Part shown: in pieces, positions 1 through 64,000 of the stretch
Numbering within the stretch: position 1 is the stretch's first letter
How the letters are laid out: each line of letters opens with the position of its first letter
Virus record (IMG/VR): IMGVR_UViG_3300009370_002293
Coordinates: 1 to 64,000 of that record
Length of the DNA: 64,000 nucleotides
Source of the DNA: a virus
Strand: one strand, 5' to 3'
Notes under the pieces: model-generated
Seen by the model: only the letters and a program-made list of their open reading frames with translations
Databases searched by the model: none
What the model was told of the DNA's origin: nothing
Position numbers and translations under genes: made by a program

Positions 1-63
1 CTTAAAAAAGTCAACCCCTAAAATGAAAAAAAGTAAAAAAGTTTTTTGGGATTTTGCTTGAAG

Positions 64-96
64 TTGGCACGGAATGGGCAGCCCACCGCGTGCCAA
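64..96. repeat. 33-bp palindromic element copy 1 (TTGGCACG-N4-GGGC-W-GCCS-N4-CGTGCCAA), two convergent sigma54-like GG-N10-GC sites
   Basis: ttggcacggaatgggcagcccaccgcgtgccaa; one of 5 copies. Confidence 0.9.
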
Positions 97-118
97 AAGT
101 CAAGCGGTGACCGTAATG

Positions 119-322
119 TTAACCTGTCACCTTGGCGACGTGTGCCGCCATGCGACGAACTAGTGCCGCCTCATCGGGCTTCAGGAACGGCCCATGGATG
201 GCCTCAAGGGCTTCCCAGCGTTCGCGCTCCTCGTTGCCCCGTTCCCACTCGCGATGCTCGATCTCGGCGGCGATATCGGGGGTGATGGTTTCTTCGATTG
301 TTGGCATCATGTCGTTCATCAT
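119..322 (-). CDS. hypothetical early protein (MMND start)
   Basis: ORF with TTGACC promoter directly upstream, leaderless. Confidence 0.7.
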   Translation of the reverse strand: MMNDMMPTIEETITPDIAAEIEHREWERGNEERERWEALEAIHGPFLKPDEAALVRRMAAHVAKVTG

Positions 323-378
323 GAGAGTATTAAATCAGAAATTCGGCGGGAGGTCAATAGCAGAATCCAAAAAGTTAT

Positions 379-819
379 TCACAGGGAGCAAAGCTCCCCG
401 ATGGTGAACGATGGGGAGGGCTTCAGTGCCTCCTTAACGGCGGCGGTGTGTTCACCCTCAAGCTGCCGCTGATACTCCTCCTCGGCCCTGTCGGCTTCGT
501 CCTGTGCGCGGATGTCTTCGTAGGCCATTCTGGCCTGCCGGTCGAGCCTCACGATTTCGGCCTTTAACTCGGCCTCTGTGGTGGGCATTTCAGGCCAATA
601 AGGCTTGTAGCCGTCAGCCTCCCGAATTGCCTCATGGCGGTCACACGCGGCCAGATACCAATCTAGCTGCAAGGGGGTGTGGATGCCGTACTCGGCCCAA
701 TGGTCGAGGTCTTCAACGAGGGTGGTGGCCCAACGGCCCTCCCCTGCGTTCACCCACGCGAGGGTCTTGGCGTTGCGGTCTGCGAGGTAGGCGGCGAGGT
801 CTTTGCTGTCGTTCATCAT
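379..819 (-). CDS. hypothetical early protein (MMND start)
   Basis: ORF; start moved to 819, 6 nt after TATAGT of a TTGACT promoter. Confidence 0.75.
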   Translation of the reverse strand: MMNDSKDLAAYLADRNAKTLAWVNAGEGRWATTLVEDLDHWAEYGIHTPLQLDWYLAACDRHEAIREADGYKPYWPEMPTTEAELKAEIVRLDRQARMAYEDIRAQDEADRAEEEYQRQLEGEHTAAVKEALKPSPSFTIGELCSL

Positions 820-825
820 GGGAAT

Positions 826-853
826 ACTATACCACATTTTTTAAAAAAGTCAA
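826..853 (-). promoter_or_regulatory. sigma70-type early promoter, leaderless
   Basis: TTGACT-N16-TATAGT with TGTG extended -10 and upstream A/T tracts; near-identical upstream block at 1-96. Confidence 0.75.
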
Positions 854-903
854 CCCCTAAAACGAAAAAAAATAAAAAAAAATTTTGTTTTTTTTACTTG
901 AAG

Positions 904-936
904 TTGGCACGGAATGGGCAGCCGCCCGCGTGCCAA
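904..936. repeat. 33-bp palindromic element copy 2
   Basis: ttggcacggaatgggcagccgcccgcgtgccaa. Confidence 0.9.
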
Positions 937-943
937 AGTAAAG

Positions 944-990
944 AAAAAAAGAGGGCGCGAGGGAAACAACAAAAACCTCGCACCCCCTTT
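944..990 (-). terminator. intrinsic terminator
   Basis: GGGGGTGCGAGG..CCTCGCGCCCTC stem followed by T7 on the minus strand, after ORF 1000-1260. Confidence 0.7.
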
Positions 991-999
991 ACCACCGCG

Positions 1000-1260
1000 T
1001 CAAATACTCTCTGCGTTTGCTGGACGAGGAAGAGGGGGCAAACCCAAACGCATGGTTGCGTTTTCGGATTCTTCCTTGTAAGATTTTACCTCTTCATCAC
1101 TAGCTAGCCGCAGGTAACGCACTGGCGTAGCTTGCAATGATTCTTTATGATGTTGCGTCCATAGCCGCGCCCCATTAATTGACCCAATTGCCCTTTCTAC
1201 TCTCCCAGCCGCCACATTAAAATACAGCGACCCGTTTTGAATTTTTTTGGTGGTTTTCAT
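1000..1260 (-). CDS. hypothetical protein
   Basis: ORF, ATG start at 1260 downstream of TTGACC. Confidence 0.7.
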   Translation of the reverse strand: MKTTKKIQNGSLYFNVAAGRVERAIGSINGARLWTQHHKESLQATPVRYLRLASDEEVKSYKEESENATMRLGLPPLPRPANAESI

Positions 1261-1377
1261 GTCTTTTATGATTGTCTGTTTTTTTTGATTAGGGGTCAAG
1301 TGTTAATTGCCCCGCGTAATGTCTACTACAATCCACATCGCTAATGCTATTAATACTATAGAAACGCAAAGCATGGT

Positions 1378-1557
1378 TTACTGTTCCAAAAAATGTTTCA
1401 AAACAATAAGCTGCCCTTGTTTGATTTTATAAAGGCGATAGGCCTCGGCCTTGGCCTTGGCGTGAGATACGCCAAGTTTCTTTTGGGCTTTGATGTGGTT
1501 GGTAACTTCGGCGGCTTTAACCGCATTCCGAGCTTGGTAGGTTTTATATGTTTTCAT
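1378..1557 (-). CDS. hypothetical basic protein (59 aa)
   Basis: hand translation MKTYKTYQARNAVKAAEV...KHFLEQ. Confidence 0.6.
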   Translation of the reverse strand: MKTYKTYQARNAVKAAEVTNHIKAQKKLGVSHAKAKAEAYRLYKIKQGQLIVLKHFLEQ

Positions 1558-1660
1558 GGTTTTTTTTTAGTTAAAGTTTTGCGTAGGCCGCTACCTCTCA
1601 CGGGCGTTTAATGTTCTTCACCTACGCATTCATTGATTATGATTAATTTTTTAAGATAAG

Positions 1661-1873
1661 TCAATTCCTTTTTGCAACTTTTTGTTGGTAAATAGAAATC
1701 AAATCTTCCAACACCATTTGCCGTGTGCCTGACAAATGAAATTCTTCTTTCGCAAGAGAGTGACAAGAACGGCCTTTCTTTTTCATGCCTAGCATTTCAA
1801 GTTTAATACCTTGGCAAAGCGTTTTAATTCTGAAAAGTTCAATTTCTTCAATAGAGTCGTAAGCAATCATCAT
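1661..1873 (-). CDS. hypothetical protein
   Basis: ORF coupled to the upstream gene (ATGA overlap). Confidence 0.65.
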   Translation of the reverse strand: MMIAYDSIEEIELFRIKTLCQGIKLEMLGMKKKGRSCHSLAKEEFHLSGTRQMVLEDLISIYQQKVAKRN

Positions 1874-2133
1874 AGTTTTTTAATAGTGTTTATCCAGTTC
1901 TCAACGTCACTTTCATTTTGCCAACCTTTAACAGTATCGCCCCACTCAGCAGGGTCAACCATGTGATTGTTAAAGAAGCAACCAATTTCATACATACCCT
2001 TTTCGCTACCGTAAGAAAACTTGTGCTTCACCACGGAAACATCGTAGCCATTAGGTAATTCTACATAAGCCTGAATCGCACCCTCTCCGTGCGTATCAGA
2101 TATGTCGTCAAATTTCAAATCTTCAAATTTCAT
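1870..2133 (-). CDS. hypothetical phage protein
   Basis: ORF in an overlapping operon. Confidence 0.75.
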   Translation of the reverse strand: MKFEDLKFDDISDTHGEGAIQAYVELPNGYDVSVVKHKFSYGSEKGMYEIGCFFNNHMVDPAEWGDTVKGWQNESDVENWINTIKKL

Positions 2134-2297
2134 ACTTCAATGAGCTTCTGTGTTTCAGTCGGGTTTTTTCCTTTTCTTATGAGGTGAACGTCAAAAGTAA
2201 AAGCGTTCAGCATATCGGTTGGGTCTGCGCCTTTCGCGGATGCCATTGCTAACAATGCGAGGCAAATATCTAATTGTTTTGATTCTTTAGTTGTCAT
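2130..2297 (-). CDS. hypothetical protein
   Basis: ORF in operon, start MTTKESK. Confidence 0.55.
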   Translation of the reverse strand: MTTKESKQLDICLALLAMASAKGADPTDMLNAFTFDVHLIRKGKNPTETQKLIEV

Positions 2298-2298
2298 T

Positions 2299-2595
2299 TT
2301 ACATTTCCGAATAAGTTCCGTCATAAGGGTTTGGCTCGTAATACTCTTGAGAGCTTACCTCGTAATCATAACCATAAGTTTCTTCGTAGCTCATTGGCAC
2401 AGCCGTCTCTTGGTCACTTTGCCATATCGCTTGGTCGTCTTTGCTGGAGTAAATCTCACAAAGGGCATTACCTTGAGCTTCGGCGGCTTCGGCCAAAAGG
2501 TCGTTGTATGTTTCGCGAGTGTGAGGGCCGGTAGCGATCAGTTGATCGTCAATCCAAAGGGTGTAGGTTTCTTTTTTTAATGGTTCTGCGTTCAT
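2299..2595 (-). CDS. hypothetical acidic protein
   Basis: ORF with GGAG RBS. Confidence 0.7.
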   Translation of the reverse strand: MNAEPLKKETYTLWIDDQLIATGPHTRETYNDLLAEAAEAQGNALCEIYSSKDDQAIWQSDQETAVPMSYEETYGYDYEVSSQEYYEPNPYDGTYSEM

Positions 2596-2611
2596 GTTTT
2601 GGTTCTCCAGT

Positions 2612-2866
2612 TTAACAAAAGTTGTTGTAGCCTGACTCTCCGAATGTTTGGCCGTTACGATGAATTACTTTTGGTTCATCATCTTTCACAACCTCAAGGC
2701 TGCCAACAGTGTTTCCGTTTATGTCTGCGATGCCAATAAACGTGCCAAGGTTCGGGCCGTTTATGTATTCGATGTCGTCCGCTAGGTTGCGAAAGATTCT
2801 TGCTAACTCAAGCGGGTTTTGCTCGAACGCATCGTTGTTCATTTTGATTTCTAGCTTTGCTTTCAT
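2612..2866 (-). CDS. hypothetical protein
   Basis: ATG 7 nt after a TTGACA..TATAAT promoter. Confidence 0.7.
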   Translation of the reverse strand: MKAKLEIKMNNDAFEQNPLELARIFRNLADDIEYINGPNLGTFIGIADINGNTVGSLEVVKDDEPKVIHRNGQTFGESGYNNFC

Positions 2867-2904
2867 GGCGTTGATTATATCAGATTGGTTAAAGTTGTCA
2901 AGGT

Positions 2905-3156
2905 TTAATATCCTTCGTAACCGTCGAAATGTGAGCATCCCTGCCAATCGTCAGTGTTTTCGTAAATAAAATCTTCAGCGCAAGCCTCTACCATGTTTTT
3001 GTAGTCGGCGGGATGGTTGGCAATGTCCGCGTCCCAATAATCAGCGAAACGAAAATCGGGCAAATCGTGAATGCTAAAGCCTAGCTGGGACTCGACAGTA
3101 AGGTTTACGTCATTAAGAAATGTGCTGTAGGTTGCTTTCTTCGTGTCGTTCATCAT
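2905..3156 (-). CDS. hypothetical early protein (MMND start)
   Basis: ORF with own TTGACA promoter. Confidence 0.7.
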   Translation of the reverse strand: MMNDTKKATYSTFLNDVNLTVESQLGFSIHDLPDFRFADYWDADIANHPADYKNMVEACAEDFIYENTDDWQGCSHFDGYEGY

Positions 3157-3194
3157 GTGTTTATAGTCTCAAAAATTCGGATTGTTGTCAATGA

Positions 3195-3473
3195 TTAGTT
3201 TGGATTGATTTCACGGTCATCCACAAAGCTATTCCAGAAAGGCAAACGGGCGAGCGTCTCCGTGCCTTGTTCGGTTACTTTGACCAGTGATAAACCGAGA
3301 CGTTGACGACGGTGTGCGTTCATGCCATGATTGATGTCCTCGATGGGGTAAGGGTGAAAGGTGTGGTCTGCGTATGTAAACCGTGCGTGAGTTGCCCCTG
3401 CTGCCACGGCGTCAGCGTACTGCTTCCAATTGTCTGGCGTAAGTTCTTTAAGTAGGTTCTTCATGTCGTTCAT
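3195..3473 (-). CDS. hypothetical early protein (MND start)
   Basis: ORF with TTGACT..TATAGT promoter. Confidence 0.7.
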   Translation of the reverse strand: MNDMKNLLKELTPDNWKQYADAVAAGATHARFTYADHTFHPYPIEDINHGMNAHRRQRLGLSLVKVTEQGTETLARLPFWNSFVDDREINPN

Positions 3474-3560
3474 CTTGGTAATACTATAACAGATTTCTTA
3501 AAAAAGTCAAGGGGTAAAATGCATTTTTTTGAAAAATTTTTTTGTGAATCTTGTTGTGTT

Positions 3561-3593
3561 TTGGCACGGGATGGGCTGCCCGCCGCGTGCCAA
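3561..3593. repeat. 33-bp palindromic element copy 3
   Basis: ttggcacgggatgggctgcccgccgcgtgccaa. Confidence 0.9.
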
Positions 3594-3611
3594 ATATACA
3601 ATTAAAATAGT

Positions 3612-3839
3612 TTAATAATTATCAAAGGTGAATGTTTTGCACTCGTCAAAAGAATAAATCTCCCGAACGATTCCCTGATAATTAATTACCTTGAAAACAT
3701 AGAAGGTTGCACCGCCACGCTGGTGGTATAACGGCGCGGTAAAATTATGACGAGCGATAATGGAATGCAATACGCCATCAATCGTCATAAACTCGCCATC
3801 GTGAAGTTCAACCGTGGGTTTGTTTTTTATGTTTTTCAT
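3612..3839 (-). CDS. hypothetical protein
   Basis: ORF. Confidence 0.6.
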   Translation of the reverse strand: MKNIKNKPTVELHDGEFMTIDGVLHSIIARHNFTAPLYHQRGGATFYVFKVINYQGIVREIYSFDECKTFTFDNY

Positions 3840-3982
3840 TTGATTAAATAATTCCCCCTTCACCCTACCTCTTTAGTTTTACTCATCACGCTGTCTTGCT
3901 CATGGCGTGTAACCATCTCATTCCGCTCAAGCGTAGGTTTTTAAACTTAAAGGTTTTACCTTTCGGGTGAAGGGGGTTAGCC

Positions 3983-4864
3983 CTACTCTGTTACAGTAAT
4001 TTGAACATCCTTCGGCTCTTCCACAAACGTGGTAAAAGCCTTTGGGTCTTGCGTCACCTTGTACAAACGCCGAGTCACTTGCGTAGTTGCACGATTCGCC
4101 AACTCAAAACGATCACCTTGCACCTCGTGGGTTAAAAATTGGGTGCTGGCATTCAAAAGGTTGTAAATGTTTCTTTCGTGATCGTTTTCATGGGTTGGGT
4201 TGTTCCAAATTTTAGAGATACCCTCCCGATGCACTTCAGAAATAACATTTTTCTTTACAAGATTGTGAAGAATGTAAAGCCCTTGCTCTTGGGTGATTTC
4301 CTTTTCGGCCATTTGGCTATATATGTTATTAGGATTTGCAAAAGCCCGAAACGATTCCACCGCTTTCATCATTGCATCTTGAATGAAATCCAAATTTAAT
4401 TTGTTGGAATGTTTTTTGGTGAATGCGAAATCTTGTTCGGTTCCCACCATTCCGTTGGTGCAAAGCAGACGCAAAATGCCGCCCACCGTGGAAATTTTGG
4501 TAGACCGATCAAATGAATTGTTCACGTCTAAACGCAAGCCCATTTCATCGCCCACCTTGGGAAGTTTAATCGTCTCATCCTTGAACGTGTAACGTCCATA
4601 GACACGCGCACCACCACGAGCAACAATAATCTCCTCATCATAATCACCCAAGTCATTCAAGCCCTTCAAAGCTTCCCGAACGGTATCAAACAACTCCGCG
4701 TTGTTAACGATGCCATAATCCTTGGTGACTGGTGAAAGCACCGCCCCAGTGTCTAATCGACGGGTGCATTTCAAACCGCTTTTTTTGCCGTCAGCGGTAA
4801 ACAGGTCTTCCATGACAACGGTGTAATCATAATCAGAGGAGGTCGGTTGTGTAGTTCTAGCCAT
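3983..4864 (-). CDS. DUF932-family phage/plasmid protein
   Basis: Y.IVNN.ELF, NSFDRS, RLLCTNGM and K.H motifs. Confidence 0.8.
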   Translation of the reverse strand: MARTTQPTSSDYDYTVVMEDLFTADGKKSGLKCTRRLDTGAVLSPVTKDYGIVNNAELFDTVREALKGLNDLGDYDEEIIVARGGARVYGRYTFKDETIKLPKVGDEMGLRLDVNNSFDRSTKISTVGGILRLLCTNGMVGTEQDFAFTKKHSNKLNLDFIQDAMMKAVESFRAFANPNNIYSQMAEKEITQEQGLYILHNLVKKNVISEVHREGISKIWNNPTHENDHERNIYNLLNASTQFLTHEVQGDRFELANRATTQVTRRLYKVTQDPKAFTTFVEEPKDVQITVTE

Positions 4865-4932
4865 TTTTTTTCTTTCGGTTTAGTGTTAACTGTTTTTTGA
4901 TTATCGTTTAATTTTTTTATAAAGTCAAGCTT

Positions 4933-5106
4933 TTACCACGTCCATTTGCCATTGATTAACGCTGGGCCTTGAGGTGGTTGGATTTTGTGACCATAAGGTA
5001 ACGCGGCCTTTGCTTGGGTGGTTACGTTTTTGATTGTGTCCTTGTCCTGTTTAATGCTCACCAAAATAGCGGTGAGAGGTTTTTCGGATTGTTTTTTGTT
5101 TTTCAT
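4933..5106 (-). CDS. hypothetical protein
   Basis: ORF. Confidence 0.5.
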   Translation of the reverse strand: MKNKKQSEKPLTAILVSIKQDKDTIKNVTTQAKAALPYGHKIQPPQGPALINGKWTW

Positions 5107-5113
5107 AATTTTT

Positions 5114-5272
5114 TTAATACTGGTCAATTTGATCAATGGTTAAGCCTAGATGCAAGCCATCTTCGTCGATGCACCAAAAGGTTTCTCCGTCAATTTCGTC
5201 AACGATTAACAGACTGAATCCGTAACGGACTTCGTCTCCAACTTTGATTTGTTTTTCTTTCATTTTCATCAT
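5114..5272 (-). CDS. hypothetical protein (52 aa)
   Basis: hand translation MMKMKEKQIKVGDEVRYG...; ATG 6 nt after TATACT. Confidence 0.65.
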   Translation of the reverse strand: MMKMKEKQIKVGDEVRYGFSLLIVDEIDGETFWCIDEDGLHLGLTIDQIDQY

Positions 5273-5292
5273 GCGATTAGTATATCACAAGG

Positions 5293-5315
5293 GGTAGGAC
5301 ATCCGCAGTCCTACC
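5293..5315 (-). promoter_or_regulatory. palindromic operator over -35, copy 1
   Basis: GGTAGGAC-TGCGGAT-GTCCTACC, then TG-N-TATACT-N6-ATG. Confidence 0.75.
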
Positions 5316-5433
5316 AATTTTTTTTCTGATGTTTTTCTTTGCGACGAAAAGAGCCCTTGCCCTTTTTGGTTTTATGCTGACGCACCGCGCTCCCCATAAA
5401 TCCCTGCTTGTTCACTCGTGTTTTAATTTTCAT
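5311..5433 (-). CDS. ArfA-like small basic protein (40 aa)
   Basis: MKIKTRVNKQGFMGSAVRQHKTKKGKGSFRRKEKHQKKNW; KKGKGS-aromatic-xRKxKH motif as in ArfA. Confidence 0.6.
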   Translation of the reverse strand: MKIKTRVNKQGFMGSAVRQHKTKKGKGSFRRKEKHQKKNW

Positions 5434-5517
5434 GAGGTGAGTTTCTCATAATTTCCAAAAAAAAGCAATCACAAAATAATGTTTTTTTTCACAGCTGTGA
5501 ATGTTTTTTGTTTGACA

Positions 5518-5550
5518 TTGGCACGCGGGGGGCTGCCCGATCCGTGCCAA
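5518..5550. repeat. 33-bp palindromic element copy 4 (inverted relative to the others)
   Basis: ttggcacgcggggggctgcccgatccgtgccaa. Confidence 0.9.
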
Positions 5551-5574
5551 CTATACAAATAAAATATTTTTTTA

Positions 5575-6000
5575 TTACTTTTTATATAGTTCTCCAGTGG
5601 TGCTAGGTTCGGGTAGAAAAGCCCACACCCCATCCCTCCGAATCTCAATGAACCACGCTTCTGTTACGGAAACCGATTCATTGTTTACCAAAACAAAAGT
5701 CTTATGTTTATAAGGATTATAAGTAATTCTCTGCCACTCGTGGGATTCGATGCCTGTGCTGTAATCATCAATCAGAGACTCCCGCATTCTCATGCCTTGA
5801 ATGTAAGCGTGAACATTTTTCCGCATTTCATCACGCACACGCTGATTACCTTTCGGGCCAACCCTCAAGACAGGACGAGACAATGCGATTTCTGTGACGT
5901 GATCCACAACGATACCTTTTTCATCACGAACACTGTAAACCGCCGTGCCTTCTTTGGTGGTCTTGTGTAAGTTGCGATATACTTGGACTTGATTTTTCAT
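5575..6000 (-). CDS. conserved hypothetical phage protein
   Basis: VYRNLHK..RKNVHAY..ITYNPYK pattern. Confidence 0.75.
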   Translation of the reverse strand: MKNQVQVYRNLHKTTKEGTAVYSVRDEKGIVVDHVTEIALSRPVLRVGPKGNQRVRDEMRKNVHAYIQGMRMRESLIDDYSTGIESHEWQRITYNPYKHKTFVLVNNESVSVTEAWFIEIRRDGVWAFLPEPSTTGELYKK

Positions 6001-6002
6001 TT

Positions 6003-6314
6003 TTAGCGATATTGGCAAACCTGTTTGAAAACGGGCTGACTGCGATGCCCTTCAAAATAAGCGGGACTCATGCAAGTGACTTCCTCGCGATGAGTTTCCA
6101 CGAATGTCGCGCCAATGGTGTAGCCTGTCCACGCACGACTAGTTTGTTGACCGCCGATTTTTTTAACGGCGTCCGCTTGCGCGATGATAAATTCAACCGT
6201 GCCAACTTCGGCGGCTGTACTAAAGTGAGCGCAAACTTTTTCGGTGGCGTAATGCTTTGCGGTGGGTTTAATCTCCATTGCATGGAGTTCGGTGTAGTAG
6301 TGTTTTTTTTCCAT
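6003..6314 (-). CDS. hypothetical protein
   Basis: ORF in operon. Confidence 0.65.
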   Translation of the reverse strand: MEKKHYYTELHAMEIKPTAKHYATEKVCAHFSTAAEVGTVEFIIAQADAVKKIGGQQTSRAWTGYTIGATFVETHREEVTCMSPAYFEGHRSQPVFKQVCQYR

Positions 6315-6450
6315 AATCTTTTAGTTAGTAAGTGCTAGAGCGATGATAGCGACTAGCAAAAGAGTTGCGGTGTAGGTTACGCTTACAATAGCAAGCACAG
6401 TGTCATAGTTTAGTTTTTTGTTCATAATCTTAATGTTCTCCTGATCTTCT

Positions 6451-6708
6451 TTAATTATCATAATGAAATTGTATCATACAGGGTGGGACATCCGCAGTCC
6501 CACCAAAATCTTTTTCAATTTTTTCGTGTAACATCCAAACAGGGTGAATGGTAACAATTTTGGGAAGGTCATCCCAACGAACGGCCAATCGTCCGTTCAC
6601 GTGCATTCGCGGGGTATCCAATAACCATGCCACCGTGCCAACCTTTGAGGGGTTGCGATAGTGATAAACACGTTGGCCAATGTGTGCCTTGTTCATTTTG
6701 ATCTTCAT
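6451..6708 (-). CDS. hypothetical protein
   Basis: ATG 6 nt after TATAAT. Confidence 0.65.
   Translation of the reverse strand: MKIKMNKAHIGQRVYHYRNPSKVGTVAWLLDTPRMHVNGRLAVRWDDLPKIVTIHPVWMLHEKIEKDFGGTADVPPCMIQFHYDN
6482..6504 (-). promoter_or_regulatory. palindromic operator over -35, copy 2
   Basis: GGTGGGAC-TGCGGAT-GTCCCACC, then TG-N-TACAAT-N6-ATG. Confidence 0.75.
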
Positions 6709-6727
6709 GCGTCTATTATATCAGGCG

Positions 6728-6750
6728 GGTGAGACATCCGCTGTCCTACC
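6728..6750 (-). promoter_or_regulatory. palindromic operator over -35, copy 3
   Basis: GGTAGGAC-AGCGGAT-GTCTCACC, then TG-N-TATAAT-N6-ATG. Confidence 0.75.
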
Positions 6751-6977
6751 TAAAACTTTTCTACAAAAAATTCTTCGCCCACACACTCAAGGTGGAATTC
6801 GTGTTTTGGTAACCAGCCAAGCCAACCGTCAGAGGCACGCAGCAACCATGTTCTAGCTCCATCAATAGCCTCTTCTACCATAAAGCCATTTGCACCATGC
6901 TCGCGGATACGGTTCTTAGTGCGCTGCGTAGCTTTAGCGTTGGGGCTGATTAGAATCCTCTGTCCTTTAATCTTCAT
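6750..6977 (-). CDS. hypothetical protein
   Basis: start MKIKGQR, 6 nt after TACCAT. Confidence 0.65.
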   Translation of the reverse strand: MKIKGQRILISPNAKATQRTKNRIREHGANGFMVEEAIDGARTWLLRASDGWLGWLPKHEFHLECVGEEFFVEKF

Positions 6978-6997
6978 GCGTACATGGTAACATAGAG

Positions 6998-7020
6998 CGT
7001 GGGACATCCGCAGTCCTACC
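6998..7020 (-). promoter_or_regulatory. palindromic operator over -35, copy 4
   Basis: GGTAGGAC-TGCGGAT-GTCCCACG, then TG-N-TACCAT-N6-ATG. Confidence 0.75.
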
Positions 7021-7054
7021 AAAAAAAACTTTTTGGCCCTTGAGGGGTTGACTT

Positions 7055-7087
7055 TTGGCACGGGATGGGCTGCCCGCCGCGTGCCAA
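7055..7087. repeat. 33-bp palindromic element copy 5
   Basis: identical to copy 3. Confidence 0.9.
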
Positions 7088-7123
7088 TTACAAGCTTTTA
7101 ATACTAATTTTTTTATAGTAATT

Positions 7124-7330
7124 TCAGTTGCTATTAAATTCGCTGGCTATGGTATGCAATGTTTCACTAGGGTTTTTTGAATTAAAAAGAATTTCGTTCA
7201 GTTCTTTAAAACCATCAAACTCTCTTTCGCCAAGCTTTAGCCATCGACCCTCAAATTCATTTTGGCCGAACCACACAAAAGTTTCACGAGTGTTTTCGTT
7301 TTGAATAACGCAATAAGGATTATGTTTCAT
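7124..7330 (-). CDS. hypothetical protein
   Basis: ORF overlapping the upstream stop. Confidence 0.65.
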   Translation of the reverse strand: MKHNPYCVIQNENTRETFVWFGQNEFEGRWLKLGEREFDGFKELNEILFNSKNPSETLHTIASEFNSN

Positions 7331-7800
7331 TTTTTTAGTTTGTAGAATTTATGGTTTCCAATAATACACACAGGCTTTTTGCCCTTTGCCCAATAAGGAT
7401 TCGACCTACGCGCACAATAATGGTCTGCGCCTTTTACATGGTCACTTTTTAATTGTGACAAATTAACAGCCAAAACTTTCGCCCAATAGCCGGCGTCAGT
7501 TTCCAAAAGTTTCGGAAGCTTTGCACGGTTGGGGTCTTTTATATTCCAACAGGAAAATTGTTTACGCTGCAAACACACTTGTGCGGGCGTTAAGTTTCTA
7601 TTCGTGGCACGTTGTTTAATAACACACGCCACCGCATACATCCCCGCATACCCTTCCCCCCGCGCCTCGCCAAGCAATGTCATTGCAACAATTTTTTGAG
7701 AGTCCGTCAAAACGCTTTGGCCTTGGGAAAAGGATTGAATGGCAAAATAAAAAACAAATGCCCACAACCACAACGCTGCACGATTTTGAATTTTTTTCAT
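7327..7800 (-). CDS. SleB/Hydrolase_2-family cell wall hydrolase
   Basis: signal peptide; EARGEG..GMYAVACVI..R, QFSCWN, GADHY, PYW and IGNHKFY motifs. Confidence 0.9.
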   Translation of the reverse strand: MKKIQNRAALWLWAFVFYFAIQSFSQGQSVLTDSQKIVAMTLLGEARGEGYAGMYAVACVIKQRATNRNLTPAQVCLQRKQFSCWNIKDPNRAKLPKLLETDAGYWAKVLAVNLSQLKSDHVKGADHYCARRSNPYWAKGKKPVCIIGNHKFYKLKK

Positions 7801-7801
7801 T

Positions 7802-8224
7802 TTAAGAATCAGAGTCTAAATTTTCAGCTTTAACCGTTCCGAGTTGGTGAACGTCCGAAGGATCACGGGGACGCCACCACCTGTCAGTATTCGCCAAAAG
7901 TTTTTCCATACGTTCCTTTGCCAACGCTTTAATTTTGTGCGCGAGTCTAACGCCTTTAACCATTGGATGCAATGCAGGGGAGGCTTCTTCTCCTTCCGTT
8001 TCATTCATTACGATTGCGTGACTGCTCCTCAAAAAATACTTTTCTAACCTTTCTTTGTCCGTCCAAATGTACGAAAACGATTCTGACAAATGCGTAACAT
8101 CTTCCACGCTTTCAATCGCGCCGTGAGTAAAAAACGACCACACTTGCCGTTCAATTTCTTTGGGGTTGTCGGATTGCATACCTACCGACCATTGACTTCC
8201 ATTAGGTTGAAGAAATAATTTCAT
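7802..8224 (-). CDS. hypothetical protein
   Basis: ORF. Confidence 0.7.
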   Translation of the reverse strand: MKLFLQPNGSQWSVGMQSDNPKEIERQVWSFFTHGAIESVEDVTHLSESFSYIWTDKERLEKYFLRSSHAIVMNETEGEEASPALHPMVKGVRLAHKIKALAKERMEKLLANTDRWWRPRDPSDVHQLGTVKAENLDSDS

Positions 8225-8337
8225 AATTTTTTTTCAGTTTAGTTTGTTTAGTTATCTCGATTTTTTACAAATGCGGTAAAGACTGCACCTGTAAAAAACA
8301 CAATGGCAAATGCGATTAAATATCCCATGACTCTACC

Positions 8338-9069
8338 TTAATTAAGTTTTGACCGATTGGCAAGCACAAAACCGCTCTCGATTGCGTCATGGATAGCGGT
8401 GACGTTTGCTTTGTAAAGCAATCCAACAATTTTCCCCATAGGATCACGAAACCGCAAATCACTTTCATCGCCGTTGATAACCTCTGACCCGAAATCTTCA
8501 ACGGGCAACGCGCCAGCGTACACCACCGCAACATTCGCGCCCCTTTTCAAAAGATCACGCACAACCGAATCGGAGGTGTCCTCACTACGCGAAAACGTCA
8601 AATGATAGTTTTTCGGCAACTTGCCATTGCACCAATCTACCATCCGAGATAATGACTTAGTGTAATCATAAAATTGAAGCTCTGGAAAATGCTCCATAAT
8701 AGACGCGCCATCAATTTTGATTTTGTGCCACGGCAAATCACTTGTGCCGTTTAATCTTTCGCACGGAATTAAATCACGTTTTTTCGCCCGTTTAATAAAT
8801 GCGGCGGTTTCTTTTTTGAGTTGGGCCATGTACGTCTCACGATCACGCGCAAAAAATATGGTTTTATTCACACGCGCTTGCATAACGGGCGACATACGGC
8901 CACGCCCCGACGTAAACAAGCACGCCGCTCGACAACCTTCACTTGCGTTGGCGCACGTGTTAATTTCGCCGCTCGCATCACTAGGCGCGAGATAAGAGAT
9001 TGCCGTCATGTAACCACGTTGTTGGCCTTTAACGGTTTTTGCGTTTGTGTCGATTCCTAGAATTTGCAT
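8338..9069 (-). CDS. Gp88-like phage protein (radical-SAM-like Cys cluster)
   Basis: C..AS.GC...CL, RLNGTSD, FYDYTK, NYHLTFS and DGD..DLRF-like motifs; TTGACG-N17-TAAAAT promoter at 9080-9108. Confidence 0.8.
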   Translation of the reverse strand: MQILGIDTNAKTVKGQQRGYMTAISYLAPSDASGEINTCANASEGCRAACLFTSGRGRMSPVMQARVNKTIFFARDRETYMAQLKKETAAFIKRAKKRDLIPCERLNGTSDLPWHKIKIDGASIMEHFPELQFYDYTKSLSRMVDWCNGKLPKNYHLTFSRSEDTSDSVVRDLLKRGANVAVVYAGALPVEDFGSEVINGDESDLRFRDPMGKIVGLLYKANVTAIHDAIESGFVLANRSKLN

Positions 9070-9584
9070 AACGAGAGCGATTTTATCAAATGCCGTGGGT
9101 GGCGTCAATACTTTTTTTTTATTCGTCGCCGTACCATTCCACCATTGGCCGCGGATTGGTTGCCGCTTCACACTTGGCGCAATCGCATGGGGCATGGATC
9201 GTGGAACAACCCACGCTTAAAAATATAATAAAAAAGAATAGTAAAATTTTTTTCATTGTTTTAATCGTTGTGTGTAGGATTAGCACTTGTCAAATTATCA
9301 GAAATTTCTTAATTAAATGCAAGGCAAAAAAAGTTTTCGTAAAAAGGGGCATTTTCTCATCCGAGAAAACAGGGGAAAACACGAAAATTCAAACGAGGAA
9401 AACCTAGAAAAACAGGAGGATCCGAAAAAAATTTACCCCACTAAAAATCAAAAAATGGGCGGTAAAAAATATCACAAAATAAGAGGGCGGCGAATTTTGC
9501 CGTTTTTTTAATTTTTTCCTCAAAAACCAAATATTGGACTTTTTTGGATTTTTTGAGATTTTTGGCAATATTCTATTTTTTAAC

Positions 9585-9777
9585 TATATTTCAATATCGC
9601 GCGTTCTTAATTACTTATATTTTAGAATATCGCGTTCTTAATTACACGCCGCTTCCGCTTCCGCGCGCGCCCACACCACAAAAGTATATTTTACAAAATC
9701 AGGTTAGTAATTATATAATATTTTACAATATCCCATTCTTAATTATATAATATTTTAGGAAATCGCATTCCTAATTA
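9585..9777 (+). repeat. 29-bp direct repeat array A (5 copies)
   Basis: degenerate TATATTTT-N9-CRTT-N2-TAATTA at 9585, 9616, 9685, 9717, 9749. Confidence 0.8.
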
Positions 9778-9789
9778 GAAAAAGAAAAA

Positions 9790-9860
9790 GGCCAGTGGTG
9801 TTAAACTACCTCAACTGAAAAAGGCGTCCATGACTCTCTCATGACTCTATTCCACTGACC
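9790..9860 (-). ncRNA. candidate structured RNA, copy 1 (GAGAG-loop three-way junction)
   Basis: GGUCAGUGG/CCACUGGCC outer stem, CAUGA-GAGAG-UCAUG hairpin; covaries with the copy at 12006. Confidence 0.65.
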
Positions 9861-10077
9861 TATCGAGTGCGGGTACGTGGCGGATAACCAAACGCCGAGG
9901 CCGTCACTGATCTCATTTCCGTAACAACTCTAACCGCTCTCTAAATACCCGAGGCATCCTTAAAGGTTTTTGTAAATCCAACGGGCCTCAATAAATTCGA
10001 GATAACCTCTCCTAGCTTCCCATGACTTCACTCACCATCATAAATAATTACACTATTTAGAAGGAGTTAATTAGTAA

Positions 10078-11130
10078 TTAATTCAATTTTGTAGCAGCAG
10101 TTGGCACATCACATGGTTTAGGTAAAACAATCCTTATTGGTGTAGGTTTACTCAATGCCGCCGAGGTCGCCGCAAGGTCGCACAAATATGCTTCTATATT
10201 TTTTAAATACTCTTGGCCTTTTTTAGTTAATGCTCGACCCCCACGACCAATTTCCATAAGGCTATGTTTTTGCAAATACATTTCAAAATCTTTTTGCAAG
10301 CACGACCGTGTAAGACCTGTCTTTGAAGCAAGAAACGTAAGGCTACATTCCTTCTTCTCCTCAAGCAGACGAAGAACTTGCAACTCGATACGACTCAAGC
10401 CCAAGGGTAAAATCCCTAATGCGTGAGAGAGATGCTTCCAATCGTTTTTATTAAAATGATTTTTATTTTTAGATTTAAGAAAAGAAGAAATATGCGTACT
10501 CATTTTCTGTGCCTGACGCGCATTACCCCGAAGCACCGTTGCGATCTCTGGCAGCAGACCATCTTCAAATGTCTTGTCTTGATTTAAACGCTGAACAATT
10601 TCGCCCAACTCATCATACGAATACTCCTCCAGATCAACTCTTTCACACCTGTCCATTAACGCATGAAAAATATCCTGCGCTTCTGTCGTAGCAAACATGA
10701 AAGATTGCCTACTAAAATCAAAATCAATTACATACTCATCATACGAAAAGGTAGTACGATTATGCTCATTAGGATTTAACATAGTCAGCAACGCCATAGT
10801 TACATCCTTGGGTAATTCTGATGCCTCGTCCAAAAGCACGGTACATTCCTGTTGATGCACATGAGGAATAAGAATCTGATTAACAAATTGTTTTATATTC
10901 TTAATTGTTGAGCAATTAATCTCAAGAAAAGGTTTGGCCTTCCCCTTGCCCTTGAGATTCATTTTACTCCCCATCGCCTTGGCGAGAGTAGTTTTGCCGC
11001 ATCCCTTGGGCGCAACAAACATAAGGTGAGGCATCACATTGGTAGCGTGATAATTTTTTAAGTAAAAAGACAAACGCCGTTTGGCAACATCTTGCCCAAC
11101 AATTTTTGGAAACAGTTCAGTAGTAGTCAT
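10078..11130 (-). CDS. ruvB: RuvB-like Holliday junction branch-migration AAA+ ATPase
   Basis: IVGQD, Walker A PKGCGKTT, Walker B LLDEA, FATT, LMDR, RGNAR, C-terminal E.YL...L..GR winged helix. Confidence 0.75.
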   Translation of the reverse strand: MTTTELFPKIVGQDVAKRRLSFYLKNYHATNVMPHLMFVAPKGCGKTTLAKAMGSKMNLKGKGKAKPFLEINCSTIKNIKQFVNQILIPHVHQQECTVLLDEASELPKDVTMALLTMLNPNEHNRTTFSYDEYVIDFDFSRQSFMFATTEAQDIFHALMDRCERVDLEEYSYDELGEIVQRLNQDKTFEDGLLPEIATVLRGNARQAQKMSTHISSFLKSKNKNHFNKNDWKHLSHALGILPLGLSRIELQVLRLLEEKKECSLTFLASKTGLTRSCLQKDFEMYLQKHSLMEIGRGGRALTKKGQEYLKNIEAYLCDLAATSAALSKPTPIRIVLPKPCDVPTAATKLN

Positions 11131-11172
11131 GGTAGTTCAGTTATTATACTCGTAGTTGACGCGAGGTCAAGG

Positions 11173-11412
11173 CTAAAAATCGGTCAAGTCTTCTGACTTA
11201 AATTCGATTGGTGTGTGAGAGTTCATTTCTGCACGACCCTCTTTTGATCCAGTGCTAGTCTCTACACGCTTGCCCGTGATACCATTAGTCTCCGCAAATT
11301 TACGAGAAACTAAAATTAATGCACCCTCTTTAAAAGTCTCATTTAATATACCCAATGGGATTGAAACGAAGCTGGTTGCACCTTTTGTTTTACCCTGTTT
11401 TTTCGTTGCCAT
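11173..11412 (-). CDS. hypothetical protein
   Basis: leaderless ORF after a TTGACT..TACTAT promoter. Confidence 0.7.
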   Translation of the reverse strand: MATKKQGKTKGATSFVSIPLGILNETFKEGALILVSRKFAETNGITGKRVETSTGSKEGRAEMNSHTPIEFKSEDLTDF

Positions 11413-11489
11413 GTCCTCATAGTAGGGACATTTTTGAAATAAGTCAACATTTATTTTTATTTATTTTTAATTACTAAAAAATATAATAT

Positions 11490-11774
11490 TTATTGCGATT
11501 TATGAAAATTTTGATATTTTTCCCTCCAGTTTTCCATTGGTGCAGGAATCTTACGATTTGATTCGGCCAAGCTCATTACCTCTTTAGCAATCTCATCATG
11601 TATTTGGGCCGTTCTACCTCCCGCCTCATCGGCCTCCTCTGGGGTTAATTCTATGACAATTTCCTGTTTCCAAGGAGCAGCATTAGAAACCACATAATTC
11701 CACGCATCCTCGTACCTTAATACCAGACTATTATCTACGGGACGTTTTTTGGTCTTTTTCTTTTGGGCGGTCAT
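11490..11774 (-). CDS. hypothetical protein
   Basis: ORF from MTAQKKK. Confidence 0.65.
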   Translation of the reverse strand: MTAQKKKTKKRPVDNSLVLRYEDAWNYVVSNAAPWKQEIVIELTPEEADEAGGRTAQIHDEIAKEVMSLAESNRKIPAPMENWREKYQNFHKSQ

Positions 11775-11900
11775 GTCATTATTATTTACACTTTTTTTGC
11801 CAAAGTCAAACAAAATCAAAGTGCGCCAAAATATTTTATTTTATTTAAAAATAATCTAAATTAATCATTTTATTTAAAAATCGCGGCTCTTATATTGTGT

Positions 11901-12529
11901 TATATTTTAGTGAATTGCATTAGTAAATAGCACTATATTTTACAAAATCGCATTAGTAAATAAGCTCCATTATATTTAAGGAAATCGCATTAGTAAATAA
12001 GAAGAATAAGTGGTGTTCAATGATGGCACATACGAAGTTAAGCCCGTTCGTAACTCTCTTACGACTCTATTCCACTTATGCAAAACAAAGTAACAAATTT
12101 TTGTTTTATCCGCAAGCTATATTTTGCAAAAAATCATTCATAAATATAATAGTTTTGGCCGCACCAATTTTAATATATTTTAGCTATTTTCATTTGTAAA
12201 TAAGGCTTAATATATTTTGCTTTTTTTCATTCGTAAATAGAATAGGCTTGACATAAAATAAAATAATTTTTAATTTGATTTCACTTCAATGAACCTAAAC
12301 TAAAACTGGTTCTAGTTTAAGTTTGTTATGTATGTATTGAATTAAATAGCATATACTGCATAATAATATATGGAAAAGAATATAATTTTAAATAATTTTA
12401 AATAAATATATTTTTTCCATACCCAATTTGAATAATTATTCTTAATAAATTAAGTTCTTTACTCTATATTTTATACTATATCATTAGTAAATAGAAAGGG
12501 TATATTTTGGGCAAAAGCATTCATAATTA
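11901..12529 (+). repeat. 29-bp direct repeat array B (8 copies)
   Basis: TATATTTW-N9-CATT-N2-TAAWTA at 11901, 11934, 11971, 12118, 12174, 12211, 12465, 12501. Confidence 0.8.
12006..12079 (-). ncRNA. candidate structured RNA, copy 2, with own promoter
   Basis: AUAAGUGG/CCACUUAU stem, CGUAA-GAGAG-UUACG hairpin; TTGCGG-N17-TACTTT promoter just upstream. Confidence 0.7.
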
Positions 12530-12844
12530 AAGAAAAAACGAACAAATCCCACTCATCAAACCCTCTCTGAACCATTCCTTCATTTTCGTTTGTAAAGAAG
12601 GCATCATAGATAATTGATAGTATAAGCGCACACCCTGCAATTCCGATCCAAAGCATATAAAAAGATTCCTTTTTGCATATTACAAGGTAGGTTTTTTTAA
12701 TTAAAGGTAGGTTATGGTAATGTGTCTACTTTTTTAAGTCAGCTATAAGCATAATAAAATCATGCGCCAAACATACAAGCGCAATGCCAACAATAATAGG
12801 TAATACTAAAAGGGCGATCCATGTTACTAAAAAGCCCCAATTAA

Positions 12845-13072
12845 TTAATACTTCCATTTGTCTTTGTCCTTCCTCTTTTTGGTTAAGGTTTCACACACTC
12901 TGTTTACTATAAATTCTCGCGCAGATTCAGACTCAAGGTTCACCTGCATACCCTTATATGCGCCCAAAACGCTCTCTACGGCGTTTTTAACGTCAAGGGT
13001 GCTGTGGAGTATGGGTTCTTCTGACCCAAGGTCAGCGTAATAATCTTGCCCATTGGTATTTTTACTCATCAT
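12845..13072 (-). CDS. hypothetical protein
   Basis: ORF with AGGAG RBS. Confidence 0.65.
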   Translation of the reverse strand: MMSKNTNGQDYYADLGSEEPILHSTLDVKNAVESVLGAYKGMQVNLESESAREFIVNRVCETLTKKRKDKDKWKY

Positions 13073-13087
13073 TTTTTAATCTCCTTT

Positions 13088-14269
13088 CTATTCATAGTCT
13101 CTAATAGCAATCACATAAGGAAAACGAGGTACACCGTCAGGTGTAAGATTAAAATACTTAATCGTAGCCTCTTTGCCTATTAGTGTATCTGCTTTTTTAA
13201 GTAAATCTGCTAGATACTCAAATGATCCTTTTACATTAGAGTGAAATTCTTTACCATTTTTATTCTTAAATTTAAAGTGTTTAATTGTTCCAGCACGATT
13301 ACCATCACCCTCCTCGTAACCAAGAATTTTATATTCTTCATCTACAAACTCTTTTCTTTTAAGCAAAAGAGAAGAACGCTTATTCTCGTAAGGCCCGTCG
13401 AGTCTAATCATTTGACCTTCGTAACCATGCTCAACATATTCTCCATACAATTCGTCGAGATGCTCTTTGCTCTCTACTTCGGTAGTCTCAACAATTACAA
13501 GACAATCTTCTTTGTCTAAACCCAAATTTGGAAATTGAGCATCCAAGATTGAAGTCCTATCAGAAAATGAATCCTTCTCTGTCCAGCACTTGCTTCCTGC
13601 AATCGAATCACCTATTACTGGCGCATCATAAATATGATATTGAATCATTTCCTTACTCTCTGACAAATGTTCATCAGTAAGATTCTGCTTACGAACAAGG
13701 TGAATGATTTTGTTAAAATCATCTTTGTAAGCATGATTATACAATTCGCCATCAAGAACAGCATTGGGATACTTATCAAAAAATGCCCCCAACGCCTCGC
13801 TAATATGCGGTACAGCAGTAATTGGTTTACCAGTACGAGTAAACAATCCATCTTTCATGGCAATGCAACGTATGCCGTCCAGCTTGGGTTGAGAGAATAC
13901 AGGCGCACCAATACCCTCCTCATCAATCTCAAACATTACTTCCTTCTGACGATTCTTGTTCTTGAAGTCCTGTGCAAGCATAGGCTCATAAAAACGCTTC
14001 TTGCTGATATTCTCCACGCTCAAATGGTATCCAGCTTCCAGTTTTTTCTTATGTTTTGCCTCTGCTTCTTTAAGTGCCTGTTCCGCACCAGTAGTAGCGT
14101 TTTTCTTTCCCTCATTCTTACCTTCACAAACAGTCCAGTTGTTTGTGATCTTTTTGCCGTCCTGTTGGCCCGAAATTGTACGATACTTGTTATCCTCAAC
14201 TTCAATCGTCCAAACTTGAGTTTTCCCAATCGTAGTTTTTTTGTAAAGTGTGGGTAATGTATTTTTCAT
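13088..14269 (-). CDS. lig: ATP-dependent DNA ligase
   Basis: PMLA, motif I QPKLDGIR, LDGELY, YEGQMIR, LLKRKEF, PRFP. Confidence 0.95.
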   Translation of the reverse strand: MKNTLPTLYKKTTIGKTQVWTIEVEDNKYRTISGQQDGKKITNNWTVCEGKNEGKKNATTGAEQALKEAEAKHKKKLEAGYHLSVENISKKRFYEPMLAQDFKNKNRQKEVMFEIDEEGIGAPVFSQPKLDGIRCIAMKDGLFTRTGKPITAVPHISEALGAFFDKYPNAVLDGELYNHAYKDDFNKIIHLVRKQNLTDEHLSESKEMIQYHIYDAPVIGDSIAGSKCWTEKDSFSDRTSILDAQFPNLGLDKEDCLVIVETTEVESKEHLDELYGEYVEHGYEGQMIRLDGPYENKRSSLLLKRKEFVDEEYKILGYEEGDGNRAGTIKHFKFKNKNGKEFHSNVKGSFEYLADLLKKADTLIGKEATIKYFNLTPDGVPRFPYVIAIRDYE

Positions 14270-14468
14270 TTTATTCTCTATAATGGTTATCGTCTAGTTC
14301 TAAATCCATTGCTCCGTTTTCATAAAGTAGTCCAATTTGATCTTCCATAAAATTGGTAGCTTCTTTATAGGTATTAAAAGGCCCGTACATATCAGTGTTA
14401 TCTGCTACATAGTAAATCTCGCCTATTCTTTTAACTTGAAAGCTCATTTTTAAAATAATTTTTTTAAT

Positions 14469-14651
14469 TTAATCGTACTTAAATTCAAACTGTTCATGTG
14501 GCTTTACTTCCATAATATCAAAATGTAATGCTTTACCTCTCGCTTCATAAGCCTTACGGACTGATCTATCGTCGTTATACTTCCCCGCCGTGAGTTCCCA
14601 ACGCACAAGGCCGTCCTTATATTTAAGTTTTATCCAGTATTGAGTTTTCAT
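14469..14651 (-). CDS. hypothetical protein
   Basis: ORF. Confidence 0.55.
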   Translation of the reverse strand: MKTQYWIKLKYKDGLVRWELTAGKYNDDRSVRKAYEARGKALHFDIMEVKPHEQFEFKYD

Positions 14652-14833
14652 TGTTTAATCCTGCTTTTTACCTTGTTTTAAATAAGGGACTAATTCTGGT
14701 CTTTCCCGTTCGATCATATCCCGAATATCCATACAACGATCAAAACATTGGTCAAGAGTGTATTGATGCTCGGTGAAATCTGGGCATCTATCGTAGATTG
14801 CCTTAATTAATTCGTAGTTTCTCATCGTTAAAT

Positions 14834-15094
14834 TTATATCCCCCTCATGCCTTCAACCATGTTCATCGCTTCAATGTCTAGTGATATACGCATATCATCT
14901 AAATTCGCCCCGCATTTTTGGTCAAATGTTTTAACTGCTTCGGTACTATGTTCTAGCTCTTGCTTCCACAAAGCATTGTTAGGCAAACGCTCGCTTAATA
15001 ACTTTGCACGGTAACGAGCAACAGCAAGTATTTGCCGTATCTCAAGTGCTTGTTCGGTAGTAAGATTTAGTTTTAAGATTTCGTTTTTTTTCAT
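14834..15094 (-). CDS. hypothetical protein
   Basis: ORF. Confidence 0.6.
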   Translation of the reverse strand: MKKNEILKLNLTTEQALEIRQILAVARYRAKLLSERLPNNALWKQELEHSTEAVKTFDQKCGANLDDMRISLDIEAMNMVEGMRGI

Positions 15095-15418
15095 CGTTCT
15101 ATCTTTTCAAAGTGTCTGTCTACAATATCGAGGATGGTAGATTTTAATTCTTCAGCTTCCTCTTTATCTTCGTCTCGGCTATAAAATGCGTCCACAAATG
15201 CTTCCACTTCTGCGTGGATGTCTGCTTTAACGTCTAGTATCTTGTATCCCATAATTTTATCTCCTAATTAAATCGTTGCAATAATCTTCAACAATTTCAA
15301 TCGCCTGTCGTTCAAGGCTGGCTTGTGCTTCCTGTTGAGCATACATTATGTCGTGTTCAGCAAGGGTGTTAGCTTTTGCCAATTTTAATACAATATCAAA
15401 TGCTTCTTTGTTTGTCAT

Positions 15419-16180
15419 TTAATCCTCCAATACATAGCTCCAGTAACGGCTATCTTTTTCCCCTTGTTTTCTGTCCCACAAAATGCAACGTGCAATATAA
15501 GATGGTACTTGCCACATAGCACACATTTCCAGCCAGTGATTTTCAATGGCATTATACCGAGTGGCATCTTTAGATTGGTCAAGACCGTAGGCTTGGAATA
15601 AATGAGTATCCATGCACGTTACTTTAGCCGCATTAGGGTAAATCATTTCTAGTGCAAAGGAAACCTTCGCAATTCCTAGCCCCAAGATATTCTTTACCAA
15701 CCTGTTACGAAATTGTTGCCAATCGCCGCCTTGATACTTGTACCATTCGGGGTCTTGCCAAAATTTTTCAGCAAATTTAGAAATAAACTTTACTCGATTG
15801 TTGTGTAGACCAACCCGTGCATTTACGATTAGTTCCATTAATTTTTCATCGTTTTTAAACCAAGCAGTCCAATCTTTGATTGCTTGATACCCCTTAACAT
15901 TAGCCTCCCATGTAGTGTGTACCGACATAAAAGCAAATAACCAACGGTGAAAAACCTCGGTATCGTTTTTGGGTTCTACGGAGTTCCAGTAATCTTTATA
16001 GTTTTGAACCTCAACAACATCTAGTCTGTTGAAAAGTTTTTCTACTGAAGAAAAATCAATGTCTTTTTTGATCTTGTTGGGTTTGCCATTACAATCCCAC
16101 AAGTCAAATTGTTTTTCTTCTCTGACTACTTTAGGAGTCCCGATGAAATCAAGTTGCTTTGTGTCGCTCACCATAAACAC
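15419..16180 (-). CDS. HhH-GPD superfamily DNA glycosylase-like protein
   Basis: LVKNILGLGIAKVSF helix-hairpin-helix followed by CMDTH. Confidence 0.7.
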   Translation of the reverse strand: MFMVSDTKQLDFIGTPKVVREEKQFDLWDCNGKPNKIKKDIDFSSVEKLFNRLDVVEVQNYKDYWNSVEPKNDTEVFHRWLFAFMSVHTTWEANVKGYQAIKDWTAWFKNDEKLMELIVNARVGLHNNRVKFISKFAEKFWQDPEWYKYQGGDWQQFRNRLVKNILGLGIAKVSFALEMIYPNAAKVTCMDTHLFQAYGLDQSKDATRYNAIENHWLEMCAMWQVPSYIARCILWDRKQGEKDSRYWSYVLED

Positions 16181-16234
16181 ATGGTAAGGCTTTTTTTAAA
16201 AAAGGTCAAGCAACTTTTTTAAGTTTTTTCAAAA

Positions 16235-16459
16235 TTAAATGAGACTTTTAACTGTACCGTCAGGCCCGATTTCTAAACCCCTGTGACGTTCAATTTCTTT
16301 AACGTCAAGGCTATCAGCATTTTTTTTATCTTCTTTTTGCCATTCTTGTTCGATGAAATTAGTTAATTCCTGCACAAGACGCGCATGGTTAACCTTTGGG
16401 CTTTTACGGCTCATAAGCATAGTTTGATGAACTACATCCAGAATTTCTTTATCAGTCAT
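16235..16459 (-). CDS. hypothetical protein
   Basis: ORF. Confidence 0.6.
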   Translation of the reverse strand: MTDKEILDVVHQTMLMSRKSPKVNHARLVQELTNFIEQEWQKEDKKNADSLDVKEIERHRGLEIGPDGTVKSLI

Positions 16460-16614
16460 TTTGTTTCCCTTCTCGATCTTCTTTTGTTAATTTGCTTCTA
16501 TCTTTTTCGTTGTATTTTTCGCAGATTTTAGTCCACGCATCTTTTTCTTTTTCCCGTTTGTAAGGGTTAGCCAAAGACACTACGGGCGTATTCTTAATTA
16601 CGGGTTTGTATTGA

Positions 16615-16917
16615 CTATTCATTTTGTTCCTCTGGTAAATCTGCTACTTCTTTGCCGTTCCAATACCAAACATCATCCAACCATTCTTGGAGAATTTTTT
16701 GTTTTTTATCCATTCTTATGTAATAGAAGTCTCCAGTTACCCCTTGAAAACACCCCATGTCACATATAGGAAGCGTTACCATCTTTGGTCTACCTTTATG
16801 GTCGTAGTCATTGTGAAGCACCATACGGGCGTGTGTAGCGTGTTTTGGCGGTCTTGGAATATGAACCTGCCAATCCCGTGTGCCTACTTTTACAACTGGT
16901 TTAGCTTTGTATGGCAT
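16615..16917 (-). CDS. hypothetical protein
   Basis: ORF. Confidence 0.65.
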   Translation of the reverse strand: MPYKAKPVVKVGTRDWQVHIPRPPKHATHARMVLHNDYDHKGRPKMVTLPICDMGCFQGVTGDFYYIRMDKKQKILQEWLDDVWYWNGKEVADLPEEQNE

Positions 16918-16918
16918 T

Positions 16919-17125
16919 TCAGATAACTTGTTTAACTTTTAGCGCATCCATAAGTGTGTCCATGTTTTCGGTAACTGTAATAGGGTGATTTTTTTGACCC
17001 ATGAAATAAATCTCGGTTGCCATATCGGGCGAAACAGTAGATTTACGTTGTCTAATAAATGTGACATTATTCACATTAATGATTGCATCGTTACCATGTG
17101 TATCTGTTACTTTAAGCATTTGCAT
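16919..17125 (-). CDS. hypothetical protein
   Basis: ORF, MLKVTD..INVNNVTFI. Confidence 0.65.
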   Translation of the reverse strand: MQMLKVTDTHGNDAIINVNNVTFIRQRKSTVSPDMATEIYFMGQKNHPITVTENMDTLMDALKVKQVI

Positions 17126-17222
17126 AATGGTTAATGGTAAAAATTTTTTTGAAATTAATCAAGTGTTTTTTTTGTGATGAACTTTTTTAATAAATTTAAA
17201 TAAATAATATCCATCAAAAAAC

Positions 17223-17263
17223 AAAAACCCAGCACCTCATGTCTAGGAAAGGTGCTGGGTCTT
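17223..17263 (-). terminator. intrinsic terminator after rIIB
   Basis: ACCCAGCACCT..AGGTGCTGGGT followed by a T-tract. Confidence 0.75.
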
Positions 17264-17286
17264 GCCCTTTAACTATGGTATTGATT

Positions 17287-18099
17287 TTATTCTATACCAT
17301 AATCCTCCTTGGCTTGTGCGTATCCCGCATCGTAATCATTTTCATAATCCTCGTAGTAGTCATCATTGTACCCATCGGTCAACGGTGCTTTCTCCAAGGT
17401 TTCATAATGTCCCACTACCTTATACTTGGCAGTCCTCAATTTCTGACACTCACAATCATTAGGAACGCTCACTACGTCAGCAGGGTCAATTTCAACAATC
17501 ATCAAATTGCCGCCGCCTCCAGCCCAACCTTTCGCGTATTCATACGATCCCGCATGAAATCCATGCGAACAACCAATGTTGGCATCATCACAAACAGTAT
17601 TTCTGGTCATTTCCAGAACACTTCCAACCGAATTATCAAATTTACCACTATACTTGTCGGTAAAATCTTCATTCACACCTTTATAGGCAAGAAAATTGCC
17701 TTCGGGAGTGATCGGCATATTCTTATGTTCTAAAAAAGAATAAAGCTCATTTACTGCACGACGAGAAGGGTTTTCCATTAATTTCCCCAAAAATTTCACA
17801 AGAGGCTTAAATGGGTTGCCGTTCCTCATAAATTTAAGGATTTTGTCCACGACCAAATTGTGGACTATCTCTCCTCTAAAGTAGACAACATTATCCTCTA
17901 CCTTGATTTGTGCTTCATCGTCGAAATAATCTTCAACGGCAAGACCAACATCAAACAATTTTGGTAAAAGGTCATATTGATCGTTAGCGAGTGCATCCTT
18001 TGCTTGAAGCCAAGCAGGATGAGAATTGTGCATTGTATGGGCTTTTCCATCAATTACAACGGTTAAGCTATTGTCAGTGAGTATGTACGGTATTTTCAT
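17287..18099 (-). CDS. rIIB: rIIB-like protein
   Basis: NPS..AV.ELY.FL, ITPEG.FLAYK, CS.GFH and DVVSVP.D motifs. Confidence 0.85.
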   Translation of the reverse strand: MKIPYILTDNSLTVVIDGKAHTMHNSHPAWLQAKDALANDQYDLLPKLFDVGLAVEDYFDDEAQIKVEDNVVYFRGEIVHNLVVDKILKFMRNGNPFKPLVKFLGKLMENPSRRAVNELYSFLEHKNMPITPEGNFLAYKGVNEDFTDKYSGKFDNSVGSVLEMTRNTVCDDANIGCSHGFHAGSYEYAKGWAGGGGNLMIVEIDPADVVSVPNDCECQKLRTAKYKVVGHYETLEKAPLTDGYNDDYYEDYENDYDAGYAQAKEDYGIE

Positions 18100-18365
18100 T
18101 TTTTTTTGGTTTATCGTCTATGTTTTAATACTATTCTTTTTTTGTTTTGAGATCAAGTCTTTTTTTTAAAAAAGTTTCTTCTCGTAGAGAAGAAAAATCT
18201 TAATAATCTAAAGGTTTTTGACTTTCATTTTCTACTGACCCCTTTAAATCCTCAATGACCTCTCTTAACATCTGTGCCTGACCCCCATCGTAATCGTCCA
18301 TAACAACCATATCTTGTAATTTTTTTTCGTAAATATGAATTAATTCGTGTTTGTCCATAATAATT

Positions 18366-18641
18366 TTATAGTTTTTGCTCTCCTAAATCTAATTTAATAA
18401 ACGCTGGAGTAAATTCTCCTACATAAGCACCCGCTACGTTAAATTCCATAAATTCTATCGCTTCGCCTTCATCCATATCTTTCATCAGAATGTCGATGCA
18501 AGTATCGTAATTGTAACACGCTTTCGGTGCTGAACCGTAGCTCTCCGCAATTCCAATAAACGCATCCTCAAATCCATCAGCGAGAAGTATCTCTTGATCT
18601 TCATAGCCATGTTCTTCTAAATAAGAGTTAATTCTTTTCAT
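18366..18641 (-). CDS. conserved hypothetical phage protein
   Basis: LLADGFEDAFIG..EFMEFNV.GAYVG..TP. Confidence 0.75.
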   Translation of the reverse strand: MKRINSYLEEHGYEDQEILLADGFEDAFIGIAESYGSAPKACYNYDTCIDILMKDMDEGEAIEFMEFNVAGAYVGEFTPAFIKLDLGEQKL

Positions 18642-18871
18642 AATTATTCCCATACCTCCTCCGCTTCTGGCACTGTATCCCATGCGGAATCTTCTTTGGC
18701 GGCTCTAATTTTTTCGAGGCTATCTCTGATTCCCTCAACAATCCAATTCGCGTTTTCTAATTCTGTTTTCAGTTCCATAATTTTTTAAATAATTATTCTT
18801 TTTTAATTAGCCCAAAATTAATGGGGCGAGTGCCATGACCTACCATGAAACATGACACTCACCCCCTCTAG

Positions 18872-21100
18872 CTAGAGAGAACAAATGTCAACAACATTGA
18901 CGTAATCAATAACCGCCCTTTGCTTATCCACATTATTGCAATAACCCCATCTATCCACGAATAACAACATACTGTATTTTTTGTTCACTTTATGAACAAG
19001 GGAATCAAGATCGTGAGTAGGGGGTACATTGCCAAAGACAGACTGCAATGTATCACCATATACAATAGCAAACGAATCTTGAAGGGAGTCCAACTTTTTA
19101 CCTTTACTATCATTCCCCAGCATTTCAGTAATGGCCCGAAAAAGCATTGAGTAATCTCCGTCTACATTTTTTATCTCGGCACACTGGTTCTTCCACACCC
19201 CAATGTTAACCCAAGGTGCTTGCCTATGATCGCACACATCCAATGCCGCCTTTCTATCATTCAAAGATTGAACAAGGTTATCATTTTCAATTTTTTCCTT
19301 GAAAACCTCTTTGGCCCAATCCCAAAGATTAATCATCTTTTTGTTTTTTTCTACCTTATCCTTCATTTTAGTTTTAAAAGCATAAATTTCGGAAGGAAAC
19401 TTAACTCCAAGAACATTAAACGCTTCAACGATCTCTTTCATCCTAATTGGTGAAAAAGAAGTGTCGTGATCTTTTTCGATAAGAAATTTATCAATAATAA
19501 CATAATAACCCGAATCATTACTAATATCTACTTTCGCGCACTTGTAAAAATCCGAATTAGGTTTTGAACCCCAATAACGACGATCCTCATCAATTACTTC
19601 AAAGTCTAACGTAAAAGCATTCACGCTATGTTTTGGTGAACCAGATATAGACCCTCCAGAAGAAGTGCTAACTGCATAAAAATCACGCAAAGGTTGCTTT
19701 TTTAATTTAGATGCCAACAAAATTTTAGCATCAAAATTTTTATCGGTTGTAAGTTCTTTCTTTTTCTTTTTATTCTTAAAGGTAAATACATAAACTGTCT
19801 TGTCCTCATTAAAGATTAAAGGAAGAACCCTGTTTGCAATGCCCCGTCCTGACGGAAGATCGTTTTCAATAACGACTACACCTTTTGAACAATCAAGGAC
19901 TGCTGTTTGGTGTGGGCTATACCTTTTTGAACCATGCCTACTACTCTTTTTGTAAACCACTAATTTTGAACCTTCTGAACCATCACAATCCGAATAACTC
20001 CAGCTAAATTGACTGCCTTGGATACGAGTACCCTTCCACTCTAAATCTTTATCCAAGATATGCCTAAAGTCATAAAGACCACTTTCCCAATCTAAAATAG
20101 TGCCATACAAACATTTGGCATCAAAGAGTGTTTTACAATTTTTAAATTCTTTTTTTGCAGTCGCTACAATTTCTTTTTGCAAAACCTTGAGACGTTTAAC
20201 TATCGTCTTTCTGGTTCCATCCGTAAATTGAAGTTTTTCTCGACTAGCAGAAATCTCTAATTCTCCAATGTCAAAAGTCATTACAAGATTACCAGACACT
20301 AAAGAATTGAGAGTTTGGTCATCGTCCGATAACGCAAGATCATAAGACTCTACTGGATAAGCAATGTTACCCATTACGGCAATGGCATTTCCAGATGCGC
20401 CCCAACGATTATCACTCTCATGTCTAAACCACTTCCATCCTGTACCCTCAAAGAGAAGGCTTCTTTCTTTATACTCGAAAGGAGTAACCCCTTTTATCAG
20501 AGGTTGCACGGGAAAGTATTTGAATAAATCTTTAGCTTTACTTACAAACTCATCAAAATCGTCCTCTTGAACAGGTACAACAATTTCAATGCCGTTTTCT
20601 TCATTAGAATCCACAACCTCCAACTTGGAAATTTGACCAATTTGAGAGGGGTCTATAAAAGCATTATAGGTATGCTTTTTGCCGTTCAGATAAGAATTAA
20701 TTACAAAATTATCACCATAAGCGAATGCTGCTTTAGAACCAATTCCAAGCATACCAATCTGGTCGTTCGTATTTCTTTTGGTTGATTCCCCATAAAAGGC
20801 ATAAATATCCTTAATCTCATTGTCGCTCAAGGCATCTCCGAAATCACGAACTTTAAAATAAGGATTCAACAACGAAGGAAGCGTTACTTGAATAGGGGTA
20901 TCCCTTTTCTCTGCCGCAACCATTGCGTCTACGGCATTACAGGTATATTCCCGAATAACTGCGAGTATCTTGTCGGAATACAACTGATTACGCAATACAT
21001 TAAAGATATGGGCAAATCCGCTCTCTTTGATTCCAAATGAAACGGAACTCTTGATACCGTTTGTTTCCAATGTCTGATTGCTGGTAGGCTTTAACTTCAT
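18872..21100 (-). CDS. rIIA: rIIA-like protein (N-terminal GHKL ATPase)
   Basis: LYSDK..AVIREY.CNAVDA, VRDFG, GIGSK, ISASREKL. Confidence 0.85.
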   Translation of the reverse strand: MKLKPTSNQTLETNGIKSSVSFGIKESGFAHIFNVLRNQLYSDKILAVIREYTCNAVDAMVAAEKRDTPIQVTLPSLLNPYFKVRDFGDALSDNEIKDIYAFYGESTKRNTNDQIGMLGIGSKAAFAYGDNFVINSYLNGKKHTYNAFIDPSQIGQISKLEVVDSNEENGIEIVVPVQEDDFDEFVSKAKDLFKYFPVQPLIKGVTPFEYKERSLLFEGTGWKWFRHESDNRWGASGNAIAVMGNIAYPVESYDLALSDDDQTLNSLVSGNLVMTFDIGELEISASREKLQFTDGTRKTIVKRLKVLQKEIVATAKKEFKNCKTLFDAKCLYGTILDWESGLYDFRHILDKDLEWKGTRIQGSQFSWSYSDCDGSEGSKLVVYKKSSRHGSKRYSPHQTAVLDCSKGVVVIENDLPSGRGIANRVLPLIFNEDKTVYVFTFKNKKKKKELTTDKNFDAKILLASKLKKQPLRDFYAVSTSSGGSISGSPKHSVNAFTLDFEVIDEDRRYWGSKPNSDFYKCAKVDISNDSGYYVIIDKFLIEKDHDTSFSPIRMKEIVEAFNVLGVKFPSEIYAFKTKMKDKVEKNKKMINLWDWAKEVFKEKIENDNLVQSLNDRKAALDVCDHRQAPWVNIGVWKNQCAEIKNVDGDYSMLFRAITEMLGNDSKGKKLDSLQDSFAIVYGDTLQSVFGNVPPTHDLDSLVHKVNKKYSMLLFVDRWGYCNNVDKQRAVIDYVNVVDICSL

Positions 21101-21135
21101 GTCCTCAAGGTACAGGCTTTTTTAAACTGGGTCAA

Positions 21136-21588
21136 CTACTTTTTTAAGTTTTTTTTCTCCTTTAAAACATGAGAGTATAAATTCTTCAAAAACCCTTGAT
21201 ATTCAGCCCATGTATAATGTTTCCACCCCTTGTCTTTAGAAAGGTTATACACCGCAAGTGTGCTTACCTCCCTATTAAATAAAATAATAAATACACTTAC
21301 ATTTAATTGTTTTGCCAAAGATGTGATAAATTTACCTTGGGTTTCTTTTTTGAACCTTTCTGTAATTGCGTTAAGATAATTAATTGGATATTCTTTTTTA
21401 TTTTTATTTAATTCACCCAAGGTCAACTCCATAAGCGCAATAGGAACTACTTCATTATCAATAATAGTATATTCCACATGGTCTATATCTTGAACCGCAC
21501 CAAATTTAGGAGTCATTTTGTGCCATCGAGCATCCCTGTATGGTTTTGCTCTGTCCTCGGTATCTTTTCTATTACGCTCTTTTGCCAT
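21136..21588 (-). CDS. hypothetical protein, possible PD-(D/E)xK fold
   Basis: DIDHVEY..ALMEL..Q pattern. Confidence 0.55.
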   Translation of the reverse strand: MAKERNRKDTEDRAKPYRDARWHKMTPKFGAVQDIDHVEYTIIDNEVVPIALMELTLGELNKNKKEYPINYLNAITERFKKETQGKFITSLAKQLNVSVFIILFNREVSTLAVYNLSKDKGWKHYTWAEYQGFLKNLYSHVLKEKKNLKK

Positions 21589-21624
21589 CTTATATCTTAT
21601 TTGGCGAATTTCTATTCTTAATTA

Positions 21625-21701
<77 letters not shown>

Positions 21702-21705
21702 AAAT

Positions 21706-21792
21706 TGGTAGGGAAAGCGGGACTTGAACCCGCACGAACTAATGTTCGACAGATTTTAAGTCTGTTGTGTCTGCCAATTCCACCATTTCCCC
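21706..21792 (-). tRNA. tRNA-Leu(UAA)
   Basis: cloverleaf with long variable arm, ACAGA-CTTAAAA-TCTGT, encoded CCA. Confidence 0.95.
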
Positions 21793-21867
21793 AGTTGGGC
21801 TTATTAAAGAGTTTTTTTTGAATTAAAACAAGTAAATTATTTGGCAATTTTTTATTAGTAAATAAGG

Positions 21868-22782
21868 TTAATTTATTTTCATCTCTTTATTTACCATACG
21901 CTTGAGCTTTCTCATGGCTATTAATTCAATTTGTCTAATACGCTCTCGCGTAATACCAAATTTTTTTCCTATCACTTCCAGTGTTTGGGGTTTTCGTTCG
22001 TTAAAACCAAACCTTTTTTTAATAATATATTTTTCCCTGTATGTTAGCTTATCTAAACACTTATTTAGTATTGCATTGTTATTAAGTAATTCTGTTGCGG
22101 CTGACGGATCAAGATTTAGTGGATCAAAAATTTGATCTCCAACCTCCGAATCACCATCATCACCATTAAAAGAATCCTTTTTTAAAGGATTATTAAGAGA
22201 TAATATATTAAGAGAGGATTCTTGGAGTAAAAGTACCCTCTCTAGTGAAAGGTTAAATTTTTTAGCTATCTCTTTATTTGTGGGTTTTCTGTTATTTTCC
22301 TCCTCAAATTTATTAATATATTTTAAAATCTTTAATTTTTGTTGAACTGCACCGGCTGGCAACCTAATTGTTCTACCAGTATTTGCTAATGCCCTCATTA
22401 TGGATTGCTTGATCCAAAATCCAGCGTAATGGGAGAGTTTTGCCCCTTTGTCTAATTTAAATTTATCAACCGCTTTTATTAAACCAATGTTACCCTCGTT
22501 TATTAAGTCGGATAAATCCAAACCTAGCATTTTGTAATCGTTGGCTATTTTAATCACCAAGCGAAGGTTTGATTTTATTAAAATATCACGAGCTATTTTA
22601 GCTTTATTTCGCACCGAACCACCACAATTAGATTTATTATATGACCATTTATGTAAGGTTTTAAATAGGTCTATTTCTTCTTTACGGGATAAAAGTTTAT
22701 ATTTGCCCGCTTCTTGGTAATAAAGATTTAGTACGTCCTCTGAATTTGAGGGGGAGTAGACTTGTGTAGTTGAAGTATCCAT
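21868..22782 (-). CDS. sigma70-family RNA polymerase sigma factor (RpoD/RpoS-like)
   Basis: NLRLVIKIA, DLINEGNIGLIKAVDKF, WIKQSI, TLEVIG..ITRERIRQIE. Confidence 0.95.
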   Translation of the reverse strand: MDTSTTQVYSPSNSEDVLNLYYQEAGKYKLLSRKEEIDLFKTLHKWSYNKSNCGGSVRNKAKIARDILIKSNLRLVIKIANDYKMLGLDLSDLINEGNIGLIKAVDKFKLDKGAKLSHYAGFWIKQSIMRALANTGRTIRLPAGAVQQKLKILKYINKFEEENNRKPTNKEIAKKFNLSLERVLLLQESSLNILSLNNPLKKDSFNGDDGDSEVGDQIFDPLNLDPSAATELLNNNAILNKCLDKLTYREKYIIKKRFGFNERKPQTLEVIGKKFGITRERIRQIELIAMRKLKRMVNKEMKIN

Positions 22783-22784
22783 GT

Positions 22785-23108
22785 TTAAAAAAACTCGTCG
22801 AGAGGAAATCCTCCCTCATTTTCATCCAATTCAGACGGAAAAAAATCACAATCATATTCATTTTTTCCGTGTTTTACAATTAATTTAATAGGTTCTGTTA
22901 GGCTATTATTATTTTTTGCTACCTCGTATAAAATACACTCATTACAATATATTTTACTACGAGTTTTTGGGGCTTTATATTTAAAATAAATTAATTTTTT
23001 ATTCTTAAAAAGAATGTCGTATTCAGAAGGGCGGTACATTAACCCACACCTCCCGCACTTTATAGCGCGTTTACGGCTGGATGGGTTTAATATATTTATA
23101 GAAGCCAT
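22785..23108 (-). CDS. hypothetical protein, possible Zn ribbon
   Basis: CGRC..CNEC. Confidence 0.65.
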   Translation of the reverse strand: MASINILNPSSRKRAIKCGRCGLMYRPSEYDILFKNKKLIYFKYKAPKTRSKIYCNECILYEVAKNNNSLTEPIKLIVKHGKNEYDCDFFPSELDENEGGFPLDEFF

Positions 23109-24143
23109 TTAAATTTTAGATTTAATATAATTACTTATCCATTCGGGGTTAAAGTAAGTGTCTACAATTTTATTTTGTTGTTCTAATGCTTTGTCGTATA
23201 AATTATTATTATTTTTTAATTGTTCGTGTTTTGATAAAAATTCTTCAACGCTATAAAATATAGTATTTTCGTCAAACTTTTCATCAAAAGGAAAATTAAC
23301 GTGCATTAATTGTTGCATCATTAAAACTCCAGCAGAAAGTCCTTCAAAAAAAACCTTACACAAATGACCGCTCCCATTTAAATGTAGTGCAAACTTACCC
23401 TCTTTAAAAACATTACTAAACATTTCGGTGGGAACACCGCTCACAGGCAAAACTATTTCTTCTTTTTTTTCATTATAAATTTCTATGACTTTTTTCATAA
23501 AATCATATCTATTACACAACCTGAATACATCATCATGTTTTCCTCTAAAAATTACATGAGAACCCCACACGCAATAATTTGAACGCTTATGAAGGTCAAT
23601 GGGGCAAACTCTTTCTTTATAGAGTAACCAAGTGGGGTCTATTTCTCCAAAAACAACAAACGGAAACGGGTAAACATTATCGGCGTAATCAAATGAACAA
23701 GTAAACCTATGTTCTCTTTTAAAAACGGCATCTATATTTAGATTGTAATCATTAGTAAATACGTCAATACCCCGTGAACACAAGGGGAAATCCGAATAAT
23801 CAATTATAATTATTTTTTTAAAATTAATGTGGGAAAGCCGCGAAAGAATTTCCCCCCATTTATCATGTGAAAAACTATCTGTAATTGGGTCGCTACCACC
23901 CCATTCTGATGATAAGTCTTGGTTTACAAAGGGCAAATCCATTATCAGACATAAAATATCATATTTTTTTGACGTTTTATTAATGGGGCAAATGTCAATC
24001 CCATAACGCTGCTTAAAAAAGGCTTCATCCTGAAAAGTGCCGCTCCCCCATAAGGAGGGGGCAGCGACATAATCCCCTTTTTCAAAAAGGAGTGTTGCAG
24101 AAGGAAAATTCTGCAAGGGGTCAACAATTAAGGCTGTAGACAT
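23109..24143 (-). CDS. putative glycosyltransferase
   Basis: FKRE, FALHLNG.G..C..FFEGLSAG C-terminal GT-B-like motif. Confidence 0.55.
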   Translation of the reverse strand: MSTALIVDPLQNFPSATLLFEKGDYVAAPSLWGSGTFQDEAFFKQRYGIDICPINKTSKKYDILCLIMDLPFVNQDLSSEWGGSDPITDSFSHDKWGEILSRLSHINFKKIIIIDYSDFPLCSRGIDVFTNDYNLNIDAVFKREHRFTCSFDYADNVYPFPFVVFGEIDPTWLLYKERVCPIDLHKRSNYCVWGSHVIFRGKHDDVFRLCNRYDFMKKVIEIYNEKKEEIVLPVSGVPTEMFSNVFKEGKFALHLNGSGHLCKVFFEGLSAGVLMMQQLMHVNFPFDEKFDENTIFYSVEEFLSKHEQLKNNNNLYDKALEQQNKIVDTYFNPEWISNYIKSKI

Positions 24144-24379
24144 TAAGCCTCTGGAGGGGCGAGATACGACTGCATTTCTGCTTGACGTTGCTCTTGTTCA
24201 CGTTGATGCTTCTCCATAGCTTCTTGTTGGGCCTTTTGATGCTTAATAATTTCAGCCTTAACTTCCGATGCCTTGTCTAATAAAAAAGCCTTGTCCGACT
24301 TGGATAAAGCCTTCACCTCTGACCACGGCATTTGAAGTACCGACATCAATTCCCAGTTTTCTTCTTGGATTTTACTCAT
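24143..24379 (-). CDS. hypothetical coiled-coil protein
   Basis: ORF. Confidence 0.7.
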   Translation of the reverse strand: MSKIQEENWELMSVLQMPWSEVKALSKSDKAFLLDKASEVKAEIIKHQKAQQEAMEKHQREQEQRQAEMQSYLAPPEA

Positions 24380-24764
24380 AATTTTTATTTTTTAATTTTC
24401 CCCAAAACCACATACTCAACAAACTTTTTTCCTCTTGTTCGAGTTTTTCTTTAAGAGAGGACGGCTGCTTAATAGCAGGAGTATCATTTTTTTTTAAATA
24501 AAAAACTGTAAACTCACTTCCATCAATGGTCTTTATTTGGCGTTTTTTCATTAGTATTTAATGATGTTGGACGTTGGACGGTTAGTTTAAGCGCACGACT
24601 ACGATCAATGCCGAGTTCTGGAACCAGACTCCCAAGATCGCCCCCAACACCTACGGCTCCACCATGTAGCCATGTACGGCGTTGATGACGCCCCTCTTGA
24701 ATCCATTTGGCCTTTTTTCTGATTCCTTTTTTTCTTTTTTTATTTTTTTGTTTCATAAATTAAA

Positions 24765-24862
24765 TGAGCGAGTCACGGCGCAGAGTCCGACTAGGCGAAA
24801 CGGTTCCGATGAAGCAACCACACCCGACGGCGAATAATCGCTAAACTCATCGCTATCGCTCA
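24765..24862 (-). ncRNA. candidate structured ncRNA (~98 nt)
   Basis: UGAGCGA/UCGCUCA closing stem with nested GAGUUU/GGACUC, GCGA/UCGC and GGUU/AACC stems; GC-rich island. Confidence 0.5.
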
Positions 24863-24875
24863 AATTTTAAATTAA

Positions 24876-25041
24876 TGGGTAGGAGGATTCTCATTTACCT
24901 CCATCGTTTTGGGGTCACAGCTTGAGTTTTCAAGTCAAAACCCTACTTTGAGCCAACCCTCATCGGCCCCCAGACTTGGTGAGTCCTGCCAACGAGCATT
25001 GCACGTTAACTGCCGCGACAGCAGCTTATTCCGTCATACCC
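24876..25041 (-). ncRNA. manA-like structured RNA
   Basis: GGGUA/UACCC closing stem, UGACGGAAUAAGC 5' motif, GGAGG-UAAAUGAGAAU-CCUCC 3' hairpin; recalled similarity to the manA motif. Confidence 0.55.
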
Positions 25042-25083
25042 TTTGCCACTCCGTCGAACAGCAAAATTATTTTAAAGAACAAA

Positions 25084-25266
25084 TTAAGAGCCTGTAAGCT
25101 CCGTCACATGAGACATTAGCTCCTCGTGACTATAAGAAGTAGATTCTTCTTGTCTGCTTTTAAGGGCGGTATAACTACCGTCTTTATTTGCAGTATAAAC
25201 ATGAGACGCTTTCCGCGCAACTCTATCATCTACTTGCTTATTTGGATTATTATTAATTACAATCAT
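25084..25266 (-). CDS. hypothetical protein
   Basis: ORF. Confidence 0.55.
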   Translation of the reverse strand: MIVINNNPNKQVDDRVARKASHVYTANKDGSYTALKSRQEESTSYSHEELMSHVTELTGS

Positions 25267-25283
25267 TTTATTTCCGTTTATAT

Positions 25284-25634
25284 TTAAAGAACAAAAATTT
25301 TATTTCCTTCTAGGAAAAGTTTCGTGGAATAGCCTTTAACCGGCTTTTTAGTTTTAATATCAACAAGCTCTGTCACCCCTTGACTAGAGGAAACCAATTC
25401 TACTTGTTGTTTCCACTTTGGTCTTGGAGCTTTCTTTCTCTCCAAATTATTAACTTCGTCTAAATCTACGGCTCCTTTGAGCCAGCCACCCTTTTCAATA
25501 CGTTCAAGCGTCATGCTGAAAGCGTGACTCTTCTTCAGCCTTGGTTTACCTCTCCCACGAAAACTCTCTTTGAAGCCCTTTATTTGAATGGACTTTTTCT
25601 GCGGGATATATTTTGCTATTACGTTCATTAACAA
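25284..25634 (-). CDS. hypothetical protein
   Basis: ORF. Confidence 0.65.
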   Translation of the reverse strand: MLMNVIAKYIPQKKSIQIKGFKESFRGRGKPRLKKSHAFSMTLERIEKGGWLKGAVDLDEVNNLERKKAPRPKWKQQVELVSSSQGVTELVDIKTKKPVKGYSTKLFLEGNKIFVL

Positions 25635-25813
25635 TACTCTTTGGGATAATCAGAGGGCTGCGGATAATTTTTTCTGGCTAAAACATCTTGGATATACAGT
25701 AAATGATTAGTGTCAGGTAAAACTTCGGGGTGTTTAGGGAGGCCACCCTCTTTATTTGGGCTTGAGCAACCCGCAAATAACAAAAAAACAATCGTTAAAT
25801 ATGTTAATCTCAT
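25628..25813 (-). CDS. putative lipoprotein
   Basis: hydrophobic N-terminus plus FAGC lipobox. Confidence 0.55.
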   Translation of the reverse strand: MRLTYLTIVFLLFAGCSSPNKEGGLPKHPEVLPDTNHLLYIQDVLARKNYPQPSDYPKEYC

Positions 25814-25855
25814 TTGCTTATGATAGAAAAATTTTTAAACAGAGTCAATCTTTTT

Positions 25856-26143
25856 TTACTTTTTTTCCGAAATTATTTTACCAAGATGCTCGATATATTC
25901 AACGAGAGAAAAGTTTTCCCTCTGCATATGAAGTAAATCATTTTTTAATTCTTGATTTTCTTTAATTAAATTATTAATTTTAACAGTAGATTTAGTTACA
26001 GACTTATTATTAAGTTCGATACTTTGATAAATATATTTATCTATGGAATAATTATAATACATCTGAAAGACACAAAGGCAGCTTATAGCCGCAAACACAG
26101 ACCATAAAACCCTTTGTTTAAAATTATATTTTTTTATTTCCAT
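25856..26143 (-). CDS. membrane-anchored coiled-coil protein
   Basis: N-terminal TM segment. Confidence 0.6.
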   Translation of the reverse strand: MEIKKYNFKQRVLWSVFAAISCLCVFQMYYNYSIDKYIYQSIELNNKSVTKSTVKINNLIKENQELKNDLLHMQRENFSLVEYIEHLGKIISEKK

Positions 26144-26802
26144 TCTAATGCCTCGCTTATTGTTGGAAATTGACTAATAAAAACATCTTTAATGGCTAAC
26201 GCCACCTGACGATGCTCTTTTTGAGTGTTTTCTTCGGTTCTTAAATCAATGTAATGAATCCAGCTTCTAACAGAGCCATTCATATACATGGTAGTCTGCG
26301 TTCCTAGTGGCAAAACCATACGCGCACACTCCTTTGCTACACCCCCTTCAATTAATTGATTATACACCTGAAGGGAAGATTGCATCATGGTATTGATTAA
26401 GCTATTAGGGATATCTTCGGTAAGAACCTCTGAACTGCTTTGTCTATTTGTTTCAGCAGGAATACGCAGTTCTACTGGCTCCAATTCGGTGGCTTCACTA
26501 TAACGCTGGCTAAACTCCTGAAAACTAAAACTTCTATGTCGTAATATTTGGGCGGCGATTGCACGACTAGTCTTTATTTCCACACACATATTTACCAACT
26601 CAAATGGCGACCAATGTTTGTGTTTAATTAAAAATTTAATTAATTTAGGCGCAGTTGCCGTGTTCATTTGATTTTTAGGATTTGAAACCCTAGCGCAAAA
26701 GGCTATCAAATCTTCTGCGGTCATAGGAGAAGCCCCTGTTGCTGTACTAACTTTAGGTTCTGTAACTGATACTAATGCAATATTCATATCTATTATTGGC
26801 AA
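26134..26802 (-). CDS. thyX: FAD-dependent thymidylate synthase
   Basis: HWSPFE, RHRSFSFQEFSQRY, ECARMVLP, TQKEHR. Confidence 0.97.
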   Translation of the reverse strand: MPIIDMNIALVSVTEPKVSTATGASPMTAEDLIAFCARVSNPKNQMNTATAPKLIKFLIKHKHWSPFELVNMCVEIKTSRAIAAQILRHRSFSFQEFSQRYSEATELEPVELRIPAETNRQSSSEVLTEDIPNSLINTMMQSSLQVYNQLIEGGVAKECARMVLPLGTQTTMYMNGSVRSWIHYIDLRTEENTQKEHRQVALAIKDVFISQFPTISEALEWK

Positions 26803-26924
26803 ACCACCCTTTTTCGTGGGCCACCTTGACCGCGATATTTTTTCATGCCCTTACTATTACGCCCACATCCTTGGCGCGTTTTTTTACGTCTCTTTTTAGG
26901 AGAACTTATTTTTGTATATTTCAT
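26793..26924 (-). CDS. small basic protein with KKYRGQG motif
   Basis: KKTRQGCG..KKYRGQG. Confidence 0.55.
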   Translation of the reverse strand: MKYTKISSPKKRRKKTRQGCGRNSKGMKKYRGQGGPRKRVVCQ

Positions 26925-26925
26925 A

Positions 26926-27477
26926 TTATGCAAAATTTCTCTTATAAGGAAGGTCTGCCGTCCATTCAATTTGGCGACCTGTATCTCCATTAAACCAATA
27001 ATGGGCTACTTTTATTTCTCTTTCTTTATAAATCTCCTCTACCGTATCTGCAACTTCAAGCTGTTCAACCTCTCTCTTAACGTAATAGATGTCATAAATA
27101 GAATCTATAAGATTAGTATCATCTTTAGCTCTAACGTGCATCTCAACAAAGTCTTGAGCCTCTTCAAGAAAAACAAAATGTAATTTACCTTGATCCATCC
27201 AACCGCAGTAAGGCGACCCATCTTCCTCTTCAAAAGTCATATACTCTCTTTCGGAGGCAAAGCTACCTCTAATGTTTTCGCTAAATGTCCACTCGCCTTG
27301 GCCTCTTTCATAACAATAAACTCTATAGTCCCAATTATAACCCGCCTCTCCAGTTTCCCCTTCGTGACCTTTTGGGTCAGTCTCATTGTTATCTTTTTCC
27401 TCGTATTTACAAGTAACTGTCCAAGTGGTCAGCGCACCCATAACCGATGCTTTTTTTATAAAATCTCTTCTATTCAT
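26926..27477 (-). CDS. protein with twin-arginine (Tat)-like signal
   Basis: N-terminus MNRRDFIKKASVMGA. Confidence 0.6.
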   Translation of the reverse strand: MNRRDFIKKASVMGALTTWTVTCKYEEKDNNETDPKGHEGETGEAGYNWDYRVYCYERGQGEWTFSENIRGSFASEREYMTFEEEDGSPYCGWMDQGKLHFVFLEEAQDFVEMHVRAKDDTNLIDSIYDIYYVKREVEQLEVADTVEEIYKEREIKVAHYWFNGDTGRQIEWTADLPYKRNFA

Positions 27478-27699
27478 GTGAACGTGGACGGGGTTGATTC
27501 CTGTATACCTTTAAAGCATTTAGCGCGTCTTCTGCATTGGCAAACTTTTCTAATTGCTTCGACATTTCCTCTACGATTTGTGGGTGTTCACCAATACCCA
27601 CTGAATTAGAAAAATAAACGTCCAGAGTGGCGCTTGCCTCCTTTTTTGGGCTTCGTATTTAGATTGAAGGGCGTCGGTTAAACTCTTTTTTATGTCCAT
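27470..27699 (-). pseudogene. conserved small phage protein interrupted by a 1-nt frameshift
   Basis: MDIKKSLTDALQSKYEAQK continues in the -1 frame as EASATLDVYFSNSVGIGEHPQIVEEM; break at the A6 run 27642-27647. Confidence 0.65.
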
Positions 27700-28532
27700 T
27701 CTTTAAAAATATTTTTAATTAAAAATTTAAGATTTTTCCATTCGCGTAATCTTCTTAACGTATACGGAAACCAATCGTTTCCGAACGGTACATAGATTCT
27801 AACTTTATATTGTTTTTGAAGCAAGCTTTTTTGTAAATCACGACGGATTCCGTAGAGAAATTCATAATCAAAATAATGTGGACAGGGTATCAATTCGGTT
27901 ATGTCTTCTAAAAGAGATTCATCATGCGTAGCTATAGCTGGTTTATTTGCCTTGGCTGAATAAAGAGTCGCTGCATAATGAAAAAAATTGTTTTCTATAT
28001 CCCATTCATTTTGATAAGCTATTTTTTCAGACTCTTTATAAGCCCCCTTAACTAAACGAACAGAGACATTATTATCTATTAAATGTTGCAGATCATTTTC
28101 TGTTCTAAATAGATTAGCTTGAATAGCCACACCTACGTTTCCGTATTTTTTATTAAGTGATATAGCTGTATTTCGTGTAAGCTCTGTTTTAAAATCTTTT
28201 GAGTCCTCCATGTCCAAACGAATAGTATGCCCATGTTTTTTAGCATACTTTGCAATTTTATTTAAATATTCATAAGAAATAACGGGATTAATAAGCAGCC
28301 CCAGTTGCGAGGGTTTAATAGATATATCTAGCGTAATGTCTTTATAAAACTTAATTATTTTAAAATATTGGTCAGCAGCCTTTTCACAATCTTCACGAGT
28401 TTTACTTAATTCACCTAAATAATCTACAGAAACATCAAACCCATCATTTATTAGCCCCTCAATAACTGGACGCGCGGATTTAAAGTCATGTCCCGCAATA
28501 AAGCGTTTAGCTAATGGATATAATAGGTTCAT
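27690..28532 (-). CDS. monofunctional proline dehydrogenase
   Basis: RFIAG, DYLGE, SIKPSQLG, LDMED, VRLVKGAYKE, IATHD, LYGIR, RIYVPFG..WFPY..RRL.E. Confidence 0.92.
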   Translation of the reverse strand: MNLLYPLAKRFIAGHDFKSARPVIEGLINDGFDVSVDYLGELSKTREDCEKAADQYFKIIKFYKDITLDISIKPSQLGLLINPVISYEYLNKIAKYAKKHGHTIRLDMEDSKDFKTELTRNTAISLNKKYGNVGVAIQANLFRTENDLQHLIDNNVSVRLVKGAYKESEKIAYQNEWDIENNFFHYAATLYSAKANKPAIATHDESLLEDITELIPCPHYFDYEFLYGIRRDLQKSLLQKQYKVRIYVPFGNDWFPYTLRRLREWKNLKFLIKNIFKEWT

Positions 28533-29464
28533 TAAATATTTGGACCATTATACAGTTTATAGACAAGTATAGCTACAGCAATATCCTCAAGGGCTACACC
28601 TGTTGAATCAAAAATAGAAACCCCTTTATTTAGCTGCATTGTTTTATGATTGGCAATTAAAGTGGGTAAACTTGTCACTGGTAAATAAGGCCACTCGTTA
28701 TACTGTAACTCTCCAGAATGAAAAGCTTGAACCGAATCATCGCAAATAACGTCAGCGGCTCCATCAATCACATTAGGCATCAACTCTCTTTTACCAACTG
28801 CGTCAGCACCAACAGCGTTAATATGACAATCGCTTTTAAGATCAAGAATATTCAAATAAGGTTCAGTGGATGGAGTAAGAGTTGTAATAACGTCAGCATC
28901 TCTAACTGCACTTTGTACCGACTCATTTCGCCCATAACTAGAGGCAGAAAGGTTTACACCAAGCCAACGCATCATATCTTTTTGAGCTTTTTCGTTTCTA
29001 TCGTAAAATTGAATATTAATATTAGTTCCAAATACTTCATTGTAAGCGTTTATGTGATATTTAGCTTGCAAGCCACAACCTATGATTGCAAAGTTTTTAG
29101 CTTTTGGGGCACAGTATTTAGCGGCAATCGCAGAAGTAGCTGCGGTTCTATACGCAGTAAGAGTAGTGCAGTCCATAGCCCCCAGTGGTTTACCCGTGAA
29201 CCTATCGTTTAAAAGAAGTGTGCCAATGGTAGTGGGCAAGTTAAATTGTTTATTATTTGGAAATACACCGATCCATTTTAACACAGCGTAGCCCTCTAAA
29301 GCCGCTGGCATGGCCCTAAAATCTCCATTTGAGTGAGCGTTCAGGTAAACCTTTGGAACCATTTTTGCTGTCTTGTCAAGAAAAGCAGACTCAATAGACT
29401 TTATTATATGACTCCATTTACCATCTAAAATTTCGCCCACCTGAATATTATCAATATATTTCAT
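28532..29464 (-). CDS. ornithine cyclodeaminase / mu-crystallin family protein
   Basis: DFRAMPA, TAYRTAA, IIGCGLQA, HINAVGAD..GKREL, FDSTGVALED. Confidence 0.92.
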   Translation of the reverse strand: MKYIDNIQVGEILDGKWSHIIKSIESAFLDKTAKMVPKVYLNAHSNGDFRAMPAALEGYAVLKWIGVFPNNKQFNLPTTIGTLLLNDRFTGKPLGAMDCTTLTAYRTAATSAIAAKYCAPKAKNFAIIGCGLQAKYHINAYNEVFGTNINIQFYDRNEKAQKDMMRWLGVNLSASSYGRNESVQSAVRDADVITTLTPSTEPYLNILDLKSDCHINAVGADAVGKRELMPNVIDGAADVICDDSVQAFHSGELQYNEWPYLPVTSLPTLIANHKTMQLNKGVSIFDSTGVALEDIAVAILVYKLYNGPNI

Positions 29465-30042
29465 TCATTTGGTTTCTCGTGTATATCTGATGGTAAAAGC
29501 TCATGGAACTCCCATTCTTGATTTTGCGATTCGCTTCCTTCACCCTTTTTATCAGAAGGCGCTTTACCTTTTCCTGTTCCGTTTTTCTGTTCACCTTTTG
29601 TTTTATTTAGCTTGCCAAATACGGGTTGTCCCTTTTTTAGTTTTTGGCTGATCTTATTGAGTTGCTCGTGTAATTTACGATTATATTTTATTTTATATAA
29701 ACGAGGTTCAATTAAGTTATTTTTATATCCAAAAAAATCTACTATATTTCCTTTGTTGGATTTATTGGCTGATTCTGCTAAAATATATATTGAGCCTTCC
29801 CTCTTGGTGAGTTTATTGGGTTCTTTTATTATTACCCAGTGAATTAATATTTTTTCTGGTAAGTCATTCTCGTTAGCACCCCAGCCCAAAAAAGTATGAA
29901 TTGAAGTCCAAAAAACAATAGTAAAAACACAAAAGGCTGTAATACAAACGGTTTTAAAATACCATTTTAATGCTGATTCAGTTAGTAACCAAAAAGTTAA
30001 AGCCCCAAATACTAATAATAAAATGGGTAGTGCTATATTCAT
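29461..30042 (-). CDS. two-TM membrane protein
   Basis: two hydrophobic segments; EPRLY..Y...LHE. Confidence 0.75.
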   Translation of the reverse strand: MNIALPILLLVFGALTFWLLTESALKWYFKTVCITAFCVFTIVFWTSIHTFLGWGANENDLPEKILIHWVIIKEPNKLTKREGSIYILAESANKSNKGNIVDFFGYKNNLIEPRLYKIKYNRKLHEQLNKISQKLKKGQPVFGKLNKTKGEQKNGTGKGKAPSDKKGEGSESQNQEWEFHELLPSDIHEKPNE

Positions 30043-30215
30043 TTCTGCTTTTTCCCTTTATTATCCACAATTATTTCCCCACACCCCTCACACAAAACGT
30101 GAACATACTCACCCTCTTCGCAAAGGTTTTTCATATCATTTAATTCGCTTTCCACCCCAAGGGTTTCCCAAGTGCAATCCCAGCAAAAATCAGCCATAAA
30201 TTATTTTATCCTCCT

Positions 30216-30407
30216 TCACTTATATTTATCGGGGTCTTTTTTAAACTTCTTAATACAGGGGGCGCAACACACCCAGTATTTCTTACCTTCATGCTTAAAA
30301 GATACGGGGTCACCCATTGACCCGAGTTTATTTCCCGTTACGATACAAACCCCCTCCTCCTCGCAGCCGAGTCCAAAAATTGCCACTAAAATTATAATAT
30401 ATTTCAT
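30216..30407 (-). CDS. YHS-like metal-binding lipoprotein
   Basis: GLGC lipobox, CIVTG..L..MG, CCAPC..KF..DP.KY. Confidence 0.75.
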   Translation of the reverse strand: MKYIIILVAIFGLGCEEEGVCIVTGNKLGSMGDPVSFKHEGKKYWVCCAPCIKKFKKDPDKYK

Positions 30408-30425
30408 TAAGAATACCTTATCTTA

Positions 30426-30977
30426 TTAATCCCACAAATTCAAATAATACTTACCGTACAAATCTAATCCTTCTTGTACTTTTTTAGCGTGTTTTCTCGC
30501 TTCTGACCAATCCCATTCCCTATCATCGAAAGGTTCATAACACACAGAACCGTCATCATACTCAATTCTAGTGTGTCGAGGGTCATAATCGTCTGGCTTC
30601 TTGGGGGATGGCTCGTTATCTAAATTTTCAAAAGACCAAATAATTTTATTTAATATTTTTTTCCACTCTTTGGCACCCTCTTCTACATCCTTACCTTCTG
30701 ACGCAAATTCTGCTGGGCAACCATGTAAATTATCTCTGAACATTTTTAACCTTGGGACGGCCATTTTTGCATTCCAATGAAAATAATCAAAAGACTCGTG
30801 ATGCTCGAAGCCCGTGGTTAACCTTTGCCATTTACGCCTAACCCAATAGGAAAAATCCGACCACCACCAACTCGGCTTATAGTAAAACCATCTCTCGAAA
30901 AATGATATCTTACCCGTAATGTCACCAAACATTTTAGGTACGACTTTTTTTGATACTATTTTTCTTTCAGTTTTCAT
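30426..30977 (-). CDS. conserved hypothetical phage protein
   Basis: ends with GLDLYGKYYLNLWD. Confidence 0.75.
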   Translation of the reverse strand: MKTERKIVSKKVVPKMFGDITGKISFFERWFYYKPSWWWSDFSYWVRRKWQRLTTGFEHHESFDYFHWNAKMAVPRLKMFRDNLHGCPAEFASEGKDVEEGAKEWKKILNKIIWSFENLDNEPSPKKPDDYDPRHTRIEYDDGSVCYEPFDDREWDWSEARKHAKKVQEGLDLYGKYYLNLWD

Positions 30978-31161
30978 TTTCTCTCGCCACCTCTTGCTCT
31001 ATCATATCCACGAACCATTTACTCAAGCTTTTTTCGTGAACACGCTTTTTGCCCGTGGCTTTTTTATAAAGCTCTTCAAAACTTTTGGAGTATTCTACTT
31101 CCCATTCCACACCACCACCTTCAAGGGGCGTTTCTTTAATTATTTCAAAGTATCTATTCAT
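30967..31161 (-). CDS. hypothetical protein
   Basis: ORF in operon. Confidence 0.6.
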   Translation of the reverse strand: MNRYFEIIKETPLEGGGVEWEVEYSKSFEELYKKATGKKRVHEKSLSKWFVDMIEQEVARENEN

Positions 31162-31162
31162 T

Positions 31163-31792
31163 TCAAAATTTCAACTTACCTTCTATTTTCCAAGAACTGT
31201 TTAACTTATCTCCTAACCAGCGAACCCCTCGGAAAACACGATTTATTAACCTATTCCAATACTGACCGAAAAATCTATAACGCCATTTCTGCTGATACTC
31301 TTTACGAGCTTTTATCTCCGCATCAATACGAGCACTTTGCTCTTTTCTTTGCTTATTGGATTCTTCCTTAAACTCTACAAGCTGTATCTCTCCTTCCACT
31401 TTTCCATCTTTAATGTGAACTTTATATTCCACCCAAGCATCGTGTTCGGGATCAATATTTTGAATAAAGTCATAAAAATTAATATACCCAGTATATTCGT
31501 ATTTAACCCATTCTTCGGATGTAGGCTCTAAACACCACATAGGATGCCAAAATCCACCACTGTCTCTGTCTTTCTTTTCTTCTTTAGTTAGTTCTCTCTT
31601 TTCGTACTCTACTTTTTTCTCGTAGAGGACTCTATCTTTGCCGATCTTATACTCTATAAGGGCATTATCTAAATCCTTGGTTTGGTATTGATGGTCTGCT
31701 TTGTACGGTATATGCACAACAAGCTTTTCACCTTCTTTACTCTCCAATCGAGGGAGAGGCATTTCACACGTTATATAATCAAACATTCCCAT
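31163..31792 (-). CDS. conserved hypothetical protein (paralog of 41956-42510)
   Basis: MGMFDYI.C..PLP, YQTKDL, TG.INFY, W.EY. Confidence 0.75.
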   Translation of the reverse strand: MGMFDYITCEMPLPRLESKEGEKLVVHIPYKADHQYQTKDLDNALIEYKIGKDRVLYEKKVEYEKRELTKEEKKDRDSGGFWHPMWCLEPTSEEWVKYEYTGYINFYDFIQNIDPEHDAWVEYKVHIKDGKVEGEIQLVEFKEESNKQRKEQSARIDAEIKARKEYQQKWRYRFFGQYWNRLINRVFRGVRWLGDKLNSSWKIEGKLKF

Positions 31793-32054
31793 TGACCCAC
31801 CTCGCTAATTCTTTTGCCTCTTCTTTACTTAAAATTAATTGATCATCATAATAATTACCCTTGGTCAGCGCCATCCAGCATAACTTTAGTCTCATCCACC
31901 AAGTTAATTTGACGGGGTCTAAGCCCTCTCGCCAAAAACTAACATAGATTTCTTCTTCGCCATCAAACTTGGTAAGTAACATACCTTCGCCGTGACAGCT
32001 ACATTTAATAAATTTTTCTTTATCAGCCATCACCTTAAATTTTTTCTGACCCAA
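31779..32054 (-). CDS. hypothetical protein
   Basis: ORF; CSCHGE. Confidence 0.6.
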   Translation of the reverse strand: MGQKKFKVMADKEKFIKCSCHGEGMLLTKFDGEEEIYVSFWREGLDPVKLTWWMRLKLCWMALTKGNYYDDQLILSKEEAKELARWVNGNV

Positions 32055-32539
32055 GGCTGCATCCTGTTAGTCTTGGGATCATAGTATAACGTAGGTCTAC
32101 CATATAGATAGCCATTATTTAAATGAAATCTGCGAGTGAATAACGGAACATTATTGGTCTGGGGTTGTTGGGGTCTCTGCGGCGCAGTAATATTTGGCTG
32201 TTGTGGAATAGAAGGTTGATAAGGTTGTGCTTGCCAGTTTTGCTGTGGAGAGTATTGTTGCTGTGGCCTCTGGAAGTTTTGCTGTGGAGAGTATTGTTGC
32301 TGTGGCCTCTGGAAATTGTTTTGGAAACCGTAATTTACGTTTGGACGCCCAAGAGTAAAGTTGTTTGGTCGCTGAAACTGTTGCTGTGGAAAAAACTGTG
32401 GCTGTTGAAGGCCATAGTTAGGACGCTGGTATTGAGGCGTCATTATTCCTCTGTTGTTGAATGGATTGTAGGTAGGGGCTGCAAATTGACCTAAAGCCGT
32501 AAGACTCGTTAAACATAAAATTAATAATATTTTTTTCAT
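32030..32539 (-). CDS. secreted Q/P/N-rich low-complexity protein
   Basis: signal peptide; FQRPQQQYSPQQN twice. Confidence 0.7.
   Translation of the reverse strand: MKKILLILCLTSLTALGQFAAPTYNPFNNRGIMTPQYQRPNYGLQQPQFFPQQQFQRPNNFTLGRPNVNYGFQNNFQRPQQQYSPQQNFQRPQQQYSPQQNWQAQPYQPSIPQQPNITAPQRPQQPQTNNVPLFTRRFHLNNGYLYGRPTLYYDPKTNRMQPWVRKNLR
32236..32313. repeat. 39-bp tandem duplication in a CDS
   Basis: agttttgctgtggagagtattgttgctgtggcctctgga x2. Confidence 0.85.
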
Positions 32540-32561
32540 AAAATGGGTACTCCGAATGGGT

Positions 32562-32831
32562 TTAGTTATTTGTTATTCTCTTTTTTAAATTAAATTTTTC
32601 CATCAAATTAGACACACCAATTATCTCAATGCCTACCTGAGTATTTACTTCGTCTGTATCTATCGATATCATATTATTTTGCTTATCGACGTAAACCATT
32701 ACCGAACCCACCTTACCTTGGGGTGGGGCCACATAAATATACATTGAATCGGTGCTTTGATCATAAGTAATTCTGTTATCGAAATCGTACTCGTTATACT
32801 TTCCGTAACCGTCTGGATATTCAACTTTCAT
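32562..32831 (-). CDS. DUF2283-like protein
   Basis: ITYD..TDSMYI..VGIEIIG.S. Confidence 0.6.
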   Translation of the reverse strand: MKVEYPDGYGKYNEYDFDNRITYDQSTDSMYIYVAPPQGKVGSVMVYVDKQNNMISIDTDEVNTQVGIEIIGVSNLMEKFNLKKRITNN

Positions 32832-32850
32832 TTGGTTATATCAGTTTCTT

Positions 32851-33123
32851 TTACTGATAAAGTTGAGAGATGGGGACTTGTAATTTATTTATTTTTTTAA
32901 TGTTATTTTCTTTAGTTTCTTTATTTTTAATAATCCAATGGTAAAGCGTACTACTTCCGTGCCCATAATCATAAGGTAGGAGGCGATAATCTTTTGTTTC
33001 TATTTCTGGGGGCTTGCCCCAATTAACGGGGAATGGCTTGCCGTTTGGGCTATAATAACGAGTAGGTTGATTAAACAAACAGCCACCCGAAAACACAATA
33101 ATTAATATTAAATATTTTAACAT
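32851..33123 (-). CDS. putative lipoprotein
   Basis: SGGC lipobox; FP..WG.PP...T.D...LP..YG.GSST. Confidence 0.65.
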   Translation of the reverse strand: MLKYLILIIVFSGGCLFNQPTRYYSPNGKPFPVNWGKPPEIETKDYRLLPYDYGHGSSTLYHWIIKNKETKENNIKKINKLQVPISQLYQ

Positions 33124-33126
33124 ATT

Positions 33127-33318
33127 CTATTTAAACTTTTTATATCGTTTATACCCCCACCATACTTTTCTGAGCGTCCACTCTTTAAAAGCAGCCTCAG
33201 GCCACTCCCCCCTTTTTTTTAAAATAAAAATCTCTTTTTCTGTTTCTCGAATTTTGCGAGAAAAATACTTCCGCACTGAATATTTCGGAACCCATGATGG
33301 TAAATGGAAATCACTCAC
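33127..33318 (-). CDS. hypothetical protein
   Basis: ORF. Confidence 0.5.
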   Translation of the reverse strand: MSDFHLPSWVPKYSVRKYFSRKIRETEKEIFILKKRGEWPEAAFKEWTLRKVWWGYKRYKKFK

Positions 33319-33721
33319 TCCAATGCTCCTTTATTACCTTTATGGGCGTCTCTCCTAAGTACCATATTTGGCAACTATGTATTCCTAAACAGGGCCAATT
33401 CATCACGTTTTGCATCATAAAAGTATAATCAAGCCCATTTTTATATTTAAATTTAATAAACGCACATTCTATGTTGACTTGTTTATCTTCTATGTACCTG
33501 ACTAATATTTCAGGTTTGTGTTGTATAAACCCCTCTATAACCAACTTACAATGTTCTGTTGACGCATCTGGGCTTTTTGTCATTTTAACAGACTCAAGAC
33601 CAGACCCGTCTTTGGCCACCCCATTTAACAACAAATAAATAACATATTTTTCATGTAAATCATTTAATTTTTCATAAAAAATTTTATCTACCTCGCCTGA
33701 AAATATATAGCGCTCTGTCAC
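33311..33721 (-). CDS. hypothetical protein
   Basis: ORF. Confidence 0.65.
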   Translation of the reverse strand: MTERYIFSGEVDKIFYEKLNDLHEKYVIYLLLNGVAKDGSGLESVKMTKSPDASTEHCKLVIEGFIQHKPEILVRYIEDKQVNIECAFIKFKYKNGLDYTFMMQNVMNWPCLGIHSCQIWYLGETPIKVIKEHWSE

Positions 33722-33840
33722 GACCTACTTGTACAACCTTTTGTGTTAACACCTTATGCAACCTTTTGTTTTGTAATCTAAGTTCAAGGTTTTCGGACTT
33801 TAATTTTTTTAATTGATACTGAGCTATTCGTAAATTCATT

Positions 33841-34344
33841 TTATATTTTTAGTAAGTTCTTTAAAGTTGCCCAATTTTCTTCTATATCACCATCAGTTGA
33901 AAGAAAATATTCGGGATCACCGGCCTCGAAATCTTTTACATGATAATCTTTTCTTAAATCTCTATTGGACTTTAAAAACACTTCAATAACATTATTTTGA
34001 TTATTATTTTTCAATTCTTTTCTTAAATGTTCATAAGGGTTTACAAGGCACATTATAACATCTGTTCCGTCTTTCACGGGGCGCCCCTGAATACTATTTC
34101 CGCCTTCTGACTTGCAATAAATGGCAACCCATTCATTTTGCTCCGCCTTTTTATTAAGATATGTAGCCACCGCATTGGCATTTTTAATATTTTCTTCACG
34201 CCCTTCCCTGCCATAATTCTTGTTTGTAAACATTTCTCTAAACTCATCACCATCAATTATAAATGGAGTGTTAAGTTCATCAGCAAGAAGCTTCCCCAGT
34301 GTTGTCTTTCCTGAGGCTGGTTGCCCATACAATACATAAATCAT
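33841..34344 (-). CDS. cysC: adenylyl-sulfate kinase-like P-loop kinase
   Basis: GQPASGKTT, IDGDEFR, Y.REGREENI, NPY..LR. Confidence 0.7.
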   Translation of the reverse strand: MIYVLYGQPASGKTTLGKLLADELNTPFIIDGDEFREMFTNKNYGREGREENIKNANAVATYLNKKAEQNEWVAIYCKSEGGNSIQGRPVKDGTDVIMCLVNPYEHLRKELKNNNQNNVIEVFLKSNRDLRKDYHVKDFEAGDPEYFLSTDGDIEENWATLKNLLKI

Positions 34345-34345
34345 A

Positions 34346-34936
34346 TCATTCTTCTAGGGGGGTTATAAGGTTTGCGGGCAACTCATTTACATCTAAAATA
34401 TCACCATTTTTATCCGTTGTAAAGCGAAAAGCGGTTTTCTCTTGCCCTGTAGTTTCAAACACCCTTTCTTTTACCACTACTTCTTTAAAGGGTTTAATTT
34501 TAATCAATCTAATTGAAGCCTTTATGGGTTCGGTGTCTCTTTTGGAATAAACGTGAACAGTTACAATATTTTCACCGGCAACAACACCTCTAAATGAAAC
34601 CACTTCTTCGTGAAACTCTACTATTTTACCCTCTTGTCCTTGACCTAATTGATTATTTCTACTTCCTAGTGCATCGTGGTCTAGACTAATTAAACTCCCG
34701 TCACCACCTTCTCTATTGTTAAAATAAACCTTATGCCCCGAAGCCGATTGAACATATAAATCCAAATCGTCTGCGCTTTCTCCGCGCCATGTTAAAACAA
34801 CTTCATATATAACATTAGGTGGGCGCGCCTTTGTTTTTTCTTCTTCTGTTTTTAACAAAAAAAGAATGGCAACCAACATCAACAGACAACAAAAGAGTAC
34901 GTCAATAAAGGGCCTGAATGAAAAAAACTTTCTCAT
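34346..34936 (-). CDS. ExbD/MotB-like single-TM protein with periplasmic beta domain
   Basis: TM with conserved Asp (PFIDVLF); DDLDLYV, LDHD.LG. Confidence 0.65.
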   Translation of the reverse strand: MRKFFSFRPFIDVLFCCLLMLVAILFLLKTEEEKTKARPPNVIYEVVLTWRGESADDLDLYVQSASGHKVYFNNREGGDGSLISLDHDALGSRNNQLGQGQEGKIVEFHEEVVSFRGVVAGENIVTVHVYSKRDTEPIKASIRLIKIKPFKEVVVKERVFETTGQEKTAFRFTTDKNGDILDVNELPANLITPLEE

Positions 34937-34938
34937 AT

Positions 34939-35427
34939 TTAATTATCCGCAACATCTTTTGAATCCAATTTAAATTTTAAAATCATAAGTTGAACTTGAA
35001 GTGGTAAACTAAATACAATACCACAAACTGTTGTATAAAATGCCGTATTTAAACCTTCTTTGAGGCCCGCTACTATTTGGCTTGTCTGTAAAGAGGAATC
35101 TAAGTTACCTTTAGTAGCGATAACCAACCCTATAATAGTTCCAAGTAAGCCTAAAGAAAAAAAATGTTCGGCTGCAAACCAACCAACTGCCGCTTTTTTT
35201 GCCAAAAAATTCGTGGCCTCTTTTTCCTTTTTCTTATTTATTCTATCAGCTAAGTAACAAAGCCGCCCGATGTATCCAGAAACTATAACATATAAAAACA
35301 TAATCAATATAGATATATGCGAGAGGTCATTCTTAATGATAGAAGAGATTATACCCTTTTGTTCCGCAAAAAATAAAGAAGTTATAATTACAGAATTAAC
35401 CAAAAACCACTTTATAAATGTTGTCAT
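34939..35427 (-). CDS. MotA/TolQ/ExbB proton channel family protein
   Basis: LGLLGTIIGL..GLNTAFYTTVCGI. Confidence 0.85.
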   Translation of the reverse strand: MTTFIKWFLVNSVIITSLFFAEQKGIISSIIKNDLSHISILIMFLYVIVSGYIGRLCYLADRINKKKEKEATNFLAKKAAVGWFAAEHFFSLGLLGTIIGLVIATKGNLDSSLQTSQIVAGLKEGLNTAFYTTVCGIVFSLPLQVQLMILKFKLDSKDVADN

Positions 35428-35429
35428 AA

Positions 35430-35747
35430 TTATACGCCCCCGGTTTCACTAGTAGTATCATATTCAGTGGACCAATCTGAATCCGAGTTATTGGTGTCAT
35501 CTTGAAGCTCCCTTTCTATAATTTTCACAGGAGAAACAAAAACTCGTGTATTGAATTCTTTAGAATAATTAATGGCATTATGGTAATGTAAAAATCTACC
35601 AACAATATGCCCTCCTTGTACTACCTCATAAAATTTCATGCTAGTATTGTCTTTCGTCGTAATCCGTATAATGAAGACGGTTGGACTCGTTACTGGTATG
35701 CCATTCGTAGGTTTCAGTACGTGGTCTAATGCATTGGTCCATTTCAA
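35430..35747 (-). CDS. hypothetical protein (start uncertain)
   Basis: ORF. Confidence 0.45.
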   Translation of the reverse strand: MKWTNALDHVLKPTNGIPVTSPTVFIIRITTKDNTSMKFYEVVQGGHIVGRFLHYHNAINYSKEFNTRVFVSPVKIIERELQDDTNNSDSDWSTEYDTTSETGGV

Positions 35748-35852
35748 ATTGTCTCTGACGACACACTAAAATACTCTCAAGGTGATTTTTAACAGTCTTC
35801 TCGCGATTAAACCATAAACTTATACGCAAAAAAAACTTAAATAAAAAAAGGT

Positions 35853-36227
35853 TTACTCTTTCCATGTTAATTTTATTAGGTTGTCGCCAAAAAATTCTTC
35901 TGTATAATTGATTACACTTTTATAAGCAAAAGGTTTACAAGTATATATATCTATTGAAAAAAACGGAGGTTTACGGTTATCCCAGCCATAAATATGCATT
36001 CCGCTCTCTTTCCAGTGCATATAGGCGCACCACCCATAATTTGCCTCATAATTACATACAGGGGTGGTTACGGCAGTCATATTTAAGACTTTTGTAATTT
36101 CTTGGCAATATTGGGTCATTTGTTCGGGTGTAAAAGGATTATGTAGAGTCCCTTCAACAACTATACGCTGCCTGCAAATATCAGGTGCTAGATCAATCCA
36201 TTCATTATTTAAATAATTTTTGTCCAT
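35853..36227 (-). CDS. speD: S-adenosylmethionine decarboxylase-like proenzyme
   Basis: WKESGMHIYGW..FSIDIYTCKPF with ES cleavage motif. Confidence 0.7.
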   Translation of the reverse strand: MDKNYLNNEWIDLAPDICRQRIVVEGTLHNPFTPEQMTQYCQEITKVLNMTAVTTPVCNYEANYGWCAYMHWKESGMHIYGWDNRKPPFFSIDIYTCKPFAYKSVINYTEEFFGDNLIKLTWKE

Positions 36228-36442
36228 TTTAAGTATCCATATAGGTTCATTAATAAAATAACAAAAGACATCACTGATGTCGAGTATGCTTTTTTGAAAA
36301 AACAATACAATCCAACGCAAAAATTACCAATAATCCAAGCGATCCAGCCAGATACACAATGGTTAGCGTTAAGATAATAGCCAGCGACCACAAAAAATGC
36401 ACCAATTCCGCCAAGAATTTCATAGAAGCCGCTGACTTTCAT
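36209..36442 (-). CDS. small PnuC-like membrane protein
   Basis: GW.AW..GN..NLYGYLKW. Confidence 0.55.
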   Translation of the reverse strand: MKVSGFYEILGGIGAFFVVAGYYLNANHCVSGWIAWIIGNFCVGLYCFFKKAYSTSVMSFVILLMNLYGYLKWTKII

Positions 36443-37004
36443 GGCTCTCTGGGAAGCATTTTTTTTCAATTTCATAAAAATTTTTTAATAAATTTACATC
36501 TATTTTAAGTTCTGTTCTTAATTGTGATATTTTTTTATGTTTTAACTCTTTGAAGTCTACCATAGAAAGATCGGTTTCACAAAGCGATCCAGCTTTAATC
36601 GCTAAGTTAAACACAAACCTTTCTTCTTCTCCAAAATTATACCCTTCTGGATATAAATATTTAGCACAAAACATAAATAAATTTTTACGCCAGCGAGACA
36701 TTTTTTTAGTGCTCCCCATTGTATAGCCAATTACAAATGCCTCATCTTTGGTCATTAGTCCTCTACCTAGCAATAAGTGAACACAATCATGTGTCTCTAG
36801 AGATACCGACCCTGAAAATAATCCTACGTCATATTTTGGGTTTTCAACAAGTCTTATGATAAATGGCACCTCTTCAGGTTTCAATTTAAAGGAATCCATC
36901 GATTTAAGTCCTCTTAACAGAGAGATTTGTTTTTTGTTAAATAATGGTATATGCCACTCTTTAACAAGCCTCTCTTGTTCCTCTATGTATTGGCGCGGTG
37001 TCAT
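36420..37004 (-). CDS. hypothetical protein with HDxxH metal motif (Coq4-like)
   Basis: ETHDCVHLLLG....DEA. Confidence 0.6.
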   Translation of the reverse strand: MTPRQYIEEQERLVKEWHIPLFNKKQISLLRGLKSMDSFKLKPEEVPFIIRLVENPKYDVGLFSGSVSLETHDCVHLLLGRGLMTKDEAFVIGYTMGSTKKMSRWRKNLFMFCAKYLYPEGYNFGEEERFVFNLAIKAGSLCETDLSMVDFKELKHKKISQLRTELKIDVNLLKNFYEIEKKCFPESHESQRLL

Positions 37005-37056
37005 TTAATCTCTATAGTATTATATTTTATTTTAAATAATAAGTCAAAGATTTTTA

Positions 37057-37065
37057 GTGTAATTA
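37057..37065 (+). promoter_or_regulatory. putative phage late promoter GTGTAA
   Basis: GTGTAATTA 14 nt before ATG 37071; recurs at several other sites. Confidence 0.65.
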
Positions 37066-37070
37066 AGAAT

Positions 37071-37355
37071 ATGCCAACTACATATAGCGGAGTGTCGGCT
37101 TTACGGGGAGCAATCCACCAGAGTACAGTAACGGGTGATTTTATGGCAACGGGGGCTGGCGATTCATCATATCAGAGCCAAATCACTGGCCTTCTTAACA
37201 CTGGGTTACAGCCCGACAGAAAAGAGTTGACTAACCATATTGGTCGGGAATATTATAGAAAATTAAACCAACTCGACCTTACCCCAACTTATGAAGATCA
37301 ACTAGACGCAGGATTCAGGCCCACAACTTTCACGGGACTCTATACCGCCCCTTAG
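37071..37355 (+). CDS. hypothetical protein (putative late gene)
   Basis: MPTTYSGV.. after the GTGTAA motif, on the opposite strand to its neighbours. Confidence 0.7.
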   Translation: MPTTYSGVSALRGAIHQSTVTGDFMATGAGDSSYQSQITGLLNTGLQPDRKELTNHIGREYYRKLNQLDLTPTYEDQLDAGFRPTTFTGLYTAP

Positions 37356-37368
37356 TGGGTAAATGATG

Positions 37369-38529
37369 TTAGCTATTTTTTCCAAACACTTCATTTGATT
37401 GTTGTGTTACCCGTATAAAGGTGGCGCATTTGGGCATATCCTTTATCCTCTTGGCTCCAATATAAGTACAAGTAGAACGCAGTCCGCCAAGAATACTTTC
37501 CATAGTATCTTGAAGTCTTCCACGGTGCTTTATCCTTACTGTTTTTCCTTCTGACGAACGATAGCTCGCAACGCCACCATGATACTTGTTCATGGCTGTA
37601 TCAGAACTCATTCCGTAAAATGCTTTGTAAGTCTCTCCATTTACTATTTCTTCTTGCCCCGCTGATTCATTATGACCAGCCAGCATCCCGCCCAACATAA
37701 CAAAATCAGCACCAGCACAAAAGGCTTTGGATACATCGCCAGCAGACACGCACCCGCCATCAGCCATAATATGCCCACCAAGCCCATGTGCAGCATCCGC
37801 GCATTCAATGACCGCGCTGAGTTGAGGGTAACCGACACCAGTTTGAATACGAGTAGTGCAGACAGACCCGCCGCCAATACCCACTTTAACAATATCTGCT
37901 CCACTTAATAATATCTCCTCTGTCATTTCGCCGCTAACCACGTTACCAGCAATTATAATCAAATGCGGATGTTCCTCACGAACTCTCTTAATGAAGTCGC
38001 AGAACTTCGCACTGTAACCATTCGCAATGTCGATACAAACAAATCTATTCCAATAAAATTTCCACTGGATATCTCTCAGATAATCTAAATCATCATATTT
38101 ATCTGGGTCATATTTAATACCAATAGAGGGGCAGAGATGATCGTAGATTCTTTGCTGCCAACACTTCGCTCCTCGTTCGAATTTCCAATTATCCGAGTTA
38201 GCTTCTTTGCTTTCTTGCGTTTTATAAACCCCGTAGCCATCCAGCTTATGCGCCCATCTTTTTACATCATTGTGTTTGCTGATACAGGTCAACATATGAT
38301 ATTTGGCAAGCACCTTTGCAGTTTCAAATGTACCTGTCGTATCCATGTTAGCCGCCACAATGGGGACACCTGTCCAGCCGTAGTCTGGGTTACCAGCACC
38401 ATCTGCGCCAGCGTTCTTGAAGGTAAAAGTACGCATCAAGTCTACCTCGCTACGAGACGTAAGCTCTGAACGCTTGGGTCGTAAAAGGACGTCCTTGTAG
38501 TCTAGTTTTATTTCTGGTTCAATTCTCAT
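37369..38529 (-). CDS. guaC: GMP reductase
   Basis: VLLRPKRS, AANMDT, DIANGYS, KVGIGGGSVCTTR..GVGYPQLSA, YRSSEGK. Confidence 0.95.
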   Translation of the reverse strand: MRIEPEIKLDYKDVLLRPKRSELTSRSEVDLMRTFTFKNAGADGAGNPDYGWTGVPIVAANMDTTGTFETAKVLAKYHMLTCISKHNDVKRWAHKLDGYGVYKTQESKEANSDNWKFERGAKCWQQRIYDHLCPSIGIKYDPDKYDDLDYLRDIQWKFYWNRFVCIDIANGYSAKFCDFIKRVREEHPHLIIIAGNVVSGEMTEEILLSGADIVKVGIGGGSVCTTRIQTGVGYPQLSAVIECADAAHGLGGHIMADGGCVSAGDVSKAFCAGADFVMLGGMLAGHNESAGQEEIVNGETYKAFYGMSSDTAMNKYHGGVASYRSSEGKTVRIKHRGRLQDTMESILGGLRSTCTYIGAKRIKDMPKCATFIRVTQQSNEVFGKNS

Positions 38530-38978
38530 TTACCTTTAACCATTTTAGATGACGACCTTATTTTACCCCCTAGTCCGTCAATCATTTTAATATTTACCTT
38601 TTTACAAACTTGGGACTCTGGTATCTCTCCTGTGTGTCTATCCCCTCCGTTAGCAAAAATAATGTCATAATGCTTATAGTTTCTTCTTATCTTCTGTAAA
38701 GAACCGCACACCGTTTTGTCTTCGTCAATACTAATAAACGCTGAGTCAACATAACGAATAGCTTCAACTATTTGAAGTCTATCTTCTTCGGTCATGAATG
38801 ACTTACCCTTTTTTAGCTTTGCCTGTTTATCATTATTTACAATGACCACTAGCTCATCGCCTAATTCTTTGGCCAACTTTAGCATTTCTAAATGTCCAAC
38901 ATGAATAGGGTCAAAGTACCCACTTACAACGACCACTAAATCATGTTTTATACTATGGAACCCTATTTCCTTTGTCAT
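38526..38978 (-). CDS. cytidylyltransferase-like (HxGH) protein
   Basis: SGYFDPIHVGH, FANGGDR, KIRSSS. Confidence 0.9.
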   Translation of the reverse strand: MTKEIGFHSIKHDLVVVVSGYFDPIHVGHLEMLKLAKELGDELVVIVNNDKQAKLKKGKSFMTEEDRLQIVEAIRYVDSAFISIDEDKTVCGSLQKIRRNYKHYDIIFANGGDRHTGEIPESQVCKKVNIKMIDGLGGKIRSSSKMVKGK

Positions 38979-40111
38979 GGCCTCCAGTCTTCTTCAGGCT
39001 GCTCTAAGTCTTTATCTTTAGTATAATCAACCAAAATTTCTTCACCCTTTTTCATCGGCTTTAAGGTATAAATAGATTTAGTTCCGTTCTCAGTTGTTCT
39101 AATTTCGCAATTTTCATAAACCGTTGAATGATTATACATACAATTAGGCTTAAGGTTAATCCAGCTTCTATTTTTCCAGCCCCATACATGCGTTACATGA
39201 ATGAATGTTGCTGCTTCGACATCCTCCATAACCTTTAAACCCTTTTTGTGGTAACCGTTTTTTTCTACAGTTACCTCTACCTGAGGAAACCTTAGGGCCT
39301 CACACAATCTAGCCCGATCATTATTAGCCCACAACTTGGGGTTATTAGGGTCTTGTTTTGGGTATTTTTTTGGATTCCACTCGTCACGCTTCATATTGTT
39401 TTCGGTTTGGGTTATGATCTCTAAATTATCTTGATGGTGGGAGCCCCCAAGAGCTATTGGAACAATATGGTCAACCTCATATACTGTACCGTCTTTAGAA
39501 GATTCATTTAGTCTAGTTCGTTCCGTGAAAAAACCTTCTATAATCTCCATGTCTGAATCGGGAAGTACGGCAGATTTTTTGATGGCCTCTCTTTTTTGCT
39601 GTAGGTGACATCTTTTTGCCTTTTTTTCGGGCATTGACCGATATTCTTTGTTGTAATTTTTAACGTGATCTTTGTTATCAGCACGCCACTTTTTCATTTT
39701 TTTAATGTTTTTATCCCTGTTCTTAATACGATTTTCACGAACTTTACCATGCTTGTGTTTATTATACCATCGCCTGCTACCTTCTTGGGCTCTAGCCCGA
39801 ACCTCAGGGTTATTATTCAGATAGTCCCTTCTATTCTTTAGTCGAAGCTCTTTTTCTTCAGGCGTTTCTTCTAAACGTCTTTTCTTATTATTTTCCCGCA
39901 CTTTAGTAAGACGCACTTCTCTTTGTTCAGGGGTTTCATTTTCACTCCGTTTTTTGTTGTACTCCCTGTTTCTGACAAGACGTACTTCTCTTTGTTCAGG
40001 GGTTTCATTTTCACGCCGTTTTTTGTTGTACTCCCTTGCATAAAGTAAACGCTCCTCTCTTTGTTCGGGAGTTTCTTCTCGACGGTTTGCGGCTGTTGAC
40101 TTTGTATTCAT
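38975..40111 (-). CDS. STPR-like repeat / HNH endonuclease / SET domain fusion
   Basis: 4 x 23-aa ETPEQRExRL repeats; VDHIVP..GG.H..DNL..N; YNHS..NC..KGEEILVDY. Confidence 0.8.
   Translation of the reverse strand: MNTKSTAANRREETPEQREERLLYAREYNKKRRENETPEQREVRLVRNREYNKKRSENETPEQREVRLTKVRENNKKRRLEETPEEKELRLKNRRDYLNNNPEVRARAQEGSRRWYNKHKHGKVRENRIKNRDKNIKKMKKWRADNKDHVKNYNKEYRSMPEKKAKRCHLQQKREAIKKSAVLPDSDMEIIEGFFTERTRLNESSKDGTVYEVDHIVPIALGGSHHQDNLEIITQTENNMKRDEWNPKKYPKQDPNNPKLWANNDRARLCEALRFPQVEVTVEKNGYHKKGLKVMEDVEAATFIHVTHVWGWKNRSWINLKPNCMYNHSTVYENCEIRTTENGTKSIYTLKPMKKGEEILVDYTKDKDLEQPEEDWRP
39908..40036. repeat. 69-bp period coding tandem repeat
   Basis: near-identical units at 39908 and 39977. 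Confidence 0.8.
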
Positions 40112-40199
40112 AATTATTTTTTATCAATGAGAGATTCTATTATATTTTTAAAAAGGTAATAGATAAAATAAACAATATATAAAAAGAAATCTAATAATT

Positions 40200-40892
40200 T
40201 CATCGATATTTTTTGCCAAGTCGTTGCAAATACTTTCGAGCATAAAAAAGCCGTGACATTATAGTTCCTACTGGCACATGCAATAACTTTGCTATCTCAG
40301 GGTAACTCAACTGGTCTACCTCATATAAAATTATAACCTCACGATGTTTGGGTTCTAACTTATCTAATAATTTAGTGCTTAGTTTAATTTTTGATTTTTT
40401 TATATCCTTATCCACCCTTTTTTTACTCGGGGTCTCCATGTCAATCAAACCTCCACCCTCTACTGGTATTCCTTTTATATGCGCTTCCCCGTTTCGAATA
40501 GTTAAATTTTTCCCCGCATTTGATGCCGTATGGCCGCCGTCAGTGGATTCATGTTCTAAAACGGAGTTATCGGAGGATATGTATACAAATTTATGTTCGT
40601 GCCTTTGTCTTTTACGCCAATCATCATAAAAATTATTTCGTGCAATGGCATTAGCCCAGACTTTGAAGGTGGACTTAAACTTAAATTGACTAATTCTTTG
40701 CCAGCTTTTTATTAAAGTTTGTTGAAATATTTCTTCTTCTATTTCTAAATTCCCTTTTGTATAACTCTTAATCCACCCCCTTATGTATTCCTCATTCCTT
40801 ATGATAAGTTCTTCGAAAGCCGTTTCGTCTTTAGCTTGGGCTAATTTTATTAATTGTTTCTCCTCTTTTTCCTTGTAATCCGAGGTAACCAT
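40200..40892 (-). CDS. ECF (RpoE-like) sigma factor
   Basis: AFEELI, F.FKSTFKVW..IARN, LSYPEIA.LL.VPVGTIMSRLFYARK. Confidence 0.92.
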   Translation of the reverse strand: MVTSDYKEKEEKQLIKLAQAKDETAFEELIIRNEEYIRGWIKSYTKGNLEIEEEIFQQTLIKSWQRISQFKFKSTFKVWANAIARNNFYDDWRKRQRHEHKFVYISSDNSVLEHESTDGGHTASNAGKNLTIRNGEAHIKGIPVEGGGLIDMETPSKKRVDKDIKKSKIKLSTKLLDKLEPKHREVIILYEVDQLSYPEIAKLLHVPVGTIMSRLFYARKYLQRLGKKYR

Positions 40893-40896
40893 TTTA

Positions 40897-41448
40897 CTAC
40901 CTTAAATCCTCCCTTAAAAGCCTCCATCTATCGCTATCGATAGCTTTACTACCGTTATCAATTAATTTTATCATATTAAGTACATCATCAATACTATCAT
41001 AAATGTAATGATGGGGTAACATGCCCATTAACCAAAGCGGTGTTTCAGATTTTCCGCCTTCCATGGAAATAAATATAGGTTTCTTCATTCTTACCGCTGT
41101 AACAAGTTCCTCTGCGCTTCCCCAACTTGCCACATTTGGCAATAAATGTGCGATTATAAAATCTGATCTATCAACTAAATTCAGGTCATAGCTACGAACC
41201 GTGGTCATTCTTTTTGTTACGTCACTATAATGACCTAGGCTCATTGCCTCATGCATTTTTTCGCGAGCCTCTTCGTCTTCGTCAACGTCTTTGACAAAGG
41301 GTTTTTTATACGGGTTAAAAACTGTAACACCTAATGGTGCTAACCTCGCTTCGACTTCGTCTCTCCAATTACGACCATTGGCATACTGCATATGCCCAAC
41401 TAAATAGGTACGAGTTTTATTTAATAAATTAAGATCCTTTATATTCAT
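40897..41448 (-). CDS. nucleoside 2-deoxyribosyltransferase-like protein
   Basis: YLVG.M, WR, FNP, DL..VDRSD, SWGSAEE. Confidence 0.75.
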   Translation of the reverse strand: MNIKDLNLLNKTRTYLVGHMQYANGRNWRDEVEARLAPLGVTVFNPYKKPFVKDVDEDEEAREKMHEAMSLGHYSDVTKRMTTVRSYDLNLVDRSDFIIAHLLPNVASWGSAEELVTAVRMKKPIFISMEGGKSETPLWLMGMLPHHYIYDSIDDVLNMIKLIDNGSKAIDSDRWRLLREDLR

Positions 41449-41923
41449 ATATTTTTTTCAATATTTCTCCCTTAGAAAGATCCCTAGAAAGGGGTGCAAA
41501 TTTAATTTCAGCCTTCTTGAAGCCGTCAACTGTGCCCGAAGAATCGAGAGCATTTTTTTCTTCGTCAGAAAGATTATCAAAATTATAGTGAGGGCCCTTA
41601 AAGTAAAATTCAGGGTTTACTGTCTTAATAAACGACCCCACATCATCAATAACACAAGTAAAATCTACAAAGGTAAGGGCCAGTAATATATCTTCTCTGT
41701 CCTTTTCGGAGCAAAAGGTTTTATTACCACAAAGTTTGTCACTCTTAATTCCTACTACCAGTGTATCTGACGATCTTTTACACCATGATAAAAAATCTAT
41801 ATGCCCCGCATGAAACAGGTCAAAAGTTCCGATAGTAAGGGCCACGCCCCCCATATTTAAATATTCACGATTTTCCTTTAGCTGTTCTAAGGAAACCCTT
41901 TTCATGGTGTTTGTGGCAAACAT
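41429..41923 (-). CDS. cytidylyltransferase-like (RfaE domain II-like) protein
   Basis: GTFDLFHAGH, LVVGI.SD, KGPHY. Confidence 0.85.
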   Translation of the reverse strand: MFATNTMKRVSLEQLKENREYLNMGGVALTIGTFDLFHAGHIDFLSWCKRSSDTLVVGIKSDKLCGNKTFCSEKDREDILLALTFVDFTCVIDDVGSFIKTVNPEFYFKGPHYNFDNLSDEEKNALDSSGTVDGFKKAEIKFAPLSRDLSKGEILKKIYEYKGS

Positions 41924-41955
41924 TATATTGATTATTTATTTATTTTTGATTAAGG

Positions 41956-42510
41956 TCAAGAAATTTTTCTATGTATAAAGCTAACTAGGGATACTATTTT
42001 TAGTAACCCCCATTTTATAAGGCCAAAAAACTGATTTATTATCCAAGAGTAAACGGAATAAATTTTCCACGACATTTTTTTTTCAGATTCGGCCCTTTTT
42101 TCTATCATATTTTTTAATAGAACCTCTTGGTTTTTTCGATTACTATTCTCATGAACCGACCATTCACAAAGATGAATTTCTTTTACTTCCCCATCCCTCA
42201 TCCAAGCCACAAACTCAATCCAAAGGTCTTCTGTGTCGCACATATGTAAGAGGTGGAATCTAATTTCGCCTGTTAACTCAACCTTTTTAATTCCATTATT
42301 TACAACCCTTACCTGACCTGTCTCCTCGTTATAACACTTTTCAATTAATTCTTCGTATACCTGTCCATCATCTTCTATAACAAATGAGTCACCCAGCAAA
42401 GATAGAGTTAAAAATTCTTGCTCCGTCCAGTTTATACCATCAAAAGAATACTGCTCTTTAGAGAGCGGTAGTTTGAACTCACACTTTATTTTTGAGGGGG
42501 AACCAAACAT
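41956..42510 (-). CDS. hypothetical protein (paralog of 31163-31792)
   Basis: IKCEFKLP, TGEIRF, WIEF..DG.V. Confidence 0.7.
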   Translation of the reverse strand: MFGSPSKIKCEFKLPLSKEQYSFDGINWTEQEFLTLSLLGDSFVIEDDGQVYEELIEKCYNEETGQVRVVNNGIKKVELTGEIRFHLLHMCDTEDLWIEFVAWMRDGEVKEIHLCEWSVHENSNRKNQEVLLKNMIEKRAESEKKMSWKIYSVYSWIINQFFGLIKWGLLKIVSLVSFIHRKIS

Positions 42511-42681
42511 GCCTAGATTTCTTCAATAAGCTCTTTAAGGTTTTTCAAATAAAAAACCATAAAGCTATCACCTTGAGCATTTGCACCCTTGCCCATAGAC
42601 AGACATTGTTGTTTATATTTAACGTCCTGCTTAATCGCTTCGTCAATTAATTGATCGGTCAAATCTAAAGCTATTTCTTTT

Positions 42682-43404
42682 TTACTTTTCATTTTCGGTT
42701 AATATTTTAAAGGTTTCCTTTGCGTTTCTAACATTGAAGCATTTACCATCACGATGCCTTTCTAGGTCTTGGCAGATGTCGTAATCGTTACCGCCCTTAA
42801 AGCATTTGTCTCCAAAAAAAATCATTTTTTTATTATGGTTCTCTCTGATCCACGAAGATGCCTGAGATTTATTCCATCCACACGGCTGTATATCTATGCT
42901 TTTCTGCCCCCCTATACGTATATCAAATTGAGGAAATTTTTTTTGTAAATCTTGTTGTATCGTTTTTCTTTCTTGGGTACGCGAATCCCAGTGGGCATAA
43001 TCATTACGCTCCTTAATAGAGGCGTGTGGGCCAATAATAGAAAAATTCAACATGCCATCCCTTGTTTCATGAAATTTTTTACTTTTTACAGGGTAAGGGG
43101 ATTTTTGGTGCCATAACAATAATTCAGTCAATAGTTTTACGGGAGGCTTCCACTCTCGTCTGTAAACATCTTTACCCTTTATTGTAAGACGATTCCCCAT
43201 CGAGCTAAAAATACCACTACTCCTATTTAGAATACTAGACGGAAGTTGTTCGCAGATTTTTTTAAATGAACCACCCCCCACCAAAAAAAACTTTTTATTT
43301 AAAGACCAACTTAAAAACTGAAGTACGTGCCCTGATTCTATAGGTCGAGTTGGTTCAGTTAAAGTTCCGTCTATATCAAATAAATAAATAGAATCTTCTT
43401 TCAT
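42682..43404 (-). CDS. HAD-IIB phosphomannomutase-like enzyme
   Basis: FDIDGTLT, RDGMLNFSIIG, IGGQKSIDI, FFGDK..GGNDY. Confidence 0.85.
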   Translation of the reverse strand: MKEDSIYLFDIDGTLTEPTRPIESGHVLQFLSWSLNKKFFLVGGGSFKKICEQLPSSILNRSSGIFSSMGNRLTIKGKDVYRREWKPPVKLLTELLLWHQKSPYPVKSKKFHETRDGMLNFSIIGPHASIKERNDYAHWDSRTQERKTIQQDLQKKFPQFDIRIGGQKSIDIQPCGWNKSQASSWIRENHNKKMIFFGDKCFKGGNDYDICQDLERHRDGKCFNVRNAKETFKILTENEK

Positions 43405-43697
43405 CTCCTAATTTTGCGCCAACGATTACTCCATAAAAAATGACTACACGTACTTGCAAACCTTTCTACAGCCCTCTCTGATTTATCCCAAAAAAATGCA
43501 TGGGCTAATTCATGTATAATTGTATTAAGCTCACTTTGAGAGGTTAAATTGGGGTTTATGAAAATTTTAGGATATTTATCATCAGGAGGGAAACAAACTC
43601 CGTCAGCGTCACCATACGCCCTTTTATCGGGCTTTCGAAAAGAGATTTCGTACTCCACCCCTTTAGTGTTTTTAAATTTAAAGGGCTTTTTTTTCAT
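43401..43697 (-). CDS. zincin-like HExxH protein
   Basis: TIIHELAHA..E..V. Confidence 0.7.
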   Translation of the reverse strand: MKKKPFKFKNTKGVEYEISFRKPDKRAYGDADGVCFPPDDKYPKIFINPNLTSQSELNTIIHELAHAFFWDKSERAVERFASTCSHFLWSNRWRKIRR

Positions 43698-44026
43698 TAA
43701 TTCTTTTTACGTTTACGTGGAGTATTTTTTTTGTTTGTTTTAGGTTCCTTATTGGGGGTGGGTTTTGGTTCGAAGGCTTTAAGTATTTCGGACTGAGCAA
43801 TCTTATTTTCTAGTTTTTCTAATTCTTTGTTTTCCCACTCTCCTTTTAGGATAAGGTAATTCATGGCATGGGAAACCTCTTCCATGGCTTCCTCGTAATA
43901 TGGGTCGTGATCATTGTTTTCCCATTCTTCCGCTTTATTAACCCAGAAAGCCATTTGACCCTTCCACCATTGAATGGAATCGTGTAAAATTTTTGCTCTG
44001 GCCCGTAGTTCTTTATCGGCTTCCAT
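43697..44026 (-). CDS. hypothetical protein
   Basis: ORF. Confidence 0.65.
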   Translation of the reverse strand: MEADKELRARAKILHDSIQWWKGQMAFWVNKAEEWENNDHDPYYEEAMEEVSHAMNYLILKGEWENKELEKLENKIAQSEILKAFEPKPTPNKEPKTNKKNTPRKRKKN

Positions 44027-44086
44027 ACTTTAAGTATGGATCGTTTTTGTGGGTAAGTCAAGCTCCATACAGACAAGCGCTTGTCT

Positions 44087-44266
44087 TTATTCACAAATTA
44101 TTTCACACTCTATGTCCTCGGCCACGATGAACCCTTCGTCAAACAAATATTGAACCAAAACAATAGCCATATTGTCTTCTATATCGCCTTCGGGGTCATA
44201 AATTTGTATTTTTCTTTTATAAACCTTTAGGCGATACCCCTTAACAATAAGATTGGTAGCCCTCAC
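44087..44266 (-). CDS. hypothetical protein (paralog of 44792-45001)
   Basis: hand translation, GTG start; KIQIYDP..QYLFDEGFI. Confidence 0.6.
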   Translation of the reverse strand: MRATNLIVKGYRLKVYKRKIQIYDPEGDIEDNMAIVLVQYLFDEGFIVAEDIECEIICE

Positions 44267-44271
44267 ATCTA

Positions 44272-44296
44272 TAATTACACTTAAAAAGTGTAATAA
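44272..44296. promoter_or_regulatory. back-to-back divergent GTGTAA promoters
   Basis: taattacac-ttaaaaa-gtgtaata between divergent genes. Confidence 0.65.
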
Positions 44297-44310
44297 TAAA
44301 TAAGAATGAT

Positions 44311-44802
44311 ATGGCTAAAATTTTAAATTTTTTAAGAAATAAAAAACTAAGATTTCTGCTTCTTTTACTGCTTCTGGCGGGAGTTTTTAGGAGTGGTTAC
44401 AAAACCTTTATGATTAGCGGTGATAGCATGGACGATACTTTAAATAATGGTGATGTAGTTTTAGTTAATAAAAAATATTATAATTATACCATTCCGCAAC
44501 GTGGAGATTTAATCGTGTGTTTTGGAGATGGAGACGTCGTGATAAAAAGAATTATTGGCGTACCCGGTGATGAGGTAGAAATCATAGAGGGAGTTATTAT
44601 AATAAATGGTGATATATACATAGATGAATTAACTGAAATCCCTTTAGAGGACCCACTTGCGGAAGGCTACGGTTTTTATATTAATGAACGGGCGATATTT
44701 TTAGGGGGTGGAGAGTATTGGGTTATAGGAGATAACAGGGCCGTATCTTGGTACGGGGTAATTCGCGAGGAAGATATAATAGGGTTAGTATATGAATTCT
44801 AA
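44311..44802 (+). CDS. lepB: signal peptidase I (S26)
   Basis: TM, ISGDSM..TL, IKRIIGVPGD, GDNR..S. Confidence 0.9.
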   Translation: MAKILNFLRNKKLRFLLLLLLLAGVFRSGYKTFMISGDSMDDTLNNGDVVLVNKKYYNYTIPQRGDLIVCFGDGDVVIKRIIGVPGDEVEIIEGVIIINGDIYIDELTEIPLEDPLAEGYGFYINERAIFLGGGEYWVIGDNRAVSWYGVIREEDIIGLVYEF

Positions 44803-45001
44803 TAAAATAGAATTAATTATACAAGATTATGTAGTGGAAATCATCTATGGAAAAACATGGGTGAAAGACAAAATTTATATATATGACCCCTGTTTAACGC
44901 TATCAACTACTACAGAATTAATAATTTTAGATTATTTATACCAAGAAGGTTTTATACAAGACCGAAGAATAAAATATGAGATAATACGATGCGAATATTA
45001 A
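44792..45001 (+). CDS. hypothetical protein
   Basis: KIYIYDP..DYLYQEGFI. Confidence 0.65.
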   Translation: MNSNKIELIIQDYVVEIIYGKTWVKDKIYIYDPCLTLSTTTELIILDYLYQEGFIQDRRIKYEIIRCEY

Positions 45002-45195
45002 TCGTTATTATTTTTTTTAATTTGATCAGTAAAATCTACTTCCATTACGTTTGCCTTCGATTGTTGCCACTGCGATAAACACACTGCATACCTCTGTTTT
45101 GAATCGGAAAATTCTTTAGACATTACCTCATTAGACATACACTGTGAAATAAAATCGTCACGGTTCTGATTTTTTTGAGGTGAAGGAAGTGGCAT
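44998..45195 (-). CDS. conserved small phage protein
   Basis: MPLPSP..DFISQCM..QRYAVC..W. Confidence 0.7.
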   Translation of the reverse strand: MPLPSPQKNQNRDDFISQCMSNEVMSKEFSDSKQRYAVCLSQWQQSKANVMEVDFTDQIKKNNND

Positions 45196-45196
45196 T

Positions 45197-45754
45197 TTAT
45201 TCTCCAGCTATGTCGTGTTTATCTTCGCCCTTGTCTTTTTTAAGGCTTTCGATTTCTTTATCAATATTTTTAATAGCATCTTCATGATGCTTCCTTAACT
45301 CTTTAAGGGTTTCATGTTTTGTATCATAAGAATCTTGATTTTCCATCTTATGTCGCAAACTTTCCCTCATTCCTTTAAAATGCTCCTCAATAGACTCCTC
45401 ACTGTAACCCCCCTCGTAATGTGATGCTTTGAGGTACAAGGCTTCGGAAACTTTAATCCCAAATTCTTTTGCTTTAGATTTTAATTTTTTAAAAATTTTA
45501 GCCTTTATTTCGGGAGATAACTTAGACTGAGGAAGCCGAGCTAAAGCGTTTCTTACGTGAGCGGCATCAGGAATGGGGAAATGGCGTAAAGATCGTGGCT
45601 CTGTTTTGCCGTCCACCTTCTTGCCACCGGGCTCTATATAGGCAAAATCCGAATCTGGCAAGTCATTGCGGCGCTTGCTTGTTAGTTTTTTGGCTAACGT
45701 ATCGTCACCTAAGATTTGCTCGGTGAAATCAACTTCAAAAGTGTCATCTTTCAT
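45197..45754 (-). CDS. DUF6582-like protein
   Basis: R..LPDSDFA..FPIPDAAHVRNALAR. Confidence 0.7.
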   Translation of the reverse strand: MKDDTFEVDFTEQILGDDTLAKKLTSKRRNDLPDSDFAYIEPGGKKVDGKTEPRSLRHFPIPDAAHVRNALARLPQSKLSPEIKAKIFKKLKSKAKEFGIKVSEALYLKASHYEGGYSEESIEEHFKGMRESLRHKMENQDSYDTKHETLKELRKHHEDAIKNIDKEIESLKKDKGEDKHDIAGE

Positions 45755-45787
45755 TTAAAATGATTACACATTTTTTGTAAAAAAGGT

Positions 45788-46744
45788 TTATTTATTGTCT
45801 ATTTTATTCTCTTTTAGAATTAAAATTTTTGGATAAGTAACCCTAAGCATAAATGGAAATAATTTTTCGGCCGCTTCCTTATCGGCATTTTTTGCTGCTT
45901 CTTTATCCTTGGGGGTATTTTCAATAGGCATTTCTTTTAGCTCGTCCTCGCTTGGCATTTTTACGTTTTTATCTAATGCCCACATAATCTTATGTTTTTC
46001 CGCATAATCAGCCATTCTGCGTACGGGTACGATTAAATTAAAGCCCTCTCCCGCTCCCCTTACAAGCATTCCCACATATCTTGCGTCAGATTTTAAATAT
46101 ACTCCACCTCCAGAACTTCCCGGGAAAGCGGTGCAAGTTGTCTGATCGAACACGTGCTTATTAAGAGATTTAATCAATCTTCCGTGTTGAGAATAAATTC
46201 CATCTGTCATGCTATTGGCACCCATTTGGCCAAGTAATGACCCCACGTGTAGCAAATCTTCACCGAGCGGTGGAATTTCTTTATCAAGGTAAAAAGTTAC
46301 CGTATCTTTAACAAAATTAAATTTACGTACCCGCAATAACGCTAAATCGTGACCATCTGTAGCATCACTATATTTTAATACCTCTGCATCCATTTGCAGA
46401 CGACCTACAGTTCGGCCATCCTGACGAATTTCTTTAACAACCAAAGGGTCTTTGAACTCTACTAATGTTTTAGAGGAGCCATTGACCACCACTTTCCTAG
46501 TAGAACGTAAGTTGTCTATAACATGAGCGGCAGTCCAAACAAAATTTACTACATTCCCTTTTGAATCTTTTCGGGTAAAAATTACACCAGAGCCTTCACC
46601 GGTAGAAAACTGACCCTCAGATCTAATGGTTACAGAAACATTTTGTAAGTGTTCTGCGGTTGAGGTTGACTTTTCAGCGGCGACCCCGTGCCTAAATGGG
46701 GCCACTAAAAAAATAACAAGAGAGGCGAGGATGAACTTCTTCAT
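45788..46744 (-). CDS. secreted trypsin-like serine protease
   Basis: signal peptide; TAAHV, DLALL, PGSSGGG. Confidence 0.9.
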   Translation of the reverse strand: MKKFILASLVIFLVAPFRHGVAAEKSTSTAEHLQNVSVTIRSEGQFSTGEGSGVIFTRKDSKGNVVNFVWTAAHVIDNLRSTRKVVVNGSSKTLVEFKDPLVVKEIRQDGRTVGRLQMDAEVLKYSDATDGHDLALLRVRKFNFVKDTVTFYLDKEIPPLGEDLLHVGSLLGQMGANSMTDGIYSQHGRLIKSLNKHVFDQTTCTAFPGSSGGGVYLKSDARYVGMLVRGAGEGFNLIVPVRRMADYAEKHKIMWALDKNVKMPSEDELKEMPIENTPKDKEAAKNADKEAAEKLFPFMLRVTYPKILILKENKIDNK

Positions 46745-46812
46745 AATGCAATTTTACCTATATAGATAGTACACCAGCCCCCTTTAAAAAACAAATTAAA
46801 TTTAAAAAAAAA

Positions 46813-47670
46813 CTAAATTACCGCTCGCCCCTTATTTTTTTCCCAGTCTTTTTCGGTTCTATCTACAGTAATATTGCGTTTTTCAGCAGCTTTTAATACT
46901 ATTGAATTGGTTTTAGATTTTTTAAGCTGGTGTAACATGGAGTTTACATCCTTCGGAAAACAAGTACCCCCATAACCACGGTGTCCATCGGGACCGGGAA
47001 CCGAGGTGTGACTCATACCAATTCTTTCGTCTATGCCAATCAATTTTGCCGCAGTATCATAAGGAATATTGTTTTTCCAGCAAAATTCACTAAATTCATT
47101 AAACAGGGAAACCTTTACTGCTAAAAATGAATTACGCCCATATTTGATGAACTCTGCAGTTCGGGTAGAGACAAAGGTTGTGTCTCCGTTTTTTATAGAC
47201 CCCTGCTCTAGGGCATTGCAAATTAAATTATTTAATTTTTCAACAACACCACTATCTACAACCGTGTCATGTCCAAAGACCCATAAATTGTTATTGTAAA
47301 AATCTTCCCTCCAGTTTCTTTCGGTTAGGAACTCTGGCATAAAATGAACCTTAAGTTTCTCACAGGTACCCACTGGAACAGTGGAGCGTAGTACAATTTT
47401 ATTTTTTCTTACACCGTTACGGGTTAAGTCTTTTATTGCGGATTTTACTATAGATAAATCACACACGCCGTTAGACCTCATGGGTGTTGGCACACATACA
47501 AAAATGAAATCACATTTTTTTAAATCTTGAAGGGTTGTACCTTTTGGGTCACATTTTTCGGGGTCTTTGTCGTAAGCGATACACTCAATAAGCTCCCCTT
47601 TTAGCAATTGAGTCGCCTTTCCTACATACCCATTTCCCACTATCCCTAGCTTTATTTTACGCTTCTTCAT
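46813..47670 (-). CDS. ugd: UDP-glucose/GDP-mannose dehydrogenase family protein
   Basis: GNGYVG, CVPTP, RSTVPVG, PEFL.E, GYGGTCFPKD. Confidence 0.9.
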   Translation of the reverse strand: MKKRKIKLGIVGNGYVGKATQLLKGELIECIAYDKDPEKCDPKGTTLQDLKKCDFIFVCVPTPMRSNGVCDLSIVKSAIKDLTRNGVRKNKIVLRSTVPVGTCEKLKVHFMPEFLTERNWREDFYNNNLWVFGHDTVVDSGVVEKLNNLICNALEQGSIKNGDTTFVSTRTAEFIKYGRNSFLAVKVSLFNEFSEFCWKNNIPYDTAAKLIGIDERIGMSHTSVPGPDGHRGYGGTCFPKDVNSMLHQLKKSKTNSIVLKAAEKRNITVDRTEKDWEKNKGRAVI

Positions 47671-47708
47671 TTCATCTTACTATATTATCCGTGTCAAAAA
47701 AGATCAAT

Positions 47709-47739
47709 AAAAAACCCCCTTGCAATAAACAAGGGGGGT
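47709..47739 (-). terminator. intrinsic terminator
   Basis: CCCCCTTG..CAAGGGGG plus T-tract. Confidence 0.7.
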
Positions 47740-47746
47740 AACTCCA

Positions 47747-47992
47747 TTAACTAGCAGGTGGAGAGGGCTCACTAACAGGAATTGTTAGCGCTGGTTCGGC
47801 GCCCTCATCAGGTGGAGCCACCTCACTTAGTTTTACAATGGCGTAACCGGTGAACAATACGTTTACCGCCACAAGCAATAATGCCAGTCTTGCGAAAGTC
47901 ATATTGATGGTCATAACACCATTTTGGGGTTGTTGGTCTGCGGGCGAACTTTGATCGCTCGCTTTTTCCTTTTGGTCTGTGGTCTTACTCAT
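47747..47992 (-). CDS. single-TM membrane protein
   Basis: ORF with a hydrophobic segment. Confidence 0.65.
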   Translation of the reverse strand: MSKTTDQKEKASDQSSPADQQPQNGVMTINMTFARLALLLVAVNVLFTGYAIVKLSEVAPPDEGAEPALTIPVSEPSPPAS

Positions 47993-48050
47993 AATATATT
48001 CTGTACTGACCTACATAATACGTATACTTGCTTTAAAGTAAAGTGTTTTT

Positions 48051-48422
48051 TTACAAGATTTTTATTTTAACTGGCTTTACTTTTTCAAGTTTTTCTAATT
48101 TGACCTTAAGCATTCCGTCCACATAAGTAGCTTTCACTTTGGAAGGGTCTACATCTTCTGGCATATTAAATGAATATACGTTTTCATCACCCTCTTTCTT
48201 TATGGTAACGTAAACGCCCCCATCCCTTAATGTAACCTCTATGTCCTTTTTTCTCACCCCTGCTAATTCGATGTGGTAATCGTACGCACTTTCAGACTCA
48301 TCAAGTTTAACCTTATTATAAGTGCGCGCTGCCCTCCAGCCATCCCAAATCAACTCGTCAATATCACTAAAGGCTTTGTCATAAATTGGGAACTCTTTAA
48401 ATAATCTATTTGCTAATATCAT
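48051..48422 (-). CDS. small heat shock protein (Hsp20)
   Basis: ELAGV.K.DI.V, VD..KVKATYVDGML.V. Confidence 0.9.
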   Translation of the reverse strand: MILANRLFKEFPIYDKAFSDIDELIWDGWRAARTYNKVKLDESESAYDYHIELAGVRKKDIEVTLRDGGVYVTIKKEGDENVYSFNMPEDVDPSKVKATYVDGMLKVKLEKLEKVKPVKIKIL

Positions 48423-48436
48423 AACAAATACTAAAA

Positions 48437-48453
48437 AGCAAATAACATGCCAA
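48437..48453 (-). promoter_or_regulatory. canonical sigma54 (-24/-12) promoter for Hsp20
   Basis: TTGGCATGTTATTTGCT ending 15 nt upstream of the ATG. Confidence 0.75.
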
Positions 48454-48685
48454 AGAAAACAAGGGAAAATACGAAGCTGAACTTAAAAAAGGGACATATT
48501 TGTCTCACGTTAACCGGTAGAACGTATGTCAAAAATACTCACCTGTCTCATCTCAAACGTATCAACATCTTTAACCAAAAAGGTTTCCTCGTCCACGGCC
48601 TCTTCAATGATACCTTCCCAGACTTTATCTCCTTGGACGCTAACGGGTTTACCCAGCATCTTTTTATTTATTTCAAGTTTGGCTG

Positions 48686-49288
48686 TCATAATGTTTTAAG
48701 GTGTTGATTATCATGATAAAAATATAATGTTTCTACCCCTGCTGCCTTTTTGAGATTTACCACAAGCAGGGACTCTTCGTTTAAACCATCCAAAAGTTTA
48801 CCATACAACTCTAATAACTGCCTACCCCAGTCTGCCCGCGTTGCGCAGCATGCACCGTCAAACGCCTCCTTTCGGCTGTTCAAAGTATGAAGTTGATTTT
48901 TTTCTTCTGATGAAAGATCAGATATTTTGTGCTCTTTATTCACCAAGTGTAATAGCTCGTGTGCGGATGCAATCACTAGACTTTTCCCTAAATTAACGAA
49001 TTCAAATTCCTCGTTTAAAGCCGTCAAGAAACGATCGTAGTACCTTGAGTCTATAAATGTCTCTTTAACCACGGACTCGTATGCCGCCCAACATTCTTTT
49101 AGTTGATCTGGCTTAGGTAAAGACTCACCATCAGTACAACATTGGTTGTTTTCTTTGAGTTTCTTTGTATTTTTTTTAAGACAAGATTCTAATATATGTA
49201 ATTTAATTACATCTTCAGGTGTGCAGTCTATTGCACCTAATGCAATTAATTCATGCACCGCGTTAAAGTCAATTTTTCTCATTTGCAT
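48686..49288 (-). CDS. hypothetical protein
   Basis: ORF. Confidence 0.65.
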   Translation of the reverse strand: MQMRKIDFNAVHELIALGAIDCTPEDVIKLHILESCLKKNTKKLKENNQCCTDGESLPKPDQLKECWAAYESVVKETFIDSRYYDRFLTALNEEFEFVNLGKSLVIASAHELLHLVNKEHKISDLSSEEKNQLHTLNSRKEAFDGACCATRADWGRQLLELYGKLLDGLNEESLLVVNLKKAAGVETLYFYHDNQHLKTL

Positions 49289-49634
49289 TATTTCCCAATA
49301 TACACATTATATAATAGAAACTTAAAGAAGTGCAAGTGTAAAAAAAGTATTTTTCAAAATTGCCAAAAACCACACATAAAAATATATTAAACCAAATAGA
49401 AAGACAAATAGGACAACACACTAACCTCGTAATAAAACAATTTTTATAAAGCATTAAATACGCCTTTAAATCTATGCCCTCACGGGAGGATTTTTCTTTA
49501 AAATCTTTTAAAAAAAGACCCCCTAAATTTAAAGCATCTAGGTACTCTACTACTACGTTAGTCTTAAACCAAAGCAATAATAACACCGACGCTAAAAACG
49601 GTTGTAATAAAAAATTATCCAACTCTGATATCAT
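49269..49634 (-). CDS. membrane protein with CPxC motif
   Basis: LVCCPICLSIW. Confidence 0.65.
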   Translation of the reverse strand: MISELDNFLLQPFLASVLLLLWFKTNVVVEYLDALNLGGLFLKDFKEKSSREGIDLKAYLMLYKNCFITRLVCCPICLSIWFNIFLCVVFGNFEKYFFYTCTSLSFYYIMCILGNNANEKN

Positions 49635-50112
49635 TATCTTCTTCTAGTACAACTTTCCTCTGGTGTTCTAAAGGGAGTTCGGAAATTTCCTCCTCCTTTA
49701 CCTGAATTAATTCGATATTATAAAAATCAAATATCTCTTTTGCTCCATCGTCTCGCTCGTATTCGTCCTTGTAAATTACCTGCGGTATACCGTAGCCAGC
49801 AATCATTGTAGCACAATATGAACACGGTAGTAGTGTTACTGCTAAAATTTTTACGTCTCCCTTTCTACATAAGGAAAGACAATTCATCTCAGCATGAATC
49901 ATAACAGGGCGACGTCGATTTCTGTCAAACAAATCCCAATCAACGTCTTTTCCTGAAGCCAGACCGTTGTAGCCAACGCCCAAAACCATGTTCTGGTGAT
50001 TAAGGGCGCAAGCTCCAACCTTTACAAAAGGGTCCTCGCTCCGTTCGGAAGCTGCCTGAGCAAGGCGAAGTGCGTACTCGCCCCAATTAAGCCTAGTTTC
50101 CAAAACTGGCAT
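49615..50112 (-). CDS. dCMP deaminase
   Basis: RSEDP..KVGA, GYNG, HAE.N, PCSYC. Confidence 0.92.
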   Translation of the reverse strand: MPVLETRLNWGEYALRLAQAASERSEDPFVKVGACALNHQNMVLGVGYNGLASGKDVDWDLFDRNRRRPVMIHAEMNCLSLCRKGDVKILAVTLLPCSYCATMIAGYGIPQVIYKDEYERDDGAKEIFDFYNIELIQVKEEEISELPLEHQRKVVLEEDNDIRVG

Positions 50113-50163
50113 CCCAAATTATTGAGATTGAAACAACAAGAAAAAATATTGCTATTAGTAACA

Positions 50164-50466
50164 TTAGGAAACCTTTTTGTAAACGGAATGAGGCCGACCC
50201 ATTTTATTCTTAGTGACTCTAACCAGCACTAATTCTCCATTTTTTAAGGCAGAATTAATCTTGGTGTGAATAGAAACCCTTGAAAGTTTACCTTCCATAG
50301 CAGTTGACAATTCACCTGCGGTGAACTCTTGTTCTGGCCAGCTAACCGTGACAGGCTTTCTCCCTCGTCTTACAGTGGCCTTCATCGCCCTTTGACGATC
50401 CTTTAGCGAAATGCTCGGGGTCTTGGCTACCGGTTCTACGTGGTCTACGTTATATTTTGCTTTCAT
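50164..50466 (-). CDS. putative winged-helix DNA-binding protein
   Basis: RRGRKP, FTAGEL, MGRP..VY. Confidence 0.55.
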   Translation of the reverse strand: MKAKYNVDHVEPVAKTPSISLKDRQRAMKATVRRGRKPVTVSWPEQEFTAGELSTAMEGKLSRVSIHTKINSALKNGELVLVRVTKNKMGRPHSVYKKVS

Positions 50467-50546
50467 CTTAAAAAAGAGACTAATTCCTTTTTTAATGTTA
50501 GTCAAACTTTTTTTTGCTAAAAAGAAATAACCTGCTAAGTTAAAGG

Positions 50547-50960
50547 GTGACTGTTTTTGATGCCACCCTCATGCTGTATAATTGGTTTAATGAAAATGAT
50601 GTATTCTGCATGAAGGATAACTTTCAGCAAGCTGTTCTTTTGACCGAAAACGAAAGTCATGATAAAGCCTCTATTCAAGCTGCGCTCGGGCAACTTGAAG
50701 AAGGCGGAATTATAGCAAAACAGGATTCTGAGGGTAAAACCTATTATGTTTTAAACCAGCGCCTCGATACACTTGAACAAGACCTGAAGATTCACCACAC
50801 GACAGCTACAAAAATATCACAAAAAATAAATTATTTTTGTGAAAGGATATCTGATTTTCAAGATATCTGTGATCCATCAGACATAAAACAACGTGATTTA
50901 ATTAATCTTACCTTAATAATCGATTACTTCATCGACAAAGAAAATGAAGAAAATGATTGA
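50547..50960 (+). CDS. hypothetical protein
   Basis: leaderless GTG after TTGCTA..TAAGTT. Confidence 0.7.
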   Translation: MTVFDATLMLYNWFNENDVFCMKDNFQQAVLLTENESHDKASIQAALGQLEEGGIIAKQDSEGKTYYVLNQRLDTLEQDLKIHHTTATKISQKINYFCERISDFQDICDPSDIKQRDLINLTLIIDYFIDKENEEND

Positions 50961-50989
50961 TTTAAAAACAAGTAAATATTATGGTGGCC

Positions 50990-51356
50990 AAAAGGTTCAA
51001 ATCCTTTTAAGCTCGCTGAGAGAAAACAGTGGAGTTTGGCTTTGGTGAGACTTAATGAGTCAGGGTAGATTTAAATATCTAAAATGGTAGCCCATATCCA
51101 AGGCATATACCATTAAAGTTCCAGAACGGTTCTTTAAAAAAATCAAGGTTAGTTACCTTGGCGTTACCCCTGCGTGTTGCGGGTTGCTGCTGTAAGAAGT
51201 TTTTAGCACATTTTCTTCACCTGTTAAAAGGTAGGCAGTACGATATGATCGTATCTCGTGTCCCCATTCACTTTAAAATTTGGGCCTCAGAAGAAAGTGG
51301 TCATCCCCCCCCCTGCGGGGGGGTTATCTCTTTATTTCCTAAAAGAAAATGGCCAT
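50990..51356 (+). ncRNA. candidate large structured ncRNA or hairpin-rich cis element
   Basis: about ten local inverted repeats in a ~470-nt intergenic gap; TTGATT-N17-TATGGT upstream. Confidence 0.4.
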
Positions 51357-51427
51357 GGCGTATTCTTAACTTTATTAATTTATAATAAATATTTGATTTT
51401 ATTTTATTTTGATTTATTGTTTTTTAT

Positions 51428-52225
51428 ATGGACAACCTGAAGAACGAGAACCTTAAGCCCGCTCTGTCCTTGGATCAAGTCAAGGAGAAAGAGTATAAAA
51501 TTTTCATAGGTACACCTTGTTATGGAGGCATGCTGGCCCAAGAATATGTAAATGGCCTTCTCAATATAACATATCAATCCTTAATGAGGGGCATCCCGAT
51601 AGAAATTTATTTAGCTGGAAATGAAAGTCTAATTCCCCGTGGGCGCAACCATATTGTTGCCGAATTTATGGCAAGTAAATGTACTCATTTGCTTTTTATT
51701 GATGCGGATATACAATTTCATTCAGATTCTATTTTTAAACTTCTTTGCGCAGATAGAGGGGTGACGTGTGGTGCCTACCCCTTGAAAAAGACGCCTATAG
51801 AATACGTGATTAATTTTCCTAATGAAGCAGAGAGTAACACGAAAGAGGGGTTCGTGGAGGTTACGGATTGTGGGACTGGGTTTATGATGATAAAAAGGGA
51901 AACCATTAAAATAATGCAGGAGGAATTTCCAGAACTTCATTATACGGGTGATATAGACTGGGGGTATCGATCTGATGTAACTGACCCAATTAAATTAGAT
52001 TTATTAAAAGAAAATTTATATAGTCTTTTTGATACCATGCACGACGTCGAGGCTAACAACAATTATTTGTCAGAAGATTTTACCTTTTGTAGAAGATGGC
52101 AAAAGTGTGGGGGCAAGGTTTGGCTTGATCCATCTATTAAGCTTGACCATTTAGGAAAATTTACATACAATGGAGACATCTCAAAAATTATAGATTTTGA
52201 AAATTTAGAAATTAACGACACATGA
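51428..52225 (+). CDS. GT-A fold glycosyltransferase-like protein
   Basis: TPCYGG, ESLIPRGRN, FIDAD, GTGFMMI, LSEDF.FC. Confidence 0.8.
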   Translation: MDNLKNENLKPALSLDQVKEKEYKIFIGTPCYGGMLAQEYVNGLLNITYQSLMRGIPIEIYLAGNESLIPRGRNHIVAEFMASKCTHLLFIDADIQFHSDSIFKLLCADRGVTCGAYPLKKTPIEYVINFPNEAESNTKEGFVEVTDCGTGFMMIKRETIKIMQEEFPELHYTGDIDWGYRSDVTDPIKLDLLKENLYSLFDTMHDVEANNNYLSEDFTFCRRWQKCGGKVWLDPSIKLDHLGKFTYNGDISKIIDFENLEINDT

Positions 52226-52833
52226 AAATTATAGGGCTTTCTGGGGTTGCGGGAGCGGGCAAAGACCTGTTTTATGAGTTGCTATCTACACAGACATCAT
52301 GCAAGAAGTTCTCTTTAGCCGATGAGCTTAAAAGAGAGATTACCCCATACATAAAAGAAAATTTTGACATTGACCCGACCTCCTGCTCCAGAGAAGAAAA
52401 AAACTTAATTAGACCAGCATTAGTAAGTCACGGGACTATCAAAAGAAAGCAAACTAAGGGGAGGTACTGGATAGAGAAAATGCAACCCTTATTAAAGGAT
52501 TTTATTTTCAAATCTACACTCACAAATGAAACCCCTGAGTATATAGTCATTACAGACATTCGGTATCATGAGTACCGAAACGACGAGGTAACTTGGTTAA
52601 AGAATGAAATGAAAGGGGATTTAGTCCATATATCCAATTTCACAATGACTCACGGAAAAAGAAAATTCCTTGCACCGGCAAATCAAGAAGAATCGCGGGA
52701 AAACCCAAAGTTATTGGCTCAAGCCGACTATTTAGTAGAATGGGAGAAGCTTACCGGCGAAGAAACCCAAGTAAAAAACATATTAATTCGTGACGTAATT
52801 AAAGATTTTTTAAAATGGCAAAAAAAAATTTGA
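52222..52833 (+). CDS. deoxynucleoside monophosphate kinase
   Basis: IGLSGVAGAGKD, LADELK, ITDIRY..E. Confidence 0.8.
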   Translation: MKIIGLSGVAGAGKDLFYELLSTQTSCKKFSLADELKREITPYIKENFDIDPTSCSREEKNLIRPALVSHGTIKRKQTKGRYWIEKMQPLLKDFIFKSTLTNETPEYIVITDIRYHEYRNDEVTWLKNEMKGDLVHISNFTMTHGKRKFLAPANQEESRENPKLLAQADYLVEWEKLTGEETQVKNILIRDVIKDFLKWQKKI

Positions 52834-52866
52834 CATACATCAAAAATAATCTTAATGTATACGCAT

Positions 52867-53151
52867 ATGAGCGAACAAAAAGAAAGTGAGTGGAGCAAAC
52901 GTGAAATGGGTGCCTTTTGGAAGAGGCAGAGTCAACGAGGTCAAAGTTACCTTTCTGGGCATGTAACCCTTAAGGATGATGACGGCACCGAACAAAAAGT
53001 GAAGGTTGTTGTTTTTAAAAACAAAAATCGATCACAAAATGAAAAAGCGCCCGATTACTGCGTTTATTCGTCCACACCACCCCAACAGGAAAGTGGGTCT
53101 AACGACCAAGCGGAGGAGTCCCAAGCGAACTCCGACGAGGATGTTCTCTAG
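52867..53151 (+). CDS. DUF736-like protein, possible ssDNA-binding
   Basis: GAFWKR..YLSG..F.N..KAPDY; acidic tail. Confidence 0.65.
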   Translation: MSEQKESEWSKREMGAFWKRQSQRGQSYLSGHVTLKDDDGTEQKVKVVVFKNKNRSQNEKAPDYCVYSSTPPQQESGSNDQAEESQANSDEDVL

Positions 53152-54230
53152 TGAACTTTTCCGTCAACTTTCCTATAAACTCAGTCTCTTTTGGGCAAGT
53201 CTCAAGCTTGCTCATGAGAGGCTTTTTTGAGCAAGAAAAGTTTCCACCACTTTTCGTTATTGGTGACGTTGATATATCCGCGCAAAATCAAGCAGGTGGA
53301 TTTAAGGATAACATTAATAAATGTATTAATAAATTCTCTGAACACTCACGCGATACGCCAACTGTAAAATTGTGGCATCTCAATGGTGGTCTTGATTCAT
53401 TCAGCAAGAAACATACCCTTCTTACCTTTTACGAGCTTGATCAGCCCACAAAGGCTGAAATTAATACGGCTAAAAATTGTGATAATTTAATTTTTACAAG
53501 TAGTTACTCAAAAGAAGTTTTTTCTCAGTTTCAGATTAAAAGTCATGTTATTCCCCTTGCATTTGACAAGTACCATTTTAAAACTTTAGACAAAAAATAT
53601 TTTGATGATGGACGTATAGTTTTTAATTTATGTGGTAAATTTGAAAAAAGGAAACATCACAAAAAAATAATTCAAGCATGGCTTAAAAAATTTGGAAATA
53701 ACAAAAAGTATTTTCTCCAATGTACTTTGTTCAACCCCTTTTTAAGTGAAGATCAAAATAAATCCTTTTTTGCCGAATGTTTGGCTGGAAAAAATTATTT
53801 CAATATTCAGTTTTTGGGTCATATGCCTAGTAATGAGGTTTATAACGATTATTTAAATTCAGCTAACATAATCATTGGCATGTCTGGTGGAGAAGGATGG
53901 GGTCTTCCCGAGTTCCATTCCGTTGGTCTCGGCAAACACTCGGTTATACTAAATGCAAGTGGCTATAAAGAGTGGGCAACCGAGGAAAACAGTATACTAA
54001 TTAACCCTTCTGGAAAAATTGAAATATACGATGGTATTTTCTTTAAACAAGGTGCCCCATTTAATCAAGGGTTAATCTTTGATTTTAGTGAAGACGATTT
54101 CATCTCAGGCTGTGAGGAGGCTATTAAAAGATTTAATAAGTCACCCATCAACAAAAAGGGTTTACAGATACAGAAAAAATTTACCGTAGAGAACACTCTA
54201 GATAAACTTCTAAAAATTATAAAAGACTGA
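53151..54230 (+). CDS. GT4-like glycosyltransferase
   Basis: GKFEKRK, SGGEGWGLPEF. Confidence 0.85.
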   Translation: MNFSVNFPINSVSFGQVSSLLMRGFFEQEKFPPLFVIGDVDISAQNQAGGFKDNINKCINKFSEHSRDTPTVKLWHLNGGLDSFSKKHTLLTFYELDQPTKAEINTAKNCDNLIFTSSYSKEVFSQFQIKSHVIPLAFDKYHFKTLDKKYFDDGRIVFNLCGKFEKRKHHKKIIQAWLKKFGNNKKYFLQCTLFNPFLSEDQNKSFFAECLAGKNYFNIQFLGHMPSNEVYNDYLNSANIIIGMSGGEGWGLPEFHSVGLGKHSVILNASGYKEWATEENSILINPSGKIEIYDGIFFKQGAPFNQGLIFDFSEDDFISGCEEAIKRFNKSPINKKGLQIQKKFTVENTLDKLLKIIKD

Positions 54231-54607
54231 TGCCTGTATATATTTTTGAACACCCTGAAACTGGTGAGAAAATTCATGTAACTCAAGGCATGAAAGATGA
54301 ACACGTATACCATGACGAAAACGGACTCCAGTGGAATCGTGTTTTTACATCTCCAAATACCGTAGTTCCAATCGGAGTAAACCCAAATTCCTCAAACGAC
54401 TTTGTAAATAGGACAAAGGACGTTAAAGGTGCCACAATTGGAGAAATGTGGGACTTATCCAAGGAATTAAGTGAAAAAAGAAAAAAAGAAAGAGGTGATG
54501 GCATAGACCCAGTTCAGACTAAGTATTTTAAAGATTACTCCAAGAAAAGAAAGGGGTTAAAACATAAAGACGACCCCTCTGGCAATAAAGGCGATATCTT
54601 GATATGA
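54230..54607 (+). CDS. FmdB-like hypothetical protein
   Basis: MPVYIF..Q.M...H..W.RVF. Confidence 0.6.
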   Translation: MPVYIFEHPETGEKIHVTQGMKDEHVYHDENGLQWNRVFTSPNTVVPIGVNPNSSNDFVNRTKDVKGATIGEMWDLSKELSEKRKKERGDGIDPVQTKYFKDYSKKRKGLKHKDDPSGNKGDILI

Positions 54608-55869
54608 GATTTTCCGTCTTCACCCCGTCACATACCTTAAAAAGGATAGACAGACCCCTTAAATCGCTACAAGAACAATCCTTTAAAGATTTCGAATGGA
54701 TTGTCTGTCTTAATGGGGCTGCCGCATCATCAGAGGCCGAATTGAGCAGTAAGCTTTCATCCAGTGGAATTAAATATAAAATTTTAATTCATACTGAAGA
54801 TACTGACAAAATTGGTTTTTTAAAAAATCGCTGCTGTCACGCAGCCGCAGGTGAAATATTAGTAGAACTGGATCACGACGACGAACTATCCCCTGATTGT
54901 CTTGAAGAAATAGACCTACATGATAAAGAACATAATTCAGACTTTTACTATTCTGATGATATTGACATAGTAGAGTCTTCTGGTGAGTCTATAGCCCCTT
55001 ACTCAGAAGAGGGTGGGTGGAGTTATTATAAATGCGCGAGAACGGGCCACACAGCATCCAGCGCGTTCCCACCAGACCCAATCGCGTTTGGTTATATTTG
55101 GTACGCCCCCAATCATGTTCGGGCTTGGAAAAAAGATTTTTATTTTAAAATTGGTGGACACAATCCTGATATGGATGTTCTGGATGACCAAGAGTTACTG
55201 TCTCGTACTTATATCGAAGGCACTGTTACACACATAAAGAAGCCATTATACATATATTGGCGTCATGACGAAAACACTTGTTACGGTGAAAAGAATGCTA
55301 AAATACAAGCCCTAACCAGAGAACTTCACGATTACTACATTCAAAGTCTAGTAGCAAAATGGTGTGATATCAATAACCTCAAAAAAGTTGACCTATGTTG
55401 TCACGCATCAAAACCTGATGGATTTATCGGTGTGGATAATTACCCCTACGAAGATGTAGATGTGGTTGCTGATTTAGACAAAGAGCCGTGGCCCTTTGAA
55501 GATAATAGCGTGGGGTTATTTAGGTGTCAAGATGCAATAGAACACCTTAAAAACCCATTAACCACAATGAAAGAAATTTACAGGTGTTTAGCTCCACGTG
55601 GCTGGGCCTTAATTGAAGTACCAAGTACAGATGGACGAGGCGCCTTTCAAGACCCAACCCACGTTTCTTTCTGGAATGCCAATAGTTTTTGGTACTATAC
55701 AAAAAAAGAACAGGGAGCATACATCAATTCACCAGTAAAATTTCAACTGAACAGAATCTTAGACTACTATCCGAGCGACTTCCACAAGACCCACCTCATT
55801 GCCTACACAAAGGCGCATTTAGTTAAACTTATTGACGGAGACGTTCCTGCAGGTGGTAGAAATATATAA
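54604..55869 (+). CDS. GT2 glycosyltransferase fused to a SAM methyltransferase-like domain
   Basis: SL..QS.KDFEW, ELDHDD; C-terminal WPFEDNSV, IEHL, EIYRCL, AFQDPTH. Confidence 0.85.
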   Translation: MRFSVFTPSHTLKRIDRPLKSLQEQSFKDFEWIVCLNGAAASSEAELSSKLSSSGIKYKILIHTEDTDKIGFLKNRCCHAAAGEILVELDHDDELSPDCLEEIDLHDKEHNSDFYYSDDIDIVESSGESIAPYSEEGGWSYYKCARTGHTASSAFPPDPIAFGYIWYAPNHVRAWKKDFYFKIGGHNPDMDVLDDQELLSRTYIEGTVTHIKKPLYIYWRHDENTCYGEKNAKIQALTRELHDYYIQSLVAKWCDINNLKKVDLCCHASKPDGFIGVDNYPYEDVDVVADLDKEPWPFEDNSVGLFRCQDAIEHLKNPLTTMKEIYRCLAPRGWALIEVPSTDGRGAFQDPTHVSFWNANSFWYYTKKEQGAYINSPVKFQLNRILDYYPSDFHKTHLIAYTKAHLVKLIDGDVPAGGRNI

Positions 55870-55926
55870 TTTTTACTTTCCTTCCGTTAAAAAAAATGTA
55901 AGTATAATGTACACGCTTTACGACAG

Positions 55927-58392
55927 ATGAGTTCTCCAAAAATTAATGTAAAAAAAAGAAACGGGCGGCTAGAAAAGATTCAGATTTCCAAGATAAATAA
56001 ATGCGCTGAACGTGCTTGCGCTGATATCGAAAATGTCTCTCCTAGTGAAATTGTACTTGATGCCCATGTTCAATTTTACGATAAAATACCCACAAAAGAA
56101 ATAGACACTGCGCTAATCCTTTCTACTCGACAAAAAATAGAGAAGGAACCTAATTACTCTTATGTTGCGGCTCGATTACTATTGGGCAATATCCATAAGG
56201 AGGTATTTGGGAGTAGTGTAGATAAAGATGCATTTGACCATCAATATAGACTTTCCTTTATAAGTAACATAAAAAAACTCGTTAAAGAAAATCGACTTAA
56301 TGAAAAACTACTGGATTTTGATTTAAAAAAATTATCTGAAAATTTAATTTTAGAAAGAGACTACAAGTTTAAATACTTAGGTCTACAGATTCTTTATGAT
56401 CGTTACTTTCTGCATTCTAATGGGCGTCGTCTTGAGTCCCCCCAGTCATTTTGGATGAGAGTTGCCATGGGGCTCGCTATTAATGAAAAGGACAAGGAGA
56501 AGAGGGCTGTAGAATTTTACAATGTTCTTTCTACCTTCAAGCTCTGTTGTTCAACGCCAACCCTTTTTAACAGTGGAAGCCCAAGGAGTCAATTAAGTTC
56601 CTGTTATCTTAATACCTTCGAAGACAGTATAGATGGAATCTTTGAAGGTGCATGGCAAGAGGCACGTAAATCTAAATTTGCTGGAGGACTTGGTTTTGAT
56701 GTTACAAATTTTCGTTCCTCAGGGTCCCATATTAAAGGTACAAACGGTACGTCCAGTGGTCTTGTACCTTGGCTTAAAATTTTCAACGATCTTTTAGTTG
56801 CAGTGAACCAAGGCGGTAAACGTCCCGGTGCTGGATGCGCCTACCTTGAGCCATGGCACTTGGACATTGAGGACTTTTTAGACTTGAAAAAAAATACTGG
56901 AGACGAAAGAAGAAGGTGTCATGATTTAAACACAGCGAATTGGCTCCCTAATTTATTTTTCCAGTACATAGAAAAAAATAAAGACTGGTATTTATTTTCA
57001 CCATCCGATACAAAAGAACTACATGATCTTTATGGCGACGACTTTGATAAAGCGTACAAGCTTTTTTGCAAAAAAGCGGATGAAGGAGAGATAAAAAATT
57101 ACAAAAAAATAAATGCCAAAGATTTATGGAAGAAAATGCTTAGAGTGCTATACGAAACAGGCCATCCATGGATGACATTCAAGGATAACGCCAATATTCG
57201 TTATTCTAACTCTCACAAAGGTATTATCCATAGTTCAAATCTTTGCACCGAGATTTTTCTACACACCATTCCGTCCTCCTTCAATGGGGGCACTAAAACG
57301 ACAGTAGGCGAAACAGCGGTATGCAACCTAAGCTCCGTAAACCTTAAAGAACACCTTAAAGAAAACGGCAAACTGGACTTCAAACAGCTTTCGAAGACTA
57401 TAGCACTACAAGTACGTATGTTAGATAACGTAATTGACCTGAATTTTTACCCTACTGCAGAGGCTAAAAAAGCGAACATGTTACATCGCCCAGTAGGGGC
57501 CGGTACTATGGGGTGGGCTGACGTATTCCACTCTTATAAACTAAAATTTTCTTCAGACGACACAATTAAGTTTTCAGATGAATTATACGAGTTTATTTCT
57601 TATCACTGCATTCTTAATTCCAGTAAATTAAGCAAAGAGCGTGGAGCTTACTCTACTTACAAGGGGTCTTTATGGGATAAAGATATATTTCCTATAGATA
57701 CCTATAAAAATCTTATGGACTATTTAGGTGAAAAACCATTGGTTCATAGAGGGAAAAAGTTCGCTCCTGAAGTTGACTGGAAAACCGTCAGAGGGCATGT
57801 TAAAGAATATGGAATGCGTAATAGTAATACTATGGCAATTGCTCCAACCGCAACCATTTCTTATATTCAGGGGTGCTCTCCTTGTATTGAGCCAGATTTT
57901 TCAGTATTATTTGTTTATGAAAATAAAAGCGGAAATCTAACTATTATAAATGAATGGTTTGTTGAAGAATGTAAAAAGCTAGGTATATGGAACTCCTCGT
58001 TCATAGATGTCTTAAAGTCTGTAGACGGAGACGTAGACCTTTTACCTGATCTACCTGAAGAACTCAAGGAAAGGTTCAAGACCGCATTTAACCAAGACCA
58101 ATTTAGATTAATTGACGGTGCCGCAGCAAAACAAAAATGGATCGATATGGGGCAATCTCTAAATCTTTTTAATAAAAACACATCCCTTAAATATCTAAAT
58201 GACTTATACTTTCATGCACGAAAAAGAGGTCTTAAAAGCACCTATTACCTAAGGAATAAAAGTGCGAGCAAGATTGAAAAAGCTTCGTCTGGTGGTGACG
58301 ATAATAATAATAACGCAAGTGATACTAACCCTAATATATCTATTAGTTCATCTTGTTCGATCTTAGACCCTGATTGCGAAAGTTGCCAATAA
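55927..58392 (+). CDS. nrdA: class I ribonucleotide reductase alpha subunit with ATP cone
   Basis: VKKRNG, STPTLFN, SSCY, SNLCTEI, AIAPT, STYY, C-terminal CxxC. Confidence 0.97.
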   Translation: MSSPKINVKKRNGRLEKIQISKINKCAERACADIENVSPSEIVLDAHVQFYDKIPTKEIDTALILSTRQKIEKEPNYSYVAARLLLGNIHKEVFGSSVDKDAFDHQYRLSFISNIKKLVKENRLNEKLLDFDLKKLSENLILERDYKFKYLGLQILYDRYFLHSNGRRLESPQSFWMRVAMGLAINEKDKEKRAVEFYNVLSTFKLCCSTPTLFNSGSPRSQLSSCYLNTFEDSIDGIFEGAWQEARKSKFAGGLGFDVTNFRSSGSHIKGTNGTSSGLVPWLKIFNDLLVAVNQGGKRPGAGCAYLEPWHLDIEDFLDLKKNTGDERRRCHDLNTANWLPNLFFQYIEKNKDWYLFSPSDTKELHDLYGDDFDKAYKLFCKKADEGEIKNYKKINAKDLWKKMLRVLYETGHPWMTFKDNANIRYSNSHKGIIHSSNLCTEIFLHTIPSSFNGGTKTTVGETAVCNLSSVNLKEHLKENGKLDFKQLSKTIALQVRMLDNVIDLNFYPTAEAKKANMLHRPVGAGTMGWADVFHSYKLKFSSDDTIKFSDELYEFISYHCILNSSKLSKERGAYSTYKGSLWDKDIFPIDTYKNLMDYLGEKPLVHRGKKFAPEVDWKTVRGHVKEYGMRNSNTMAIAPTATISYIQGCSPCIEPDFSVLFVYENKSGNLTIINEWFVEECKKLGIWNSSFIDVLKSVDGDVDLLPDLPEELKERFKTAFNQDQFRLIDGAAAKQKWIDMGQSLNLFNKNTSLKYLNDLYFHARKRGLKSTYYLRNKSASKIEKASSGGDDNNNNASDTNPNISISSSCSILDPDCESCQ

Positions 58393-59399
58393 TGAAGGAT
58401 GGACTATTACTTGGAGAAGAGGTGGCGGGAGTTAACCAAATTTTACCGCATAAACATCACTTAGCATGGGACCTGTTTCTTAAAGGAGTGGCTAATAATT
58501 GGTCCCCTTCAGAAATAAACATGAGTGAAGATGTAGACCAATGGAAAAATGATACTTTGACCGACGATGAAAAACTTTTAGTAAAAAGATGCCTTGGTTT
58601 TTTTGCTGGAAGCGAATCACTTGTTGGAAACAATTTATTGTTAACCGTTGCAAAATGGGTAACTGACCCAGAATGCCGTCAATACATTTTACGACAAGCT
58701 TACGAGGAATCACTTCACAACTGGACTGTAGTTACATGCTGTGACTCCTATTCACTTAAAGTGTCTGACGTATACGAAGCTTACATTAATGTAGATTCAA
58801 TAAAAGCAAAGGACAATTTTTTAATGGAAATAACCACAGACGTCAATCGTCCTGATTTTAACACGACAACAACGGAGGGGAAAAGAGAATTTTTACGTAA
58901 TTTAATTAGTTACTATATAGTTTGTGAAGGTACGTTCTTTTTTAGCGGCTTCGCTATGCTTCTAGCCCTAGGACGACAAAATAAATTGCCCGGCCTCTCC
59001 GATCAAATTAGGTATACATTACGAGATGAAAGTTTACATATTCAATTTGGCACATATCTAATTAATACCATAAAAGAGCAGTATCCCTCCGTATGGACCA
59101 AGAAATTCGAACAAGAAACAGTGGAACACATCAAAAAGGCAGTTGAACTCGAGGTTCAATACGCAAATGATGTGCTCCCTAGAGGAATCCTTGGTTTGAA
59201 TGCGGAAATGTTTGTTGATTACATGCATTATATCGGTAACAGGCGTCTAGAAGGTATTGGGATTAATTATCGATTTGATAACGACAACAACCCATTTCCT
59301 TGGCTCTCTGAAATTGTAGACACCGGTGCCATGACAAATTTCTTTGAAAGAAAAGTGAAGGATTACCAAAATTCAGGTACTCTAGAAGACGATTTCTAA
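58392..59399 (+). CDS. nrdB: ribonucleotide reductase beta subunit, class Ic (R2c)-type signature
   Basis: first ligand Glu75; E106-x-x-H109 with Val113 at the radical-Tyr position; CEGTFF; RDESLH. Confidence 0.9.
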   Translation: MKDGLLLGEEVAGVNQILPHKHHLAWDLFLKGVANNWSPSEINMSEDVDQWKNDTLTDDEKLLVKRCLGFFAGSESLVGNNLLLTVAKWVTDPECRQYILRQAYEESLHNWTVVTCCDSYSLKVSDVYEAYINVDSIKAKDNFLMEITTDVNRPDFNTTTTEGKREFLRNLISYYIVCEGTFFFSGFAMLLALGRQNKLPGLSDQIRYTLRDESLHIQFGTYLINTIKEQYPSVWTKKFEQETVEHIKKAVELEVQYANDVLPRGILGLNAEMFVDYMHYIGNRRLEGIGINYRFDNDNNPFPWLSEIVDTGAMTNFFERKVKDYQNSGTLEDDF

Positions 59400-59568
59400 T
59401 TTTAAAATGAACAAAAAAAGAAAAGCCAAAAATAGATTCAAAAATGAACTAGAGTCTTCAATCGAAGGACTCACAAATGAACGGGAAAATGCGGAAAAAA
59501 GAAACGATAAAAAGCTCGTAAAACTACTTGATCGCCGTTTACTCGAGTGTCGCCATCATTTAGACGCT

Positions 59569-59886
59569 CTAGAGTAGGTAGCTGGCTGCTTTCATAGGAT
59601 TTACTTCTACAAAAACATTTTCTTGTTTTAATTCAAGCATTTGATCTAAAGTAAACCCCTCAGCCTTAGCCCACCTATAGCGAGGTGGGTTAACTAAGTA
59701 AGCTCGTATTTGAGGGATACCACCAAAAATATCAGACTGTAAATTTAAAAGAATTATAGTTTCGGAAGATTTATTATAAATTATAGCAGTAGTAGGTCTG
59801 TCAGTTGCAGCAACAGATAGATAAAAATTAAGCCTTAAGCAATCGCTTTTAATTTTATTAATATATTTTTTTAAAATAAAATTCAT
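59569..59886 (-). CDS. hypothetical protein
   Basis: ORF. Confidence 0.6.
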   Translation of the reverse strand: MNFILKKYINKIKSDCLRLNFYLSVAATDRPTTAIIYNKSSETIILLNLQSDIFGGIPQIRAYLVNPPRYRWAKAEGFTLDQMLELKQENVFVEVNPMKAASYLL

Positions 59887-60152
59887 TTATCCGTCTTTTA
59901 TTTTTCTTTTTCTTTCCTTTAAAAAATCTGGGGTTATAACGAATTCATTTTGACATTTAATACATCTCATTATTTTTTTGTCATTTTTACAATCCACCTT
60001 TTTTGTTTTACATTCTCTCACGGGGTCACCCCAAAAATTTTCCGTAAATGGACATGAACAATAAGTGGTTACCTTAGAGTTTTGTTCCGTAAGGCGAGCC
60101 CTTTTATCTGGCAAACAGTAAGGACAAGAATAAATGTGCATACACACCCCCC

Positions 60153-60392
60153 TTAATTGCGTGCAAAAAAAGCCGTCCCTATCAAAAATATATTTACAGC
60201 CGCCAAGATAGCTACCGTAATGGACAAGCACCAAAGAGAAGAATCATACTTGGCAACCAAGCGTTTTTCTCCATTAGAATCCTCTTTATTCTTTGAGGCA
60301 TTGTTAATCTTTGCATTTTCCACATGGCACTTTTCTTTCCCAACGTACCATGTTCCGTTAGCATAATTAGTCAATGTACTTCGTTTTTTCAT
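60153..60392 (-). CDS. hypothetical membrane protein
   Basis: ORF 14 nt after GTGTAA. Confidence 0.55.
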   Translation of the reverse strand: MKKRSTLTNYANGTWYVGKEKCHVENAKINNASKNKEDSNGEKRLVAKYDSSLWCLSITVAILAAVNIFLIGTAFFARN

Positions 60393-60459
60393 AATTAATA
60401 TTACACCTTTTTTTTAAAAAAAACTCCTCGCAACAAGCAATCCATGTGTAAATATTAAC

Positions 60460-60768
60460 ATGGAGGTAGACTTTCAGTTTTTTTTGAATGTAATCATAGG
60501 AATTGTAACCTTTTTTGGAGGTTTTTTATTAAAAACATTCTGGGGTCGTCTCGAAGAAATAGACAACGAGCGTGAAAAGCTATGGATATACCACGAGGAT
60601 GACATGAAAAAAATTCGCCAAGAATTAAATATACTAGCCCTAAGTCTTCCAGAAAAATATACAAGCAAAGACGACTTTCACAATTTAGTTAAAGCCGTTC
60701 ATCATCGTTTTGATAAACTTGAGGAAAAAATAGATAACCTCAATAAAGACACATGTAAAAGAAAGTAG
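60460..60768 (+). CDS. TM plus coiled-coil protein
   Basis: ORF 14 nt after GTGTAA; Y.SK.DF..RFDKLE.KID. Confidence 0.7.
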   Translation: MEVDFQFFLNVIIGIVTFFGGFLLKTFWGRLEEIDNEREKLWIYHEDDMKKIRQELNILALSLPEKYTSKDDFHNLVKAVHHRFDKLEEKIDNLNKDTCKRK

Positions 60769-60773
60769 CTCCA

Positions 60774-61433
60774 ATGACAAAACTTCTTCAATTAAATTTC
60801 ATAAGTGAAGATGGTATCAATAGCGTTTTGCCTTCCTTCAATAGTCTACCCAACACGAATCACCTTGACGGTAAATACAGATTAAGGCGTTTTGGACGAG
60901 TAGAGCTACGTACCACATTCTGGAACTGCCAACAGGAGATAGAGGTTGAATCTTTAAATGAAACAGAATTTACACAAAGCGAAGAGTTTAATAAACACCA
61001 AGGGGGAATGCTTAGAAAATTTGAAGGCATTGAAAAAGAGGTTCTTGACAGTAAAGGTCTAAAAGAAATGCTGCTAACATTCAAAACAGCAAATGATTTA
61101 CCTGATGGACAACATGTGGACATACACCAAATGAGGGTAATCCCTTGTGAAGAAGAATTTGGGGAATTCACACCTGTTTCCCCCGAAGGAGTTCACCAAG
61201 ATGGATTTAGCCACATAGCGATGATTGGTGTTGCACGTCATAATATTAACGGAGGCGAGCTATTAGCGTACAATACACAGGATTCTTCACCGTTCATGGT
61301 CTATAAATTACTTGCTGGAGAAATGTTAATGCTTGACGACTCAAGATTATGGCATAACGCTACGCCAATAAGCAGGGTATCAGAGGGTGAAGCGTTTGGA
61401 GATTGGTTTATTTTTTGTGCAAAAAAAGATTGA
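60774..61433 (+). CDS. 2OG-Fe(II) dioxygenase family protein
   Basis: YR.RRF, HQ.R, PEGVHQDG, WHNATPI. Confidence 0.85.
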   Translation: MTKLLQLNFISEDGINSVLPSFNSLPNTNHLDGKYRLRRFGRVELRTTFWNCQQEIEVESLNETEFTQSEEFNKHQGGMLRKFEGIEKEVLDSKGLKEMLLTFKTANDLPDGQHVDIHQMRVIPCEEEFGEFTPVSPEGVHQDGFSHIAMIGVARHNINGGELLAYNTQDSSPFMVYKLLAGEMLMLDDSRLWHNATPISRVSEGEAFGDWFIFCAKKD

Positions 61434-61463
61434 TTTAAAAGCAAAAAAAACGCACACTTAGAT

Positions 61464-62324
61464 GTGCGCTTTATTTTAATAAATGATTTTTTTTCCGAAG
61501 ACCTTGCCGGTGGCGGCCACGCAGGGGGCGCTGCATTAAACGATGAGATACTCATTGACATTTTTCAATCCAACAATAAAAATGTAACAAAAATAAAAAG
61601 CCCAGACGTTAGCCATGATTTTCTTGAAAAAGAAAAAGACTCCTTTTTTATAATTTCTAATTTTTTTAGATTCCCCTCTTACGATACACTGAAGCAGTTT
61701 GAAAATCTGAAATATATTATTTACGCTCACGACTATAAGTTCGTGAACCATATGAATCCAGCTAGATACGAAAATTTTTTAGTTCCAGAAAATGAATTGA
61801 TTTGTGTAGATTTTTTTCGAAATGCTCGAGCTGTAATTTGCCAGTCTAGCTTGCAGCAAAAAATTTATGATAAAAATTTAAAGGAAAATGTTAAAACATT
61901 AAATTTTTCAGGCAACTTATGGTCCCTCGAACACCTTGAATTAATGCGCGGTTTTTCTAATGAGGAAAAAAGACCTGTAAGCTCAGTTGTTAAATCACAT
62001 TATCAAGAAAAAGGAACTCCTGAAGCTATAAAATTTTGCATAGAAAACAAAATGGATTATGAATTAATTTTTGACCCAGACTATAATTCTTTTTTGCGTA
62101 AAATATCCAAGAATCAAGGGTTAGTTTTTTGGCCAAAAACCCCCGAAACATGTGGGAGAATGATTCTTGAAGCAAAGATGATGAACGTAAAGGTTTTTCA
62201 TAATAATCTATTAGGAGCCTCACATGAACCATGGTTCACTCAAAATGGAGGAGAACTAATCGACTCTATGATTAATAAACGACAAGAAATACATGATATT
62301 ATTACTTCGGTTGCTTCAAGGTGA
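61464..62324 (+). CDS. GT-B glycosyltransferase-like protein
   Basis: GGAAL, HDY, KG, PETCGR..LEA. Confidence 0.75.
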   Translation: MRFILINDFFSEDLAGGGHAGGAALNDEILIDIFQSNNKNVTKIKSPDVSHDFLEKEKDSFFIISNFFRFPSYDTLKQFENLKYIIYAHDYKFVNHMNPARYENFLVPENELICVDFFRNARAVICQSSLQQKIYDKNLKENVKTLNFSGNLWSLEHLELMRGFSNEEKRPVSSVVKSHYQEKGTPEAIKFCIENKMDYELIFDPDYNSFLRKISKNQGLVFWPKTPETCGRMILEAKMMNVKVFHNNLLGASHEPWFTQNGGELIDSMINKRQEIHDIITSVASR

Positions 62325-63124
62325 AAAAAGACGCTTATCAATATCTAAGCGGTAACGCGTTTAAAAGTATATGTAAATATAGCTGCGGTCACTATACCTC
62401 TGCTCGAGAGCATGGCTTCAACTTCAAAGTTGATGATAACCGTAACAATAACTATGTTTTTGTAAAAACAGAATATATACCTTCATTTTTTAATTATATT
62501 GATCTAAAATTTCCATTTACATTAATAACCCATAACTCAGATGAAAGTATTGATGAAAGATTTTTAAGTTTTATAGACCACCCTCTAGTGGAAAAATGGT
62601 ACGGCCAAAACATTAATATAAGGCACCCTAAAGTATCTTCAATCCCCATAGGTCTCGCCAACCCCAAATGGTCACACGGTAACCCCGAGAACTTTTCTAA
62701 AGCACTAGAGAACCACTCACCCCACAATAAAAACTCTTTAGTATATGTTAATTTTGATATAGGTACAAACCCCCATGAACGCTTAAAATGCCTAGAAGAA
62801 ACAGGACTCCCCAATAGTGAAAGAGTCGATTTTTCAACCTATCTAAAGGATATGGCCGAATCTTATTTTACCCTTTCTCCTAACGGAAACGGAATAGATT
62901 GCCATAAACACTGGGAGGCACTATATTTACAAACCATTCCCGTAGTTACAAAAAGTATAAATATGGAATTTTACACAGATCTACCATTTTTAGTTTTAGA
63001 TGATTGGTCTGAATTTAAAAATATTACCCTTTCAGAAGAGTTGTACAGATCAATTTGGAAAAAATTTGACCCAACATCTCTTCTTTTTAACAATTATATA
63101 AATAAAACCTTTCCTCTCACATGA
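62321..63124 (+). CDS. exostosin-like glycosyltransferase
   Basis: THNSD, PIGL, LSP.GNGIDCH..WEAL. Confidence 0.75.
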
Positions 63125-64000
63125 AAAAGAATGTTTTAATAACAGGGGCATCTGGGTTAATTGGATCGCAATGTGTAAAATTTTTTAGTAATAAAGGTTT
63201 TAATGTTATAGGGGTAGACAATAACATGCGGGCTTACTTTTTTGGAGAAGACGCGTCCACAGAATCAATCAGGCAAGAACTTCAATCCTCTTACCCTAAC
63301 TATGAATGCTATAACACGGACATCAGAGAGCTTGGTAAACTGGCGTTTATTTTTGAAAAAAACAATATTGATTTAATAATTCACACAGCAGCACAACCAT
63401 CCCACGACTGGGCCGTAAAAGAGCCTTTTACAGACTTTTCCATCAATGCTCAAGGGACTCTAAATCTATTAGAACTATGTCGCCTATATTGTCCTGAAGC
63501 TACCTTTATTTTTACGTCAACAAATAAGGTGTACGGGGATAGACCTAACCAGCTGAACCTAAAAGAACTTGAAACAAGGTATGAATGCTTCGATTCACAA
63601 GGCGCCCTTTACAGTATAAATGAAGAAATGTCAATTGATAACTGCAAGCACTCTATTTTCGGTGCTTCAAAAGTATCTGCCGACATAATGGTTCAAGAGT
63701 ATGGAAAATATTTCAATATGAATACCGGTGTTTTCAGGGGCGGCTGCCTAACTGGCCCGAACCATCAAGGCGCCAAGCTTCACGGATTTTTATCTTATCT
63801 AGTAAAATGCATTGTACATGATCAACCCTATAGTATTTTTGGCTATAAAGGAAAACAAGTTAGAGACAATATCCATAGCGCAGATTTGGTAAATATGTTT
63901 TGGGAATTTTACAAAAACCCAAAAAAAGGTGAAGTTTACAATGCAGGAGGAGGGCGACGTAATTCAATCTCAGTAATAGAAGCAATAAACAAAATTAAAA
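63121..64000 (+). CDS. NAD-dependent epimerase/dehydratase (CDP-tyvelose epimerase-like), truncated by the window end
   Basis: hand translation [46 protein letters not shown]. Confidence 0.9.

Follow-up and report, generated by a model that had tools for sequence, protein, structure and literature searches.

We analysed a window of 64,000 nucleotides, positions 1 to 64,000 of the 99.8-kb virus record IMGVR_UViG_3300009370_002293, which opens with repeated copies of a 33-bp palindromic element (Table 1). The first-pass annotation had described five copies of a double sigma-54-like site, and a search for the arm-N17-arm pattern returned exactly these five, with 0 matches across 100 shuffles and a chance expectation of 0. 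All five are confined to the initial 7.1 kb of the record, and no further copy was found across the other 92 kb with up to 5 mismatches allowed. As that annotation had noted, both strands of every window copy read GG-N10-GC, the two GC dinucleotides meeting at the centre, where they flank a single A or T (W). The distances reported from the element start to the next start codon (85, 88, 85 and 78 nt for copies 2 to 5) were reproduced, and the inversion of copy 4 could be confirmed from its asymmetric centre by comparison with the other four copies. Copies 1 and 3 lie 22 nt past the stop of ORF 119-322 and 18 nt past the stop of ORF 3612-3863, respectively.

Table 1. Element copies and associated features of the virus record.
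Feature	Position	Strand	Evidence or remark
-35 box TTGACT, promoter of copy 1; -10 box past contig end	9..14	-	49 nt from element
Element copy 1, 33-bp palindrome, two head-to-head sigma-54-type boxes	64..96	.	exact match
Sigma-70-type early promoter of copy 2, TTGACT + TG-extended TATAGT	826..853	-	10/12 matches, TG present
A/T-tract spacer, 80% A/T, copy 2 to its -35 box	854..903	-	sequence composition
Element copy 2	904..936	.	exact match; 50 nt upstream of -35 box, promoter 853-826
Separate intrinsic terminator, G+C stem then T run on minus strand, ends just before copy 2	941..987	-	read from sequence
Sigma-70-type early promoter of copy 3	3483..3510	-	promoter scan + sequence
Element copy 3	3561..3593	.	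exact match; 50 nt upstream of -35 box, promoter 3510-3483
Element copy 4, centre inverted vs copies 1, 2, 3, 5	5518..5550	.	exact match; downstream promoter weakly defined
Second-class promoter palindrome, 8-bp arms, 7-nt centre, in place of -35 box downstream of copy 5	6996..7020	-	
Element copy 5, same sequence as copy 3	7055..7087	.	exact match; upstream of second-class promoter
Small heat-shock protein gene, Hsp20 family	48051..48422	-	Pfam PF00011, E = 5e-12
Single sigma-54-type box TTGGCATG-N4-TTGCT, A/T-rich DNA downstream, directly before hsp20	48437..48453	-	

A distance of 49-50 nt to the -35 box, bridged by A/T tracts, had been claimed for copies 1 to 4. It stands for copies 1 to 3, where the box is TTGACT and the spacers are 72-80% A/T (those of copies 1 and 3 occupy 15-63 and 3511-3560), and it is uncertain for copy 4 because the -35 candidates there, TTGCTT or TTGTGA, are weak. 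The second-class palindrome found downstream of copy 5 recurs at 5293-5315, 6482-6504 and 6728-6750, and its spacing from the element is kept in the relative G001. Strong early promoters that have no element are also present (2901-2874, 4928-4900 and 1664-1636), which indicates that the element is not required for early transcription as such. The order of terminator followed by element, seen at copy 2, recurs in many relatives. Since the element is mostly preceded by a separate terminator or by a tRNA 3' end, with some copies beginning 2-3 nt past a tRNA gene, it lies mainly in untranscribed DNA.

The same element was found in about 20 related viral contigs, with up to 8 copies per locus; in the 162-kb genome of G001, 7/7 copies fall inside 9 kb. 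The complete double form had 2 matches in 596 Gb of bacterial genomes, one of which is a phage fragment. Among 48 oriented copies, no change was seen at T2-A6, G15, C16, G18 or C19 or in the mirrored arm, and only A or T fills the centre, while the N4 spacer bases differ between copies, as do arm position 1, arm position 7 (C to T) and arm position 8. GG-N10-GC is present on both strands in 48/48 aligned copies, the arm spacing is 17 in 144 of 148 cases, and three rare variants carry the same arms around a centre of 6-7 nt. The arms are identical between contigs despite differing flanks. The inner GGGC/GCCC palindrome emphasized in the first-pass annotation is not kept in relatives, where GC-W-GC alone is conserved at the centre. 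One inner hexamer (CCGCCC) is strongly conserved, far beyond the needs of sigma-54 recognition. Four of the five window copies are flipped, and the element is, as far as its arrangement tells, effective in either orientation.

The published sigma-54 consensus is TGGCACG-N4-TTGCW (PMC4482717). The element matches TGGCACG at 7/7 positions, followed by the GC and the W, and the -12 boxes in the window read GGGCW or CGGCT, without the TT. Judged from the alignment, the conserved positions are those of the sigma-54 consensus alone, namely TGGCA(C/T)G, a GC ten bp from the GG, and W. The element thus shares with RpoN -24/-12 sites the TGGCA(C/T)G, the four variable bases, the GC with its A/T and the GG-N10-GC spacing, and the variants it tolerates are the common natural ones. 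Unlike those sites, it consists of two boxes fused head to head around one base, with G+C-rich DNA downstream of each; the -12 TT is often missing, there is no activator site, and the element lies in phage DNA upstream of sigma-70 promoters.

The distance between element and promoter had been described as fixed, at a position near -100. A set relation to the promoter does hold, but in relatives the distance to the -35 box is quantised in 10-bp steps, taking values of 11, 30, 40, 50, 60, 70 and 90 bp (±1-3). With 23 independent spacer clusters as the unit of the test, the 10-bp period is significant (Rayleigh R = 0.79, p = 5e-7). The fixed position therefore becomes a helical phasing at about -63 to -143, with element centres near -63, -82, -92 and -102 among the positions occupied. 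By this spacing measure, the element is always on the same helical face as its early promoter.

Comparison of gene content between elements in related genomes, suggested at the outset as a check, revealed that the cassettes they bound have been shuffled. A permuted cassette order was seen on comparing G000 with G001 and also among L008, L009, L024, L033 and L039. In L008, L009, L024 and L033, ORF family f10 comes immediately after an element every time, though its neighbour genes differ. The element marks the borders of gene cassettes exchanged between relatives, as in the PeSL (promoter-early stem-loop) cassettes of T4-type phages (Arbiol 2010, PMC2839356; Comeau 2014, PMC4122927). Like PeSLs, it belongs to a composite intergenic module in a hyperplastic early region, is repeated many times at the edges of shuffled cassettes, and is followed first by an A/T-rich tract and then by a sigma-70 promoter close to consensus, with a start codon after it (PMC4122927). 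PeSL stem-loops are terminator hairpins whose sequence varies by phage group. In the element, by contrast, the arms do not vary, the 17-bp centre does not pair and a T run is absent; its position is phased relative to the promoter, and a separate terminator usually comes before it. The phage genome does not have a T4-type core, and its relative G001 encodes a DnaE-like polymerase.

The explanation that we favour, with a probability of roughly 0.5, is that host sigma-54 polymerase docks at the element without initiating there, and that this docking is coupled to the early sigma-70 promoters. It would act as a protein-docking site at the level of DNA and form the upstream module of PeSL-like early-gene cassettes, placed after the terminator of one cassette and before the A/T tract and sigma-70 promoter of the next. 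The two arms appear to be read independently, each strand offering a complete sigma-54 -24/-12 box with the central base common to both, and the likeliest ligand would for that reason be host sigma-54 RNA polymerase or sigma-54 itself. Sigma-54 polymerase could dock from either side but would be unable to open the DNA, since melting would have to take place in the other box, which is rich in G+C. The helical face shared with the promoter suggests that the docked complex acts on the early-promoter polymerase or cooperates with it, or else that it retains sigma-54 there. The fact that homologues keep GG-N10-GC but not pairing partly supports the earlier proposal of a DNA site upstream of sigma-70 early promoters that is read by sigma-54 or by a dimer of similar specificity, while its roadblock variant is weakened by ChIP-seq data from E. 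coli, where sigma-54 holoenzyme occupies many sites in an inactive state (PMC4591121).

Several points count against docking by sigma-54. We found no precedent for a palindromic double sigma-54 site, two holoenzymes could not fit on it together, and palindromy is more natural for a dimer. The window -12 boxes lack TT and CCGCCC is over-conserved, and the positions of the phased centres reproduce the classic geometry of a dimeric class I activator. On the supporting side, no sigma-54 DNA-binding domain is encoded by the phage, the same box occurs singly before hsp20 in three lineages, and phage YuA provides a case of sigma-54 use. A MAG with a related phage fragment also carries a 513-aa rpoN (225 bits), though this link to a host is a single binned contig, binning being weak evidence of host identity. 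A more specific version of the docking proposal, which we put forward only tentatively, is that the double boxes are purpose-built, non-initiating sites in helical register with the early sigma-70 promoters. Host sigma-54, either alone or together with core polymerase, would be captured by them on the early region, and this would either disarm host responses that depend on sigma-54 or physically couple the captured complex to early transcription. If true, the element would be a cis-encoded sigma-factor trap, a device for host takeover made of DNA rather than protein.

Alternatively, the element could be the operator of a symmetric dimeric regulator, from the phage, the virion or the host, that makes class I-type contacts, and its likeness to sigma-54 sites would be coincidental. 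Class I activator sites lie at about -61.5, -82.5 and -92.5 for CRP, and the inverted repeat of phi29 p4 lies near -82. Those sites resemble the element in being symmetric and in lying upstream of polymerase on one helical face in helical-turn steps, and a dimer would explain why both palindromic arms are perfectly conserved, why their spacing is strict and orientation is immaterial, and why the inner hexamer is conserved past the needs of sigma-54. We nevertheless consider this reading rather unlikely. In contrast to the CRP and p4 sites, the element has a bipartite half-site like that of sigma-54 and reaches to about -143, and its cognate dimer was not found: Pfam searches of 20 early ORFs of the window and of 10 ORF families common in the neighbourhood of elements detected no DNA-binding domain (most small ORFs lack a known fold), and the element-bearing contigs have no nearby ORF family that all of them share. 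If the ligand were an obligate dimer, then it would not read the single, non-palindromic box conserved before hsp20. The conserved positions also match those of sigma-54 one for one, including the central W, and at infection the early promoters, which are strong and of consensus type, can do without an activator.

If the gene-direction box were instead a working sigma-54 promoter, fired by a host enhancer-binding protein, then it would open a second, condition-dependent route into the early genes and the reverse box would be a by-product. The gene-facing box in relatives does read TGCA or TGCT with T at -14 in 30 of 59 cases, and Pseudomonas phage YuA uses a sigma-54-dependent promoter (Ceyssens 2008, cited and confirmed in PMC10914365). 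YuA is likewise a lytic phage that exploits host sigma-54, but its promoter is an ordinary single one, and nothing palindromic, repeated or sigma-70-phased is described for it. In the element, the stretch to be melted is almost pure G+C, being the other box, and the two arms, reverse and forward, are equally invariant, with most window copies flipped. The phage encodes no enhancer-binding protein (bEBP), its sole AAA+ gene being RuvB-like and without GAFTGA, and no conserved upstream activator site accompanies the elements. A productive promoter is therefore improbable.

It is also improbable that the element is a mere PeSL-type stem-loop, an RNA or single-stranded DNA hairpin that ends transcripts or provides a crossover point with no protein-specific reading. 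Such a structure would fit the PeSL layout and the permuted cassettes, the predicted folding of the 33-mer at -17 to -20 kcal/mol, the variants with a 6-7-nt centre and the copies adjoining tRNA genes. If pairing were what selection maintains, then homologues should keep it and lose the GG-N10-GC spacing, and the opposite was seen. Covariation of the inner pairs is below that of shuffles, these pairs are unpaired in 40-64% of sequences, and compensatory changes never occur among the arm variants. Conservation is position-specific inside the 33 bp, not uniform as homogenisation predicts, and identical arms occur among contigs with different flanks. The separate terminators that usually lie upstream also speak against a hairpin. 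A Rho-independent terminator was rejected, since the element has no immediate T run (on the gene strand it is flanked by CTTC, AAAG or AACA, and on the opposite strand by A-rich sequence) and was not called by the terminator scan. An attC-like recombination site, the alternative offered in the first-pass annotation, fails because PF00589 tyrosine recombinase has no match in G000 or the 96%-complete G001, sequence and not structure is conserved and the length is fixed at 33 bp, although the shuffling of cassettes at elements is real.

In the current view, phages rely on sigma-70 polymerase for early transcription, and sigma-54 is, to our knowledge, associated with just one promoter of a cultured phage. 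Here, a conserved, repeated and symmetric site of sigma-54-like specificity, phased with early promoters, occurs throughout a group of uncultured large phages, and the pattern points to an undescribed way for a phage to dock or trap host sigma-54 polymerase. If sigma-54 binds, these phages would be exploiting the ability of that form of polymerase to sit on DNA without transcribing, and the element would offer a small piece of natural DNA with which sigma-54 could be docked or titrated. The element also delimits early-gene cassettes that have been shuffled, and so widens the PeSL concept to phages outside the T4 type. The helical phasing, the either-orientation element bounding shuffled cassettes and the single box before hsp20 are new.

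This last box suggests that the same motif is read singly too, as it is found in three lineages. Orthologous boxes precede hsp20 in G001 and in L105/L126, each again with A/T-rich DNA downstream, and the Hsp20 proteins of the three lineages are 30-52% identical, the value between the phage and G001 being 30%. E. coli ibpB is under sigma-54 control (PMC2831329). The single hsp20 box may be an ordinary sigma-54 promoter of the YuA kind.

The 33-bp element, a palindrome of two head-to-head sigma-54-type boxes, was located with an arm-N17-arm pattern whose arms are TTGGCACG and its complement. This pattern matched five times in the window and not once in 100 shuffles of it. The window covers bases 1-64000 of a linear virus record, 99.8 kb long and estimated to be 64% complete, and a search of the record's remainder with up to 5 mismatches gave no sixth element. 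The first 8 kb of the window contains small genes on the minus strand, and each copy lies 18-63 nt past the end of the preceding ORF and 78-88 nt ahead of the next start codon. In copies 1-3 there follows a spacer of 49-50 nt (72-80% A/T), then TTGACT and a TG-extended TATAGT. The promoter at copy 4 is weak, and copy 5 lies upstream of a promoter of another type, whose -35 position is filled by a palindrome unlike the element, with a TG-extended -10 box downstream. This second-class palindrome is also present in two relatives, G001 and L062. The first-pass annotation had thus described the copies, their start-codon distances and their promoters accurately. Several strong early promoters in the window carry no element. 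Several early genes have common first codons, ATGATGAACGAC or near it, directly past the -10 box, so that the repeated cassette extends into the ORF starts; from sequence, the mRNAs of these genes look leaderless.

The phage showed no DNA-level similarity to cultured phages. Its genes include rIIA, a DNA ligase and NrdA, while G001, a 162-kb relative that is 96% complete, encodes a DnaE-like polymerase and a DnaB-like helicase. This gene content and the lack of DNA matches indicated a large phage, itself uncultured and with no close relative in culture. Because the protein matches of rIIA and the DnaE-like polymerase reached only 27-35%, with none at the DNA level, the host could not be inferred from cultured relatives. 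Scanning IMG/VR with exact arms returned 45 loci; the true element was found in those from ~20 contigs, in at most 8 copies per locus, and the GG-N10-GC spacing of sigma-54 boxes recognised in the first pass was retained. In G001 all seven copies fall within 6.3-15.1 kb. A scan for the full form in bacterial and archaeal genomes totalling 596 Gb gave two matches, one a chance occurrence inside a gene and the other in a fragment of a related phage that had been binned into a Pseudomonadales MAG, so the double element is phage-specific and not a copied host operator. This 20.9-kb fragment (L062, contig CAZYHH010000017.1) shows ~70% nucleotide identity to the phage over rIIA and the RuvB-like gene, and contains a single copy each of the element and the second-class palindrome. 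The same MAG encodes rpoN, which provides a weak host link. An Rfam search assigned the element to no known RNA family and gave one weak microRNA match, elsewhere.

The conserved letters on each strand are TGGCA(C/T)G, four free and two semi-free bases, GC and then A/T. These occupy the same positions as the published sigma-54 consensus, TGGCACG-N4-TTGCW (PMC4482717), minus its two T, and TGGCAT, the variant that the element tolerates, is a common natural one among sigma-54 sites. The arm spacing was 17 in 144 of 148 cases, which fits because two GG-N10-GC boxes with a common central base need exactly that distance. We propose, with a probability of about 0.5, that host sigma-54 polymerase would dock on the element unable to initiate, that this docking site would be built into the upstream border of early cassettes like the promoter-early stem-loop (PeSL) cassettes of T4-type phages, and that the docked complex would be linked to the sigma-70 promoter in helical register. 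Docking might act as a sponge, as an insulator or through promoter coupling, effects that these data do not separate. Sigma-54 holoenzyme is inactive at many occupied sites, and since such inactive complexes inside E. coli genes did not act as roadblocks (PMC4591121), the roadblock also entertained in the first pass is not favoured. In the literature we found no phage described as having sigma-54 boxes that are palindromic or phased; YuA provides the sole documented phage sigma-54 promoter (PMC10914365).

In the relatives, the TTGAC -35 box lay 11, 30, 40, 50, 60, 70 or 90 bp from the element, each within 1-3 bp, placing the element centre near -63, -82, -92, -102, -122 and -142 in the usual promoter numbering. 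Computed on 23 spacer clusters unrelated to one another, the Rayleigh statistic was highest for a 10.0-bp period (R = 0.79, p = 5e-7). The fixed distance to the -35 box proposed earlier thus holds for window copies 1-3, but gives way to 10-bp steps in the relatives. Second-class promoters keep the same register to the element as TTGAC promoters, and phasing maintained at both argues for face-specific contact between the element's binder and the early-promoter polymerase. The main rival reading is that some symmetric regulator acts from class I-type positions. Such a regulator would account for palindromy and phasing more naturally than sigma-54 docking, but we consider it unlikely, since it lacks a candidate protein and would leave as coincidences both the one-for-one sigma-54 match and a single box before hsp20. 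Pfam detected no DNA-binding domain in 20 early ORFs of the window or in 10 ORF families that recur widely around elements, and no ORF family was common to all element-bearing contigs. Where spacers in relatives measure 70 and 90 nt, an extra palindrome based on TGCATACA separates the element from the A/T tract, and is probably another operator module.

The single box, TTGGCATG-N4-TTGCT with A/T-rich DNA downstream, stands directly ahead of the phage Hsp20 gene. At the orthologous site, G001 and the relatives L105 and L126 have this box too, with other N4 bases, and Hsp20 proteins across the box-bearing lineages are only 30-52% identical. Protein-based searches for hsp20 relatives and a strict DNA pattern recovered G001 only; L105 and L126 came from a looser DNA pattern. 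Between the GC of the box and the start codon there are 13-16 nt, so that hsp20 mRNA would be nearly leaderless. In E. coli, the small heat-shock gene ibpB is under sigma-54 control (PMC2831329). Conservation of the box in single as well as double form fits a reader that is monomeric and bipartite, such as sigma-54, better than an obligate dimer.

Coordinates of elements, boxes and associated features (L numbers, loci of relatives)
Feature	Location	Remarks
Element copies 1-5	window 64, 904, 3561, 5518, 7055	arm-N17-arm
Second-class promoter palindromes	window 5293-5315, 6482-6504, 6728-6750, 6996-7020	8-bp arms, 7-nt centre
Common early-gene starts	window 808-820, 314-326, 3149-3160, 3468-3480	
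RuvB-like AAA+ protein	window 10078-11130	C-terminal winged helix; GAFTGA absent
Single box	window 48437-48453	minus strand
Hsp20 gene	window 48051-48422	
Single box in G001	L059:9623-9639	
TGCATACA-based palindromes	L033:5360-5400, L033:6104-6140, L008:12243-12290	inverted pair, 3-4-nt centre, or direct repeats
Elements directly after tRNA genes	L033:118-238, L022:6746-6853, L022:9725-9845, L008:8233-8353	relatives
Short-centre variants	L008:5289-5313, L009:11215-11238, L032:3174-3197	6-7-nt centre

That the box facing the gene is itself a working promoter seems quite improbable. In relatives this box often carries GTGCA or TTGCA; the window boxes are all GGGCW or CGGCT, and the DNA that each would need to open is the other box, almost pure G+C, which makes the boxes look dead as promoters. 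We found no sigma-54 domain encoded by the phage. As for a phage-encoded activator, the sole PF00158 signal was a Walker-A match in the RuvB-like AAA+ protein, which was rejected as an enhancer-binding protein because it has no GAFTGA motif.

In an alignment of 48 oriented element copies, the invariant columns were T2-A6 of both arms and the central GC-W-GC, and the six bases on each side of the centre were variable and non-complementary. The inner pairs of the full hairpin were unpaired in 40-64% of sequences, 497-500 of 500 shuffles gave more pairing and covariation than the alignment itself, and arm changes, which were few (C to T at position 7; others at positions 8 and 1), had no compensating change in the opposite arm. 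Uncompensated variants and absent covariation indicate that the two arms are read independently. A conserved hairpin was rejected on these pair counts, though each 33-mer folds better than shuffles, and we regard a bare PeSL stem-loop as very unlikely. No T run follows the element, and many relatives have a canonical terminator, or a tRNA gene 3' end, immediately ahead of it, so that it lies mostly in untranscribed DNA.

The element centre is asymmetric, with one hexamer conserved as CCGCCC and the other variable. Both orientations relative to the promoter occur with unchanged spacing; of the five window copies only one has the orientation that predominates in relatives, the other four being reversed. 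ORF-family maps showed that element-bounded cassettes are permuted between this phage and G001, and likewise among five further contigs. In this they resemble the PeSL cassettes of T4-type phages, for which permutation has been described (PMC4122927). Neither this phage nor G001 yielded a tyrosine recombinase; a match in G002 was set aside because the arms matched there by chance, in an unrelated sequence. In some relatives a tRNA-Leu(TAA) or tRNA-Cys gene ends only 2-3 nt before the element starts, with no terminator between. Rare variants with the same arms and a 6-7-nt centre are true short hairpins, one of which lies just past a tRNA-Cys gene and adjoins a full element.

Follow-up and report, generated by a model that had tools for sequence, protein, structure and literature searches.

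What do thirteen co-oriented 29-bp repeat units do around the RuvB-like gene of an uncultured marine phage? An earlier note on the 64,000-nucleotide window (the whole stretch of DNA that was analysed) had taken them for iterons, a protein-binding lattice marking a replication origin, terminase sites or partition sites. We find that the units are real and conserved in relatives, and we see roughly an even chance that they serve instead as tandem promoters in terminator-promoter cassettes.

Scanning the window with the pattern proposed for the units, with up to three mismatches allowed, yields 19 matches where 1.34 are expected (sd 1.06, maximum 4, from 100 shuffles). Thirteen of these are good copies (0 to 2 mismatches) that match on the + strand, with starts at 9585, 9616, 9685, 9717 and 9749 and at 11901, 11934, 11971, 12118, 12174, 12211, 12465 and 12501, so that both the number and the positions claimed earlier hold. 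A weak 14th copy lies at position 12407 with 3 mismatches, and a copy with 1 mismatch lies at 23733 within an ORF. Elsewhere the 99,812-bp contig shows only scattered three-mismatch matches and no second cluster; the motif is far above the shuffled background. Start-to-start spacings are 31, 69, 32 and 32 bp in the first group and 33, 37, 147, 56, 37, 254 and 36 bp in the second. The proposed 31-33 bp spacing thus fits four intervals, while three others measure 36-37 bp, and with this mixture a single helical phase is absent. Over the 20 motif positions the 13 copies are 88% identical pairwise, compared with 34% at the other 15 positions, where 27% is expected from composition; this near-random identity outside the motif indicates that the copies are old and individually kept by selection rather than recent duplications. 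They are grouped in two non-coding regions, the largest of the contig, with five scattered singles besides, and all nearby genes are coded on the − strand, the direction of the units. A generalised pattern run over the whole contig gives 17 exact matches on the − strand and 2 on the + strand (0.65 expected in total), and all 17 fall in that half of the contig where the genes run on the − strand. The features of the locus and the single copies elsewhere in the contig are these:

12501-12529, − strand: unit A1, 0 mismatches, exact TTR-NN-AATR-N10-AAATA; overlaps the 3' end of a 61-aa ORF (12471-12656)
12465-12493, − strand: unit A2 (motif scan), final unit ahead of the AT-rich block
12253-12452, no strand: AT-rich block, 16.5% G+C, directly downstream (− strand) of A1/A2, with a 14-nt inverted repeat inside
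12211-12239, − strand: unit B1, TTTACG-17-TATATT
12174-12202, − strand: unit B2, TTTACA-17-TATATT
12118-12146, − strand: unit B3 (motif scan), 39 nt upstream of structured RNA copy 2
12005-12079, − strand: structured RNA copy 2, 76.5 bits; closing stem and two hairpins, then a U-rich run
11971-11999, − strand: unit C1, TTTACT-17-TATAAT, beginning 6 nt past structured RNA copy 2
11934-11962, − strand: unit C2, TTTACT-17-TATAGT
11901-11929, − strand: unit C3 (motif scan), final unit ahead of the three-gene RuvB-like operon
11490-11819, − strand: first operon ORF, probable start ATG at 11774; has a promoter-like site of its own, TTGACT-17-AATAAT, at 11809-11781
11173-11412, − strand: conserved small protein gene (79 aa), with its own TTGACT-17-TACTAT site 6 nt ahead of the ATG
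10078-11130, − strand: RuvB-like AAA+ ATPase gene (domains AAA, RuvB_C, RuvB_N)
10054-10077, − strand: diverged motif copy (1 mismatch), beginning just past the stop of the RuvB-like gene and ahead of a conserved non-coding RNA region
9860-10053, − strand: non-coding stretch that runs up to RNA copy 1 and is conserved, with a mean column identity of 80% to L160
9790-9859, − strand: structured RNA copy 1, 88.4 bits, with a U-run after it
9749-9777, − strand: unit D1 (motif scan), first 22 bases identical in L160
9717-9745, − strand: unit D2 (motif and promoter-consensus scans)
9685-9713, − strand: unit D3 (motif scan)
9645-9684, − strand: G-rich spacer between arrays D and E, read from the sequence
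9616-9644, − strand: unit E1 (motif scan)
9585-9613, − strand: unit E2, weakest of the 13 (2 mismatches)
9300-9584, no strand: non-coding stretch downstream of array E, with A- and T-tracts at about 10-11-bp pitch, read from the sequence
21838-21861, − strand: single copy, exact match, 46 nt upstream of a tRNA-Leu/tRNA-Arg pair
21598-21621, − strand: single copy, 3 nt after tRNA-Arg, ending 9 nt ahead of the ATG of ORF 21136-21588
23735-23758, − strand: single copy within ORF 23109-24143, upstream of a sigma-70-like gene (1 mismatch in the pattern scan)
33365-33388, − strand: single copy, 47 nt upstream of ORF 33127-33318

Read on the − strand, the unit is TAtTTAcKAATG-N8-TAAAATATA, its 20 conserved positions lying in two blocks with a variable AT-rich spacer between them. 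The upstream box is TAWTTA-NN-AATG (about −34 to −26) and the −10-like block is TAAAA-TATAnT, and the two keep a fixed distance, TTTACW-17 bp-TATAnT, with TTTACT, TTTACA or ATTAAG as the upstream hexamers seen in this register. The register (T/A)TTA(C/A)N-17-TAT(A/T)nN accommodates every one of the 13 units, and 6 of the 13 pass the threshold of a promoter-consensus scan on the − strand. The final T of TATAnT is present in 8 of the 13 copies and is often missing in relatives (L129, L144); the core conserved across the lineage is AATG plus AAATA, which to our knowledge fits no known sigma consensus. In this AT-rich DNA the consensus scan finds promoter-like hexamers on either strand (29, with 14 expected), and array D carries two 11-of-12 promoter matches on the + strand. 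The arms TATTTA and TAAA(A)TA are reverse complements of each other, about two helical turns apart. A CRISPR array was considered and rejected, the units in the window abutting or having unequal gaps; a true repeat-spacer array appears in relative L144 only, and guide-like units in one relative.

The claim also turned on whether related phages carry the motif, and they do. Of 70 related loci (564,551 bp), 16 carry the form TTR-NN-AATG-N10-AAATA, with 32 distinct exact matches in all, every one on the strand of the RuvB-like gene, with 0 on the opposite strand and 0 for a backwards control; the whole records G001-G003 give 16 matches, all in the same orientation (control 0). The core is kept where the identity of the RuvB-like protein falls to 49-65%. 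Unit triplets at 31-33 bp recur in L129 (49% identical), and L160 (76% identical) has an exact copy at the same place after its RuvB-like gene. Judged by eye, the roughly 35 nt preceding a first-in-cluster site contain an intrinsic terminator hairpin, the 3' end of a tRNA or the structured RNA in about 12 of 36 cases. In the complete 158-kb genome G007, four of five matches fall within 3.5 kb of the RuvB-like gene; G005, G006 and G008 (complete or near-complete) carry the motif at background level only, and G004 (83% complete) has no match. Runs of 5-12 nAAATAn heptamers near the RuvB-like gene are found in 26 of 64 relatives (at least one run each), after the gene in 22 of the 26, and their pitch of about 10-13 bp resembles a binding array or bent DNA more than promoters. 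In L094 a degenerate unit is followed by a G-rich island resembling the spacer of arrays D and E, a feature that is not general across relatives.

What do the units stand next to? In the structured RNA, compensatory changes are seen at 12 of 17 pairs, and G-U pairs occur on the − strand only; copy 1 folds at −26.4 kcal/mol (z −2.07) on the − strand compared with −16.3 kcal/mol (z −0.58) on the + strand. Nothing between 9200 and 12800 reaches the Rfam gathering score, the sole matches being the two tRNAs at 21.6 kb, and a further RNA family search gave chance-level matches alone (E 1.6-4.2). It had been claimed that each array abuts the 3' end of a copy of this RNA. The claim is right for 11901-11999 (RNA at 12005-12079) and 9685-9777 (RNA at 9790-9859) and wrong for 9585-9644, 12118-12239 and 12465-12529, of which 12118-12239 sits 5' of the second RNA. 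The RNA family in relatives has a −10-like hexamer 7-10 nt upstream of the RNA 5' end; L107 and L098 have a canonical promoter there (TTGACA-17-TATAAT or TATATT), and in L108, L104 and L114 the −35 is merely approximate. Copy 2 has no good canonical promoter ahead of it, its nearest upstream unit being B3. Because these canonical or approximate promoter sites precede the RNA in relatives, the 29-bp units stand where promoters stand.

The protein of the RuvB-like gene matches RuvB chains in profile searches over residues 7-310 (E 1e-16 to 1e-18). It has 2336 homologues at E<=1e-10 in marine metagenomes and no close homologue in cultured phages, the best tblastn identity in the phage collection being below 26%. 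An Orc/Cdc6/DnaA identity for this AAA+ neighbour was rejected, as the RuvB match spans the full length. The first operon ORF has no family match in profile searches. The 79-aa small protein is basic at its N-terminus and has an acidic tail with D/E-W/F at its end. Our script paired a RuvB-like ORF with an upstream ORF in 29 loci; in 24 of them the ORF immediately upstream belongs to the family of this small protein, and in the other five (L143, L146, L151, L161 and one more) the upstream ORF is unrelated. The small protein matches no DNA-binding family in Pfam or PHROGs, and its model (pLDDT 66) has no fold match in Foldseek or VIA-align.

The reading that we favour, with about as much confidence as doubt, is that the units are tandem promoters set in terminator-promoter cassettes, not iterons. 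They would be − strand promoters, on the same strand as all neighbouring genes, and the candidate holoenzyme would carry either the host sigma or one of two phage sigma-like proteins (21868-22782 and 40200-40892). Groups of two or three units, arranged head to tail, come right after the 3' ends of upstream transcription units (terminator-like structured RNA, tRNA or ORF end). Such groups would make composite cassettes at either end of the RuvB-like operon and around both small RNA copies. Since units abut at 31-37 bp, RNA polymerase could not occupy all of them simultaneously, and only one per group could be bound at a time. This reading is suggested by the two fixed-distance blocks, the constant gene orientation and the placement after terminators, tRNAs and the RNA, together with the single copies ahead of a tRNA pair, an ORF and a non-coding RNA (the last in this phage and in L160). 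Against it, the comparison with G004-G008 shows a motif specific to the RuvB locus rather than a genome-wide class. A canonical second class, TTGACn-17-TAnnAT, already stands 6-12 nt ahead of the ATG of many genes, every RuvB operon gene included, so that extra promoters are not obviously needed. The unconserved final T of the −10, the abutting triplets in distant L129, the + strand hexamers and the heptamer arrays of relatives also count against promoters. We regard the units as a well-supported cis-element for which we infer a function, a start by RNA polymerase, from motif, strand, conservation and positions.

Of the function first suggested, what survives is a directional, conserved cis-element that is tied to the RuvB-like operon and the structured RNA across relatives and has an AT-rich neighbour. 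A replication origin is unlikely. The units would be iterons for an unrecognised initiator, or else promoters whose transcript opens the AT-rich block and primes synthesis, a form compatible with the promoter reading and modelled on T4 oriF/oriG, where a middle-mode promoter has an unwinding element downstream of it, and on the T7 origins. In T7 no origin works without a promoter, and phi1.1A and phi1.1B serve as the primary ones (PMC8373140). Across the 99.8-kb contig (mean G+C 37.1%, sd 5.7) no 200-bp window is poorer in G+C than the AT-rich stretch reported earlier, which lies directly downstream of A1/A2, with B1-B3 following, so a transcription-activated origin is still a candidate, and the RNA-primed replication suggested in the earlier note may apply to the array that would fire into this stretch; the three lowest-GC windows of G007 (119427, 119674, 125007) likewise flank its RuvB-like operon, and here the largest non-coding regions adjoin genes of DNA transactions (RuvB-like, and DNA ligase at 13088-14269). 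However, profile searches recognise no initiator-type gene (Rep/DnaA/Orc-like) among the neighbours of the arrays, the RuvB-like protein is not of the Orc/Cdc6/DnaA kind, about 70 kb separate the locus from the helicase, primase and polymerase genes, and the cumulative GC skew has no turn at the locus in the contig or in G007, which is weak evidence since skew largely tracks gene orientation. Unit spacing is moreover uneven, the AT-rich blocks of G007 lie upstream and not downstream of the motif copies, and an origin leaves the single copies by tRNAs and ORFs unexplained. Packaging sites (pac/cos, terminase) or partition sites are hardly credible: the one generic feature in their favour is a cluster of direct repeats in a large non-coding region, whereas the contig (64% complete) shows neither a terminase nor a partition gene, the locus is internal in G007 (about 120 of 158 kb), a genome that IMG/VR classes with direct terminal repeats, and the singles by tRNAs and ORFs are again unaccounted for. 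With the uneven spacing, the lack of a recognised initiator-type neighbour, the distant replication genes, the unturned skew and the internal locus of G007, the iteron lattice, terminase and partition readings are not supported in the form first proposed.

The units might instead be an operator lattice, bound cooperatively by a phage DNA-binding protein that controls the small-RNA and RuvB-like genes, with the −35/−10 likeness incidental; we judge this rather improbable. The motif is information-rich (20 positions) and locus-specific, abutting triplets recur in distant relatives, the arms are reverse complements about two helical turns apart, and helically phased nAAATAn arrays occupy the syntenic place in relatives. 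One candidate binder would be the small basic protein that directly precedes the RuvB-like gene in most paired loci, yet it has no DNA-binding family or fold match. The units, too, do not overlap the operon's canonical promoters (the nearest is 92 nt away), the directional core (AATG in one half) and the placement after terminators and tRNAs suit start signals better, and spacings of 31-33 and 36-37 bp put neighbours on different helical faces. That the units are functionless leftovers of slippage or recombination between repeated cassettes is very improbable: multiple degraded promoter copies ascribed to recombinational slippage are reported in PMC4122927, but the motif positions are 88% identical with the rest near-random, and the core persists where the RuvB-like protein is just 49-65% identical. 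More speculative, and in our view doubtful, is a combination in which a private promoter class, read by a phage factor (a sigma-like protein or a −35-replacing activator), serves a small-RNA/RuvB hub in a marine phage lineage that is abundant. Stacked units would fire into the AT-rich block, an R-loop would start replication, and the small protein and RuvB-like motor would act on that R-loop, giving a T4-oriF-like origin made of unrelated parts and joined by a RuvB-type motor.

If the units are promoters, they would be the first regulatory signal for this lineage and could help to predict its genes for small RNAs (the covarying RNA, the tRNAs and the guide-like units of one relative). If one array is also a transcription-activated origin, the initiation mode of T4 and T7 would be found in a marine group unrelated to them as well, and what a stand-alone phage RuvB does could be put to the test. 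Marine metagenomes contain more than 2,300 homologues of the RuvB-like gene beside the units, and cultured phages none that is close.

How does the locus compare with known systems? The early promoters of the promoter-stem-loop (PeSL) cassettes of T4/PST have the consensus TTTACW-N17-TAYWAT (PMC4122927), and this matches the register of the units. In these cassettes of T4-type phages a stem-loop ends one unit and a conserved promoter follows directly, with many copies per genome, all gene-oriented (PMC4122927). Arrays C and D likewise follow the structured RNA and its U-run, and the motif in relatives follows terminator hairpins and tRNAs. The units here differ in forming abutting groups of two or three in two non-coding regions, where the PeSL cassettes have one promoter per small ORF, and they are not dispersed copies flanking variable small ORFs; the lineage core AATG-N10-AAATA is not a sigma-70 consensus, and the "stem-loop" is a covarying RNA of about 70 nt or a tRNA, not a simple hairpin. 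Iterons of plasmid and phage origins and the 12-nt direct repeats of T4 oriE (PMC3016281) are similar in being clustered direct repeats beside an AT-rich region, and the relatives here carry evenly spaced short repeats at the syntenic site. Unlike them, the unit here is 29 bp, bipartite and irregularly spaced, no initiator gene adjoins, and copies also stand singly before tRNA genes and ORFs. Transcription-activated origins of the T4 oriF/G and T7 type are alike in that A1/A2, by sequence layout, point into the AT-rich block, and the T4 type further in that the upstream box lies about at the place of the MotA box (−30 region) with a separate −10; they differ in that MotA/AsiA are not found in the contig (64% complete) and most units have no AT-rich block after them. 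The T7 promoters A1, A2 and A3 are tandem strong early promoters of the same orientation at the head of a transcription unit, about 100 bp apart, whereas the units here abut at 31-37 bp, with room for one RNA polymerase per group.

Thirteen good copies of the 29-bp unit lie exactly where the earlier note had placed them, between 9585 and 12529, all in one orientation (plus strand as scanned, minus strand as read with the genes), and the note's pattern finds 19 matches at up to three mismatches against 1.34 expected. There is no second cluster of units in the rest of the contig, a linear viral sequence of 99,812 bp whose first 64 kb are the window and whose completeness CheckV estimates at 64%. 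Start-to-start spacings are 31, 69, 32 and 32 bp in the first group and 33, 37, 147, 56, 37, 254 and 36 bp in the second. The proposed spacing of three helical turns (31-33 bp) thus describes four neighbouring pairs and fails for three others, which stand 36-37 bp (about 3.5 turns) apart. The AT-rich stretch that had been pointed out is the most extreme of its kind, since no other 200-bp window of the contig has a G+C content as low as that of 12253-12452 (16.5%). The arrays had also been said to abut the 3' end of a structured RNA, which is true of two of the five arrays and not of the other three.

Main features around the arrays
9790-9859, minus strand, structured RNA, copy 1
10078-11130, minus strand, RuvB-like AAA+ ATPase gene
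11173-11412, minus strand, gene of a 79-aa small protein
11490-11819, minus strand, remaining gene of the RuvB-like operon
12005-12079, minus strand, structured RNA, copy 2

The coding strand changes from minus to plus at about 50.5 kb. The genes of this phage include rIIA/rIIB, an ATP-dependent DNA ligase, NrdAB and a UvsX-like recombinase, the replication genes for a DnaB-like helicase, a primase and a DNA polymerase, and two sigma-like proteins encoded at 21868-22782 and 40200-40892, one sigma-70-like (304 aa, regions 1.2-4) and one of 230 aa with regions 2 and 4. We found no close isolated phage, and 9200-12800 has no DNA similarity to any; a literature search on RuvB, marine phage and sigma factor gave no paper on this lineage among the matches listed. 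The T4 Gp23 family had no match in five relatives, nor did the control, so that this search says nothing about T4-likeness. Elsewhere, a short ORF at 9119-9256 (minus strand), which begins with a lipoprotein-type signal peptide and has no family match, overlaps the start of the GP88-family gene at 8338-9195. Beyond the window, contig positions 84350-84405 (L159:2350-2405) hold a tRNA-like 3' half, with T-arm and acceptor end, just before an ORF at 84410 and upstream of the helicase-primase genes.

The marine family to which the RuvB-like protein belongs is very large, with 2,336 proteins at E <= 1e-10 and top hits 60-79% identical. As a single query the protein retrieved no loci from viral contigs and six short metagenome loci, while an alignment of 27 RuvB-like members (alignment A1) retrieved 64 viral loci, making 70 related loci in total. 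The units are also present in related phages, a point that the earlier note had left to be checked, and are recognisable there in the generalised form TTR-NN-AATG-N10-AAATA. This form has 32 distinct exact matches, spread over 16 of the 70 loci. Every one is on the RuvB strand, against none for the other strand or for a backwards-read control. Copies number one to six per locus, and L129, a locus whose RuvB-like protein is 49% identical, again shows triplets that abut at 31-33 bp. AATG and AAATA are the part kept across distant relatives; the -10 register often lacks its final T, and the -35-like hexamer varies (TTGTGA, TTAGGA, TTATGA). Three whole records of relatives contain 16 matches to the generalised pattern, every one in RuvB orientation. 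In another relative, the complete G007 (158,301 bp), four of five motif matches lie at most 3.5 kb from the RuvB-like gene; the motif occurs at background only in the records G005, G006 and G008, and G004 has no match. A 28-nt motif pattern run over viral contigs returned 93 single chance matches. L013, with 11 degenerate motif copies, was discarded, because its tandem array is extremely AT-rich, unrelated and part of a giant-virus bin.

Run over the contig, the generalised pattern matches exactly at 17 minus-strand and two plus-strand sites, where 0.65 are expected in all. Ten of the 13 units match exactly, those at 9585 and 9616 have one mismatch, and the one at 9685 falls outside the pattern. 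Seven exact minus-strand matches thus lie outside the arrays, and four of these single copies are informative; they are listed here with a further copy that has one mismatch.

Motif copies outside the arrays
10054-10077, minus strand, one mismatch, immediately past the RuvB-like stop codon
21598-21621, minus strand, begins 3 nt past tRNA-Arg and ends 9 nt short of the next ORF's ATG
21838-21861, minus strand, 46 nt upstream of the tRNA-Leu/tRNA-Arg pair
23735-23758, minus strand, within an ORF, upstream of the sigma-70-like gene
33365-33388, minus strand, 47 nt before an ORF

The copy behind the RuvB-like gene has an exact counterpart at the same place in L160, a relative whose RuvB-like protein is 76% identical. 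After it, both phages share the order of a conserved non-coding region, the structured RNA, a U-run and the first array unit, the first 22 bases of which are identical; aligned non-coding columns are 80% identical between the two. Elsewhere among relatives, the motif comes straight after tRNA 3' ends (L135, L138, L123) or clear terminator hairpins (L104, L114, L129, L094), and about 12 of 36 first-in-cluster sites lie, as judged by eye, within about 35 nt of a terminator hairpin, a tRNA 3' end or the structured RNA. A G-rich island follows a unit in this phage, L094 and L104; we rejected it as a general feature, given 60 G-rich and 34 C-rich islands in scattered positions. The distant relative L123 carries a tandem G-rich unit of about 13 nt (GGGGGGCAAGTC-type) at 2241-2484, upstream of its RuvB-like operon.

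We searched the window and 72 sources (the 70 related loci and two loci with the rest of the contig) with a covariance model built from four copies of the structured RNA. All 29 matches are on the RuvB strand. Their usual distance downstream of the RuvB-like gene is 100-350 nt, and two copies often stand in tandem. Compensatory changes occur in 12 of 17 pairs, G-U pairs appear only on the RuvB strand, and copy 1 folds with a z of -2.07 on the minus strand against -0.58 on the opposite one. No Rfam family matches this RNA, and its consensus pattern has no exact match over viral contigs. Relatives have a -10-like hexamer 7-10 nt ahead of the RNA 5' end; it is part of a canonical promoter (TTGACA-17-TATAAT or TATATT) in L107 and L098, and in L108, L104 and L114 the -35 is only approximate. 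In this phage the 29-bp units occupy the places held by these promoters, and therefore stand where promoters stand.

The non-coding hub upstream of the RuvB-like operon in L144, a locus of G007, holds a CRISPR-like array of its own (L144:1591-2157, G007:120215-120781, RuvB strand), in which a 36-nt repeat occurs nine times with a period of 65-67 nt and unique spacers of about 30 nt. Some 11 kb upstream of it, a 502-aa ORF (L171:8130-9638, G007:108130-109638) matches Cas12u4/Cas12f (TnpB-like) models (PADLOC, E 4.6e-64); the window's own contig has no homologue. The 3' end of the array repeat is a handle motif, A[CG]T[AG]C[AG]ACAC, of which L144 has 22 copies on the RuvB strand and none on the other, and L119 has eight. 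It also directly follows copies of the 29-bp-type motif at L144:1412, 2175 and 2232, pairs that resemble single guide-like units with individual start signals.

Read on the coding strand (reverse complement), the unit is TAtTTAcKAATG, eight variable AT-rich bases and TAAAATATA. One register of the units is (T/A)TTA(C/A)N, 17 bp, TAT(A/T)nN, and the copies at 11.9-12.5 kb read TTTACT/TTTACA/TTTACG-17-TATAAT/TATAGT/TATATT in it. A promoter-consensus scan flags six of the 13 units on the minus strand. The same scan flags plus-strand pairs in this AT-rich DNA, including two 11-of-12 matches inside array D, one of the five arrays, and its total is 29 sites against 14.0 ± 3.6 in shuffles. The likeness of the units to sigma-70 promoters is for that reason suggestive rather than decisive. 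The AAATA core resembles the core of T4-type late promoters, an identity that we dropped since the upstream positions differ and the contig has no late genes for comparison. An RNA hairpin inside each unit was likewise rejected, its arms being invariant A-U runs without covariation.

Many minus-strand genes, including all three of the RuvB-like operon, are preceded by another arrangement, TTGAC(T/C), an A-rich spacer of 16-17 bp and TAnnAT. Its -10-like hexamer ends mostly 6-9 nt and at most 12 nt before the ATG, which suggests that mRNAs of this phage are leaderless or have a very short leader. The 29-bp unit thus forms a class separate from these TTGAC(T/C) sites.

Canonical TTGACn-17-TAnnAT promoter-like sites
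853, 2901, 3510, 11170, 11447, 16209, 17162, 21135 and 25848, all minus strand, window positions

On balance, the chances seem even that the 29-bp units are minus-strand promoters in composite terminator-promoter cassettes, stacked two or three deep. Such cassettes would precede and follow the RuvB-like operon and surround both RNA copies. Against promoters, the motif is bound to the RuvB locus in relatives, and a packing at 31-37 bp is unusual for promoters that act independently, even though relatives show it too. Across five relatives the sigma-like proteins show no clean correlation with the strict motif: the sigma-70-like protein is present in G004-G007 and the second sigma-like protein in G007 and G008, while the strict motif is found only in G007.

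The locus-bound motif, the stacking, heptamer arrays, a candidate binding protein and the AT-rich flanks keep two alternatives alive, an operator lattice, which we consider quite unlikely, and a replication origin, which is unlikely. Of 64 relatives, 26 carry one or more runs of 5-12 heptamers (nAAATAn, pitch roughly 10-13 bp). In 22 of these 26 a run lies downstream of the RuvB-like gene, usually after a terminator, and such runs look like a binding array or bent DNA.

Examples of heptamer runs in relatives
L094:5359-5433
L099:5145-5276
L129:5030-5133
L146:5137-5215

The candidate binding protein for the units is the small protein encoded at 11173-11412 (minus strand), whose N-terminus is basic and whose acidic tail ends in D/E-W/F; it also carries the motif SFVxVxLxELNRVLKxxAxVxVSRRxAE. 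A script paired a RuvB-like ORF with an upstream ORF in 29 loci, and in 24 of them this immediate upstream neighbour belongs to the small protein's family. RuvA is encoded directly upstream of RuvB in bacterial ruvAB operons, and by order relative to the RuvB-like gene the small protein holds that position. It has no family match, and its structure model (pLDDT 66) has no Foldseek or VIA-align match. An origin would draw further on the lowest-GC windows of this contig and of G007, both of which flank the RuvB-like operon. Several points speak against a classical iteron form, one suggestion of the earlier note: no initiator was recognised among the neighbouring genes, the replication genes lie some 70 kb off, GC skew does not turn at the locus and the units are unevenly spaced. 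The most plausible form would be of the T4 oriF/oriG or T7 kind (PMC3016281, PMC8373140); the units would then still be promoters, with the transcript opening the AT-rich block. The copies are old and each is individually constrained (pairwise identity 0.884 at 20 motif positions, and 0.339 at the other 15 against 0.272 expected from composition), and functionless leftovers are very improbable. Packaging or partition sites, also suggested in the earlier note, we regard as extremely unlikely.

If the units are promoters, they have parallels in T4-type phages. With a box at about -34 to -26 and a distinct -10, the units have the geometry of T4 middle-mode promoters as described in PMC3016281, where a box lies in the -30 region and the -10 stands apart; MotA and AsiA have no match in the contig at its 64% completeness. 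The register of the units at 11.9-12.5 kb is that of the early promoters in T4/PST promoter-stem-loop cassettes, for which PMC4122927 gives the consensus TTTACW-N17-TAYWAT. The closest described system is the PeSL terminator/promoter cassette of T4-type phages, and we infer the function here. Layout and promoter register are common to the two, whereas the stacking, the clustering, the lineage-wide AATG/AAATA core and a complex RNA in place of a hairpin set the units of this phage apart.

Follow-up and report, generated by a model that had tools for sequence, protein, structure and literature searches.

We found that two sites on the minus strand of a 64,000-nt stretch of phage DNA (positions 1 to 64,000 of IMG/VR record IMGVR_UViG_3300009370_002293; hereafter the window) are copies of a small structured RNA whose family is widespread, restricted to phages and absent from Rfam. 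Pattern scans and covariance models recovered more than 110 distinct relatives, or cores, from IMG/VR, metagenomes and one GenBank phage (AP013544.1), and the family fold is a three-way junction of helices P1, P2 and P3. The further covarying homologs obtained by covariance-model search of viral metagenomes bear out an earlier note on this DNA, which had described a covarying structured RNA in two copies and had given exact coordinates and sequence blocks for both. The copies and their parts are as follows.

9790-9860, minus strand: RNA motif copy 1, from the sequence, matches to models R1 and R2, and fold z-score
9852-9860 and 9790-9798, minus strand: copy 1 P1, in which GGUCAGUGG (9852-9860) pairs with CCACUGGCC (9790-9798)
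9846-9851, minus strand: copy 1 junction strand J1/2, AAUAGA
9826-9845, minus strand: copy 1 P2 hairpin, loop GAGAG at 9834-9838
9806-9825, minus strand: copy 1 P3 hairpin
9799-9805, minus strand: copy 1 junction strand J3/1, UU-UAACA, with U at 9803 where G is usual
12006-12079, minus strand: RNA motif copy 2, from the sequence and matches to models R1 and R2
12072-12079 and 12006-12013, minus strand: copy 2 P1, in which AUAAGUGG (12072-12079) pairs with CCACUUAU (12006-12013)
12066-12071, minus strand: copy 2 junction strand J1/2
12046-12065, minus strand: copy 2 P2 hairpin, loop GAGAG at 12054-12058
12021-12045, minus strand: copy 2 P3 region
12014-12020, minus strand: copy 2 UU-GAACA

Both copies contain GGAAUAGAGU, a 5-bp P2 with a GAGAG loop, R-AC, a P3 hairpin and (U/G)AACACC, and the 13-mer GTGGAATAGAGTC occurs exactly twice. 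Covariance model R2, which was trained on metagenome relatives alone with the window sequences left out, matched copy 1 at 55.2 bits (E 5e-12) and copy 2 at 78.4 bits (E 3e-18) with no further match anywhere in the 99.8-kb phage record; the scores with model R1 were 62.1 and 82.1 bits, respectively. The fold z-score was -3.6 for copy 1 and -0.85 for copy 2 alone, so single-sequence folding is weak for copy 2, which is carried by the comparative evidence. In comparison to L231, a related phage contig, copy 1 has compensatory changes in both P1 (GUGG/CCAC to GCGG/CCGC) and P2 (CAUGA/UCAUG to CACGA/UCGUG), and copy 2 differs by U19-A35 to C19-G35 and by G18/A36 to A18/G36.

A segment at 37150-37352 on the minus strand was considered as a third copy and rejected (fold z = 0.05; R1 and R2 silent even with filters off). 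Its resemblance to the motif consists of GG-UAUAGA-GU, ...UGAAUCGCC and a P1-like GGGGCGG/CCAGCCCC.

The family RNAs are ~65-110 nt in size. P1 is variable (5-15 bp and more, mean 9 bp) and closes in conserved G-C, G-C pairs (GG/CC), next to which lie an asymmetric internal loop, AAU opposite GAACA, and a covarying A:U pair, through which P1 stacks onto P2. The order of elements in P2 is a G:C pair, a G/A position, a U:R pair, five covarying base pairs, a bulged A and a GNRA-like GAGAN loop. P3 is a variable hairpin that branches between two junction pairs (A:U and G:C), and the junction strands are AAUAGA(G), A-C and N(2-4)-N-Y-GAACA. One feature of P2 as first drawn needs correction: the bulge is the invariant A before C and not R, which pairs with the U of 'GU'; an early model of P2 with GU paired to AC and R bulged was dropped for the U:R pair and bulged A. 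P1 and P2 could form a stack of ~17-25 layers, but a third helix branches from it.

In alignment A5, 95.1% of the cells were paired, compared to 65.1% in shuffles and 31-42% in slid controls, and 14 of the 16 pairs had compensatory changes on both sides. These included the junction: the A:U pair was AU in 90 members, GC in 7 and unpaired in none, and the U:R pair was 100% paired (UA 56, UG 34, CG 3, GC 3, AU 1). Alignment A3 agreed with A5 on pairing, RNAalifold independently predicted P1, P2 and P3, and a P3 of at least 4 bp was present in 94% of members versus 41% of shuffles. The junction core holds ~27 invariant nucleotides. Relaxing J1/2 in the pattern scan recovered only one extra locus, demonstrating that AAU(A/G)GA is strongly fixed. 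We rejected a pseudoknot between the P3 loop and GAACA (UGUU in P3 loops was seen 27 times versus 26.5 expected) and, for the internal loop, the sarcin-ricin, T-loop and kink-turn folds, each of which is at odds either with the covariation from A:U to G:C or with positions that vary.

The earlier impression of an unrecognized family agrees with searches of Rfam 15, in which no family reached the gathering threshold at the motif (the whole window returned two tRNAs only), nothing overlapped the motif at E <= 10 within 9500-12400, and seven relative loci with at least nine motif copies gave nothing at E <= 1. A tRNA-like reading was rejected, as ARAGORN calls only tRNA-Arg and tRNA-Leu at 21625-21792 and the Rfam tRNA model is silent on the motif. 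Across 185,579 bacterial species genomes there were only 3 matches, all in MAGs. BLASTN of the motif found no cultured-phage relatives, a protein-based route to relatives reached only the uncultured uvMED phage AP013544.1, and six carrier genomes (GC 37-56%) had no common protein family at BLASTP 1e-4. A literature search by motif sequence string returned PCR primers only. A published catalogue of covarying candidates found in IMG/VR has 8,495 entries, and terminators are predicted for 1,241 of these (Fremin, Bhatt and Kyrpides 2023; PMC10690425). These unnamed candidate structured RNAs come from IMG/VR data, as here, and are a like kind of object; our comparison covered the text of that article, in which the motif is not described.

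The surroundings of the two copies contain the following features.

9580-9779, minus strand: five repeats like those at 11894-12001, immediately 3' of copy 1, broken up by a GC-rich segment
9779-9789, minus strand: U tract UUUUUCUUUUU directly after copy 1 P1, from the sequence (U-rich in L231 too)
10078-11130, minus strand: RuvB-like AAA+ ATPase gene (Pfam AAA, RuvB_C, RuvB_N)
11490-11774, minus strand: conserved ORF
11894-12001, minus strand: three tandem repeats with a spacing of 32-37 bp (CTTATTTACTAATGCGATTT..TAAAATATA), directly after copy 2
12087-12115, minus strand: candidate promoter 5' of copy 2, from the sequence: TTGCGG (12110-12115), 17-nt spacer, TACTTT (12087-12092)
12111-12241, minus strand: three like repeats before copy 2, with two more at ~12458-12531

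The stop codon of the RuvB-like ATPase gene lies 217 nt before copy 1. The gene order AAA, motif, DUF932 is recurrent in relatives, and in 8 distinct members, among them L171, L167 and L297, a gene of this ATPase family precedes the motif. The repeats at 11894-12001 are kept in L231, where there are four, and two of those in the window match TTTACT-N17-TATAAT/TATAGT.

The earlier note had assigned copy 2 a promoter of its own. The candidate site, which is below the threshold of a consensus scan and has a predicted start ~5-8 nt before P1, coincides in position with TTGACT-N17-TATCAT in L231, the spacer having diverged. Given this promoter-like site at the equivalent position in L231, copy 2 is plausibly its own small transcription unit, but most relatives have no such promoter. 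The same note held that no gene lies downstream of copy 2; instead, the conserved ORF at 11490-11774 starts 230 nt downstream on the same strand, with its own conserved TTGACT-N17-AATAAT site upstream. The trans action that had been proposed on these grounds is possible, and a cis role at transcript boundaries would fit the family-wide context at least as well.

Throughout the family, the motif is always intergenic and on the sense strand, flanked by genes of early or DNA-metabolism modules. The upstream stop codon lies within 20 nt of the motif in ~45% of members and within 100 nt in ~90%, and downstream starts are more scattered (median ~47 nt, with a tail to hundreds). Most of the more than 110 relatives have the motif wedged between two genes without its own promoter, and in many members the intergenic gap is barely longer than the motif. 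Neighboring genes act mostly in DNA or nucleotide metabolism; the ~200 flanking proteins form 113 clusters, and no partner gene common to the loci was present among them. Promoter-like sequence lies 3' of the motif in the window, the L140 group and L149, and in L180 and L190 a promoter is directly upstream, giving the order promoter, motif, gene. In T7-like phages, including AP013544.1, the motif lies 8-16 nt before the RNA polymerase gene, where phage T7 carries RNase III site R1 (Dunn and Studier).

From its position and fold, we propose that the motif may be a self-contained boundary ('punctuation') module that ends, processes or stabilizes phage transcripts, and we put the probability of this reading at roughly 35%. 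The long P1, which suits a stable clamp better than a switch, would clamp the transcript boundary. Copy 1, with a P1 of 9-12 bp followed by UUUUUCUUUUU, looks like an intrinsic terminator, which a consensus terminator scan misses because its 'loop' is the 55-nt branched domain; copy 2 has only a U-rich tail, UUCUUCUUAUUU. With a U tract such as that of copy 1, P1 would be the terminator, and the message would keep the folded domain at its 3' end. Of the family members, 24% have a U tract (6 or more U in 8) immediately behind P1, compared with 2.4% of random positions, an enrichment that AU-rich intergenic composition may inflate, as the random positions are mostly coding. Where the motif is intercistronic, it would mark a point of processing, stability or translational coupling, and a copy driven by its own promoter, such as copy 2, would be made as a free small RNA. 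Because the carrier phages share no protein, the invariant junction could be where a factor present in all hosts, for instance an RNase or RNA polymerase, docks.

Several observations stand against a boundary module. A core of ~27 invariant nucleotides exceeds the needs of ordinary terminators and stabilizers and must therefore have a further role. A U tract, a nearby start codon and a separate terminator are all missing from 39% of members. Copy 2, L180 and L190 are immediately preceded by a promoter and lack a gene on that side whose transcription could be ended. In several lineages (L072/L222/L257, L180/L278 and L237/L315), the U tract is followed 11-40 nt on by an ORF with no room for a promoter, which argues for conditional rather than constitutive termination.

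It is a tentative possibility that an active site or a ligand pocket lies in the invariant junction, making the family a new class of small self-cleaving ribozyme or a new riboswitch-type sensor with which phages of many unrelated hosts would cut or gate their own messages without a phage protein. As a sensor, the motif would be a riboswitch-like or factor-dependent attenuator, in which binding of a small molecule or protein at the junction closes P1 and leads to termination or a buried start codon. The invariant three-way junction with covarying stems and a variable periphery has the makings of a conserved aptamer, and the U tract directly 3' of P1 in 24% of members, the ORFs close behind it in the lineages above, the promoter-motif-gene order of L180 and L190 and the neighbors in DNA or nucleotide metabolism are all consistent with an attenuator. 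So are the L185 group, in which P1 contains the stop codon as well as the next AUG, the latter in its 3' strand, and the tandem arrangement at 13 or more of 100 metagenome loci, where a U tract follows only the second copy, as in tandem aptamers. We consider an attenuator doubtful, however, since the stop codon upstream is nearer to the motif than the start downstream, the downstream genes belong to many unrelated families (113 flanking protein clusters) rather than to the coherent set expected behind riboswitch leaders, P1 is long and stable with no alternative (anti-P1) pairing seen, and the gene after copy 2 has its own conserved promoter.

A trans-acting small RNA or decoy that titrates a host-universal component (RNA polymerase, an RNase or a defence nuclease) would account for the position-conserved promoter of copy 2, with a next gene that has its own promoter, and for the promoters directly upstream in L180 and L190. 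It would also suit a phage-only family with no gene specificity and no phage protein in common, tandem or double copies would raise its dose, and the stable P1 with a U tail is reminiscent of small-RNA 3' ends. Most members, though, have neither a promoter nor a terminator of their own and are squeezed between ORFs, sometimes with stop or start codons in P1, where ribosomes would unfold the motif. As no candidate partner was identified either, we hold a decoy to be unlikely.

The lack of a shared protein implies a function that is self-sufficient or uses the host, in line with a new class of small self-cleaving ribozyme that would cut polycistronic phage messages independently of the host. The motif's size, three-stem architecture and ~27 invariant junction nucleotides resemble those of small ribozymes, as do its intergenic distribution in phages without gene specificity and its several, sometimes tandem, copies per genome. 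This explanation is distinctly unlikely, given that the hammerhead, twister, twister-sister, pistol, hatchet, hairpin and HDV models are silent even at E <= 10 and that the hammerhead cores CUGANGA and GAAA are absent; moreover, cleavage leaves the U tracts and P1-buried start codons unexplained, and a stand-alone promoter-driven copy would have no obvious use for it.

We regard as very unlikely a processive antitermination RNA like put of phage HK022, in which the nascent RNA would bind host RNA polymerase and confer resistance to terminators. The ~70-nt size, one or two copies per genome, sense-strand position in early operons and promoter-proximal location of copy 2, L180 and L190 are compatible with such an RNA, and RNA polymerase would be a universal partner in keeping with the lack of a common phage protein. 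The motif, however, shows no evident similarity to put in sequence or architecture, often ends rather than starts a transcription unit, and also occurs in T7-like phages, whose later genes are read by a single-subunit polymerase. Finally, AT-rich non-coding DNA densely filled with repeats at a 32-37-bp spacing surrounds both copies, within a replication gene module, but a single-stranded DNA structure (a replication origin or priming signal) acting with these iteron-like repeats is highly improbable, as the repeats are not family-wide, the motif is always on the sense strand, many intergenic gaps barely exceed it, and U:G wobbles are common (34 of 97 at one pair) and would be C:A mismatches on the other strand, weak in DNA.

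With more than 110 distinct members, near-perfect covariation that includes the junction pairs and ~27 invariant nucleotides, this is among the better-supported orphan RNA folds obtainable from sequence alone, and its carriers are exclusively phages, with a GC content ranging over 37-56% and no genes otherwise in common. That so much is conserved while no partner protein is shared suggests that the RNA is catalytic, senses a ligand or captures a universal host machine; each of these, if true, would be a new tool in the organization of phage transcripts. As the motif is short, modular and apparently functional in many sequence contexts, it is easy to test. Should it prove to terminate, cleave or insulate, it could also be a useful genetic part.

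Among known systems, HK022 put consists of two adjacent stem-loops without a closing P1, located just downstream of early promoters, and modifies RNA polymerase. The motif is like put in its ~70-nt size, in occurring in one or two copies in early operons and in that it could act without a phage protein, and unlike put in its closed three-way junction and its frequent position at the end of a transcription unit. With three-way-junction riboswitches and tandem aptamers (the purine and glycine classes) it shares a P1-closed junction with an invariant core, a P1 followed by a U tract or overlapping a start codon in some members, and tandem arrangement in ~13% of loci; it differs in lacking coherent downstream genes, a platform for alternative pairing and an Rfam match, in lying nearer to the upstream stop codon and in its long stable P1. 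In comparison to the small ribozymes of phages (hammerhead, twister, pistol and hatchet), the size, multi-stem junction, invariant core and variable stems are alike, as are the intergenic location in phages, the absence of gene specificity and the several copies per genome, whereas the core sequences differ and the Rfam models are silent at E <= 10. The RNase III signals of T7 (R0.3 to R18.5, with R1 before gene 1 as one example) are irregular hairpins that do not branch, with a double-stranded stem of about two turns that RNase III cleaves, and they have no extended invariant core; the motif has a third helix and ~27 invariant nucleotides. Like these signals, it is intercistronic in phage operons and on the sense strand of early and DNA-metabolism operons, in some cases also directly before an RNA polymerase gene; it has two helices, predicted to be coaxial, with an asymmetric internal loop between them; and what it leaves on the message upstream could be a stable hairpin.

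The two RNA copies described in an earlier note, at 9790-9860 (copy 1) and 12006-12079 (copy 2), proved exact on the minus strand in both coordinates and sequence blocks. Read 5' to 3', each consists of a closing helix (P1), GGAAUAGAGU, a 5-bp hairpin (P2) with a GAGAG loop, R-AC, a second hairpin (P3), and (U/G)AACACC, which continues into the 3' strand of P1. That note had recognised no family for the motif, and our search of the window with Rfam 15 agrees: it returned only two tRNAs and, at E ≤ 10, no match overlapping either motif copy. ARAGORN was in agreement and did not call the motif copies tRNAs, and Rfam gave no match on seven relative loci either. All genes around the two copies lie on the minus strand, in the following order.

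Features of the window, the first seven in minus-strand order
13088-14269, minus strand: DNA ligase gene
After the ligase gene, minus strand: AT-rich gap of ~650 nt with copy 2
Between this gap and the next gene, minus strand: two small ORFs
10078-11130, minus strand: RuvB-like AAA+ gene
9861-10077, minus strand: 217-nt spacer
9790-9860, minus strand: copy 1, with UUUUUCUUUUU directly 3'
8338-9195, minus strand: DUF932-type gene
9580-9779, 11894-12001, 12111-12241 and 12458-12531, minus strand: repeat clusters
21625-21792, minus strand: tRNA-Arg(TCT) and tRNA-Leu(TAA), adjacent phage genes

To collect relatives, we used pattern scans built from blocks common to both copies and filtered the matches for full architecture. 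In IMG/VR these scans initially gave ~20 relatives, and degenerate patterns added more; a covariance model trained on nine sequences (R1) then produced 59 matches in 57 sources, plus 22 in a second set. The metagenome pattern scan yielded at least 120 loci, the first 100 of which gave 115 R1 matches (97 distinct), and our own parse of the motif matches recovered at least 114 distinct cores. In 185,579 bacterial and archaeal species genomes the same pattern was found in only three contigs, all from MAGs, and the motif RNA is thus essentially restricted to phages. The one public GenBank carrier, AP013544.1, is an uncultured Mediterranean Autographiviridae phage (genus Ayaqvirus) in which the motif precedes the RNA polymerase gene by 12 nt. 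A second covariance model trained on metagenome sequences only (R2) matched the window copies at E values of 3e-18 (copy 2) and 5e-12 (copy 1) and found no further copy in the 99.8-kb IMG/VR virus record that is the source of the window. The gap 37005-37368 (364 nt) holds a look-alike that we rejected, at 37150-37352 on the minus strand, whose ends, GGGGCGG-UAUAGA-GU and UGAAUCGCC-AGCCCC, surround a 150-nt insert: its fold is no better than that of shuffles, R1 and R2 are both negative, and a plus-strand 134-aa ORF overlaps it.

In a first motif alignment (A3), a model of P1 and P2 paired 94.1% of cells, compared with 62.8% in shuffles. Three refinements of the fold suggested by a larger alignment (A5) were checked on A5, where the refined model paired 95.1% of cells (shuffles 65.1%, slid controls 31-42%), with changes on both sides in 14 of 16 pairs. 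The fourth base of AAUAGA pairs across the junction with the Y just before GAACACC (A5: AU 90, GC 7, unpaired 0; pattern-derived set with R and Y left free: A/U 105, G/C 9, mixed 0). The U in "GU" forms a basal P2 pair with the R that follows P2 (A5: UA 56, UG 34, CG 3, GC 3, AU 1), so that the bulged base is the invariant A; the invariant G before this U and the invariant final C could form a second junction pair. Covariation extends beyond Watson-Crick pairs, as G18/A36 becomes A18/G36 in several lineages, even between copy 2 and a close relative, the TARA contig L231, and G/G never occurs. The P2 loop, GAGAN (last base G 60, A 44, U 9, C 1), is GNRA-like with one extra base. P3 could not be aligned; a P3 helix of at least 4 bp, very different in sequence between members, is in the right place in 94% of members versus 41% of shuffles; RNAalifold independently predicts P1, P2 and P3. 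Based on the pair counts, the P3 helix test and RNAalifold, our model of the fold runs from P1 through GG/CC, an internal loop (AAU/GAACA), A:U, G:C and P2 to the GAGAN loop, and P3 branches off between A:U and G:C. In the upstream tandem copy at L174:2818-2885, the GG/CC atop P1, otherwise invariant, reads GA/UC, so that this nearly fixed pair has undergone a compensatory change.

Contig L231, 83% identical to the window across the region of both copies, retains the two RNAs at unchanged spacing as well as the repeats, and the two sequences are separated by compensatory double changes in two helices of copy 1 (P1 and P2) and at the P2 base of copy 2. The promoter-like site reported before copy 2 (TTGCGG-N17-TACTTT) has a promoter-like equivalent in the same place in L231 (TTGACT-N17-TATCAT). 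The gene after copy 2 has its own promoter-like site directly before it, conserved in both. In the spacer 9861-10077 (minus strand), L231 conserves the first ~90 nt (around AAAUAGUGUAAUUAUUUAU...GGUUAUCUCG), whereas the remainder is deleted or diverged there; two other relatives (L171 and L167) have no equivalent spacer.

The repeats comprise ~13 minus-strand copies spaced 32-37 bp apart (…TTTAC.AATG………AAAATAT…; CTTATTTACTAATGCGATTT...TAAAATATA). They flank copy 2 closely on both sides and copy 1 on its 3' side, and are nearly absent from the rest of the 64 kb. Some match sigma-70 hexamers, and on the plus strand two match TTTACA-N18-TATAAT at 11/12 positions; the repeats could be tandem phage promoters or replication-origin iterons. 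Between a repeat cluster and the next gene, 9300-9570 (minus strand) holds a run of phased A and T tracts (e.g. AAAAAATCTCAAAAAATCCAAAAAAGTCC) that resembles bent or origin-like DNA, and a strong terminator-like hairpin lies within it on the plus strand (9480-9510).

Throughout the family, the motif always occupies an intergenic gap and shares the strand of both neighbouring genes. Some 45% of members have the nearest upstream stop codon no more than 20 nt from P1, and ~90% have it no more than 100 nt away; distances to the following start codon are more scattered (median ~47 nt, with a tail to several hundred). Immediately 3' of P1 there is a U tract in 24% of members versus 2.4% of random positions, an ORF starts within 25 nt in 32%, a few have a separate terminator, and 39% have none of these three. 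L174 and at least 13 of 100 metagenome loci have tandem copies separated by 2-32 nt, with a longer P1 and a U-rich tail on the second copy; in the window and three contigs (L231, L072 and L257) two copies lie ~2-3.4 kb apart. Members of the L185 group have an 11-13-bp P1 that takes in both the upstream UAG and the next AUG. Flanking proteins form 113 clusters, and those with names act mostly in replication or recombination (RNA polymerase, helicase, PD-(D/E)XK nucleases, SbcC-like, SbcD-like, RuvB-like AAA, DUF932, ParB-methylase, PAPS-reductase-like); BLASTP at 1e-4 among six carrier genomes (GC 37-56%) found no protein family common to them. In one subfamily the motif follows a 475-516-aa protein of unassigned function, and a conserved hairpin stands ~15 nt upstream of P1 (L140:6128-6181, with equivalents in L030, L076, L152, L156 and L182). 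The motif's invariant GGAA could pair with the loop of this hairpin, UUCCUUUCC, which may represent a second domain or alternative pairing. A contig with a tandem motif has a CRISPR-DR9 repeat match at its end (L248:2424-2460; 37.4 bits, below the gathering score).

Any reading must explain a junction that is strictly conserved, a P1 that is long and stable, placement at boundaries of cistrons or operons nearer the upstream gene, frequent U-tract fusion, tandem copies, the lack of gene specificity and of a common phage protein, and the occasional copy, such as copy 2, that stands alone and is promoter-driven. We tentatively propose, at a probability of roughly 35%, that the motif is a self-contained punctuation module: transcripts would be ended or marked there, the core recruiting a factor present in every host. 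What speaks most against this proposal is the core itself, which ordinary terminators and stabilisers can do without. In some members an ORF begins immediately after the U tract, too close for a promoter to fit in between, and this suggests conditional termination. A riboswitch-like or factor-dependent attenuator is unlikely as an account of the motif. Two further contigs (L180 and L190, the latter with a T7-like RNA polymerase gene after the motif) resemble copy 2 in having a promoter-like site directly upstream, and we regard a trans-acting decoy RNA as doubtful. A new self-cleaving ribozyme is an improbable explanation, and a put-like antiterminator is very improbable. A single-stranded DNA element is scarcely credible.

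We class the motif as a new RNA class because it has no Rfam relative and a distinct consensus, a label independent of any demonstrated mechanism. We found no description of it, and it may be among the 8,495 unnamed IMG/VR candidates catalogued in 2023 (PMC10690425). We assign it to none of three known groups, the T7 RNase III sites, small ribozymes and junction aptamers; it is somewhat like the first in position and somewhat like the other two in architecture.
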